Source: Leidyana gryllorum EB-2025a (taxonomy: Eukaryota; Protista; Apicomplexa). From it: a DNA stretch of 64,000 bases. The notes beneath the pieces are model-generated. The model was not told the DNA's origin, searched no databases, and was given only the letters and a program-made list of their open reading frames with translations. The stretch spans positions 124,001 to 188,000 of the forward strand of contig JBLWGC010000159.1 in the NCBI GenBank assembly GCA_048772705.1, written 5' to 3'. The position numbers were made by a program, and so were the translations under genes. Shown here piece after piece: positions 1-64,000 of this stretch (position 1 is its first letter; each line of letters begins with the position of its first letter).

Positions 1-375
1 GGCTCAAGCTCGAGCCCTGATTCCCTCCCACCAGTCAGACGGAGGTCTAGCTCAGCTGAACGAGTTCGGGAAGTAATGAAGAGTATTGGATTTCTGCAGA
101 AGACTGAGGAGAAGAGGCGAGTGCGTCCTAGTGGCAGTGGTCAGCAGGCGCCCACGGATCAGCGGAGCATAGCGCGAGCTATCGCAATCGAGCGGTTGCG
201 ACAGAAGTCGCTAAACTCTTCTTCACGCTCGTCGCCCGCGGCGACCGCGAACAGGCCAATGGACATAGACCACAGGATTGCCACCATACGAGAGCTCATT
301 CTGCAGGCTCGTCGCCCTTCAACCTCTGACGTAGATTAGAAAACTTTGGCCTTTTTTCGTCAGGGGTGCTGTTCC

Positions 376-3300
376 ATGAGGGTACGGCATCTACAGACGT
401 ACCTGCAGAGCCAACGTCTCTTATGTACGGGTCGCACTGAGTCGTTGCGAGGGTTGGCGCTGGGTCTGGACGCAGCGTCATGGACACGAGGTCTCTTGGA
501 GCTGAAAGACCCCTTTGCGGAGTTAATGGGGGGACTCCCATTGTGTGTCGATGCAGCTATTGACCGTCAACTTACCCGATTCGCTGAGCATGAGATCTTC
601 CCCTACTTCTTCTTCCAGGGTGTGTCGCCGAACGGGCATTCGCTCTTTACCAAAATCGACTCCCGGGCCATTTCGGAAGCATGGACTCTATTGCTGGACA
701 AGAACACATCTCAAGCTCACGCAAAGTTGGGGAGAATCGCTTCACGGTTGACTGCCGAGCTTGTCTGCTACCTCGCACGCTACCTTCGCGCTCGAGCCTT
801 CGTGGCTGAGCCCGCTGGTCGATGCGAGCGGGCCCCGCGCCCAGTGAAGGTTCAACGTCGCCTGGCAGTCTTCCAATGCCCTTATCTCTGTTCCTCTCAG
901 ATAGCTCACTTTGTACGCAACCACATCCTGGATGCGGTGTACGGCATCACTTCGTTCCTCCTTGTCGGGCTGCCTCGCGTCATCACAAACATTGACTTCG
1001 AGAAGGGCAAGTTTGACTGGGTGGAGAAAGATCAATTGTTGAGGGCTTGGGAGGTCACTGAACAACAGCTCGCGGACGCCTGCATTTTGGCGGGTACGGA
1101 GTATTGCCACACGCTTCCACACGTCAACATTCTCTCGCCCAAGTCTTTCTCCTTCGAAACCGCTCTCAGTCTCGCCAAGTCGGGCTCCCTCAATCAATAT
1201 CTCCAAGTGAGTAGTGCTGCAGCCCTTCCTCCCATTCTATCCCCATCAGTTCTTCCCACACGAGCCCGTTCGTCAAGAGTTCCGGCACCTTTACTCTCTC
1301 AGCCGAGCCGTACTGTACGTTTTGATCGCGATGCAAGGAAACGGTACCGTGGCTGCTCTGCCGCCGGGACCACCAGCCCCGGCTGAGGGACTGCCCCACC
1401 AGTCTTTAACGGGTGAACACGACCCCAACAAGGAGACCGCTGCAGGAGAAGCAATGCGTCGTCTCGAGACGAAATGTGCGAATACCGTCACTCTCTCCCC
1501 CGTTCCCCACGATTTGCGAGTAGTTAAAGGTTGGAGACTGCCTAACGCGGTCTTCCTTCTCATGCTGGAGGGTATTCTGTCACCAGACCTCGTGAAAGCG
1601 CTTGCGTATGGTGTCTGGCGGGACTTTGATTCCCCCATTGTCCTCCCAGAACAGTATGAGACCTTACTGGTGGTGAGTGATATTACCAGACGCCTCCTTC
1701 TCCCATCACCCCTCAGCAATGCCGTCATTATCGGCTGCTGGCGCTGGCACTCATAGCGCGACACCTACACCCGTCCTTCATCAAGCGACGAATCGTAAGT
1801 TCGAGCGCTGAGCCTACCAGCGCTTCATTCCTCCAACAACTCAGACCTTCGAGTATGTCGGCCGCAAATGTGAGGATCCTCTCATACTGTTGTCCAATTC
1901 CAACAATAATACCGAATGTCAATATGCCCCGGATATTCGACCAAGTAAGCCAGCCATCGCATCTTGGCCCGCCTTCACACATCTACTCCGCAGTTCTTCC
2001 ATGGAGTTTCGATATCAGAGAGACAGAGCATCAGCTTCAGGGACGGAATCTCGATGTAAGACGACCCCCCCCTTCACAAACTAACTCAACCACCGTTGCC
2101 CCCACAGATCCCAACAATGTTATTCTGCCTGGATTGGCATTTATTGAGCATGCGCAAGCATTATCCTGATGACTACTCCGCTCTTCCACTCGATAGTCCG
2201 ACCGGAACCAGCATACAACAGCCTATCCTGAGCGGTGAAAAGTTCCGAGTTGTTGACCTGACGGGCAGCGATGTGGCTCATTCTGAGAGATTGGCCCGCA
2301 AAGTGCTCGCACTTCGCAACCGACGTCGACGCTTGGCACCCAGCCAAAACTACGGCATCACGTTGGTCATCATGACTTTCCTGGAAGCCTTAGGCTACTT
2401 TGACGCCACTTCTACCCCTCCCGGAGCTCCCACTGCGCTGGGCTATCTGCTCAGAACGCATTGCGCCCCCGAGTTTGAAGAGGAAATGGTAGTCGCTGTC
2501 GAGCTTCTCAAACTAGGCGTCCTCTCCGGAGCAGAGTTTACTTACGGGAAAGAAAAGTAAGGCTCGGCACACAAAGCCCCTTCCTTACCTCCGCCTGCAG
2601 TGAATACCCGCCCGCACTTGTGTCGCCTCCTCCCCCACCCTTCATGGAAGTTGCAACCCGGGCTCTGACAGTAGCGCGCAAAGGACACATGCGCGTGCCT
2701 GTCGGGGCTCTCGAGTTGCAACGAGTACAACAGTCAGTGCGGTTGATCTCAAGAGCCTTGTCACTGACCCCGGTCGTCCTCAAACCTGAGGTCACCGCTT
2801 GTCCAGGCCACTTCCTGGACTTTGACGTTGCAGCATTCCAAGCCCTCGTCAAACAGGTCAGACGCTCATTGAACTACCTTATCGAAGGTTGTATGGCTAA
2901 CCTCGCCCTGGAGGTGAGTAACAACATACCTGTCACGCTCGAAATCACAACCGATCTCCGACAGAAACATATATACGGCCGACTCTTCACTGCCGAGATT
3001 TTTGATCCTCGGAGCCCGAAGATGTTGTGGTTCAGACCTGTACTGGGCGTAGGCGGAGTCATCATCAAGCAGATATTGGTAGGCTCCCTGCACAAGTATA
3101 CCACCTCAAACCTCTTTTTACAGATGAACACGGGACGACATGGTGAAGATGCTGCTACATGGAGCGCAATGTTACCGGAGAGGTTCCCGGAGGTCGCCGA
3201 TTTCTGGGGGAGTGTATTGAAATTGTGCGAGTTCTGGGCGCAACTGTCCAAAATTGTGAAAGCATGGGGAATTGAAGGCACAGATGAAATCTCAGGTGAG

Positions 3301-3588
3301 TCAGCCGTCGATCAACGTGTTATTTCACATGACCCCATAGCCGCCTTCGCCAGAGCCGATGTGCTGTTGTGCTTGCAAATGTGGGATCTGCTGCCGCATT
3401 TAAACCCCGGAAAGCTTCCACAACAGTACCCCGCATTTTGCGAGCTAGTGGAGAAGACATTGGGCACCGAACTGAGTACCAACATCTCCAACAAGCGGGG
3501 AAGGCATAGTGTGACTATGAACAGTAACCCCGCAGCCCTCGTGAGCGACCCCCTTCAATCGTCGGGCAACTCTCTTGCTGTGGTGTGA
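376..3588 (+). CDS. MKT1: MKT1-like PIN/XPG-fold protein, multi-exon
   Basis: N-terminus MRVRHLQTYL...LGLDAASW...DPFAELMGGLP and FFFQG resemble the Mkt1 N-terminal PIN-like domain; DACILAGTEYC H3TH-like motif; frames change across short GT-AG introns. Confidence 0.7.
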
Positions 3589-3646
3589 ATACATAGATCA
3601 GCACACACGTCTATTGTCTCTCATTGTTTGAGTGCACATAAAACAG

Positions 3647-4357
3647 TCACTGTCCATCAGGAGGGCCTGAAGAAGGCAAATTCTCGGGATTAAGGTCACG
3701 TCGAAAAATCTTCTCGTAGAAGGCTTGCATTTCGTGCGAGTTATCTGGAGCGGGTGTGGTCGTCAACTGCCTACGCATCGGATTGACGTAGCGCTGTGGC
3801 CGTGGTCGAAGTTCCATGCGACCGTCGGTGCCGTAGAGGATGCCACCTTCCTCATACCCAAGAGCATCATCGATGAAGGTTCTGCCCTGCAGTGTGTCTA
3901 GTATTTCGCCCATGTGTTCTCCCGGTACATCCTTGGCGTGCGCGTATGCGTTTCGTACCGCTGCTGTGAATTGAACTAATCTTCTGAGAGCATCGTCCGT
4001 GTATTTATCCCGTTGTCCCTCTGTCAGACGCATTCCATGTTCCAATTCTGCCCAAATTCGGTGAATAGCATGAGTGATGGCTTTGGAGGCCTCTTCTTTC
4101 GCTGATGTCGTCTGCCGAGGTATGGCTTTCGCTATCGGCGTTTTCGTCTTGGTCGGAGGTGGGGGACGACTGGAGATCCGCGTTCCAACTTTTTGTCCTT
4201 TGGTAGGTTGAGCAAAGACGACTGGGCTACTACGCATAGAGTACGGCGCCTTTGCCAAGTGGCCGGTCGTCACCGCTTTGTCGCTGTGAGGATAGTACCA
4301 GGTCTGAGCCTGCCCGAGCACCGACCCAACAACTAGTACTAAACATCCAATCCGCAT
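3647..4357 (-). CDS. Hypothetical secreted protein
   Basis: Single ORF; ATG at 4357 gives a signal-peptide-like MRIGCLVLVVGSVLG-QA. Confidence 0.55.
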   Translation of the reverse strand: MRIGCLVLVVGSVLGQAQTWYYPHSDKAVTTGHLAKAPYSMRSSPVVFAQPTKGQKVGTRISSRPPPPTKTKTPIAKAIPRQTTSAKEEASKAITHAIHRIWAELEHGMRLTEGQRDKYTDDALRRLVQFTAAVRNAYAHAKDVPGEHMGEILDTLQGRTFIDDALGYEEGGILYGTDGRMELRPRPQRYVNPMRRQLTTTPAPDNSHEMQAFYEKIFRRDLNPENLPSSGPPDGQ

Positions 4358-4564
4358 ATGAAATGCACACACGTGTGTTATGGAGACATTGCTGACTAAC
4401 GCAGATCTAAGTCTAGCGCTGACGTTTATGTAGCAGAGGTTGGGAGGTGTGTGGTCTGCGCTGCATGTTGGGCACTTATACGACACAAGTCGAAAGTAGC
4501 ACGTGTCACACCTTATCACGCAGCTATTTGATCAAGCTTCGCAGAAAGCAGTAGAGTACGAAGA

Positions 4565-7288
4565 ATGACCCAGACATCTGGTGGGTACCAGGAAGGAGCC
4601 GTGACACCTAATTGTCCAGGCGGGACTCGACAAGAGTGTCAAAGAGGCAATTGGCCTGGCAGCATGGCTCGCTTACAACAGTGTGGTCTTGGAGGGATTG
4701 AGAATGCTGTTAAACTAATGGAACGCACGCCTACAGAGGGAGATGGAGCTCCACAAGATCGTCTGAGAAATACTGAAGGCCGCAAAGCAGCCTCAGCGCG
4801 AGGGTTTTTGCCGGAAAGTCCAAGCAATTCTCGCAAGTCCAGCAGTCGTCAGCCAACTCCCGAGGAACTTTGCTCGCCCGCTATCACGAAACTGCAGGAG
4901 CAGTGCAGCGCGGGGCCGTCGAACAGCAGCAGTGCCCGATGCGGAGGCAGCGGCCCGCTTGGTGGAATTCCCCGTGGTGTGCAAGTGGGCTCCGGCCAGT
5001 CATCAAGCCAGCACGAAAGCGGAAGCCGCTCGTCCTCCACCCCCGGAGCTGCGGGCGTGAAACAAGGCGTGGAGGGAAAGACGGACGATGCGTCTTATCC
5101 CGAAAAGCGAGTTAAAAAGCGCTCGTTGCAGCCAAAAGAAACCACGAAGAGCGGCCGAGGAGCTGACGTTGCTCGTCAGGTGGCTGCTAGGTCAGCAGCA
5201 CAGCCCATGCCTCCGAAAGTGAGGGTTGCCCGAGATCTGGATTATACCATCAGCAGACGTCCGTTGACGGTAGATCACCAGCATTACTACGTGGTCACTT
5301 ACGAGACCAAAGGACCGACCGTCTTGACGCACAAATTCAGCGACAATCCCCCTCCTGGATTGGACTACTTGATCGAGTCGATTGCTCTGGAACCCTGGAA
5401 GAAATGCGCGAACCCCGATCAAGCGGGCGATCAAGAGGAACCAGCATGCCCTTACCTGAGGCAGCCGTGTCCGCTGGACGAGATTTTGCAGGCTAGAGCT
5501 GCTGAAGCGACGCGTGACACAAGTGCTGAGAAGGCACCAAGCGCTGAAGCATCGCGATCGAATGGGAAGATGACAATTCCCAGTTCACTTGAGGGTACAC
5601 CATGCAGCCAGTGTCCAGAGTTACGAGCTTGTGGAGCCTCCGAGAGCTCCTCCTCTGTGGACAAAGTAGTCAGGATGAGCCCTTCTTCTTCAAGTGTATC
5701 CGCTGCCGGTGGGGAGGGCGATCAATCGTCCGGGTCGGGGCTGGTGGAACCTCCCCCGTCAGAGAATGGTCCGTCTAGCAGCTGCACGGAAAGCGAGCGA
5801 ACATCACAAATTTCGCATGTTAGAGAGCCAGCCGCGTCCAGTGAGGGGCCCAATATCACGAGTGTTTCGGATTGGTCAGACATCACCGCGTCCGACAATG
5901 TCCAGAATAATGAGGGACCACAGTGCAGAATTGTGAAGAAGCCGGTGGTCATAAAACTGCGTCGCAGTAAGGAGGGAGGAGAGACGAAGGGCAAATCCTT
6001 CAAGGTAGAGAAAGCTCAACAAGTGGATCTCGAGACCGAGGACCACGATGATACCGACTCCAAACGAGAAAGGGATTCGTACAGGTTCTCGCCATCGGAG
6101 GTTGACGAGATACTGGGAATGATGGATCAAATGGAAACCTTTATGGGCAGCGTGGCGTCCCGTCTGATCTGCCGTCAGCGACCCTCCAGTCGTGTCTGTG
6201 CGTGTCAAGAGGAGAAGAAGTCTTCTGATGAGGGGAAGGCGCCAGTGTCGGCCAGCGAGACATCCGCGCAGACTGAAGTTGGGCGCAGCCGGTCTCCGGC
6301 GGCACAGTTGACTCCTCCACGGGAGTTGGTGGGACTGTCCGCAGGGGAATGCCCCAGACTTGATATTTGCTCTTCTTCAAGGTCGTCTTCAGAGGAGTCG
6401 CGAGAGGAAGTTTCTCAGTCGTCGTCGTCGTTAGAGGAGTCCCAAGATGAGTCTTCCCAGTTGTCGTCGAGCGACCAAACACCGCAAGGCGAAGAAAGTC
6501 AAACAGAGTCAGAAAGCTGTGAGAGTGTGGATGCGGTGCAGGAGGCTGAGAGTCAAAAAGGGTCACCCCCGACCAGAGAATCTCCCTCGTCAATGTCTCC
6601 TCTGAGCTCGCTGATGACGTCGAGTTCTTCACAGACAGGAGGGGTCTCGAAGATGGCATGTGACCTTTTGGAGAAGGCTCAAGCGGAGTCGGCGAAGGAG
6701 GGCAGTGTCAGTCCCGCCGGTGCGAGCTCCTCTTCTTCTGCAGCATCAGGTTGCGACGAGGAGGCGACGTCGTCGGAAGACGGTGGGGAGGGAGAAGAAC
6801 AGTCTTATATCCGTCAGAAGTTCGAGCAGTTGAAAGGTAATCTACCGGGTATCCTGACTGGCGGCGATTCGAGGGCAAATGAAGCCGATTGCACCGGTAA
6901 GGAGGACCAAAACGGCAATACAGCGGGAGGTGAACAGGGGACTGACGCTGAGAAGCTCCCCGGGTTCTTCCGGCGGTTCCTCAACAGTGGTACTGGCCAA
7001 GGTGAAGAAGTGTGGAAGGCGAGGGACATCCACGCGGAGACCAGAGATGGAGAAGAGGAGGAGGGAACCAGTGAGGACGACTCGGAAGAGGGGGCGGAAA
7101 GAGACACAGATTCAGAGGAGGAGGAGACTTCCTGCCCAGTCGTTGAGAACTCAGCCGAAGGAGTGAAGTGCTGTGGTACTGAATGGGGCGATTTAGGTCT
7201 CAACAGGGAAGAACTCGCAGAACTCGGTCGTTACTACGAATCGTGCGCGAGGCACTGTGACCATTTGCTTGCACAGAAGGACGAGTGA
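4565..7288 (+). CDS. Hypothetical Ser/Glu-rich low-complexity protein (907 aa)
   Basis: Uninterrupted 2.7 kb ORF from ATG; no recognisable domain. Confidence 0.6.
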   Translation: MTQTSGGYQEGAVTPNCPGGTRQECQRGNWPGSMARLQQCGLGGIENAVKLMERTPTEGDGAPQDRLRNTEGRKAASARGFLPESPSNSRKSSSRQPTPEELCSPAITKLQEQCSAGPSNSSSARCGGSGPLGGIPRGVQVGSGQSSSQHESGSRSSSTPGAAGVKQGVEGKTDDASYPEKRVKKRSLQPKETTKSGRGADVARQVAARSAAQPMPPKVRVARDLDYTISRRPLTVDHQHYYVVTYETKGPTVLTHKFSDNPPPGLDYLIESIALEPWKKCANPDQAGDQEEPACPYLRQPCPLDEILQARAAEATRDTSAEKAPSAEASRSNGKMTIPSSLEGTPCSQCPELRACGASESSSSVDKVVRMSPSSSSVSAAGGEGDQSSGSGLVEPPPSENGPSSSCTESERTSQISHVREPAASSEGPNITSVSDWSDITASDNVQNNEGPQCRIVKKPVVIKLRRSKEGGETKGKSFKVEKAQQVDLETEDHDDTDSKRERDSYRFSPSEVDEILGMMDQMETFMGSVASRLICRQRPSSRVCACQEEKKSSDEGKAPVSASETSAQTEVGRSRSPAAQLTPPRELVGLSAGECPRLDICSSSRSSSEESREEVSQSSSSLEESQDESSQLSSSDQTPQGEESQTESESCESVDAVQEAESQKGSPPTRESPSSMSPLSSLMTSSSSQTGGVSKMACDLLEKAQAESAKEGSVSPAGASSSSSAASGCDEEATSSEDGGEGEEQSYIRQKFEQLKGNLPGILTGGDSRANEADCTGKEDQNGNTAGGEQGTDAEKLPGFFRRFLNSGTGQGEEVWKARDIHAETRDGEEEEGTSEDDSEEGAERDTDSEEEETSCPVVENSAEGVKCCGTEWGDLGLNREELAELGRYYESCARHCDHLLAQKDE

Positions 7289-7444
7289 TGATACACCTTT
7301 TTGGTCGTCCAACAGCCCGAAACCGTAAGCCGCTCTTCGCCTCCATCTCAAGTGGGAGGGGAAGAGACATTGATTCACTTAGTTGTGCACAGCCATCGTG
7401 TGGCCGGAGCAGTAAAGGTAAAAGCCGAGCTCGCTTGGTGAGAG

Positions 7445-7526
7445 CGATTGTATATAGTGGTGATACAAACTTTGGGGGGACGTCTCGATCTAAACTCTAA
7501 ACTGGTCAGCCTTTTCGCAAATAGCC
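7445..7526 (-). pseudogene. Degenerate copy of the U6 snRNA 3' half plus downstream flank (direct repeat of 14564-14636)
   Basis: AGTGGTG identical (7456-7462 vs 14577-14583); 17/19 match (7472-7490 vs 14591-14609); 10/11 match (7503-7513 vs 14615-14625); blocks are collinear, with a 7-nt TCTAAAC duplication in this copy. Confidence 0.8.
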
Positions 7527-7683
7527 CCTTTTTCCCTCAATGGTTCTCAACGACTAAGTGACAACTGAACCTAACCGAACCGAATTAGACCCCCAACCAC
7601 CACCACCTCCGTTCTCCGCATCCTTCTCCCCCTCCTTGCCCTCTCCCTCTCCCTCTTTCCCCTTCCACACGAACGATTGAGTG

Positions 7684-8745
7684 ATGGTCGCGTCCAGCGC
7701 TGTGACCGCCCCACCGGCCAAGGTGAAGCCCACCACGGTCAAACGATCTGGAGCGGGCCGGAAGACGCGGGCGAACACTAACGACTCTACAACGGAAGTG
7801 GACCACGACTCGTTTGACATGAATGATAACACCCCGTCTGGGCTGCGGCCACCTGATGCGATCACAGAAGAAATGGTCACCATCAAAGAAGTGACGAGGA
7901 TCAATGACGAACTATCAATGATCAAAGCCGAGATGTCGACATTAAAGGAAATGTTACTCGGCCTACGAAACCTTCTCGAACCCATCATACAGAAACACGG
8001 AAGTCTGGAAGACAGTATCCGTGAGATCAAAGAAGATCTCGAAACCATCAAGAAGGGAAACGGGCGAGCCCCCGGCCACAGTGCCGGGGGCGCCGTAGCA
8101 GAGCTGCCAGAGAAGCTCGACTCCTCCAACGACGACGCAGAAGTCATCGAACCCCCCCAGCGTCCATCGCAGCGAGTCACGAAGAAAGGAGCTGTTGCGA
8201 TGAGACAACAGACATACCGAGAAGCCCTGAAGCGAAATCTGCCCCTCGTGGGACGACCGAAGATCGACACTGTGGAGCTGCCGGAAGTGGCGACCCCGGA
8301 GTGCCTGTCAACAGCCTCATCGGAGGAGAAGTCTCCGGTGTACGGAGAGATACCGCGGGAGCAGTGGACGAGAGTATCGCGGCCCCCGACAACATATCGA
8401 CCCGCGATAATCAGCGTGAAACACCCACCCCGACCCCAGAGGGTCCCCGCACGGAAATTGCGGGAGTACCTGATGGAACACGGGATCAAGAAAGAGTCAA
8501 TCTACAGTATCCTGCGGTTGCACGGCGACCGGCTGTGGATAGTGGTGGATCGCAACGAGATGGAGGCGGTAGTATCCGCCCTAAGATTGAAGACCCCTTA
8601 CCTGAGTTACCAGAGTCCCAGCCTCCCTGCGCTGAGCAGCGAGGACGAGAAAAGGCAACTGGTAGCGCACATACAGCGAGTCGTCAAGCGAGAACGACAT
8701 CTCGGCACAAAGACTCTCCTTCAAGGAATGGTAGCCAACTGCTGA
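7684..8745 (+). CDS. Retrotransposon ORF1 (coiled coil plus possible RRM-like C-terminal domain)
   Basis: Heptad-like segment INDELSMIKAEMSTLKEMLLGLRNLL...IREIKEDLETIK; lies directly upstream of the APE-RT ORF; no CCHC knuckle seen. Confidence 0.8.
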   Translation: MVASSAVTAPPAKVKPTTVKRSGAGRKTRANTNDSTTEVDHDSFDMNDNTPSGLRPPDAITEEMVTIKEVTRINDELSMIKAEMSTLKEMLLGLRNLLEPIIQKHGSLEDSIREIKEDLETIKKGNGRAPGHSAGGAVAELPEKLDSSNDDAEVIEPPQRPSQRVTKKGAVAMRQQTYREALKRNLPLVGRPKIDTVELPEVATPECLSTASSEEKSPVYGEIPREQWTRVSRPPTTYRPAIISVKHPPRPQRVPARKLREYLMEHGIKKESIYSILRLHGDRLWIVVDRNEMEAVVSALRLKTPYLSYQSPSLPALSSEDEKRQLVAHIQRVVKRERHLGTKTLLQGMVANC

Positions 8746-11700
8746 AGGGGAAGAAGATTCGATCGATTCGTCTCGGAACACTGAACTGCGCAGGATCATT
8801 GCAAAGCAAAATCCCTCAGCTGCGTATTTTGAGCGTTCAATACGAACTTGACATATTGGTATTGACTGAGACTCGAAAGACTCTCACTGCTGACGTGGAA
8901 GGATGGAGCGTGAGTTCCAAAGGAGGTCAACACTCGGGGGTCGGTATTATGGCCCCACCTCAATGGAAGGTGACGCATCATAACGAACGCATCTGTGTCG
9001 CTCGGAGGAGCCCCTTCACTGTGGTCGCTATGTATACTCCCTCAAACATTGAGGGAACTGCCGTAAAAGAAGCCGAGAGGCGCGAGACGTGGAGACTGGT
9101 GGATGACATTCTGGGCGATGTACTTGAGAACTCAGATGACGCGGTTATACTCGCTGGAGACGTCAATGTCGCCATCGAGAGGACTGTAAGATACCCCAAG
9201 TTACCGAATACCGCTGTTTTTGCGGACTTGGTGAAGAAGCACAAACTTTGTATGTTGGACTCTGGTCCCACCTGGGAACAGTATAACGGCTGTAGAAGGA
9301 CGCTCGATCGCATATGTATCAGACGGGCCTGGAACACAGGCCGTAGGGCCTTCTCAATTTGGCTCGAAGAGATCACCACAGACCACGCGATGCTCGTGGC
9401 CGACATTGCGACGTCCCAGCGACGTCAGAGATACGAAGCGAAAGGCGGCTCGGAAAGAGACGATGAGTGGGAGAAGCTGATGGAAGTAGTGCCACAAGTC
9501 TCCACTGCCCCAACGGTACAGAATCTGTTACTCGAAGCGGCTCAGAACACTGCGGCCGCCGTAACGGCATTCCAGATGTGGAGGGCGCGATCCCTCACCC
9601 GCCAAAGTATCGGTCAGCTGGTCGAAGGGTGCTACACCTCGGAGAGTACTGCCAACGCCATAGCCAACTATCTCCACAAACTCTGGGGAGGCAGTGGGGA
9701 GAAGTGCAAAAGTGGAGATCCACCCGCAGCTGGGGAGCCGAGCCTTATGGCGAGAGTGTCCCACGAGACGGGAGATCCACCTGCAGCTGGGGAGCCGAGC
9801 CTTATGGCGAAAGTGTCCCACGAGGACGTCCAATCCCTCATTAAGGGATTGAACCGCAAAGCGGCGCCCGGACCCGACCGAGTGACCCCAGAGCAATTAC
9901 TGACGGCAGACGAGTCGACAGCTTTACGGATTGCGGAACTGATGAATCTCTATTTGAGGAGTGCAGTCACTTTCCCGAGTTGGAGTAAATCCAAAACGAC
10001 ACTGCTGCCCAAAGAGGACCCCCCGTGTCCCACGACAAAGCTGCGACCCATCTCTGTTCCCTCTATCGGGAGCAAACTGGTAGCCGCCCTCACCGACCAA
10101 AGGGTACAGCCACTCGTTCAAAAGGCTTTGCATCCGAGCCAACACGGCTTCCGGAAAGGTCACTCCCCACTGAAAGCTGTGGAAGTGTTGATCGGCGAAA
10201 TGGGGCTGAGAAGTCGCGGCTGTGTAATCAGCACCGACTTTGCGAAGGCGTTTGACAGTGTCGAACACGAACCACTGCGGCAATTGGCCACAGAGATCGA
10301 CCCATATTTCGGGTGGATAGTCGGGAAGATGTACACTGACGCTAAGACCACAATAAAGTACGGACGCGACCGTCGAGAGATCAGACTGCGAAAGGGTGTC
10401 AGACAGGGAGATCCTCTGTCTCCCACTCTCTTCAACTTGGTTATGGCTCATATCTCAAAGAATCTGCCCTTCGATCGGTGCAAACCCATCTCGGTCGCAG
10501 ACGATATGTTACTGATTTGTGGTGACGCAGAAGACGCAAAAGCGTCTCTGGAAAGCCTCCGATCTTTGGGGTCCGCCCTGGGGATTAAGCTGCAGCCCGA
10601 AAAGTGCGCAGTAATGCCACTGGGAACAGCGAGTGAGGAGGAGTTCCGCTCACTGAACCTCAGCTGCAAATCGGAGCTCAAGTTTATGGGTATTGTTGTT
10701 GACCGAGAATTGACGTTCGATAGCGAACTGCAACGCAGAGACAAAGCGGCCGCAGAGGCGTTCGAGAAGTTCTTCAAAGATCTCAAAGCTTTCTGCAGTG
10801 TCTATGACGAACTCCCAGCGCTCCTTACGCTGCGACTTTACTGTTCCTACGTGGAGAGCGTCTGGCATTATGGCCATAAATCGATACGTCTCAGTGATGC
10901 CCAACAAGAAACGATTGTGCGACGAAAGATTCGCCAAGTAAGAGAGCTGTTCGGAAAGAGCCGCGTGGCTCTGATGACAGATCGGGAAGTGATCAATTGG
11001 ACAACAGCGACCCTAAAGGCAATAACGCCGATGGCCTATCCGCCGAGCATTTATGTGAAGGGAAGCAATGTCACCGCGACCATCGTTGCGGCCCGAAAGA
11101 GACGCACCTATCTGGCGAGACTCGAACGCGAGAAGAAACTGAGCGAGAAATCGTACCTCGGCGGCTTCCGCTACCAGCCGAAGCGCCTGCGCGGCGACGA
11201 AGGGGAGGATGGAGACGGGGGAGAGGTGATCGAGGAAGCGACGGAGCGGACTGAGAGAGTGTCGATATTCGCAGTGAGCTGTGGAATTGACACCGACGGC
11301 GACCAGGCGGCCAAACGGAGACGGCTCGAGCCGAGTCTGAGGGACTTGGAAACGGGACCGGGAACGTTGAGTCCGACAGCCGCAGAAGTGGTGAGTCCCG
11401 CAGAAGTGACTCAGCCCCCGAGACGACCGCCGCACAGAGAAGCCGTGCGTGCCATTGAACGAGAGATGGGCCCGCGTCCACCGATGATGGAAGCTCCCTC
11501 AGCTTTCGAGGGGCCCCCCGAACCCTCAAAGGGGTGTTGGATTCCCAACAGAGTGTGGCTGGAAATGGTTGCCAGAGGATTGGGGCGATATGACATTGAA
11601 GAAATCGTCCCGCAACTGCCCGTAGAAGTGGACGACGGCACGAAATACTCAAAACCGCACCTCCTACAGGACTCTCTGAGAGCGCAAGAAGGCCGATACC

Positions 11701-19399: not shown

Positions 19400-21381
19400 A
19401 TGGTAAGCAGAACTGGACCACACACGCACATTCCCACAGTTCCGAGCTCCAGCTGGCCTCGCGGCCTTACTTAAAGAAGGCGCAAGACATTATCAGGGCA
19501 ATGAAGAGGCAGTGTTCCGCAACATTGACGCGGTAAAGAAGCTTGGAGATATCCTCCGTACTTGTCTAGGGCCAACCAGTAAGCAGACTCCTCTTTCCCC
19601 TCTCCCACTCCACCCACCAGGCATGTCGAAACTGGTGGCAAACTTCCTGGACAAACGCTTCCTGACGTCGGACGCGACCACCATTGTCTCTGAGCTCGAG
19701 ATACAGCATCCAGCAGCCAAAGTGGTGGTCCTCGCGGCCCAGATGCAGGCCAACGAGTTTGGAGACGGTACCAACTTCACCATCCTCTTTGCTGCCGAGC
19801 TATTGAAACAAGCCGAGTCGCTCTTGAACGAAGGCATTCAGATTGCCTCCATCCTGCACGGCTATGATTTGGCCCTTCGCAAAGCTCTCGAGATCATTGA
19901 GACTCAAGTCGTCTACACTCTGCCCAGCGTCACCGATACTCCCGCCGTCCAAAAGGTTCTCAAGCCAGTCTTGTCCACAAAGCTCAAACACCTCGATACC
20001 GCTCTCCTCAACCTCATCGGCGACGCCTGCATGGCTGTGATGCCCACCAATCCTCTCGAATTCAATACCGATAATGTCCGAGTCAACAAACTGGTCGGCG
20101 GAAGTCTCTCCCAATCGTTCCTGGTGAACGGTATGGTCCTGGCCAGGGAACCACGCAGTGAGTGTCCACCAAGTCTCACCAATCTCGCCCTCTGCAGCTC
20201 GTATCCGGGAGAAACACAACTGCAAAGTTTGTGTCCTCGCAAACGCTCTGGAGATCAGTGGTACTGAGGGTACAGCTACGGTCCTCATCAAAACCAGTGA
20301 GGAACTCACCAACTTTGCCAAGACTGAGGAAGCCGAGATGGAAACCCTCATCAAGGGATACCATGACGCTGGTGTTGAGGCGTTGATTGTTGGTGGCAGT
20401 ATCAGCCCTCTCGCCCTCCACTACTTGGATAAATACGATATGTTCGCCATCGCGACCCCCTCCAAGTTTGACATCAAACGGTTCTGCCGAACCCTCAGAG
20501 TACCCGCTCTCCAACGCACAGTAAGCAAACTTATTCCATATTTGCTCAAAGCCGATTTCAGTCTGCCCCAATGGAGGAGGAGATAGGATTGGCTGAGTTT
20601 GTTGGAGTCCAAGAGCTGTCCAGTCAGCTTGTCACTGTGGTTCGCGGCAAAGACACCAAGTTGGCCACCATTGTATTACGGGGTCCCACCCGAGCTCTCC
20701 TTGATGAAGTGGAACGCGCGATCGGTAAGACTCATAACACGATTAATCCTCCCCCGCTCAGATGATGCTGTGAGTCTTGTCAAGGCCTCCACTAAGGATG
20801 CGCGCTTCCTCGCTGGCGCCGGCGCCGCTGAGGCGGAGATGGCCGCTCAGTTGGTGACCTATGCGAGCTCGTTGTCCTGCTTGGAGCAGTACGCCGTTGA
20901 ACGTTTCGGTCAAGCCCTTCTCTGTGTGGGTCGTGCATTGGCTGAAAACGCTGGACAGAATGGAATGGAGGCACTGGCTGCCCTCCAGGCTGCTCACAAG
21001 AATGGACAGAACACCGGCGGCGTTGATGTCACAGTAAGTCCCACATGCGTTTGCCAATTGCGGCCATCACTTTTCCACAGCGGATATCTGGTCAACTTGT
21101 CCGAGATGCAACCACCGAGGTTACACAAGTTGACGAAGCGAGCGCCTACGGCCATCTGACCTTCCCTGTCTTGGATCACTACATGACTAAGCGGTGGGCG
21201 ATGCGGTTGGCTGCTGACGCCGCCATGTGTGTCCTGCGAGTGGATCAAATCATCATGGCCAAACCTGCTGGCGGACCCAAGCTACGTAAGTACATTTGTT
21301 TGTGGTGCACCTTCGGATGCCTTCTCAACAGCCAATCAAGGGCACTGGGATGCCAAAGATGAGAACGAGCCCCTCGCTTGA
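19400..21381 (+). CDS. CCT8: T-complex protein 1 subunit theta, multi-exon
   Basis: Spliced start M|FRAPAGLAALLKEGARHYQGNEEAVFRNI; TSDATTI, QHPAAK, GDGTN; C-terminal LRVDQIIMAKPAGGPK typical of CCT8. Confidence 0.93.
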
Positions 21382-22219
21382 GACTGTGGAAGGGACCGAG
21401 ATCGGACTCTATCTCATTCTCAGTCCATCTCAAGCTGAGATCTGTCGAAGACTTCAACAGCTTCGAACTTGGGTCAAAAACGGAGAGAACGAGAGCGAGA
21501 AAGAACTGCATGTCATTGTCGAGGACCTCCGACGAGCGGGGATCGAGTCTAAAGAGACACAGATAATGCTTACGGCCATACTTTCAATGCTCCAGGCGAA
21601 GCACAATGTACCTTATCTCCAAGGATTTCATCAGATAGCCATACACTTGCATAGCTTGGACTCCCATCCCGGACACATCAGCTATCTTCTCCAACATATC
21701 TGTGCATCTCTCATACCCCTCAGACGGGTCCCAGGCCTACCGAAAAATGGATCTTGGGTCTTGCAAGAGTCCGAAGCGCTCGCTGAGGCAACCCACTCAT
21801 TGCTCGGCTGCCTCTTCCCCGATATCGCAGTCTCCCTAGACACCAAGGAATTCGCAGACCTTCCCTATGGACGCAAATGCCATGCCTGGATCACTGGGTT
21901 CATCGCAGCTGGCCTCTCCCTGCACTTAGAACCCCATTGCTGGCATAGCTCAATCACCCAACTCATTGTGCTCAGCCGCGGCCTGAGACTCCAGCTGAGT
22001 GCCATGGTAGTTTTGTACGCAGTAGAATTGCTGGGAATGATCGCCGCGGAACGCTCGTTGCCAGACACATTTGACTTGATGCAGAAACCGGACGAGCTCA
22101 AGACTATTCTAGATACTCAGCAAAATAGATTACTCATGACCACTGTCTACAACGACGTATGGCGCGCCGACACCTTGAGCAAACTCATGGTCCTGTCAAA
22201 GCTGACAAAAAACGGCTGA
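21350..22219 (+). CDS. TBC-domain Rab-GAP-like protein (start uncertain)
   Basis: IVEDLRR (IxxDxxR arginine finger) and YLQGFHQI (YxQG glutamine finger). Confidence 0.65.
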   Translation: MPKMRTSPSLETVEGTEIGLYLILSPSQAEICRRLQQLRTWVKNGENESEKELHVIVEDLRRAGIESKETQIMLTAILSMLQAKHNVPYLQGFHQIAIHLHSLDSHPGHISYLLQHICASLIPLRRVPGLPKNGSWVLQESEALAEATHSLLGCLFPDIAVSLDTKEFADLPYGRKCHAWITGFIAAGLSLHLEPHCWHSSITQLIVLSRGLRLQLSAMVVLYAVELLGMIAAERSLPDTFDLMQKPDELKTILDTQQNRLLMTTVYNDVWRADTLSKLMVLSKLTKNG

Positions 22220-22835
22220 TTTTTGACAGGTATTGTCACTACCTCTAGCTAGTTAGTCAATGCCAAGTCTGCATCTCCGCACCCGATCACTCAGGAGGTA
22301 GGACGCCGAGATGACATACTGTATTCCAATACGCCTCTTTCTGTTCAGAGTATTTCACAGATCACGTAAGATCATGGATTGATGTCTTGACGCCTCTTCA
22401 GGGAAAGCTGATGATTCTAGTAGTCCCCCGCTGCGACGACAGACTTCCCTCCCCTCCCCATCAAAGGGCTCTCTGGTGTTACCCATCCCTATCCGCCGCA
22501 CCATACAAGACGGTCCAAGAGGTCCCCGCCAAGATACTTGTGCGTATATTCAGCCCAAACACGTGGTCCAATATAGCCCACGTAAGCCCTGAGTCGGCTG
22601 GCATTACTGCGGCTTCAGATGTCCTTTCCGAGCGCAGCCGCATCCTTTTGACAGCTGGATTCCCGGCTGATGCCAAAGAAAGCTCGTTCATGCCTGTTAA
22701 CCTCGGTCCTCCCAGTCCCCCCTAGCTTAAGACGTGCTGTTACCCTTAACTGTCCTTTTCGAACGCGCGCACACACAATTTGCCGGTTTCTCAGCATGCT
22801 AGACACGATTTGAATCTGTTATCTTTATCAATCCG

Positions 22836-23560
22836 ATGTCGATTTCAGATGATTTTGCACAAGGTGAGCCTATCCAATGCATATCACATGACCGGCAGGC
22901 GCTTTGACTGCCACCTTGAACATCGAACCAATATCTGATCCGATGGCCCTGCATGGTGTCTGGACAGAAAAAGATAAGCCAGTTGATGAGCTCGTCGACG
23001 TGCTCAAAAGACTTGGCCTTTCCGCTGTGAAGCGACGAATAGTCGCCCGCTGTCACAGCAAGGTCGAGATATTCGTATCGTACGATGACGAAGTGAAGAC
23101 GGAAGCTGCGGAAGAACCGCCAACAGAGGATACTGAAGCCACTCCTCCGCGAAGTGGCAGTACCACAGCCGCTACAACTCCCACGCAATCGCCTGGCTCC
23201 TTAAAGAATGATCCCAGCACTACTGCAAAGATAAAGTGGGCTCAAAGACAATACTTTCCGATGGGCAGAACCCGGGAAAGTGAGTTTGTTTCCGACGGGG
23301 AAACAGTTCATGCTCAAGAAGACCCTGAAACAGATGTGTGGAACACACGCGTCATCTGGATCGACGGCTGTCTTATACAACGACGAGAGTCTCAAAAGCT
23401 TGGAATAACGATGTATGATACCCGATGCGCTTTCCGTCGATCAGAGGATGACAGCCTCGTTCAACTCTTCCAATGGACGTTGATTGACCATCAGAACGAG
23501 GACAAGATCATCCAGGTTCATTACTACTTGACCAAAGACGAAGAAGAAGCGAATAGCTAG
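22836..23560 (+). CDS. FABP/calycin-like lipid-binding protein
   Basis: GVWTEKDKPVDELVDVLKRLGLSAVKRRIV...KVEI follows the FABP GxW plus helix-turn-helix pattern; beta-strand-rich remainder. Confidence 0.5.
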
Positions 23561-23581
23561 CTGTTTTGATTTTTCATTGTT

Positions 23582-23832
23582 ATGACCGAAGTGGCTGATA
23601 TCACAAAGCTCATTGCGGCAGTATTATTGCCACCTCTTGCCGTGTGGTTCGAAGCTGGTATTGATACGCATCTTGTAATCAATGTATTGCTTTGTATATT
23701 AGGTTTCATTCCAGGTGAGTAAATGTGACGGATTGGCTCAGCAGGCGAGGTTGCTCTTTCATTCGCCTTCTCTGTCTACTATTGCTTTTATTAGGCGTTC
23801 TTCACGCTTTGTGGGTCGTAATACGCTACTGA
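23582..23832 (+). CDS. PMP3: PMP3/YqaE (UPF0057) small membrane proteolipid, 2 exons
   Basis: LIAAVLLPPLAVWFEAG...INVLLCILGFIP|GVLHALWVV; intron 23715-23794; absent from the ORF track. Confidence 0.88.
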
Positions 23833-23840
23833 AAGACATC

Positions 23841-26800
23841 TCATGTAGTGCAGTTGTTGAGAACACGGATGATCTGTTCGAAGGTAGGCCTGGCTTCCGG
23901 TCGCAGTTCCCAGCACGATACCATCAGCGATCTGCAGAAGGAAGTGTAGCATGGCAATTGATGGTGAAGGACAAGGGGGTACCTGAGCATTGGCGGAGTG
24001 TCAAGAGGTAGTAGCCTGATGTTAGGTCGAAGGCGACTTCGTGCCACTAGAAGGCCAATTTCTTGAGGTGGAAGATGGCGGTAGTCATGGTAGGGAACTG
24101 TTCCAGTGGCCAGTTCATACAAGATGACTCCAAATGAGTAGACGTCGACAGACTCCCTGTAAGTTTGTCCTAAGAAGACTTCGGGCGCCATCCAATGATA
24201 GGTGCCAGCCATGCCGCGTAGAACCACTTGGTCAGAGTTGACAGTGGGAGCACCTTTGAGAACGGACATTCCGAAATCCGAGATCTGGATAATGAGGGTG
24301 GAGCATACAAGTGTATAAGTCTACTGCGCAAAATGGACATACCTTAGCACGTGGGATGGTAGTCTGATCCCTGATGGGTTCAGCCAGAAGAATATTGAGA
24401 GATTTTAGATCTCTATGAACAATAGGGGGTCTCCAGTTGTGTAGATGATTACAACCCTTGGCAATATCGTACGCGATCTTGAGTCTCTGTCCCCAGGTTA
24501 GATGTACTCGTCCAGCGCGGTCTCTTCCCCGTCCGTGCAGAATATCAAACAGAGAGCCGCCAGAGCAGAATTCCGAGACAATGGCTCCGGGCAGGTCGGA
24601 TCGGGTTCTGCTCGGCAAAGCTCCCATAACAAGGACGAGGTTGGGATGACGGAGGTTGAAGACTATTTCCAGCTCTCTTCTGACTTCCGAGGCGGTGTCT
24701 CGCCCATTTGTCTTATGGAATACTTTGACTGCCACCTCGGTGCCACGCCAGCGTGCCCTTCGGACAACGGCGGTGGCCCCACGACCGACTTCTCCATGTT
24801 TATCGAAGCTTATTTCGGACCAGGGTATATAGAGCGGTTTCTCAGTGGGGGTGGGTATGGTCCGCTTGGGAGAGATGATGGGTTGCGATCGTGTCAATGG
24901 GGTTGCGGCCGCCACTGGTCCTACGGAGACGCTTCGCTGTTGTGCCTTGGAAGGACTGTGTACAACAGGCGGCGAGGCGGGGGAGAAATTAGTTGACCTC
25001 GTGACTGATCTGGAGCGTGTGTGGATGGTGGGCACGGGCGAGACATACTCGGGGGTGCGGACCATCAACTCCCGTTTTGAGCGAGGATCCTGTGTGAATT
25101 GTCTGAGGGGTTGCGGTGTGAGTAGGCGATCTCGAACGATGGGTGTGGTGTCCACAGATTTGGTGACGTGCATTTGAGGGTTTGTCGTGGCATACACTGC
25201 CAGTGGCGACCCTTGCATTAAACGATGAGATGAGAGGGGAGTGCCAGCCGTGAAGGTCGGCGACTGTTGAGCGGAGACCACAACGGGATAGGTGGAGGTG
25301 TCTGGAGGTTTGTGTACAATACTCGAGTGCGATAAGGGCGGAGTTCGAGCAGAGACACTTTGCAGTGGAGTTGGAGAGGCAGAAGAGGACGGCGCTGCGT
25401 TGTGATAAACATGTGTACTGTGTATCGTGCTGCTGGGTATGCGCGATACAGACGGTCTTCGGTGGGAGGCGGGCCGGCTTGCAGTAGAATTACTTTCTCG
25501 GCGGGCCGAGAAAGGGGTTTGCGTGGCACTGTGGACCTGCGCAACTCTACTATTAGTATTCCGTATTGGTGCTGCAGGGCCGGGTGGCGAAGCTTCGGCT
25601 TGCGGCGAGGGCGACGATCGCTCAACTCGTCGCCTGCGCCCTGACAACATCGAGCGTTGCGAATTGGAAACCGAATTCAGAAAGTCATTGAGGGCCGAGA
25701 ATAGATCTTGTAGTAGCCTCCTATCGGGAAGACATTCGGGTGGAATGATGATGTGGACGGGCGGGAAAGGTGTTTTGTTATCCACCTGTCCTGGAGGCCT
25801 CTTTATACGTCGGAGAGTTAATGCCGAACATGTTGACAGGCGCGGAAACGACTCACAAGTTACAACTTGACGGAAATCAATATTTACTTCCCCTTCCTCG
25901 GGTTCCGGAGGTGGTACTGTTGTCGAAGACTCCGATATCCCACGTCCGCCGCCTTGGCCCCCCACCAAACCTCCCATGGACTGCATCCGTGCCACCGCCG
26001 GCACTGTGTACTCGGTGATGGGATCGGGAGGCGTGTTGGGGTCCAATGTAGTCGTTTGCCAGGATAAACACACGTGTCTCAGAGCTTTCAGACTGTTACC
26101 AACAGAGTCGTGAAAGGCTAAGAAATCCTCTCTCTTCTGCTGCAGTCCCTTTAGCCTTTCCAGAGAGGATGGGGCCGCCGAGGTGTGTAACTTCATGATG
26201 GCGGCATAGCTATTCTTGGCTTCGTCCCACGTTTCATCCTCCTCCTGGAAGTAGAAAGAGTGGATTTCATTGTGGAGGGCGGCAGTCGCCGCCATCAATA
26301 AGAAAGACTCGCCCCCATTAAGTCCGTATTGACAAGTGCAAACGCGTTTGGTACCTCCGCCCTTGAGATCGATCCATCGTGTCAGCCTCTTCTCCACTAT
26401 TCTGCGGCAGCGCTCTGACTCTCGTCGCTGGTCAGTCCATCCGAAAGCTTCGTCCAAGTCTTGGTCACAGTATCGTCTCCGAGGATACTTTTTCACAAAC
26501 TCGGCGTAGCGATGGTTGTCTGGCGCGGGCATCGTTTGTTCCAAAAGAACGCACACGAGCAGAGTACTGAGAGCACGATAGACGCCTCGACACTCACACA
26601 GCAGTACCGTACTGATTTCGACCACCCAGTCCGGTATGCCTTTATCGGTTTTTCTTGATTGACTTGTGACTCGAGATAACGCCAGCGAGAGACTCACAGA
26701 GTATTCTAGCAAACTACACCGGTTGGACAAAGCAATATATGTCATATTCCGTGATCCCTGAGCCCGAAACTTACGCATTGACCGCACCGAGTCGTGTGAC

Positions 26801-27640
26801 CCGTGTGCGTTCGGCTTTCTTGTGGGCACCCTCGGGAGAGTCCGTACCCAACAAACTCAAAATTGCATCGCCAGCAGTATCTCGAGGGGGCAGTAAGGTC
26901 AAAAGGGCATCTTGTTCGTCTGGACTGAAAACGTGCTCACTGCTCCAATCAGCTGCGAATAAAGAAACAGATCTAAGTTACAACCGCCGACATTAGGAAA
27001 CCTTTGGCTTACGAGCAATTAACACTCCATATTGGCTGAGCACTTGAACGCGCTCGTGACAAAGAGAGGCATATTGAGTTGCCAACAGATACAGTTTCTG
27101 TCCAATAAGGGGTCAGTGGTTCTTCGATTCGACACCGAATCCCACCTTTGCGTTCAACGCACTCTCGCTGAGTGGTTGATCCGACGATGATAGCTTCTCA
27201 ACTTGGTTCGAAGCCACTCGACCGAAATAAAGCAGCGCAGCACCGATATGCCGGCTGCGCGAGGCCAAGCTGGGACCTTCCATCAAAACTCGGTGCAGAC
27301 TAGTTAATACCCGTAGTAGCGTTGGGGCCTCAAAGTTAGCTTTCTCCAAGCCCGTCTGTGGGATAGGGGGTGTGTGATGGCAGGTCGAGGATTTGATTAC
27401 CTCCAGACATGATGTGAGATTGTTCAGTTCATCGTCGACAGCACCGCTCACGTTGCCGTTGGGCCCGCGGGCGGCACGCCATAGCTGTTCAATGACTCCA
27501 TCAACGAGGGCTAGAAAGTTGTGCTTGGACCGTTTATCTTCGTCGGCGATAGGTTCTGAGACAGCTTTTACCAGACGCTTAGTCGGTGTCTTCTTGTTGC
27601 CGAACAGTTTTGGTAAACGGCCCGAGAAGGCCTTCTTCAT
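23841..27640 (-). CDS. TKL (Raf/MLK-like) protein kinase with probable N-terminal ANTH-like domain, multi-exon
   Basis: GRGATAVV, VAVK, LRHPNLV, HRDLKSLN, GTYHWMAPE, DVYSFG, CW..RPEARPTF; upstream exons include LRVLTSLHRVLMEGP (ANTH-like). Joining the exons into one gene is inferred from splice sites. Confidence 0.8.
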
Positions 27641-27696
27641 TACTCTACCAAATAAAGTATGGTTTTAGCCACTGAGGAGCATCAAGGTGCAACAAA

Positions 27697-28037
27697 TGTC
27701 TGAAGAGTCCATCACCAATGATCCATCCAGAACTGCTCAGCAGGAGGAACCACTAACTTTGGGGGGGGCTTTGAAAGTCACATTACTCAGAACATTGGAA
27801 GGGTTGGGCGTGAGTGAGAGACTCTGTTCACTGTTTCGAGATCCTTCTCCTCTTCTTCACCACAGATAGTTGGATCAGCTACTCGCACAGCCGCAGTTGC
27901 AACCAGTACATTCATTGCTCGCATGGTCTATCCAGTAAAGGAAGCTATTCTAGATGGAATTGGTTATGTATGTTTCGTACTATGGAGATCGAGCAGCACA
28001 ATGAGTTTTGCAGATAAGCGGGGCCAATGAAGCAGAA
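27697..28037 (+). CDS. Small hypothetical spliced protein (end uncertain)
   Basis: ATG and GTGAG...ACAG intron give MSEES...LEGLG|IVGSATRTAAV...YPVKEAILDG. Confidence 0.35.
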
Positions 28038-28137
28038 CCCGGCCTCGCAGGCCGTCCACCACCCCCAACTACCGCCTTTGTACACATTCAATCCTCCTCT
28101 GGAGACTTGTAGTGTGGACGAAAAGATTGCATCACTT

Positions 28138-29317
28138 CTACTCATCGTCGTCCCCTGACAGCGACGCCATCTCTTCTTGCGCCTCCTCACCGTCCGTGGA
28201 GCCATCTGCCTCGTCAGCAGCACCTCCCTTGGCTGCCTTCTTGCTGGGGTGGCCGTGCCGAGTGTGCAACCCAACGAAATCCTCCTTGTTGATATAGACC
28301 TTTGCGCGCTTCTCCAACAGGTCATTGGTGGTGACATTCTTGACCTTCTTCAACAACTGCTCAGCCGGTAGGCGGTTGGCGGCTTTGATGGCAGCGCGCT
28401 CGGGGAGTCGCGATCTCGCAAGACGCAGCACCATGGTGGGCCCAATGGGTTCCATGTCGATATCGGGCAACTTGCTGCCATCAGCGGCCTTCTTCAACCG
28501 GAGGCTAAAGTGCTCTATCCGAATTTCACTGAACGTTTTCTGCAGAGGTTCGACGAACTTCTCATACGCGCTGATACAGTAGGCGTGATCGAAACCCTCG
28601 AGCATAACTCGATCGGCTATGATGCCTCCATACAGATCAGCAAAGAAGTTGCGAGCGCCCTCCATTTCATTGGAAACTTCCCACAGGGGTCCCTGGAAGA
28701 CAACGAGCGGTTTCGAACCCATAATGGGCGCGACAACATCTTTCATGGGCTTGAAGGGCTGGTATTCGACCACATCAAACTCGTACAAATCGTAGAGCTT
28801 AAAGTGATATAGCCGGCCTCCAAATAATCTCAAGGGGCGCTTCTTGGTGCTGCTCGCCATCACAAATATGGGCGCGTGATTCTTGGATCCGAGGTACTCA
28901 AAGTCTTCTGGTTTGTCCATCGGCTCCATCAGGCGAGTCTGATTCTGACTCGGCGTGACCACATGCGGTTTCCTCCACATGGCAATATCCCGCAATAGGT
29001 TCAGCGCCTTGGCACTCGTCCGGTGACCTTTCAGCACCATCAGGACCTGAAGCGGGTGGGGGTCGCATGATGAACGATTTGACGGCCTGAATGCCTACCT
29101 TTGTGTCCTCATGGACTTGAGGGCCCAGACTGGCCAAATGTCTCTTTCCACCAGGAGTCTTTGCTGTGCGAGTAACTCTTTCTAGCTGAGCATCGGATAT
29201 AACTGGGCGCAAGTGTTTCACGGCATCATCAGTCGCAGTTGCTCCTTTGGAAGATTTCTTCACCCGCTTTGTGTCCCCGTCTTTCCGTCGTTTCCCCGTC
29301 TGCCCCTTCGCCTTCAT
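28138..29317 (-). CDS. RPF2: Ribosome production factor 2 (Brix domain)
   Basis: KT..GKR.L..LGPQVHEDTK, LKGHRTS, SSTKKRP, RLYHFKLYDLYE, IGPTMVLRLAR, KKVKNVT. Confidence 0.88.
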
Positions 29318-29340
29318 CCCGTACGAAAAAATTTCCCTCC

Positions 29341-31405
29341 TCACAATTCATCGTGCTCGGCATTCGGTGCCTTGGACTGCCCATAAATGTCGAATTTCAC
29401 CCCAACAAAGCTCACCTTTGGCGGTTCGGCGCACACAGCGCTCGTGGCAATCACAGCAGCATATTTGCAGGGCGCAGTCTCCTCGATAGCCAGCAGTTCG
29501 TCTGCTGGAGAGCTCCGGCAGATAAAGAAGACCTGAACATTCAAAGACTAGTCACCAGGTGCTCGGTGTAACTTACGGCAGCCTCTCTGTCAGAGTCGTG
29601 GGGACATTCCCCCGGACGCGCCGAAGCTCTGTGCTGGAACACGAGTGGATAGACGACTGGCCCGTAGAGGCCGGGAGGCCGAATATCGATTTCAGAAATA
29701 TGAACCACTCCAACGAACGAACTGACGGACGCGAGGGCAATTGTTGGTTTCGCTCAGCGGCCACTCACCCCATATTGATCCGCCGTCCTGCCCAGCCTTC
29801 CTGACTCGTAACGTCGCCGAACATTTTCACAACATATCGCAGCCTATTGAGGGTCAAAGACAAAGAGGGAACCGCTCAACTTACTCTCCGATAGTTTTGT
29901 AGAATGTCCGGTCGTGCCACTGCACGAATTCCGGGAATCTCTCTGCAGCAAATAACAGTATAGCGCTAACCGCCGCCCGGCCGCGCTTTCTGACATACCG
30001 AACAGTTCCATTAGGGGCTCAATGTCAGTGATGTCCTTTACACGTCGATTGAAGTCTTGGATCTCCTGTTCCTTCTCCGCAATGGGATCGGGTTCGTAGG
30101 ACGAAGACCGCGAGATATACGGTGGGTCCACTTCTCTGATCCCACGGCCCTCTGGAGCGATCCAACGAGGGTCGTCAGTGGGTTTTGTTGGTTTGAGTAA
30201 CTGATCTGCGAACAAGAAGAGAGAGTGATGACACGAAGGTTCAGATATTCTCTCACTCCACAATCGTTTCACCGGTTCTGCAAGTGGAGTGGCAAGGCGT
30301 CGGATTTTGTCCACAAGACCTCGATTGTCCTCACCACCGTGTGCGTCCTCTTGTTCCTGAAGGGCTTTTCTCTCTTCCTCATCCAAGATGCTGTTGATGT
30401 CAAACTCCTCGTCATCGGTATAGTAAGGGTCCGGTTCTACAGGAGAGTCTCCCTCCTCCTTTAAGTTACTGTCATCCATCCACTTGGCATATTCTGACAG
30501 AGGGCCTTTAACTTTGTCTTTCAATCCCTCTCCCACTCCTTCGCCCACTCCTTCGCCCTCCCCTTTGCCCTGACTCTCTTCAACTTGAGGTGCGCTGCCT
30601 TCGACTTCCGGCTGCTTGACAGCCGGGGCGGCTGGTGCCACCGTGGTGGCGGCCTCTGTGTGTGTGAGTCTCTCAGATCGGTGCCAGTTTCGACCCACCT
30701 TTGGCCTTGCGAAGTGCCTCCAAGTCGGCGTTTAGCTTTGCTATTGTGGATTCACTGCTGGAAATTAGACCTTTCCATTCCTCCAGCTTTGCCTGTCCGG
30801 ACTGCTGCAAGTCTCTGCGATACTCCTGGGCTTTTTGAGCCTCCTTTTCCTTTGCCGCCTGCTGGTGTTTGCGTGTGGCACTTTCCACTTCACAGGTCTG
30901 CGGACAGGCCGAGCTCGGTGTCTCATCTTCGCCATCGCAGCAGTCGCATATATTGTCATTGACTTTCCAACTCGGTATATAACGTGCCTCCTTGGAGCAG
31001 AAGAAGCCGGGATTCGCCATAGCCAGACTCTCTTTGAATTTGTTTGTGGGACGGGGCAGGGTCCCGTCCAACGACATCAACCGCAAGCTATCGCTCTGAT
31101 TGAGCTCCTCGAGGAAGAAATCCTGCTGAGATTGAAGTGCTGAGTGACATTTGATCGAGTCGTGTCTGAAGCTTACATCGAATTCCAGCGCAAGCACTGG
31201 TGCCTGGCTCGTCACTGCCATCGGCGCAATCACAGTAATCGTCGTTCAACCAGCCGGTGGTCCCAGACTCATCGAAACACCGTATGGTACGCTCCGATTC
31301 ATTGATCAAATGCTCCTGGTACAGATGGATACGGTCCGAAGCAATTCCTCTGAACAAATCAAAGCCTGCCACACCGCCCACCAACACCAGCGGACGCACC
31401 CCCAT
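29341..31405 (-). CDS. PRKCSH: Glucosidase II beta subunit (PRKCSH-like), multi-exon
   Basis: Signal peptide; LNDDYCDCADGSDEPGTSAC and VNDNICDCCDGEDE; coiled coil; MRH-like C-terminus (C...EETAPCKY...TSAVC); ends in HDEL. Confidence 0.9.
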
Positions 31406-31422
31406 TGGAAAATTTTGGCGCT

Positions 31423-34400
31423 ATGAGCTCTCCACCGAAGGGTAAGTGGAATTAGACGGTGATAATGAATCGGGATATTGTTATGCAGACTTCTCAAGCC
31501 TCACGATAGAGGGCTCGTATGATCCTCGTACCGTTGAAGAAGGATGGTCGAAGTGGTGGGAAGAGCAAGGCTTTTTCGTGGCTGATGCCGAAAGGGGGTT
31601 GAATGCAGCTGACTCCAAGAAGTTTGTGATGGTTATCCCTCCTCCCAACGTTACTGGGAGTCTCCATCTCGGGCACACAATGATGGCTGCTATCGAAGAT
31701 ACCTTGACTCGTTGGCATAGGATGAGGGGTGACGTCACTCTGTGGCTCCCGGGCACGGATCATGCGGGAATCGCGACTCAATCTGTTGTGGAGCGCGCAT
31801 TGATGAGAGACGAGAAGCTCACACGTCACGACCTCGGCCGGGAGAAGTTTATCGAACGTACAATGAAGTGGAAGGAGGACTACGGTGGACGCATTTTGTA
31901 TCAGCTCCGACGTCTTGGCTGCTCCTGTGACTGGAGTCGTGAGGCCTTCACTATGAGTGACAGCCTCAGCAAGGGCGTGACTGAAGCTTTTGTACGAATG
32001 TACGACAGAGGACTCATCTATCGCGAGAAACGTCTCGTTTCTTGGTCTCCCTTCTTGAGAACAGCTCTCAGTGACATTGAAGTGGACACTGACGAGTTTG
32101 AGAAACCCGATCGGATCCGTGTGCCGGGACTCGAGAAGACTGTGGAGGTGGGCATGTTGTGGCACTTCCGCTACCCCCTCAAGGAGGACCCGTCCAAGTC
32201 GATCGAGGTCGCCACTACTCGTCTGGAAACTATGTTGGGAGATGTTGCAGTGGCTGTCAACCCCAAAGACGAGCGTTATCTCTCTTTCATCGGCAAAGAG
32301 CTCTCTCACCCTTTCATAGCGGACCGCGTTATGACTGTGGTGGCAGACGATCACTGTGATCCCGAATTTGGCACTGGCGCTGTCAAGATTACCCCCGCCC
32401 ACGATAAGAATGATTGGGAGATTGGTGTCAGACACAACCTCCCGGCCATCTCTGTCTTCACTCTGGACGGCCGTATCGCTGAGAATGGAGGTCAGTTCGC
32501 CGGAATGCACAGATTCGAGGCGCGCGTTGCTATCGAAAAGGAGCTCGAGAAGTTGGGATTGATGGGGGAGAAGACTCCCAACCCCAAAAAGATGGCGCTG
32601 CCTCGCTGCTCGCGCTCAGGAGATGTGGTGGAATTCATGCTGCTGCCCCAATGGTGGGTAAAGTGTGACGGTATGGCCAAACGGTCTCTCGATGCTGTTC
32701 GAAACGGAGACCTCGTCCTCTATCCGGAAGGCACCGACAAACAGTGGTACTATTGGATGGAGAACATCCGCGATTGGTGTGTGAGCCGTCAGCTGTGGTG
32801 GGGCCACAGAATTCCCGCTTATTTGGCGATCAACCCGGAAACCGAGGAGGCCCACAAGGACGATAAGGGCGCAGATGTTTGGATCGTTGCGAGAGATCAG
32901 CAGGAAGCTGAGGACAGAGCCAAAGCTATTTTGGGAGACAAAAAATACCGGCTGGAACAGGATCCCGACGTCTTAGACACGTGGTTCAGCAGTGGGCTCT
33001 TCCCTCTGTCCACTCTCGGGTGGCCCAACAAGGAGGCCCTTGACTACAAAGCTTTCTTCCCGACCACTTTGTTGGAGACCGGTGGCGACATTATCTTCTT
33101 CTGGGTCGCCAGAATGGTCATGATGACTCTGGAACTCGAAGATGTTCTCCCGTTCAAACAAGTACTTTTCCACCCCATTGTTAGAGACGCCCATGGAAAG
33201 AAGATGAGCAAATCAGTGGGGAATGTTGTCGACCCAGTGGATGTCATCGAAGGCATCACATTGGAAAAGATGGCTGAGAACATCCAGAAATCCAATCTCA
33301 AAGAGACGGAAGTCAAGAGGGCCCTCGATGCCCAAAAGAAAGATTTCCCTAATGGAATCGAGACTTGTGGTGCCGATGCTCTCCGCTATGGCCTTCTTGC
33401 TTACCTCTCCGGCGGCCGGAGCATCAATCTCGACATTTCCCGCGTTGTCGGCTATCGCCATTTCTGCAACAAACTCTGGAATGCCTCCAAGTTCGCCATG
33501 ACCTTCTTCAAGAGCGCACAACCCAAAGGCTTCGTTCCCGATTGGGCCAATGTGGACCGCTCAGCACTCCACTGGGCCGACAGATGGATCCTTCATCGCT
33601 CCTCCCAGGCTGCTTCCAAAGCCAACGCGGCTCTCGAGACTTACCAATTCGATGATGCTGTCACTGCGACTTACAACTTCTGGTTGTATGAGTTCTGTGA
33701 TATCTACCTCGAACTCGTCAAACCCAGATTGAATAGACTCCATGAAGATGTTCCCAATCTCGAGAAGGATGAGATCAGCGCACTTCAGACAATGTTTGTC
33801 GTCATGGAAAGAGGCTTCCGTCTTCTCCATCCCATGGTGCCGTTCGTCTCTGAAGAACTCTGGCAGCGACTTCTCGCCGTCCCGCAGGCCTGTGGTACCC
33901 GCCACAACTATCCAGTGTCCGCTGCTGTGGCTGATTACCCCACCCCCATCAACGGATGGAACGATCCAGTCATTGACCAGGAGATGGAGTTGATGATGGA
34001 GGTTGTACGCCACTTCCGATCTATGCTTGCTCAATTCGAGGTTCCTCCCAAACACAAGCTCGCAGCATTCGTCAAGACGCGCGAAGACGCTTCAACCGAA
34101 TCTCGATTCATTGCGGAAAGGGCGCGAGACATTGTCACATTGGCCAAATTGGCATCGGTAGGTGCAAAGAAGCTATATTTTATGATCGTGGCGTGTGTTG
34201 GTACCCGTGTGTGCATTGTGTGGCGATCATTTCATCACACCCTTTTTCAGCTGGAGGTGGTCACCGAAGAACAATTGGGGAAACCTGGAATCGTCCAGAA
34301 TGTCATAAACGATAAGCTGAGTTCCGGCTTGGATAGCGCCGGGCTTATTGACTTTGGTAAAGTCAGAGTCAAGTTGCAGAAGAGGCTCGATCTCCTTGAG

Positions 34401-34562
34401 AAGTCATTTATGGGATTGAAGAAGAAGATGGATATGGCCGACTACGAGACGAAAGTGCCCGAGACGGTGAAGGTTGCGAATAGCGAGAAGTTGGTATCGG
34501 TTACCGAAGAGAAGGAGGAAGTAGCAAAGACTCTGACAATGCTTAACACACTTGCTGCCTAA
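31423..34562 (+). CDS. VARS: Valyl-tRNA synthetase
   Basis: PPPNVTGSLHLGH, PGTDHAGIATQ, DWCVSRQLWWGHRIP, DVLDTWFSS, KMSKS; short first exon and a late intron. Confidence 0.97.
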
Positions 34563-34648
34563 AACGTTATGTGGTAACCGATTTTAGCAATGAACTTCTG
34601 GTGCCCCAGTGTTGTATTTGGGGTGAGGGGATTGGATTATATTGTTAG

Positions 34649-36545
34649 ATGCCCGAAGACGCCTCCACACTGAGTAGCTTTATAACATACAGAGATGAGT
34701 CTCCTAAACCGATAAAGAAGCCTAGACGTCGCTACACAATAGCGGGCGGTGCACATTTGCGGTCAGCTCCTCATTATCAGAGCTCGGATTCGTCCTCTCG
34801 GCAAGACGAGACATCAGAGCCAAATCATTGGGGCAGTCCGATCCGACCATCTATTCCAACACCTCATACCATCTCTTTGAATCTCCAACGCATCCTGAGT
34901 GGTCCTGTGAATCATTCTGGGGAGGTGGGTCGAAGCGAAAGCCATTTTGTGATTTACATGCAGCAGGTCTTACTGAACTCGGCTAGGCCACCGAATGATC
35001 GAAAGCTGAGCTTTAGTTCGCGTGCTCAGATCCTCCCCACACAAAGGTCATCGTCTTTCCGTGGCTTGCAGGCGCGGAGCCCCAACGGAGCGCAGAGCGC
35101 CCGTTTCCTGGGCAGCACCCCACCTTTGGCTTCCACGACGAATTTGCGGCGCACAAGTTTGCTCACGCGCTGCGCAGCGCCGTCGAATCGGAGTGCAGTG
35201 CCTGTGAGCGAGGCCAATGACACGAGTAAACGGCTGCAGCTGACGGATTCGGATCGGGAAGCGCCCCAATTAGTCGATACAGAGGTCGATTCACAGACAT
35301 TTGGTCGTTCTGGAGCTACTGATGCGTCGGGGGACACAGATGGTATAGGTCGACAAGTTCCCCATTCTTTATATAACTGCAATGTGTTGGACGCCTACAC
35401 CCAAACTAACGAGAACGAGTGGGCCCGTCCGGCCAGGTGGAAACAGCACTCGGGTCGCGAGTGGGTCGACCTCCGAGATGGCGAAATTTCATACACTGAA
35501 GAGAACTCTGAGTATCACGACGAAGGGAACACTACTGCAACTGAGGATAATGAGCGTTTAACTGATCTCAGTTGCGACTGCCAAACAGCCAAGAAGCCTC
35601 GTACACGGCGACACTTCACACACCATATTGCCAACCACATTGAATCCATCTTGTTGGTGAGCAGTCTCCCCCGACACCACTCCCACTCCCACACACACGC
35701 ACACACACAAATGTGTGTCTCCCGATCACTTTTTGATAACACGTCTGTTTCCGATCAGTTATGTGGCGCGGATGAAGGTACTGACTTGAATGTGATTGGC
35801 ACCCACGCTGCCCGTTCGTTGTGGGCGGCCACTCAGGGGCATAGGACTGATTTTTTCTCCGAGCGGCTCATTCCACCTGGGAAGGGGGCTACACTGCCTC
35901 GAGGAATTTACAACAATGCGTTTGGGCCACCCCCACACGATCCTACCGACAATAGTGAGGGAGATCAACGATGTAACTGGTATTGGACGAGTAGTTCTTG
36001 CAGTTGATACTGACTCTGTACCCTCTGTATCCCGAATCGCTCATGGGATGACTACTGTTCGCTCTATTCGCTATACGTCGACATGCGATCGACATTTGAT
36101 GCCTTTCTTTGGTTGCATTGGAGTTTGGTGAGTGATCTTTGTGATTAGTGTTGGTCACAAGTGGTTATCTGTGCAGTTGTGTGCCTGACGAGTACAGTTT
36201 GACTCAAAGCAAACTGGTCCGTCTCGTTCGGGGGCTCTCCAAGATGTTACATAATCACGAAGGATTGGCGGCCGATATTGCCGAAACGATCAATACATTG
36301 ATACAGCCCATTGGTGTGATGGTTGCGGTCGACGCCAAGTGAGCTTGAGGTCACATGTTACGGATGACAAGGTTGAACCGCAGGTATACCTGCCAAATGG
36401 CACAAGGGGGTGACGAGAGCTTGGAGAGCCGAGCGATCTGTGCACGAGGGGTGTTCGAGTAAGTGAGGTGGTGCAATGTTGATACGTTCTCAGAACTAAT
36501 TGGCATGCGTATCAGTTGGGGCGTGAAGAGTTGCGAAGTCACTGA
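34649..36545 (+). CDS. Divergent GTP cyclohydrolase I-like protein with long N-terminal extension, multi-exon
   Basis: STCDRHLMPFFG, SKLVRLV, IAETI..LIQPIGVMVAVDAK|YTCQMAQG and ARGVF align with FolE motifs. Confidence 0.7.
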
Positions 36546-36595
36546 CCCTTTAGTACATGCATGCAACTGAGGGGCTTATTCCATCAGTCGTGAAC

Positions 36596-38634
36596 ATGCT
36601 CAAACCAGGACAAAAGGATAGCCCTATTGGCGCTTTGGGCCAGCCAGAACAGGTGACGGTCAACATGGATAATACTTTTACGTCTCGGCCCCCGCAACTC
36701 GGAATCGAAACCTTCGCCGGTTCCGGGCAACCGCCTTACTCGGTGGGTACCACGATGGCCCCCCGTGTGGTGGCGCCTGTCCCGGCCATACATTCCGGAC
36801 CTCAACCAACTTACCATGTCCGTGCCACTATTACTCCGGTCCACCGTCTGGATCCGTCTCAGCCCCTCAAATACGAAGTCACCTCTGGTCCCAACGAGCG
36901 TGGAGAGATGACGGGCATCGACACCGCACCCAACCAAAGCATTATGGCCCATCTCCGACCTGAGCTCGGCCACGGACATCATCTCACTCTCCGCCCTTCT
37001 AATACTGACATCCTCGCCGACGGACTGGTCGACGAGACCGGCAGAACCAACCGCGTTGGTGCCCAAGTCCATGTCTACAGTGGAACTGAAGGTCTTGGAA
37101 CCAGTGAGTGAACCATTTGCCGCCCTCCTCTCAAAGTGTGTGTGTGTGTGTCTACAGAGAATATCATCAACCGTATGATATTGCCTTCTGACAACGCTAA
37201 AGACCCTCGCCGTCCTCTCAGCGACCAACAGGTAATGTGTTTGAGTAGTCGCTCTCGGGCTGAGTGTCAATCCCACTTTCTGTTGTGCAGCTCGTCAATC
37301 TCAGTCATTCCCACGGTTCGCGATCTATTCCCCGTCGCCGTGTGAGTGAGGGTGAAGCCCTCAAGGACGAGACCGGCGCTGAGGTGTCCAGGTCGCGCAA
37401 GTGGTGGCAACGAGGCTTGGAGAAGGTTCGACGTATGGCTTCTAAGGCCGAAGACGAGACCGAAAAGATTCTCGAGCGCGAGCTTAGCTTTGGCATAGAC
37501 AAAAACAGTCACGAAGATCTCCCGCCTGAGGCTGTGCCCCTGGATCGCGGTTATAGTCGTCTCATTCCAACACTAGTCAGCCCGAACGATGATGAACAGC
37601 CTCGCACTTTCAACTGGATTATTGGCACCGGAGAGGTCAAAGACGACGAAATTCGAGCTGCCATAGAGCGTGGGGAGTTGGGCAAGGAAGGTGGATTCTT
37701 CGATCGCCTCATGGGCCGTGTCCAGAACAAAGAAGCAGAAGACAAGTTTGTCCCTCTCTATTTCCAGGGCAGTGAACAACTTGCCGCTTTCCTGGATGAG
37801 CCCTGCAAGGGAATGCACTGGGAAGACAACCGCCTCGTCCCTGACGACGAGAACATGTCCATGGACGACGAAGACGGCCAGAATATGGTACTTCGTCCCT
37901 CCGTCGTCTATGGTGGTGTCGTCCACGGCGCACCCGAGTACGCTGGACGTCTGCCTCCGCTCACTTATCTCGTCTCTGTCATCGAGTTGCATCAATACTT
38001 GAAGATGAGTGGGTCCAAGCACCCCTGGTTCTTGGAGCAAAGACTCGATCCCCACCAGCACGCGCTCTTCGGCCCTGTCGCTTTGCCGTTCGATCCTCGC
38101 CACACCGGTATGCCCGCTCCCACTTTCCACAGCACTCTTATCCACGGCGAGGCCACACCCATCTTGCCCCCGCAAATGCTCACTTTCTTCAACTACGAGT
38201 TGCCTTGCGACTATGACGCTCGCGCCACTCTTCTGGACAAACCCATCAACCAACTCGAGGCCAACGAGGAACAGCTCGCCAGCAGCTCGGGTTCCAGTGC
38301 CGAGGAAGACAGCAGCATAGTGTCCAAGAACCAGTCCGAGACTTCGAGCTCCAGCTCGGAAGAGCCAGAACTGGCCAAGGTCCCCAAGGAAGACGACCAG
38401 GAGATACCCATCAGCCCGCAACGGTCAGGCTCCTTGCGCAAAGCCGCCGTTAGTCCTCCCGCTGGCAGTCCGGGATCCAACAACGTCAGCCCCTCCGGCC
38501 TCAGCAAAGCAGCTGCCGGTGTAGACAGTGGGAAATCTTCTCCCAGCAGACCGTCAGCATCAGCCCTCGGTACCAAAAAGTCTCTGAGCTTCAAGAGCGG
38601 AGGTGACAAGTCTCCGGATAACGTTGCCGAGTGA
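36596..38634 (+). CDS. Hypothetical protein, 3 exons, Ser-rich C-terminus
   Basis: Long ORFs joined by GT-AG introns; codon usage like neighbouring genes. Confidence 0.6.
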
Positions 38635-38704
38635 AAATGAGTCCTGTTTCATATATATATCGCTTCTTAACTCGTGTTTGCAAACACTTGCTTGATATTG
38701 TGTA

Positions 38705-39181
38705 TTACATTAACATATCGACAAATTGTGCGAAATCTTGTGGGGTTCGATCAGTGTAAATCTGAGCAGCGAAGAGATAGTGAGTCATTCAACGTGAAAC
38801 AGAGAGGGACCAAAAATCATACTTACCCACGCAACCGCTTGCTGTCGCTTGAGTTGTTCGATAGCAACAGGATCTTTGAGCTTCTCGCGGAATGCTTGGC
38901 TATTGATCAACGCATCCAAGATGTTCAAACACTGTGGGAACTGTATGTAGAGGAGATACTCCGGCTGCTTCCAATACTGTAAATACAGTAAGAACACTCG
39001 GAACGGAGGTTGCTCAAGCCATCGTTCTTTGGCCAACCCTAATTAATGAGAGCGAAGATGACCCAATGTCGGCTGCTGGCAGCCTCAACTCACAGTGTAG
39101 ATAGTCGGGATTGGCCAGACATTGGAGAAACTCCAGCTCGCAAATGAAGCGGTGACGAGCCTGGCTGGGGTCAATAGTCAT
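38705..39181 (-). CDS. MED31: Mediator subunit 31
   Basis: RFICELEFLQCLANPDYL, YLQYWKQPEY..YIQFPQCL. Confidence 0.92.
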
Positions 39182-39199
39182 AATCAAATTTTATAGTCA

Positions 39200-39664
39200 A
39201 TGTGGTCAATCAACAAGACGCCCATCCACCCTGAGAGGATCTTTGTGGAGAGTGCTCATTGCCTCGGTGTCACGATCCCCAATCCACTGGTGTCCTGTCA
39301 TGTAATAGTCATTCCCAAGAAGAGCTATGCGACTTTGGCGGACATCCCTGTGGAGGAAGCTGACGATTTGTGGACATTGGCCAACACCGTTGCAGAGGCA
39401 CTGAAGAAGAAACGGAATGTCAAGTGCACCACTTTCCTCGACAATGACGGCTACGATGCCGGAAGACCTGTGAGACATCTATACGTCTCTGTTCTGCCCC
39501 GATCAGAAAAGGACATTGTTCCCAAAGATAAACTATACGACAAGACCGAGATGGAGGCCACTGTACCCGAAGCCAGTGAAGACAGCGTTGTCACATACAC
39601 CGCTGACCAAATTAAGTCCATGTCGGATCAGGCTGCTGAACTGAAGCCTTTGTTTTCCTCGTGA
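39200..39664 (+). CDS. FHIT/Hnt2-like HIT-family protein with degenerate histidine triad
   Basis: PLVSCHVIVIPK..ATLADI; DGYDAGRPVRHLYVSVLPR vs FHIT-type DGxxAGQxVxHVHVHVLPR. Confidence 0.8.
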   Translation: MWSINKTPIHPERIFVESAHCLGVTIPNPLVSCHVIVIPKKSYATLADIPVEEADDLWTLANTVAEALKKKRNVKCTTFLDNDGYDAGRPVRHLYVSVLPRSEKDIVPKDKLYDKTEMEATVPEASEDSVVTYTADQIKSMSDQAAELKPLFSS

Positions 39665-39669
39665 TATAT

Positions 39670-41366
39670 TCAGCTTCGTTGACACAAAATCGCATGAACA
39701 CTACTAGTCTGGTAGATGGTGTTAGCTGAGCTGTCCAACAGAGTCACAGGCGGAACTGTATGCAGGCCCTCCTCAATCACTAAGTACTCCAATTCGAAAG
39801 ATCGCACCTCCGCCGGTTCTATGTTTTCAAGCAACTGACAGAATAATTGTTGACAGCCAGTCCCTGAAACTAAGCTTACGAGTGGAAGTACTCCGATTGG
39901 ACACAACGCTTGACGCGGATCGTTCGGGGCACTGACCAGTATCTTCCCAATTCCACCGCTCAGGCTAAGATTGGTGACTTCATATACGCACGACAACTTG
40001 CTCCCCACTGCACACGCCTTTGGGCCGGTCAAAAATCTGCAGATCACTCCATCATCTTCCTCAGAGCCTTCCGGTACCCTCCAAATCAGAGGCAATAAGG
40101 CCTTGCTGCAGCTCGGGGACCATAACAGCGGATGGTCGCTGATACTGCCGTCCCGGTAAGCGGCATCGTGCCGCCACTTTATGTCGAGGAGGGCCATTGT
40201 CTTCCCCATCAGCTCACGAATGTGGGCTGGATTGTCCTCCTTGAGTACCAACTTGAACAAAAAGCTCTTCTTGTGGCCCAAATCGGCCAAGAGACTGCCT
40301 TCCTCGGATTCTATGTAGGGGCCGTCCAGAGAGGAGATCTCTACGGCCCAATTGGGCGCTCGCAGATCCAAGTGTCTCAACCGCAGACTTCCTGTTCGAC
40401 ACTTTGACTTGAGAGTGAGCTCTATAATGGCCCCTCTGCGACACTGACAATATGTTACGAAGGTGTTTTCAAAGCAAAGTGTCACTCACAGGTAGAGGAC
40501 TCATTTTGTGATAGATTTCGAATGGGTCATCGACAGAAACCGAATATTCCCGTTTCACGTGGTGCTGTATCGGCTTCTCCTCCACTTCCGAGAGATATGT
40601 AGTCGGCCAGGGTGAATTGGGAGCGCTTGAGGTCCGTATGACCTCACAAGACATGTCACATGATATGCTGCAAACACGACACGACACCATAGTCAGCACC
40701 TCCAAGACTCACGTGTATGTGCCTGCGCGCAACAGGGGGAACTCACAGATAGTGTCAAAGAACTCTCCCGGTCCCAGACACACAGGGGCCGCCGCGTTGT
40801 CATACAACACTCTCCCGACCAACGAGTCAGCATTGCCACTTCGTGCCGCAACCACTGTCGAGTCGCAATCTGTAGCCCAAATGCCCAATTGCACTCGGAA
40901 CTTGTTGGCTGTGAGGGTGGTCGCTGCCTCGGCTGGGGTACTCGGAACTAATTGGTGGTTGGAGACGTTCACATATGCTTTAAAGACTTCGCCAGCAAAG
41001 ATCTGCCTTGAACCAATTGCAGGACCCTCTCACGAGAACGCAACTCCTTACCCTTGGTCGGTAGGCAACAAATAGGTACCTGACGAGATCGCGTGTAGGG
41101 TGGACGGCGGCACCCGTCGATCGGGTACCGGCGGAGGAGCCCCTTCAACCTTCCACTGACTGTATGCCAACATCTCCATCGAGTCCAGCAGAGAAGCGAG
41201 CCGCATCGCGCTGCCTGTGCGGAGTGCCTCCATATGGGGATGAGCTAAACGCATCACCCGCTAGAGACCATATGGTGTGTGGTGGTGGCCATTATCTCAC
41301 CACAAGCAATAGATTCTTGGGCACTCCATTGACTTGGGATTGCCTCCGACGTCCGGCCTGACTCAT
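39670..41366 (-). CDS. TRAPPC13: TRAPP complex subunit 13-like, multi-exon
   Basis: LLV|RVMRLAHP, YLLP...IFAGEVFKAYVNVSN, LDIKWR. Confidence 0.7.
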
Positions 41367-41381
41367 ACTTTTTTGAAGGCA

Positions 41382-43214
41382 ATGAGGGTGGAATCATTTA
41401 AGTACAACTTCGCCCCCTCCACTGACAACGCCGATGGGCGTGCGGCGGCCGCATTCGCACAGGACTTATTGGAACATTACCTCCAGGGCAAAAGAGAAGA
41501 CTTTGATGCAATCATCGATGCTACGCACATAACAAAGCGTGAGGCTGTGGCATCTGGCCTGCTGGAGTCACTGGACGGAAAACTCAAGTGGCAGCTTGAA
41601 GCCGCCCCAACGAAGGTCCCCTTCCCTCGGTTACATCAGCTATGGGGACATGTGCCTCCTTGGTTTCAGGACAAAGTCCCCCAAGCCATAATCGAGAAGC
41701 TTTGTCCCCCAGTACCACAAAGCCCCCTAACACTCCCGGAGAAGATGAAGTCCCTAACCTTAGAAGCGAGCGCGGTTCCCCGCAAGTGGAACTTTGGAGG
41801 CAGCACTGGATTTGAGGAGGACCGAATGTACTTTGGCCTCGGGGGAGCCCGACCCTTTCTCTTTGGTACTCGATGGAGCGGCGACTGCAACGTTTCTGCA
41901 CTGAGTACCGGAACATTCCCTTCTGTAGAGTTTTCATTGAGTCGACCAGTGCTGCCCTTTATCAAATCCGGAGCACGAGCACTGCCTGCATTGGGCAGTT
42001 TCAGTCTGTCGTGGCTGAACCGCAGCCACCAAAACCACTTGGAGTATCTATTGAAAGAGCGGTTCATGGCTCTGCGGGCAGAATACGCCAAGAATAAGGA
42101 TAACAAAGTGTATTGGGTGAGCGAATGGATCAAAGCTACTTGGGAATGCTAACCATTCACGCAGGGACTCGACAAGTACAAAGCCGCCATCCGTACCTCT
42201 TTGTACCTCAAGAAGATCCCCAATGACGGGTGAGCTTTATATGACACAAAGACTCAAAGTGTTCGACCTCGCACAGACTCAGTCTCCAAGAGAAGCTGTT
42301 CCACACACTTGGGTTCTCCAAGACGAAGCGCATCGAGCGACCTCAACTATCAGTGCGGCTGGACGCCCAAGGCAATCTCCAGACACCGATCGACGGTGGA
42401 CTGAAAGCGAGGGAAACTATCGGAGAGGCTACCGTTTCCGCCCGAGCCACTTGGACTCCTTGCGAGATACTGGTGAGTGGGCAATCTTATGGTGCCCAGT
42501 GACTTTTGGTTCAGTGTTGGAAACTCGGAGGCTATGTCGGGGCAGTGGGGTACCCATTCGTGTCCCCCAAGTCCCAGCCGGATAAGACAATGGGTCACGG
42601 CATCAGTGATATCCCTGTTTATAAACGGATGTTCGCTGGTGGTGCCACGAAAAAGGGGTTGAGGACACCGCTTAGAGGACTAGCTAGTGATAGAGTGGGC
42701 GGCTATGTGGTCCCCCCTTCACCAAGTACGCCGGGCTCATCATCCCCGTCGTTGAGTCTCGGTAAAGACATGGTCGAGCACATGGGAGGCCAGTTCGGAA
42801 CTGGAGCTTCTCTTGAATTCCTGATGCCGTCGCTGTATCATTTGGTGGACTCTCCGTAAGTCTTAAGCCAAACTTTCTCTCCACATCGCAATCAATACTC
42901 AGATCTGTTGATAAGTTCCCCACATTGGCCAAAGCAATGAAGGCCGTGCGACCCATGGCCTTCCTAGATGGGGGAATGGTATTATCTGATCTGCCACGCA
43001 GGGCGGCAGACCTCAAAGATGGATTACATCTTACGAAAGGTGAACAATCGTCGGTTGCCAGACGCTGAAATCAATGCAAATGCTCGTGATAGGTGTCGGC
43101 TTGTCAGCTCCATGGATGGGCGATATGCGTGTGGAGGCTACCTGGGGGTGGCCACATTGGAAGGCCTCGACCACCAAGCCCTCGAAATTCCAGATTGCTG
43201 TGCTTAAAGGATGA
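41382..43214 (+). CDS. SAM50: Sam50/Omp85 outer-membrane beta-barrel assembly protein, multi-exon
   Basis: RMFAGG...LRGL, MGG, AFLDGG; last exon GVGLSAPWMGDMRVEATWGWP...KFQIAV. Confidence 0.7.
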
Positions 43215-43224
43215 TAGATGGTTC

Positions 43225-44807
43225 CTAGGCGAGCTTTTTCGTGTCTGCGAGACTAACGGAGTGGCCCTTCCGATGCACAACGATAAAAGTGGCGGTGATT
43301 AGACTCAAAAGTGCAACTATCAGCAGTTTGGCATAACCGGGAACAGGTTCACGCCAATTAGGGATCGCTTCAGTCCACCGCAAACAAAGCAGGAACTCGG
43401 AAGTGAGAACCGCCATCAAGAGCCAAGCTTGGACACCGAGCCTGCGATGAGTGCGCCGTTCACGTAGCTCAAGACTGGATGGTGATGACTCCAATCCGCT
43501 ACCCGATTCCGAAAGAAAGGCGTGAACCTCTGACACGGCGGGCGCTGCAGCAAAGCCCACAATCAGCGTGCGCAAGGCACAAATCCAATGGCCAGGCTCG
43601 AGATTCAGGCTTGCTTTCAGCAAAAAGTAGTTGAGATCGAACATATTGATCTGCACAAACACACACACGATTGTGGAAATGATGGAGGCGTAGATGCCAC
43701 TCACGAAGAATACCAGGACGCAAAGTGTCAGAAATCTACCACAATCAGCGAACCAGCTGATGTTCCCGTACTCAGACCTGCATAGCAGCGAGTCTGGTCT
43801 TGGGCCAGTCAGAGCTCACCAAACGAAAGGGAGGAAGGCATGCCTCCATGACTCGCTATGTCTTGGGGATTCAACGGTCGAGATCCATCTGTATGTCTGG
43901 AGAGGGAAACGTGTAATCTGATGCAACGGCCGACACCTTTGTCACCTTCATTTGAAATCCGTTGCAAATCTTCATCCCCAACCACATTCCCAAAAGGTTG
44001 CAGCCGAAGACATCGAGAAGGAGGTGATCCCACCAGCACTGCGTTCCTTTCGATGTTGATATGAGCTTTGAATTCAGGCGTACCTCAAAGAAGTTTGGTA
44101 ATTTGTGGCGCAATATGAGTTCAGAAACCTCGAAAACTAATGAAGCCGCCCATAATAGGGTCCAATCTCTGAGGATAACGGCCTTCACCAACCACCCAAG
44201 TAGATGAGCCGCAACAAAGATGTCTAGTTTGTCCTTGAGAGCGTGCCATGGATCGGGTGCTTCTGAGTCGTACAGAACACATGTGGCAGCATAGGATTTT
44301 TCAGCTTTGATCTCCAGCAAAGATGGGTCAACCGCCTCGAGGACTCTCTTCACATCGAATACATTCTGGGCAGTAAGCAATTGATGCTACGAACACTGAT
44401 CGAGAGTGGTCTAATCACCTGGGAGAGGACAAAGATTAGTAGAATAAGGTATAGAAGTGTTGCTCCTTTGACAACCCTCCAGAATGTAAGAGAGGGGCGG
44501 ACAAAAATGCCATCCGGGAAGTGCAAAGCGGCGAATACCAGGAATACTACAACTCCAGAAAGAATTCCGCTGTGTGTACCCCGGATCACCACATCTTGAG
44601 GAGGGCTACTCACTATATCAGATTGCTGCGTATGTCATGGCCGCCAAATAGTAGAGAGCACGAGAAAACTACGAATAGAACGAAACATAAGATAGCAACT
44701 GTGTGAGGTCGGGAAGGCGGTTGGTATGGTTGAAATGCTCTGATCGACGCAGGAAGATACTCTTTATCGGATAGTGCGGCGGCAGATTGGACACCGACAT
44801 CAGGCAT
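43225..44807 (-). CDS. Phosphatidylserine synthase (base-exchange, PTDSS type), multi-exon
   Basis: FPDGIFVRP, DIFVAAHLLGW, FEVSEL..RHKLPNFFE|CWWDHLLLDVFGCN. Confidence 0.92.
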
Positions 44808-44826
44808 GATTAGTTATTTTTTCCAT

Positions 44827-46971
44827 TCAAAGAAGCATGGGGCAACCATCACACCACCATTGGAAATCATATCCACAAGCTGCCTGAGAGAATTTGCAAG
44901 CAACAGAGCACACGTGTGCTGCGCCAAGGACACCCAGGGACGGTACTTGGTTTAATCCCGGAATGGTAACCTGAAACAACTTGGTAAGCAGAGTGGCGAG
45001 TGTAGATGGTCGATTGCGCTCCCCAGACGGAAATATGGTTTGCATAACCGCATCAATCCCCTTTCCACCGGCACGGTCGCTGTAATCCACATCAATTTCG
45101 ACCAAACCATAGTTGTCGGCATAGTGGTCCCTCCCTTCGCCTGCGAAAGGAGATCCAAACATCAGCCCCGTTTGCTTCCACTCACCTGGCGTGGTCATGT
45201 GTCCTCGCGTGCATCGCGGCCATCCGTTGGCGCTGTTCCCATCGTAACACGGCATGTATGCAAGGCCGTCCCCGATATCCAGCAAAACCCGTCCGTTCAC
45301 AATCCTTCGGAAGCGTTCCGACCCTTCGGAGTTGAATACGCGTGGAGGGGCGTAGAAAGCCCCGGCGATGTCGGCCCCACACGCCTCCAAACCATACCGT
45401 TCGGCAAAGTACAAGGCCAAAAGTTGAGCAACTCCTGCCCCAAGTGAGTGCCCTGAATTGCCGAGGCAAGTTTTAACCGCCCAGTCCACACTGTGTTATC
45501 TTACCCGAGAAGATTATGTGGGTATCTTGGCAGGAACATTGAGCTTTTGCGGTTTCTTTGGATATGTAAGCCTCGATTGGGGGTCCGATTGTGTTAACGA
45601 GTCCGATGAATCCGCTGTGTGCCCGGATATTGCCGTCCAGGGCGAAGGGTACTTGTCCATACTCAAAATCAGCGGACCACTCGAACATGGATGCGGTTCC
45701 TCGAACGGTCACGACAAAAGCACAAGGATGGATGCGACTTCGACTGACAAACGCGATTGGCAGACTGTCTCGTTTGAGGCCTTCTTCTTTGAAAATTGGG
45801 TCGCCTGGCGTATGTCAACGTGATAGTCAGTCCGGTTGGGAGGAGGAATAGTGGTTTACCTTCTTGTCGAGACGTGACCACAAAAGGCACGTCCCATCCG
45901 GGGTGGAGGATAGGTGGATGGATTCTCTCAGCGCCGCAGAGGAATGGTTTCCTGCTGAAGGAAGAGGCGATCATGAGTCCGCGGAAGAGGGTGAGATAGG
46001 TGAGGGATTCTTGGACAATGATATTCTCGGGGATCTTTCTCGGGAGCATCTTTTCGGCTGAGCCGTTAAGAAGGTCAATGAAGAGAATGGGGAGAGCGAG
46101 TTTGGGGTCGTGGAATTTGAAGCTTGGAGGCAGATAGGGGCGATAGAGGCTCTCTTGATGGAGGTCGCAAGAGTGGTCGGGGAAATCTTCGCGAGTGTAG
46201 GCATAGTCGCTCATTGTCTCTCGACAGTTGGCATCTTGTTCAGACTCGCCACAAATGAGTAAGGAGCCGACGATGTCTTCCATGAAGCAGAAATAGACAT
46301 TGTCTTCGAAGGGTTGTGATATGGCCTCTGCGTCACTGAGCTGACAGAGCAGATCCGTAATGGATCTAAGTTTCTGGCCGAGTCGACTCTCATCAAAAAT
46401 CTTCGAGATGATCCCCATCAGCAGAGGCCATGTCTGTCAAAGGGTCATCCAAGATGTCATCGCCAGCAACAAAGCAGCCTACCACAGCGTTTCTTGGAGC
46501 GTCAGCCGGGAAGTTGATCTCAGAGGCAGCATTGTGGTCGAGTCCAGGAACAGACACTTTGTTGCCATTCACGACTTCCCAGGCGCCATCGTCCGGATTA
46601 AACAGCAGTTCTGACCTGTTCGGTGCGAGCCCGGCCGCCGTGTTTGCCAGCATTACGGATACCTCTGACTTGAAGAGTTGAGTAATGGCCATGGTGAAGG
46701 CATCACCAAAGCCTTCGAAACACCACGGGTGACCAATGCTGTACACGTTCTGGCTATATGCCACTGTGGGGAAAAACTTGGTCGTGCTCCGTTCGCCCTG
46801 TTTCATCGGGCGATAGCGATACAGTGGAAAGTACGTAGGCTCATACGAGGCCCCATCACTACGATCAAGTGCTGCGGGAAGGCCAGGTGCTTCATAAGGA
46901 GTTGGGGTGGTTGAGGAACTACTACCCCATTTGCCACCAAGCAGTGTGCCGATACCCCAAGGTAACTTCAT
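44827..46971 (-). CDS. Class 3 lipase family protein, paralog A, multi-exon
   Basis: TVRGTASMFEW, HSGF, GHSLGAG, C-terminal AHVCSVAC...WWCDG. Confidence 0.85.
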
Positions 46972-47141
46972 TTATGGTATCACCGTCAGTGCACCGTACT
47001 GTGTCTTCGTGTTCGTGTTTGCGTTTGCGTTCGTAGGTTTCTTCCTCTGATTGGTTGTTGTTCTTCCTACATTTCTTCTAGACATAAAATGCGATACGTG
47101 CCGATCCATGTAACTAACTAAAAGACGGCGTCAGACCCTAC

Positions 47142-49643
47142 TTACAGGTCAATGACACCCTCTGGCAAGCCATCACACCACCACTTGAATTCTCCCCACG
47201 GCAGCCCATGACAAGCCACCGACAAGGCGCATCCGAAGGACGCGACATGAGCCGCCGCCAACTCCTGTTTGGTTGGCAGCAGCTTCATGACCGAATTAGG
47301 CACCACGAAGTTTACAGCCGCCGTTATCATTCGCTTCGTAAAGCGACTGAAAGTGCTGCTGGCGAGGGTGGCGTCAAAGAGAATATCAGACCCCATTTGT
47401 TGACGCTCCCGATCGTGGTGTGGGTCGTGTGCGACTTCCGGTCCCCTGTAGAGAATAACGTTCTCATCAGCCGGGATATTATCTTGCGCTGCAGCTGCTT
47501 GGCGCTTCGCAAGTTCATACATTTCATGTATCTCCACATCAGTAACATACGGCGGGTCGACTGACGTGTGCTTATGCAGGACAGTAACATTCAGACCTTC
47601 GCGGATAAAATCTACGTCCAACTGGAGGAGCCATCATCAGTTTACGTCGATCAGCTTTCACTCGCTCACCAAGATTCTTCCATCATTCTCGCCATATTCG
47701 TCTCGTCCAACACCAGGCAGACTGGCGTGCTCTCGGCCACAACGCGCATACCCCAGTCGCGCATTCTCAGTGTGACAGGGCAGATGGTATAAGGGATCTG
47801 CAATGTCGATCAAGTGTCGCCCGTTGACGGTCTCGCGGTATCGATCCACCGCTGCATCAACCATCACACGAGGACTGGCAAAGAATACGCCATCCACTCG
47901 GAGATTGCAATCCAATTCCTACACACACACATCCGCCGAAACTCACGATTATATGGCACAATGGTTACCTCGGAGTAGGCGATGGCTAAGTGGAGCGCTA
48001 ATAGCTGCCCCACTCCACCCCCCAGACTGTGTCCGTGCACTATCAAGCGAGTGTTGAGGCAGGTGCAGTCATTCTGCCTCGACAAGCGTTCCAGAGCCCC
48101 TCGGATGTAGCCCACAACGGTATTAACAATGTCGGTGTATCCTTGATGTTTACCACCCAGAGTCCCATCTGGCGCTGCCAATGGAGCGGTCCAATAGTTA
48201 AAGTCCAACAGCCACTCCAAGCGAGAAGCGGTACCCCTTACAGCGATGTTGAAGTGACACTTATCCTGGGAGCTTTGTGACATGAACATCATCGGCAAGT
48301 GGTTCTGCAGGGGGTCAACTTCGAACATTGGGTCCCCTTCAAGACGACGGATTTTACCGAAACACATTGAATTGACTTTTACTTACGTGGCAACTGAATA
48401 TTGAAGATGTGGACCAAGTCCCATCCAGGAATGAGCTGAAATCCCGCGGGCAGTTCGCTGTCACACAGCAATTGGTCAACGGCGGGATAGATCAACATGG
48501 AGGCTCTGAAGAGTGTCAAATACGTCAACAGTTCCCGCGATCTTATTTTCTTTGGAATAAAGCCTGGCAGCGGTCGAAGATCTTCCAAATCCAAAGGAAT
48601 CTGAACGAACGAAATACCATTGAGTGGAGAAGAGTGGGGGTGTGGCGGCTCGTTCTCACGTAAAGGTCTTTGTCATCGAAATCGAAGGCCCGCAGCTTCT
48701 CCGACCAGGGACCCTCTCGTTGGAAAGTGGTGCGTGGAGGGTAACAAGTGGCTGTTGGAAACTCCGCAATCTTCGGCCAGCCCCGTTGACTCTTGCATAC
48801 CGCGTCTCGTCGAGGCACAGCAGCCACTCCTGTGCACATCAGAGTACTCAGGAGAGTGTCAACGACGGCACACGTGAACGGAGTGATCTCGTGGAGGTCG
48901 GGAACAGTCGCCTCGACGTCGCTGAAGCGACACATTGTGTCGGCGAAGAGGGACATTCGAGTCTTGAGGGGAGCGCCGTCAGGGTATGTGAAGAACCGCT
49001 TGAAGGCGGGCACTATTTTCGCAACAGCCACAAGGGTCTCGAGACTCCAAGACTTCAAGTTGAGATATGGGGCGATCTCGGGTGGTAGGAGACTTTCGTG
49101 CACTACCTCCGATATCTGCAGTCTGGACAGATGCTCTCCCAAATGGTCGTCGGAGGTCCAAGGTGAGAAGGGTGCTTCAGCTGTTTTGGGCAGGGAGCCA
49201 TTAGCCAAGAGATTGCCACCAAAGTGCCATAGAATCTCACAGAACTCGTCTGGTGGTTGTGGGTTACCGGTGATGTGAGCCACCTGTGGGTCAGGGACGA
49301 ATGGCCAATCGGCAGGTGCAGCAGCCACATAGCGTCCACTGACATTCTCACATTCCAACTTGGCCCACTGTGCTGGGGGAATGATCAGCTCGCCAGTTTT
49401 CGAGTCAAAATGCTGCTCGAACTTGTTCAAGAGCAGCTTGGTGGCCCCTACTGATATCTTCTGCGATAATAGCGTGTCTAACACACGCGGTAGAGCGCTG
49501 GTAACGCCGTTCTCACACCACCCCAAAGACTCTGGAGCTCCAAGCCGATCTGGGAGCTGCGCTATTGTGTTTTTCGGCACTACATAGTCAAGTGCTGAGG
49601 AAACGAGGGTAAATAAACACCAAGTATGTCTCGATATCATCAT
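47142..49643 (-). CDS. Class 3 lipase family protein, paralog B, secreted, multi-exon
   Basis: Signal peptide; AVRGTASRLEW, HQGY, GHSLGGG, FASPRV, AHVASFGC...WWCDG. Confidence 0.85.
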
Positions 49644-49645
49644 GA

Positions 49646-51790
49646 TCAATGAATTAACCGATCCTCAGGAAGACCCTTACACAACCACTCAAAGCTCGAA
49701 GTCGCAGTGCCTTGACAAGCACCCGATAGGTTGCAAGCAAAAGTGGAGATATGACTGTCCGTCAATTCACGCTGGGTTGGGAACGACCCCAGGAAACCTT
49801 CTGGATCTAATCTAGGTAGCACCCACTGAAGGACGACAGACAAATCAGATATATATACGCACTCAGAGAAGCATAGTGAGGACTCACATCCAGATTGTTG
49901 GCAACTGGCTGCTGAAGCACTTGCAACGGCACTGAGACAGTGGTATTTGTCTGAATATAAATTTAGACAAAAGTATGCCGTGTCTCCCGCTTACCAATAT
50001 TAATCCATATAACTCTCCATACAAGTCTCTTCCAACCCCTGGGGCCGCAGCATGTCTTCGGCCTCCACACCGCGTCCAACCACGAACGCTGTTCGACTCT
50101 GAACAGGGGATTCGAAACGTCGGATCTGTCGGATCCTGAAGAAATCTGGTGTTGACCATTCGCCGATGGAGATTGGCAGCCAGCATGTCAAGGGTTCTAG
50201 GAGTGCCAAAATAGATTCCATCTACTCTCAATGGACAACCTGCCTGCAAACACTCAACTTTGTCAATCTAAGACCCCACTACTCACTTCTTGCTCCCAAG
50301 CAGTAGCAACATGGTGCGCTAAAAGGGTTGCGACTGATGCCCCGAGGCTGTGGCCATAGAATGTGAGACGTGTCTCTGACCCGCACACGGAGCACTCATT
50401 CTTGGCAAAATGACGATGTGCCCAGGGCAGCAAGAGGGAAGCCACTGTGGTGGAAACTGCGACATAGCCAGCGTGCGAGAGCCCTTCTGGTCCGAATGAC
50501 GCGCTGGGCACAGTCCAAATGTTATAGTTAAAAGCCCATTCAACAGTTGAAGCGGTGCCCCGTGCACCGACGGCAAGGTGGCAAGGATTGTTCGGATCCT
50601 CCGAAATGAATATGAATGGGATTTCACGATCGTCAAGGGGTCCGAAGGCTTGGTCGACTGAAGATACGGAATATGTACAGAGATGTTCCTCTGCCGACCA
50701 TGGTGTCGTACCTGGAGTGTGCAGCCAGATGGAGTGTATTGTTGGCCATCCGGGTATGAGTTGCACAGCTTCAAAATCGCTGCCTCTTTGTCCACTGCAA
50801 TAAGCTGATTCTGTTAGATGATACATCCCCAGACTTGCTCGCAAGAGCGTTAGATAAGTCAGGCGTTCTTGGCGGATTACTGCATCAGGTATGTAACGCG
50901 GGATTGCCGGACGCAGATCTATTAGCTCCAAAGGCATCTATATCCAATGATGGATGGAAGGACGGAGGGTTTGTCTCACCTGAAGACTGGGGTCATCCCA
51001 ACTGAATGGAGAGGCCAGATCGTTCTGTAGTAGATTGGGGGCTGGATGACAAAGACTTGCAGGGAATCCGGGAAGAGAGAATTTTGTGGTTGGATGAGGG
51101 CATTTCCATCGTTGTGTGACGGGCTCTGTGAAGGCCTTGCATGCTACATAAGAGGCCAAGACATCGGTCATGGCACAGGTTATTGGGGTGTGTTCGAGAC
51201 CCTCGGTGGTGGACTCGGCCTCAACAAAGCTGCAGATCTTGAGTGCAAGATCGTGAACCCTTTCCTCCTGCGGAGCGAGCCGTGGTATGAGGTCAATGAA
51301 CGGCACTAGACTGGCAGCAATTATGCTGGCTGTTATCAGCGTGTCTGATCGGTTGCACGACGAAGAGTCACTACACGAGGATGGAGTGGGAGGCTCAGAT
51401 ATTGGGTCATTGATGAAGAGAGAGCGCAGCAAGTCCTGTTGATGGTTGCCAGCAAAGGCGACGAAGCGGAATCGGCTCGGATCATTCTGATCAAAAGCAT
51501 TTATAGAGAAGAAGCGGTCGAAGAAGGTGGTTGTTTGTTTAACCCAAAGCTCGGTGGCCATGCGGGTCGAAATATTCTCGCGAACAAGCTACAGTAGTTG
51601 GCGTGGCAGTAGAGTCATTGAAAGAGTGCTTACGTACGGTTCGGAGTGAGTTCAAAACCCGTTCAAGAGTGGACAAGTTGCATGATTCGACCAATCTCCC
51701 GAGGCCAAGTATCTGGGGTATTTGGACCACTGAACGTTGCTCCGCCAGGGCCACATAGCCTAAGAGGCACGACGCAACGCTGAGTCTCAT
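49646..51790 (-). CDS. Class 3 lipase family protein, paralog C, secreted, multi-exon
   Basis: Signal peptide; ARGTASTVEW, HAGY, GHSLGAS, FGTPRT, SHISTFAC...WLCKG. Confidence 0.85.
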
Positions 51791-51820
51791 GTCTGTACAC
51801 CACGCAACAGAGTCAGTCGT

Positions 51821-52524
51821 TCAAAACGACTTTGACTTCCAAACCAAATTCCCATGTATAGTTTCACAGTAGCCTATCTGGTCAAGAAGTGATCGGAGCG
51901 TTCGTGTTGTCGCTCCTGTTCCTATCACTGCTTGCCTCATTGTTAATCCATTAGGATTAGCGTCCAACAACTGAAATAGACGGTGGATCAACGCATCTTG
52001 CGCTACCGTGTCACGTGGAGCGACCTCTGCCAAGCATTCATTTCAAAAGTGAACATGTGCTTCGTAAACTTACTCATCAGCATTGGGGGCGTGGGTGACT
52101 TGGCCTTTTCGTCACCATGATACCACTGGAATATGTGCTCCGACTCCACAATCGCGCGACGAACCGGAACTGAATCCTGGATCTTTGGCTTAAGCTTTGG
52201 CTCCTCGGACAGGTGACGCACACGGAGGTCTCGCTTGCTCACACGTAAGTGTACCGTCTTCGGCTGCCGTGCCACAATGTCGTAATCAAAATGATCGTGA
52301 GTCTGCACTATCCACTGCTGTACACTTTTTGAAGGTGATGGTGCCGCCATACCCTCTGCGGGCTTGCATTCCAAAACCCCGAGGTCCTCTAGAACTGAAC
52401 ACTGCCCTGTTTTCGCGTCAAACAAACCCACAACCCTTCCCTCCTCCCCAGTACGCTTCAAAGCCTCCGCCACTGACAGAGGCAGACGCAACAATATGGG
52501 GTTATTGGATCTTGGATCGTTCAT
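51821..52524 (-). CDS. TFIIF beta subunit (RAP30/Tfg2)-like
   Basis: N-terminal LLRLPLSVAEA; C-terminal winged-helix-like LIHRLFQLL...TLRSLLDQIG. Confidence 0.55.
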
Positions 52525-52791
52525 TTAACCCGATAGTGTGACACAGTATGTGACAATAGGTCACTCGACATGTGTCTGCAGACAAACCCGGTGTGGCAAC
52601 ACACCCAAAAGCTCTCGAATTCGAGTGCCCATCAGGAAACACGCGTGTGGTCGCGCGCTAAGGGCCCGATCGGCCGACATGAAAACACTGTTACTCGTCT
52701 TTTATCGTGTCGAAAGTCGCAGTCCTCGATCGGTCTACTGGATTCCACGACATGACCGTGATAGACGGCTTGGGAGCGACAGGGCCCGGGG

Positions 52792-53868
52792 GTGCGAGGT
52801 GCATCGACGATGAGGCGTTTGGGGAGAGTATGGCCAGATTTTGTTTTCGATGATGATGAGGGTGTTTTTTCTGCTCCATTCGAGTACGGTTATTCGTGGG
52901 GAGAGCAGGGCGGTCGATCTGGTGCTCAATATCTGATTCAAGACTTATCTGCGATGGGTGTTGGAGTTCCAGTCCTTTTGACTCCACGCCAACGGGAGCT
53001 GTATGCCGCCGCAAGCGTAAGGTCACTCGCATCTACCGAGAGTGATGTCAAGCCGATGTTGTTGGCTTTGCCAATGACATTGAACGAAGCGCGGACCATG
53101 GCTTCTCTGAGCGAGAAGGATCGACTGCGTGTCGGTGATCGTATTTTTCGTGACTTCCTTCTACGGCTACATTCTGGCTTACGAGTGGAACAATTAACAG
53201 CAGCGTACATTCCGATGACGTTTCTGTTGACGGTGTCAGAGGATATGCAGAGACTAGTTGTGACACAACACTCTGGTACCATCGTGGAGTACCCGCTGGC
53301 CCTGTTCGTGGGTTCCTCAGTGCAGACTCGATCCGAACAACAGAAAATGGATGCGTGGATTGCCCGAGAAATCGCACTCGATCGTTTAAGTGAGATGCGA
53401 GAGGAGGAGAATGGATGGAAAAGGCCCACCGCAGACCCAACTATGCAAGACCTCCAGCCCGACTTTCTGGTGATAGTCGATTTCACATGTCGACGACTGG
53501 CTTTCATATTCTACGATGCCCAAGAAGCGACCAGATTTCATTATTGTATCCGAATTCTCGCACGCCTCGTAAGTCCCTTTTTCAATCACCCCGCCCGTCA
53601 GTCTGAGAGGTTCAGGCCGCTAAACGGCGACTCGAGCTCGGATCCAAATGGTCTCAGTGCCCTAAACTGTGTGGGAGTCCCAGTCGCGCTGGACTTCGAG
53701 GGCCGCAAAGCCCGAGCTTCCTGGAACTGGGAGGAGTTCCGGAATCTCCCTGCAGCTCGTCTGCCTGCTTTCGATACCTCTGTTGCCTCAGTGCCAGGGG
53801 CGATACTCCACGAGCTCCCACACATCTCCCATCTACATTTTCAAGGACCACTGCTGTTTAATGAGTGA
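52792..53868 (+). CDS. Hypothetical protein, possible PH-like domain (start uncertain)
   Basis: 358-aa ORF; beta-rich segment ending RRLAFIFYDAQEATRFHYCIRIL, similar to a PH C-terminal helix. Confidence 0.45.
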   Translation: MRGASTMRRLGRVWPDFVFDDDEGVFSAPFEYGYSWGEQGGRSGAQYLIQDLSAMGVGVPVLLTPRQRELYAAASVRSLASTESDVKPMLLALPMTLNEARTMASLSEKDRLRVGDRIFRDFLLRLHSGLRVEQLTAAYIPMTFLLTVSEDMQRLVVTQHSGTIVEYPLALFVGSSVQTRSEQQKMDAWIAREIALDRLSEMREEENGWKRPTADPTMQDLQPDFLVIVDFTCRRLAFIFYDAQEATRFHYCIRILARLVSPFFNHPARQSERFRPLNGDSSSDPNGLSALNCVGVPVALDFEGRKARASWNWEEFRNLPAARLPAFDTSVASVPGAILHELPHISHLHFQGPLLFNE

Positions 53869-54440
53869 ATGTTCCTTGGCATTTGATTTGTTGAGGGAGT
53901 TCTCCCTCTCTCTCTCTCTTCATCAGAGTGACAGCGTGAGAGCGGCGTGTGCCACGCTTTGAGTGGGAAGAAGTACTGTGTGGCATACTTTTGGACATCT
54001 CTCTCTGTCTCTCTCTCTCTCACACACACACACACATCCCTGGTGGTGTTGCTTGACCCGAGTTTGAGTTTGAAAGTATTAGTTGAATGTTTGTTTGTCT
54101 CTACAGGCACCGTGGGCGAAGCGAGGATTGGACTGCGAAGAGGACGGCGTGATAGCGTGTTGCGAGTACTCTTCTTCGACATCTCGGATGTGTCTTGTCG
54201 GTGGAACGAAAACATCAGCAGGGCAGCGGAGGCGGCAATCGCCTGGGCGGCTGCCAGCAGATTTTGCGGGAAAAATGAGAACTGCCGAAAGATGGCTGAG
54301 ACTCTTACAGAATGGGAGCAAAGAGAATGATGGGGTAGTGGAAGCTGGCGTGGAGGCGGTGATTACGGCTTTTGGGGGGCGGATGGGATTGGACGAGGGC
54401 GTGGTAGTGAGATTCTCATGAAGAAGAGAAAGTTTTTATT

Positions 54441-55277
54441 ATGGTCAACGACAAAGGACCTCCTACTACGCAGACTTGGCGACGACATCAGGGCGGGGGT
54501 AAAAATAGCCGGGAGGACGGCAGCGAAGACGAGGGAGGGTTTCGTTCGAGAATGAGAACATCGCAGGTTTCCCGCCGGCCATTCAATTGGCGTCAGCCAC
54601 CTGGGCAATGGAACACCCAATATCAGTCGACGGGTGCAGGTCGCGCAGGAAGAATTAAGAGGGTAGCGCCCTCCCGTTTCGAGTCGCGCACACCGCCAAA
54701 CGATGGACACGAGTCCAGTGGTTCGAGTAAAGGAGATGACGAAGTAGTGGCAATGCCAACGCGGAAGGGTGAAAACAGTAGTCTCAGTTCGGTGGAGTCG
54801 AGGGCAGCAGCAGGAGCCCAGCAGCGGCAGCATTCGCCATTTTGGCGGAGTCCCTACCCGCCAGCTACTGCGCCGACGGTGTGGACTAGTGAAGGTCCCA
54901 GCACTGGCTGGAGCGATCGTGTGCCCACTCCGCCTCCGCGACGCGGAGGAGTAGAGCCTCCACCCAAGAAACGGAGAGGCTTCGACCCAATTATACAGTC
55001 GTCGGAAGGAATTGAGGTAATACATGTTCGGACGGACGAAGGTCCCCCCTGGCTACTTCGCAGAGATGTTCCTACCACTGAGTTCAACAACAACACAGTT
55101 ACACCTGAGTGGCTCGAACGCCTGGTTGCAGAGGCCGTTAGAGCTCTCGTTGAAAGTACCGAGTCAAATCCTAAAGGGGAAGAAGATGAAGAGCCTGGGG
55201 CAATCACAGAACCAGAAGAGGCCACTACAGCGGGTACTCGTCGACCCCCTTCTGCTCGTTCTGTGAAACGCACCTGA
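54441..55277 (+). CDS. Hypothetical disordered protein (278 aa)
   Basis: ATG-initiated ORF filling the interval. Confidence 0.45.
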   Translation: MVNDKGPPTTQTWRRHQGGGKNSREDGSEDEGGFRSRMRTSQVSRRPFNWRQPPGQWNTQYQSTGAGRAGRIKRVAPSRFESRTPPNDGHESSGSSKGDDEVVAMPTRKGENSSLSSVESRAAAGAQQRQHSPFWRSPYPPATAPTVWTSEGPSTGWSDRVPTPPPRRGGVEPPPKKRRGFDPIIQSSEGIEVIHVRTDEGPPWLLRRDVPTTEFNNNTVTPEWLERLVAEAVRALVESTESNPKGEEDEEPGAITEPEEATTAGTRRPPSARSVKRT

Positions 55278-55308
55278 CTGATCGTTAACATAATTTCCCT
55301 CAAAAAAC

Positions 55309-56889
55309 ATGTGGCCTACCTCCACACCCACTAGAAAGTAAGCGAGACCACTCACTCACTTCGCACCACGCACACCACGCCGCTCTTAGACGAAGGCTCT
55401 CTTCTTCAGTCGCTGATGCAGAACTTACCTCCACTCCCCCAGACTTGATATCCTACCTGAGTGATTTGAGACCTTTGCTGCCCCTCCTCCCCCCACCAAC
55501 ATTCAGTACATCCAAACTCCGTGACTACTTGCGGCTGTGGCGTGTCCAAGCATCATCCAAACACTATACGCTCCCAGAAGACACGTCCTGGGATGCAACT
55601 GGAGTCGCACACTTCAAGTCTCCCGAACCCTGGCGGCAACACCTGGACGAAAACCACCAACTTCCGATCGAGTTCCCGCCTTTGGAACCCGACCCGCCCT
55701 GGTTAAACGCCCTTCTCCAAGAGTTGGCGCGAGGTCAGCCCCTAAAGTGAGTCTTTCTCTGCCGGAGGCCCGGGCTCTTTCCCACTCCTCGCTACTACAG
55801 ATACCCGTGGTTTGAGCTCAAAGCTGTCTTGAGCGATATACTGATAAAGGTATGTCGCCTCCCAATGACTTCTTTCGCTGTGACGCGCGCAATTCCACAG
55901 AGATTAGTCTATCGTTTTCACCGACACCTCGAGTCCTTCTATCTGGACGTACCGTTACCCCGCGACAAATTGGCGGAGTACATTGCTCAGAGATCCGCGG
56001 GGGCCTACTTATTCCCGCCGACGGCCAAACCGGCTGATGTCGCCCAACTGTATAAACGAGACGTCCAGGCCTTCTTGGATCCTCGCCGCACACTAGTGTG
56101 GCACTTACGCTCCTATGCATTGTGAGTCAACCCCCCTTTGTCTCCCCCTCTCTAAACCGACACAGCCCCCCCTTCACTCTGCCGAGACTGTGTGAGTTGC
56201 TGATGATGCCCCCGACAAACGCTACATGGGCCAAGGACTTTTGGAAGTACGCGTTCGCGGTCCAACGGGTAAGCGGCGAGGGGGGATGTGTGGTTGGTTG
56301 ACTCGGCGGGTCGCAGTGTCTGATGGGAATTGTGTCTGCGATGCCGATTGACAGTGAGGCTGTGGAGAAAGCTGCGAGACTGCCGCCTTTGGTCGCCCGG
56401 AAGCTGAAGCGGACGCTCTGGCTGCTTGATACGCCCACAGAGGTCGGAGGGTTCGTGTGGCTCAAGACGAGTGTCGGTGGTGGCGAAGGAGGGAGAGGAG
56501 ACGGGATGTCCAAGGAGAACAATTCGGATTCCAGGCTGCCCAGAGACTCATCCCCCGAAGGAGACGGTGAAGACACGTCGATGGAGGAGCAGGATGCCAG
56601 TATGGAAATGTTTCACACTCCCCAGCCCACTTCTCGGAAGAGGTTAGCATCTTTGTCAGAGCAGGAAGATGGGGAGGAAGATAACGTCGGGCGGAAACGA
56701 GCTCGCATAGAGGATGAGGGACCCAGTAGACAGATCCATGCAGAGATACTCATGTTGCACAAGGAACTTGAGAACACTTCTTCCGGTGATGAGCAGTTGC
56801 CACCGTTGCCTACCAATCCAGAGGGGGTTCGGAGTAGTAATGGCGAGGGCCTTTACGACATGTTTACTACTTGTGGTGGCGGATGGTAG
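55309..56889 (+). CDS. Protein phosphatase 4 regulatory subunit 2-like, multi-exon
   Basis: PPFTLPRLCELLMMP...KYAFAVQR matches the PP4R2 PFTxQRLCELL motif; acidic tail. Confidence 0.6.
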
Positions 56890-56937
56890 TCGTGTGAATC
56901 ATTTTAGATCAAAAAGAACGACACAATATAATATAGC

Positions 56938-58340
56938 ATGCCCCCCGCCTACCAACGGCACCGACGACAGGGTATCTCTGCAGAGGCCGGTAAGACCCCG
57001 ACACTGTCCATCTTCCTCCGGCCACATGCCTGCAGTGACGCAGGAGCGTCTGGACAACTGGACTCCCCCCAGCTTTCCCAAACATGAACGGGAGAAGCAC
57101 CACATTCTGGAGAGTATTGAATCCATGCGAGTGCTCTTCGGACATCTCAAAATGAAAGACAAACTCAAGGTCGTAGATGCTATGTTTCGAATAGATGTTC
57201 CCGAGGGAACAACTGTGATCACCCAGGGTAAACCCGCCAAAATCTCTATTCCTAGATCAAATCTGCCCCCACCTATCTATCAGGGCAGGAGGGTGACAAC
57301 TTCTATATAGTTGAGACCGGAGAATTTGATTACATTGTGGCTCGGAATGGATCCGCTCCCCTCAAAGTGGGATCAGCGGGACCCGGCTCCTGCTTCGGAG
57401 AGCTGGCCCTGATGTATAATTCTCCGCGTGCGGCCACAGTTATTGTGAGTATCCACTTGCCGACCCCAACTTTCAACCCATTCCATCTCAAACCGAGAAG
57501 GAAGCCGTCTTCCGACACGCACACGGCTCCGACACGGACACCGACTCGCACACGGACTCGGACTTGGACTTGTGCCCACGTCTCTCTCCCTTCCCCTCTT
57601 CAACCGCCCACCCACCCCAATCCGCTCCTCCTTAGGCAACAAAGGACGCTATTGTATGGGCGTTAGACCGTAACACGTTCCAGCTAATGCTTGTGACGTC
57701 AGAGAATACAAAGAAGAGAACTTACGAGGATTTTCTGGAGAATATCCAGATCTTGAGTGAGGCCGGGACAGATTTCGGCATCTTGAAGATCACACCGCCG
57801 TTTCTTCAGAGGGGCTGAACAAGTATGAAAGAGTGCAGGTTTGCGATATGTTGGTGCCGACTGTCTTTCGTCCTGGTGCTGCGATAATCAGGCAGGACGA
57901 ATCTGGGGACCGTTTCTATATTGTGGAAGAGGTATGCACCCGAGTTACTAAGTGACTGATTTATCGGTGTCTCGCGAACACACACACGCACACGCAGGGG
58001 GAAGCCACAGCTATCATCAAAGATCGGAATGCTGATCTGGTGGTTTGTCAGTATGCGAGAGGGGGATATTTCGGCGAGCTGGCGCTCATTGGTGATGGAT
58101 TGCGACGCGCGAGTGTGTTCGCTGTGAGCAGATGTCGAGTGCTGTCGATCGACAAGGGCACATTTGACAGGTGAGGCGGGCAACTTTGTACGTGCGACCT
58201 GGACCGACAGAGTTCTCGGCCCAATACGTGATATCTTTGCCAAGAAGATTGATGTCTACCGGGAGGTGCTGGATGCCAAGCAAGCAGCCTGGTTGGAGCG
58301 CTACGCTCTGCGAAGGGACGACGACGCATCGGAATACTGA
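56938..58340 (+). CDS. cAMP-dependent protein kinase regulatory subunit-like (two CNB domains), multi-exon
   Basis: ITQG..GDNFYIVETG, FGELALMYNSPRAATV; second domain GDRFYIVEEG, FGELALIGDGLRRASV. Confidence 0.88.
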
Positions 58341-58376
58341 CTGACCCCTAGCCCAAAATTTTTCCCAGATAGCCTG

Positions 58377-59541
58377 ATGACTGCCTCAGTAGACACCTCC
58401 CTCCAACCTATCACAAAGGCACTCAACCAATGGATTACTCTGTTGAAACAGCATTACGAGGACTATGCCTTGGCGTCCGCTCACGATAATCCCAAAAGGG
58501 TAAGGCAAGAGACATTCAACGACTGACTGATTGGTGGTTGCAGCGGGATGGCCTGGTTGAGGCGGAAGTTATACTATTCCTCGATACCTTCCGCAATCTC
58601 ATGGCGCTGATAAAGGAACGCTTACAGGGACGGTCCGGGCTGGATCACCCCCTCGTTCACAGGCTGATCGAGGACAAGTTTTTATTCGAGAAGTTAGCTG
58701 GTCTCGAAGCGAGACATCGTGGGACTCAAGAGAGATTACTGAACAAACTCAAGCAGCACGGTGAGTGAATTTGTCTCGGAGGCCGCGTTCCGAATTCCCC
58801 CTTCCTTGCTGCAGAGATTAGTGACACTATGGTGGAAGAGAAACGTCTCCGCGCACGGCCTGAAATGTTCGTTTTGAACGAGTCGAAAACCGACACGTCT
58901 GAAGGGCAGAGCACCGGCGAGGAAGACGGTGGGAACACAGGTATTTACAAAGCTCCCAAAACGTTCGCTGTGCCCTACGCACGAGATCGAAACACGGCGA
59001 CGGAGGAAATGGACGATGAAGCTCTGGAAAAGGAGCAGGAAAGGTTGCGGCGCTCAGAGTTCGTGAGAGCCATAACTGAGGATCTATTGCCGGTGAGTAG
59101 TCGGTAGTCTTTCTATCTATCAATAATATTTTGCACAAACAGACCCCCGTCGAGGTTGGGGATGGTGAAGAGGAATTGGATGCCTCTTCACGTAAAATGT
59201 TGAAGAAGTTTAAGGCTCGGGAGGAATATGAGGAAGAGAATATGACCCGTTTGAAACGACGCAAGTCTGATGAGAAGGCTTACATGGCTATCAAAGAGAA
59301 ACAGCGACAACTAACAGTTGGCGCTTCGCTCAGTGATCTAACAACATTCGTGGACCGTATTGGTCCGGATAGAGCTTCGACGTCCAATATTGCTGGGGAC
59401 CCTTCACGACGGAACAAGAAGCGGAAGAAGACAGTGCCTCCTCCTTCAAGCAACAATTCCAACAAGCCGGCCGCTACCGGCGGCCCCAGGAACAACAAGG
59501 CAACTGACAAGAAACGCAAGCGAACAAAAATTTTGGAGTGA
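58377..59541 (+). CDS. NGDN: Neuroguidin/Lcp5 (Sas10/Utp3/C1D family), multi-exon
   Basis: HPLVHRLIEDKFLFEKL, GIYKAPK...PY, REEYEEENMTRL, Lys-rich tail. Confidence 0.78.
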
Positions 59542-59545
59542 AACC

Positions 59546-60128
59546 ATGGGGAAGCGCTCGAAGAAACAGGTCTCGGACGAGATGACTGATGGGCCCTCCA
59601 TCACCCAGAAGGTTGTCAGTGTGAGCAAGGCCTCAAAAGTGATGAAATCCACAACGGTGGACGTTGATATGTCTGGCGCCAATACTAATACTAGCAACGT
59701 AAGTCCCCTTCCACCAACTCCACAGCAGCTAATTCGCGCCCCCCTAATCTCAGATGGATAAGCTGCGTGCAGCGATCGAGGATGGACGACAGTTGAGTAA
59801 GAAGGCGAAGAAAAAGCTCGCAGCCGCGCGCACCAAGGAGGCTGCACAGGCTGCTTTGGCTATTGAGGAAGCAGCGCTGCCTGAGGAGGAGAGAACCAAA
59901 CGCGAAGCTGACCGAGTCCGCATGGACGAGATTCGGGCTGGGAAGGCTCAGATCGCGAAGATCAAAACGCAGATCGCAAAGTTGGGAAAGAGGAATCTGC
60001 ACGAGAAAGAACGTCGCAAACAATTGGCCAAACAAATTAAGGCCATCCAGGCTCGTATTGCCGATTTGACTTCAAAACGTCCCACAGAGGACCTCACTGC
60101 CTCTGCAGGTGACATTGCGATGTGCTGA
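59546..60128 (+). CDS. Small basic coiled-coil hypothetical protein, 2 exons
   Basis: MGKRSKK start, GTAAG...TCAG intron, Lys/Ala-rich second exon. Confidence 0.55.
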
Positions 60129-60434
60129 GCATCGGCGATCGATCTCTGCCATTACAAAAGCAATATTCATTCTTGTCTCCTCCGTTTCTCGTCTTCCTCC
60201 TCCAAAGGGGAGGTAGCAGGCCTTTTTGGTTTAGTCGCGCTTATATACAGAACTAGCACCAAGATGAATGTCAGCAACATAAGTAACATTCACCTACCAT
60301 TATTTCCCCGAATACACGCATCGCCATAACGTCTTGTCATCTTCCCATTCACCCACTCCTCAGTCTCCTCCAGGGCAATGTTCATACGCGGGTCCAAACA
60401 TGCCAAAGTACCTGTCCAACGGCTGTCTCCGTCC

Positions 60435-60580
60435 GTACACACACCATCCGCACACCGAGACACACGAAATCACCACGACACACGGAGACACCGAGACACC
60501 CACTCACATGCCCACTCCCTCACTCACTCACTCTCCCATTCACACACACACACACGCACACACCCACCCTCACTCACCTC
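60435..60580. repeat. CA/CACT-rich low-complexity microsatellite tract
   Basis: (CA)n and (CACT)n runs upstream of the DHHC gene. Confidence 0.8.
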
Positions 60581-60762
60581 TATAGTCTTCGCCACTGTTT
60601 AGTCTGACGGTAACGGTTCTTCCGAGCACCTGCCTGAGAAAGTCGCTTGGGGTCCGTTTCTCGTCTGTCACTGTGGAGAGAGGCCTGGATAGTGTGGCTT
60701 GTATAGGTTGGTTACCTGGTTGAGGAGGTTTGACAGACATTTTTGGTGCAAAATTGTCAGAT

Positions 60763-63266
60763 ATGACCGAAGAAGTGGATAGTCTGGGGAACCAATTTCA
60801 GCAGCTATGCACCACGCGGAAGTTCAAAGAGGCCGAAAGGCTCTTGGTAGAAGCTTCTGACGAGGAGTTGGCCACTTTACAGGAATGGAGAGATTCTGAT
60901 GGCAACACTGCTTTGCACTGGGCTGCCTTGGCCAACTTGTATGAAGCGGTTATCCGTCTTATTGAGATCGCCAAAGTTCCTGTCGACGTTCAAGTCCCCA
61001 ACTGCCGCACTCCGTTACACTATGCCGCCACCGAGGGGCACCTCCTCATGATGAATATTTTGTACGACTTCGGGGCCGACGCAGATGCCCGCGATGACCT
61101 TAGTGAGTAGCAGCAGGAGTGAGAGCACTGAATGTTTGCGTCCACCAGATGACAATACTCTCGCCTTGGCTGTTCAGCAAGAGAAATTGATGCCGTTTCT
61201 GTGGGCGTTATCCAAAGGAGCCGACATGAACGCTGCGAATAAGGTTGGAACAACGGCCGCTCACTGGGCGGCCTACTTTGGAGGGTATCTATTTCTGAGT
61301 GCGCTTGAGGCATTTGGTGCAAACTACGAGACGTCTTGGGATCACTTGGGTCAAACACCCTTACATCGGTGAGTTTGAAGGAGCCGTCTCCTGGCGAGGC
61401 TTATAGTTTCAGATCGGCAGAGCCTTGAGTCTGGAGTTTTACGCCACTGTTAAGATGCTGATTGAACTGCGGCCATCACTGTTGCATGTCAAGACCAAAG
61501 AAGGGTTGGATCTGGAACAGTTTGCAGCCAAAGTCGAGCTGGGAAGTCGCTGGTTCTCAGAGTTCATGCACATCTGTCGGAACCCTGGAAGGGTTATTCT
61601 GCCTCGACCCGCAATGTTGGGAATGCAGGAGACCAATACGGCTCCTGGCCAATGTGACCCAGAGAAGTTGGGGGCAAACAGACCCCTTTTACACAAATTA
61701 TGTTACGTTCTTGCACAAGTGGTACATCTACGCTCGCTCCTATGGGACAAAATGGCTGACCAGTTGATCCACATGGAACGGTCCCGCATTGGCCGAATCG
61801 CAATCCCGGCAATAGCAATACTGTTCGCTGTTATATTCGTCGTCGTGTGGCAGTTGGAGCTTTCTGCCGTCTCGTTATGGATACGAATGGGGCTCACCCA
61901 CAATGGACTCTTGGGACAATGGCCCACGGTCGCGACTGCCGTCGATACATTGTTACAGCTGCCCCCCAGATTCGGGGTGGTGGGAATCGCTCTCTTCGTG
62001 GTGTTGTTGGTGAAGGATCCGGGTACCATTCCCAAAGCTAAGGATCGGCGGCCAATGTTTGAGGTGAGCCTATTGACTTTGGGGACGGCACATATAGGAA
62101 CGTGACATATTATTTTATCCCACATTACAGGAATTCCAGAAGAGAACAAATGACATAGACTTTGTCTGTAGATGGAGTGCTACTGAAGTGGATCCCAAAC
62201 GGCAACCCAAATTTGCCGCGTGGTTGCGCAAAAAGGGGGTGAATGTGGAAGCTTTGGATTCTTCTAGCGATAGGATGGCTTTCATGGGCCGCCACAAAAA
62301 TGCCTTGGCCCAAGTCGATCCCGCCAGGATATGCCCGACGTGTTGGATTTATAAGAACTTGCGGACAAAACATTGCAGGTGAGGATATATTTCTCACTTC
62401 TTCTTCTTCATCGGTCTCAAATGATAGCGTCTGCAATGAATGTTGCGAACTCATGGATCATCACTGCCTATGGTTGAACAAGTGTGTGGGCAAACGAAAC
62501 CATCGACTCTTCGTGACTTTTGTCGTGCTGAGTTTGATCGGACAAATCCATCAGGCGCTGATACTGGTGGTGGACATATTATTGTGGCTGGCGCACTTTA
62601 GCAGAATGGTCGACCACCCAGTCGTCCACTCGCCAGGGCCGGGCACCACCTGGACGCTGACGTTTGTGATTCCCGCAGCTGCCTTCATCCACTTTGTCAC
62701 CCACCGATGGGGCATGGCCTTAGTGTGGGCTCAAATGAAAGGCATAGTCGAAGGTGTTACCATTAATGAGTCGTTGTCAATGGCCAGATACTCGCACTTC
62801 CTCTGCAAAGTGCCCTACACACACACAGCCGAGAAGCTGGCGGCGATCGAGAGCGCCTTGGAGGAGGAAGATGAGAGCGATGAAGCTGTCCAGACCGAAC
62901 GCGACATCAGCAAGTCCGCACAGCAGCAAGAGTTCGTCGATGTCGAAGGCGCAGGCAAGGAACTTGTCGCAACAAACAAGGCCGACAACGGCGGCGAAGT
63001 CTGGGTGCGCCAGTTCATGCGCAACCCTTTCACCTTGAACAAAAGCGTGAGTGGTCACATACACAGTATCATACGTTATGTACATCACATTTTCTTTCAT
63101 ATAGGGATGGAGAAACTGTCTCGATTTTTGGCGCGGCACAGTTCCTGTGACGATGGATTGGGTGCAACTAGAGCGGTACGATGTACAGTTCCGAGAGAAC
63201 ATGGTGCGGAAGTTGCATGAAAGGGAGCGACGGCTTCTTGGGGAAGCCAAGGAGAAGAAGGAATAG
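60763..63266 (+). CDS. Ankyrin-repeat DHHC palmitoyltransferase (Akr1/ZDHHC17-like), multi-exon
   Basis: GNTALHWAA, RTPLHYAA, GTTAAHWAA, GQTPLHR ankyrin repeats; CPTC...RTKHC|SVCNECCELMDHHCLWLNKCVGKRNHRLF. Confidence 0.93.
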
Positions 63267-63378
63267 ATCACAGACTGATTGATTGATCGATCGATGGATC
63301 GAGAGAGAGAGATTGGAATTGAGAGATTGAGAGAGAGAGAGATACACTCAGACAGAGAGACAAGCAACTGGAAAAATG

Positions 63379-64000
63379 CTAGGTTTTGCGGGGGGGAAGC
63401 TCCAGCAAACTAGCGTCTCGCTCCATCTGCCCACGCAACGAAACCACTTGATGCCTCAGCTTATCAATTTCCACGCGCAACCGACGCTCGCGCTTCGCCC
63501 TCTCCTCAGCATCACCTAATGTAGCGCAGAAAGCGTTAAATCTCGTTCTGGCACCCAGAATCACGTGAGGATCGAAGCCTCCTACGCTATTCCGCTCCAC
63601 CGGTGAGCTGTTGACAGAGGGGGTCGAGCCAAAATTCGGCGTTTGACGACGAGCGTCATACAAAGGACTGCCATGTCCTTGCAAAGACTCTTGCGATAGA
63701 TCGTCTGAATCAACAATCCGAGGCAATGTTGGCTTCTCTGGCGAACCGCTACTACTCGTACCCGAGCCCGTACCTGACCCGGACCCGGACTGCGCTCCCG
63801 AAGAAGAGGATCGCTGTGTGCCGGCCGCCTCATCTGAATCACTTCCGTTCGAGCTCGACGACGACCACGGATTGTAGCGAGCTTTGATGCGCGAGTATAC
63901 CTCAGCGATGGCTTGGGACGGCCGCACCTCTACTTGGATGGTGGCTTTGCGATGGGGCGAGACACTAATCGAGTGCGTGGTGGAAAGGTCCGTGCTGCTC
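63379..64000 (-). CDS. 3' part of a hypothetical protein, probably truncated by the window edge
   Basis: Ser/Gly-rich ORF with a C-terminal coiled coil, stop at 63379. Confidence 0.45.
   Translation of the reverse strand, partial: SSTDLSTTHSISVSPHRKATIQVEVRPSQAIAEVYSRIKARYNPWSSSSSNGSDSDEAAGTQRSSSSGAQSGSGSGTGSGTSSSGSPEKPTLPRIVDSDDLSQESLQGHGSPLYDARRQTPNFGSTPSVNSSPVERNSVGGFDPHVILGARTRFNAFCATLGDAEERAKRERRLRVEIDKLRHQVVSLRGQMERDASLLELPPRKT

What the first reader, a model, noticed from the sequence alone, without database searches (positions are those of the whole stretch)
7445..7526. Degenerate ~75-80 bp U6 3'-half repeat at the 5' junction, unexpectedly diverged next to intact ORFs
Seen: collinear matches to 14564-14636 (7/7, 17/19 and 10/11 blocks) covering U6 from the ISL to past the terminator, but with indels and changes at conserved ISL positions. 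A fresh target-site duplication should be identical. Inference, three options: (a) an old, very long TSD beside an element kept intact by selection or domestication; (b) the segment is the element's own 5' end, so its RNA begins with U6-antisense sequence that could anneal to target DNA during integration or pair with U6 as U4 does; (c) the element's 3' end carries a replacement U6 3' half, as tRNA-targeting integrative elements do, and this is the displaced, decayed original.
Basis: partly seen in the sequence, partly recalled or inferred. Interest (0 to 1): 0.82.

Follow-up and report, generated by a model that had tools for sequence, protein, structure and literature searches.

The report
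Decayed U6 duplicate beside a LINE
A jumping gene (LINE retrotransposon) landed just behind a U6 spliceosomal RNA gene and duplicated the gene's last ~55 bases plus ~22 bases of flank; the spare copy has since decayed while the working U6 gene and the jumping gene's own reading frames stayed intact, which makes this a likely first U6-directed LINE with an unusually long, gene-sparing target duplication.

Summary
Window 7445-7529 is a degenerate direct copy of 14564-14640, which is U6 nt 55-109 plus 22 nt of 3' flank, read antisense. The alignment has 60 matches, 11 mismatches and 10 gap events. Its score is 49 against 9.5±3.9 for shuffles (0 of 3000).

Between the two copies lies a single-copy APE+RT LINE (about 7530-14563, + strand) with open ORF1 and ORF2.

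A related organism's orthologous locus has the same upstream gene followed by an antisense U6, with no LINE and no second U6 piece. The U6 is therefore ancestral and the LINE is an insertion.

The LINE has no close relative anywhere (best 34%). Two of six distant relatives fetched sit in or against U2 snRNA genes, one with a perfect 11-bp duplication. This supports snRNA-gene targeting in the wider group.

Best reading: a long target-site duplication that left U6 whole, whose orphaned copy then decayed. The same decay on ORF2 would give about 39 stop codons, so the LINE is either under selection or younger than the repeat looks. This is unresolved.

A maintained U6-pairing role is disfavoured, because complementarity is nearly lost.

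Other notes on this same window describe the same LINE. Nothing like it was found on other DNA in the scan.

The parts
7445..7529 (-). Left, degenerate copy of U6 nt ~55-109 plus ~22 nt of U6 3' flank (U6 sense is the minus strand). The robust core is 7456-7519.
   Evidence: 60 matches, 11 mismatches, 10 gap events against 14564-14640; 0 of 3000 shuffles reach the score. The Rfam U6 model does not detect it, even at E<=10.
7490..7503 (.). A 7-bp tandem duplication (CTAAACT x2) inside the left copy. It accounts for the largest indel.
   Evidence: Read directly from the sequence and the alignments.
7530..14563 (+). APE-type non-LTR retrotransposon. Its ends are inferred from the ends of the repeat. 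It has no poly(A) tail.
   Evidence: Pfam Exo_endo_phos and RVT_1 in ORF2. It is single-copy in the 15.5-Mb assembly. The nearest relative is 34% identical.
7684..8745 (+). LINE ORF1 (353 aa from the ATG), open.
   Evidence: weak coiled-coil hit only.
8301..14180 (+). LINE ORF2 reading frame (1959 aa), open, in the -1 frame relative to ORF1 with a ~445-nt overlap. APE lies at aa 160-355 and RT at aa 570-798.
   Evidence: The RT motif VADD is shared with the nearest relative P0008.
14564..14640 (-). Right, intact copy of the repeat: 22 nt of U6 3' flank, the T-run (14587-14590) and U6 nt 55-108.
   Evidence: It is 57/59 identical to the relative's syntenic U6 and 85/86 identical to the tRNA-array U6 genes.
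14586..14694 (-). Solo U6 snRNA gene. ACAGAGA, the AGC triad and the ISL are intact. It has its own 5' stem-loop variant and a TTTT terminator.
   Evidence: Rfam RF00026, 80.3 bits, E 8.6e-19; comparison with the 7 other U6 genes.
14561..14596 (.). Hairpin spanning the right junction. It pairs the bases just before and at the start of the repeat with the U6 3'-terminal region.
   Evidence: -15.9 kcal/mol, z -2.85, 2 of 200 shuffles.
4565..7288 (+). Upstream orphan gene (907 aa), used as the synteny anchor.
   Evidence: Its homologue P0007 is 40% identical. On contig L013 it is followed after 600 bp by an antisense U6 with no LINE.

Best explanation
The segment is the orphaned half of a long (about 77-85 bp) target-site duplication. 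It was made when an APE-type LINE integrated, antisense, about 22 bp downstream of the terminator of an ancestral solo U6 gene.

Inferred mechanism. The element's endonuclease nicked the U6-sense (bottom) strand just beyond the gene, and reverse transcription was primed from that nick. The top strand was cut about 77 bp away inside U6, near the AGC triad and the start of the ISL. Filling in the stagger duplicated the 3' half of U6, its terminator and its flank.

The right copy stayed joined to the U6 5' half and promoter, so the gene survived the insertion and remains under selection. The left copy was cut off from any promoter and drifted: about 15% substitutions, several small indels and one 7-bp slippage duplication.

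What is shown: the repeat is real, U6 is ancestral at this locus, and the LINE is an insertion. What is inferred: the two nick positions, the age of the insertion, and the conclusion that the LINE's frames are held open by selection (continued activity and turnover in the population, or co-option).
For: - The repeat is significant and is the best match in the window.
- It directly brackets a complete two-ORF APE+RT element.
- An orthologous locus in a related organism has the same upstream gene, a 600-bp spacer and an antisense U6. It has no LINE and no significant second U6-like piece.
- The left copy shares the CACCACT motif and further flank bases of this locus. It also shares this locus's C at the CCAC[C/T]C position. 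The flank and T variant of the 7 array U6 genes do not match, so the left copy was copied locally from DNA and not from U6 RNA.
- All differences map to the left copy: the right copy is 97-99% identical to the other U6 genes.
- A random insertion within ~25 bp of one of 8 U6 genes in 15.5 Mb has a probability of about 1e-4. This is my own arithmetic.
- Two of six distant relatives fetched lie in or against U2 snRNA genes, one of them with a perfect 11-bp TSD.
Against: - A repeat 85% identical with 10 gap events sits beside 1959-aa and 353-aa open frames. The same substitution level on ORF2 would give about 39 stops. A simple 'old neutral insertion' is therefore impossible, and an extra assumption is needed (selection on the element, or faster decay of the repeat).
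- The ratio of gap events to mismatches (10:11) is odd for ordinary decay.
- The length (~80 bp) is far above usual LINE TSDs. The U2-associated relative has 11 bp.
- There is only one copy, so neither target specificity nor the element's ends can be confirmed from a second junction.
- The outer ~10 nt of the repeat on each side are not individually significant.
Confidence: 0.5

Rival explanations
1. Element-borne leader. The U6-like stretch is transcribed as the 5' end of the element RNA and is inherited through the cDNA. At each integration into an empty allele of this locus, the cDNA end anneals imperfectly to the exposed target strand, as proposed for R2 elements whose RNA keeps upstream 28S sequence. 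The diverged version is then passed on by one strand of the heteroduplex. The present insertion can therefore be young while its repeat looks old.
For: It removes the paradox of intact ORFs beside a decayed repeat. The many small indels fit repeated error-prone RNA/RT passage. There is a precedent for target sequence on the 5' end guiding second-strand priming in R2 (PMC3774820). AGTGGTG is perfect (7/7) at the outer edge and could be the true short TSD.
Against: The left copy carries this locus's own 3' flank, so the donor would have to be the same locus. Complementarity to U6 is almost at shuffle level, with a longest shared word of 8 nt, so annealing would be weak. No ribozyme or significant structure lies at the 5' junction. 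The element is antisense to U6, so R2-type co-transcription with the target is impossible. There is no second copy in the genome.
Confidence: 0.2
2. Relic of an earlier event. The partial U6 duplicate was made by an older insertion of the same lineage at this preferred site. The resident element was later renewed, by cDNA-mediated conversion or by re-insertion plus recombination between elements. The ORFs are therefore young and the outer repeat is old.
For: It explains the age mismatch. Site-specific elements hit the same site repeatedly; tandem and recombined arrangements are described for U2-specific Utopia (PMC4640811).
Against: No remnant of an older element, and no fresh second repeat, is seen at either junction. 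There is no other copy in the genome to act as donor.
Confidence: 0.13
3. Replacement 3' half. The element RNA ends with read-through antisense U6 sequence. Integration occurs inside U6 near nt 55. The right copy is supplied by the element, and the left copy is the displaced original 3' end.
For: The geometry is compatible. The hairpin spanning the right junction could be an element 3' structure. One distant relative abuts a complete U2 5' end.
Against: It has the same age paradox as a TSD. The left and right copies share the non-U6 flank, which a foreign replacement would not be expected to match. The empty-site flank in the relative is too diverged to decide. No positive evidence was found.
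Confidence: 0.05
4. Accelerated divergence of a recent TSD. Right after insertion, the upstream gene's 3' UTR or the LINE leader would have carried ~55 nt of perfect antisense to U6 within the ~80-nt repeat, and the 80-bp direct repeats would also have promoted excision of the element. Selection against U6 pairing, or survivorship of copies with diverged repeats, sped up the change. The insertion is then younger than it looks.
For: Pairing potential to U6 has dropped nearly to random. The upstream gene runs in the same direction and ends 157 bp before the repeat.
Against: This is inference only. There are no expression data and no comparison set.
Confidence: 0.08
5. Chance similarity, or a U6/LINE chimeric retrocopy made by template switching.
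For: None beyond the short length of the segment.
Against: 0 of 2000 and 0 of 3000 shuffles reach the score. A template-switch chimera would carry U6 in the same sense as the LINE and no DNA flank beyond the terminator. Here the fragment is antisense and includes ~22 nt of flank.
Confidence: 0.01

Closest known systems
Keno (APE-type, Tx1-clade LINE specific for U2 snRNA genes) and Utopia (RLE-type, also U2-specific)
   Same: A LINE lodged at a spliceosomal snRNA gene, at low copy number and without a poly(A) tail. Two distant relatives of this element (about 28% identical in APE+RT) sit in or at U2 genes: L017 with an 11-bp TSD, and L018.
   Different: The target is U6, not U2. A 2015 survey listed only Keno and Utopia (U2), Dada-U1 and Dada-U6 as snRNA-gene-specific transposons, so no U6 LINE was known then (PMC4640811). 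My later literature search found none either. This element is antisense to the gene and sits behind it, and the long duplication leaves the gene intact. Keno and Utopia split U2. Clade membership was not tested against named reference sequences.
R2 elements whose RNA keeps upstream 28S sequence (Eickbush et al. 2013, PMC3774820)
   Same: Target-derived sequence lies next to the element's 5' end and could guide 5' joining by annealing.
   Different: R2 is co-transcribed with its target in the sense direction and cut by an HDV-like ribozyme. Here the element is antisense to U6, no ribozyme was found, and the target-like stretch is badly degraded.
Dictyostelium TRE3-type LINEs, which insert downstream of Pol III (tRNA) genes (from my own knowledge, not checked here)
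   Same: An APE LINE in a compact genome, parked just downstream of a Pol III-transcribed gene without breaking it.
   Different: TRE elements are position-specific through Pol III factors, occur in many copies at many tRNA genes, and make 13-16 bp TSDs. Here there is one copy, none in the tRNA/U6 arrays, and a repeat of about 80 bp.
Dada-U6 DNA transposons
   Same: U6 genes as the target.
   Different: Dada is a DNA transposon with a transposase and 6-7 bp TSDs inside the gene (PMC3706591, listed; details from my own knowledge). This element is an APE+RT retrotransposon.
U6/L1 chimeric retropseudogenes
   Same: U6 sequence joined to the 5' side of LINE sequence.
   Different: Those carry full-length U6 in the same sense as a 5'-truncated L1 and derive from U6 RNA. 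Here only the 3' half is present, it is antisense, it includes non-transcribed flank, and the LINE is full length.

Membership tests
Target-site duplication of a non-LTR retrotransposon | Direct repeats immediately flank the element's 5' and 3' ends | tested here: met
   7445-7529 and 14564-14640 bracket the ORF1/ORF2 element. The element's own ends are inferred from the repeat, so the test is partly circular.
Target-site duplication of a non-LTR retrotransposon | The empty site carries the repeated stretch once | tested here: met
   The orthologous locus L013 in a related organism has the gene, a 600-bp spacer and one antisense U6. There is no significant U6-like piece in the spacer. Caveats: the relative is distant (40% aa identity in the anchor gene) and the contig ends inside U6.
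Target-site duplication of a non-LTR retrotransposon | The repeats are identical or nearly so when the element is intact | tested here: not met
   85% identity over aligned pairs, with 10 gap events.
Target-site duplication of a non-LTR retrotransposon | Usual length of a few to about 25 bp | tested here: not met
   About 77-85 bp. The U2-associated relative L017 has 11 bp.
Target-specific APE-type LINE (Keno/Tx1-like) | APE endonuclease and RT in ORF2 | tested here: met
   Pfam PF03372 and PF00078.
Target-specific APE-type LINE (Keno/Tx1-like) | Several independent copies at the same position of the same target | tested here: not met
   There is one copy only. The 7 other U6 genes are unoccupied. 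No U6 was found next to 86 related loci.
Target-specific APE-type LINE (Keno/Tx1-like) | Phylogenetic placement inside the named clade | not testable with these tools
   No named reference sequences were on hand. The evidence is only that hits ranked 3 and 5 of 1.84 billion proteins are U2-associated.
R2-type 5' target sequence with ribozyme processing | Sense co-transcription with the target and a self-cleaving ribozyme at the 5' junction | tested here: not met
   The element is antisense to U6. Rfam finds no ribozyme at E<=10 in 7250-7750, and the fold z-score is -1.08.
U6/LINE chimeric retrocopy | U6 RNA-derived sequence in the same sense as the LINE, ending at the U6 3' end | tested here: not met
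   The fragment is antisense and extends ~22 nt beyond the terminator into flank.

The most novel reading that the evidence does not exclude
The element is a locus-faithful, U6-directed LINE with a gene-sparing integration mode. Widely staggered nicks regenerate the whole U6 gene at each insertion. The U6-derived stretch has become part of the element's transcribed leader and is passed on through the cDNA, so that it helps 5' end joining or retro-homing into empty U6 alleles. This would be a retrotransposon counterpart of integrative elements that rebuild the tRNA gene they enter.
Probability: 0.15. Interest if true: 0.8.

Novelty: new variant of a known kind. Interest (0 to 1): 0.58.

Why it matters
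Transposons specific for snRNA genes are rare. A 2015 survey lists none of the LINE type for U6, and my literature search found none since. A LINE that enters at a U6 gene yet leaves the gene whole, through an ~80-bp duplication, would show a new way for a retrotransposon to use an essential low-copy gene as a safe harbour. It sits in a very compact parasite genome that otherwise has almost no such elements. The mismatch between a decayed repeat and intact reading frames also makes a concrete, testable case. Either a single-copy LINE is being kept by selection, or target-derived sequence can be inherited as part of the element.

Tried and rejected
- **Chance similarity:** rejected by shuffles.
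- **Other copies of the element or of its 5' junction in the genome:** none.
- **Other orphan U6 3' fragments in the genome:** none detected. Sensitivity is limited, because the left copy itself is not found by that search.
- **Close relatives of the LINE, to compare junctions:**
  - Word-based protein search: best 25%.
  - Exhaustive representative search: best 34%, on a 4.6-kb contig without ends.
  - Metagenome scan: 80 loci, all at or below 38% and mostly 21-36%, none with U6 or U2 by blastn.
- **Exact look-up of ORF1 and the upstream gene in public assemblies, to find strains or transcripts:** not on record.
- **A second U6-like piece in the relative's spacer:** a 10/10 word (GTCTCGATCT) lies at the same distance from the stop codon as in the window, but it is not significant.
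- **Extension of the repeat further left, to GTGAGAG (7438-7444 / 14545-14551):** not significant alone.
- **Extension into the ACAGAGA region:** nothing.
- **Ribozyme or stable structure at the 5' junction:** none. The inverted repeat 7375-7396 / 7540-7561 is within chance expectation.
- **A conserved hairpin in both repeat copies:** the right hairpin is significant, but the left one is not (z +0.86) and its arms are not in register.
- **Using the relative's flank to decide option (c):** too diverged.
- **Naming the LINE clade:** the cluster names of the top hits were uninformative.

Full report
**What is there**

Rfam finds one U6 snRNA gene in the window, at 14586-14694 on the minus strand (80.3 bits, E 8.6e-19). 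To its left, on the plus strand, lie two overlapping open frames. ORF1 runs from 7684 to 8745. ORF2 runs from 8301 to 14180 (1959 aa) and has an APE endonuclease at aa 160-355 and a reverse transcriptase at aa 570-798. This is an APE-type non-LTR retrotransposon (LINE) lying tail-to-tail with U6. It is single-copy in the 15.5-Mb assembly.

I did not check it.

**The observation**

Sequence positions here count from the ruler label as the first base of each line. The left segment 7445-7529 aligns collinearly with 14564-14640.

- The local score is 37, against 15.2±2.2 for dinucleotide shuffles (0 of 2000). This is the best non-self match of the U6 locus anywhere in the window.
- A global alignment gives 60 matches, 11 mismatches and 10 gap events, score 49 against 9.5±3.9 (0 of 3000).
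- One indel is a plain 7-bp tandem duplication, CTAAACT x2, at 7490-7503.

In U6 terms the repeat covers nt ~55-109 (from the AGC triad and ISL to the T-run) plus about 22 nt of DNA beyond the terminator.

The robust core is 7456-7519 / 14577-14630. The outermost ~10 nt on each side are probable but not significant alone. The Rfam U6 model no longer recognises the left copy.

**Which copy changed**

The genome has seven other U6 genes. They lie in an ~11.7-kb tandem unit packed with tRNA genes. Their flanks, 5' stem-loop and TTTTTT terminator differ from those of the window's U6.

The window's right copy is 85/86 identical to these array genes over nt 23-108. It is 57/59 identical to the U6 of a related organism. 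All the differences therefore arose on the left copy.

The left copy shares two features with this locus and not with the array genes. One is the CACCACT motif and further flank bases. The other is the C at CCAC[C/T]C. It was therefore copied from this locus's DNA, not from U6 RNA and not from an array gene.

**An empty site**

The upstream orphan gene (4565-7288) has one homologue in 5.8 billion proteins: P0007, 40% identical. Its 5-kb contig (L013, Logan ERR10900114) shows the gene, a 600-bp spacer and then an antisense U6 whose 3' end faces the gene. There is no LINE. The spacer holds no significant U6-like fragment.

The solo U6 is therefore ancestral at this locus, and the LINE with the extra U6 piece is an insertion state. 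The spacers themselves are too diverged to align.

**Relatives of the element**

- No close relative exists in any collection searched. The word search gave 25% at best. The exhaustive search of 1.84 billion representatives gave 34% (P0008), on a 4.6-kb metagenome contig without ends. A metagenome scan gave 80 loci, none above 38% and most at 21-36%.
- P0008 shares the -1 ORF1/ORF2 overlap of ~450 nt and the unusual VADD in the RT active-site motif. These are lineage traits, not decay.
- Of six distant relatives whose contigs I could read, two are at U2 snRNA genes.
  - In L017 the element sits inside U2 stem-loop I, with a perfect 11-bp duplication (TTAAAGGCTTT).
  - In L018 the element's 3' end abuts U2 nt 1.
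- None of 86 related loci carries a U6.

The nearest group therefore includes snRNA-gene-specific LINEs. Together with the ~1e-4 chance of a random hit next to one of eight U6 genes, this makes targeting of U6 likely. With one copy it is not proven.

A 2015 survey lists only Keno and Utopia (U2), Dada-U1 and Dada-U6 as snRNA-gene-specific transposons (PMC4640811). My search of later literature found no U6 LINE.

**Mechanism**

The simplest account is a long target-site duplication.

1. The U6-sense strand was nicked about 22 bp behind the terminator, and this nick primed reverse transcription.
2. The other strand was cut about 77 bp away, inside U6.
3. Fill-in duplicated the 3' half of the gene with its terminator.
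4. The right copy remained part of a complete U6 gene, with ACAGAGA, AGC, ISL, 5' stem-loop and T-run all present. The left copy, cut off from the promoter, drifted.

The nick positions are inferred from the ends of the repeat.

**The paradox**

If ORF2 had the left copy's substitution level, about 39 stop codons would be expected, and far more frameshifts. Both frames are open. There are three ways out.

- The element has been under purifying selection at this locus, through continued activity with turnover in the population or through co-option.
- The present element is younger than the repeat. The repeat may travel with the element as a leader and be inherited through the cDNA, as in the R2 annealing model (PMC3774820). 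Alternatively, an older resident may have been renewed.
- The repeat decayed faster than neutral DNA, for example through selection against an antisense-U6 stretch in the upstream gene's 3' UTR, or through survivorship of copies whose diverged repeats no longer recombine the element out.

The data at hand cannot separate these.

One functional version can be marked down. The left copy's predicted duplex with U6 is -49 kcal/mol, against -39±5 for shuffles and -118 for a perfect antisense. The longest shared words are 8, 7 and 6 nt. A role that needs extended pairing with U6 RNA or DNA is therefore not being maintained.

No ribozyme or significant fold lies at the 5' junction. A significant hairpin does span the right junction (14561-14596, z -2.85). 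Its meaning is open: it could be the natural U6 3' flank or an element 3' structure.

**Verdict**

- Option (b) survives only in a passive form.
- Option (c) is unsupported but not refuted.
- This is a new variant of a known kind, a target-associated APE LINE. Its features are a new target (U6), an antisense position behind the gene, and a long duplication that spares the gene.
- Single-copy status and the lack of close relatives limit what can be proved.

Noticed in passing
L016 = G000:C66:12500-22499 (other contigs: C215, C4, C27, C38, C61): The seven other U6 genes lie in an ~11.67-kb tandem unit. A 10-kb stretch of it holds 22 tRNA genes plus U6. This is a dense Pol III gene array reminiscent of Entamoeba tRNA arrays. 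Other first-reader notes mention it as well.
   Followed up: partly
window 8301-8745; L014 77-527: ORF2 is open in the -1 frame for ~445 nt before the ORF1 stop and has no ATG before the APE domain. The nearest relative (P0008, on contig L014) has the same -1 overlap of ~450 nt. This suggests a conserved -1 frameshift or a similar coupling.
   Followed up: partly
window about 10494-10505; P0008: The RT active-site motif reads VADD instead of Y/FADD. P0008 also has VADD, while more distant relatives have YADD, FADD, YVDD or WVDD. VADD is therefore a lineage trait, not a lesion.
   Followed up: yes
L017 1-31 and 4252-4439; L018 3525-3605: Two unnamed metagenome/SRA contigs carry APE+RT LINEs specific for U2 snRNA genes. 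L017 is inserted in U2 stem-loop I with a perfect 11-bp TSD. In L018 the 3' end abuts a complete U2 5' end. Neither has a poly(A) tail.
   Followed up: partly
window 14561-14596: A hairpin spans the LINE/U6 junction and pairs flank bases with the U6 3'-terminal ACCCAAUU region (-15.9 kcal/mol, z -2.85). The relative's empty site has only a weak 7-bp analogue (z +0.22).
   Followed up: partly
window 14675-14694 versus L003-L009: The solo U6 and the array U6 genes have completely different 5' stem-loop sequences, but both form a perfect GC-rich stem. Nucleotides 23-108 differ at one base. The pattern looks like compensatory evolution of two long-separated functional U6 types.
   Followed up: no
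window 9714-9824 and 12704-12825: There are in-frame tandem repeats inside ORF2: a 57-bp unit x2 at 96% identity, and 15-bp units x6 or more in the long C-terminal tail.
   Followed up: no
window 5000-17000: The block containing the two flanking orphan genes and the LINE has a positive AT skew on the plus strand (0.1-0.49). The rest of the window is near 0.
   Followed up: no
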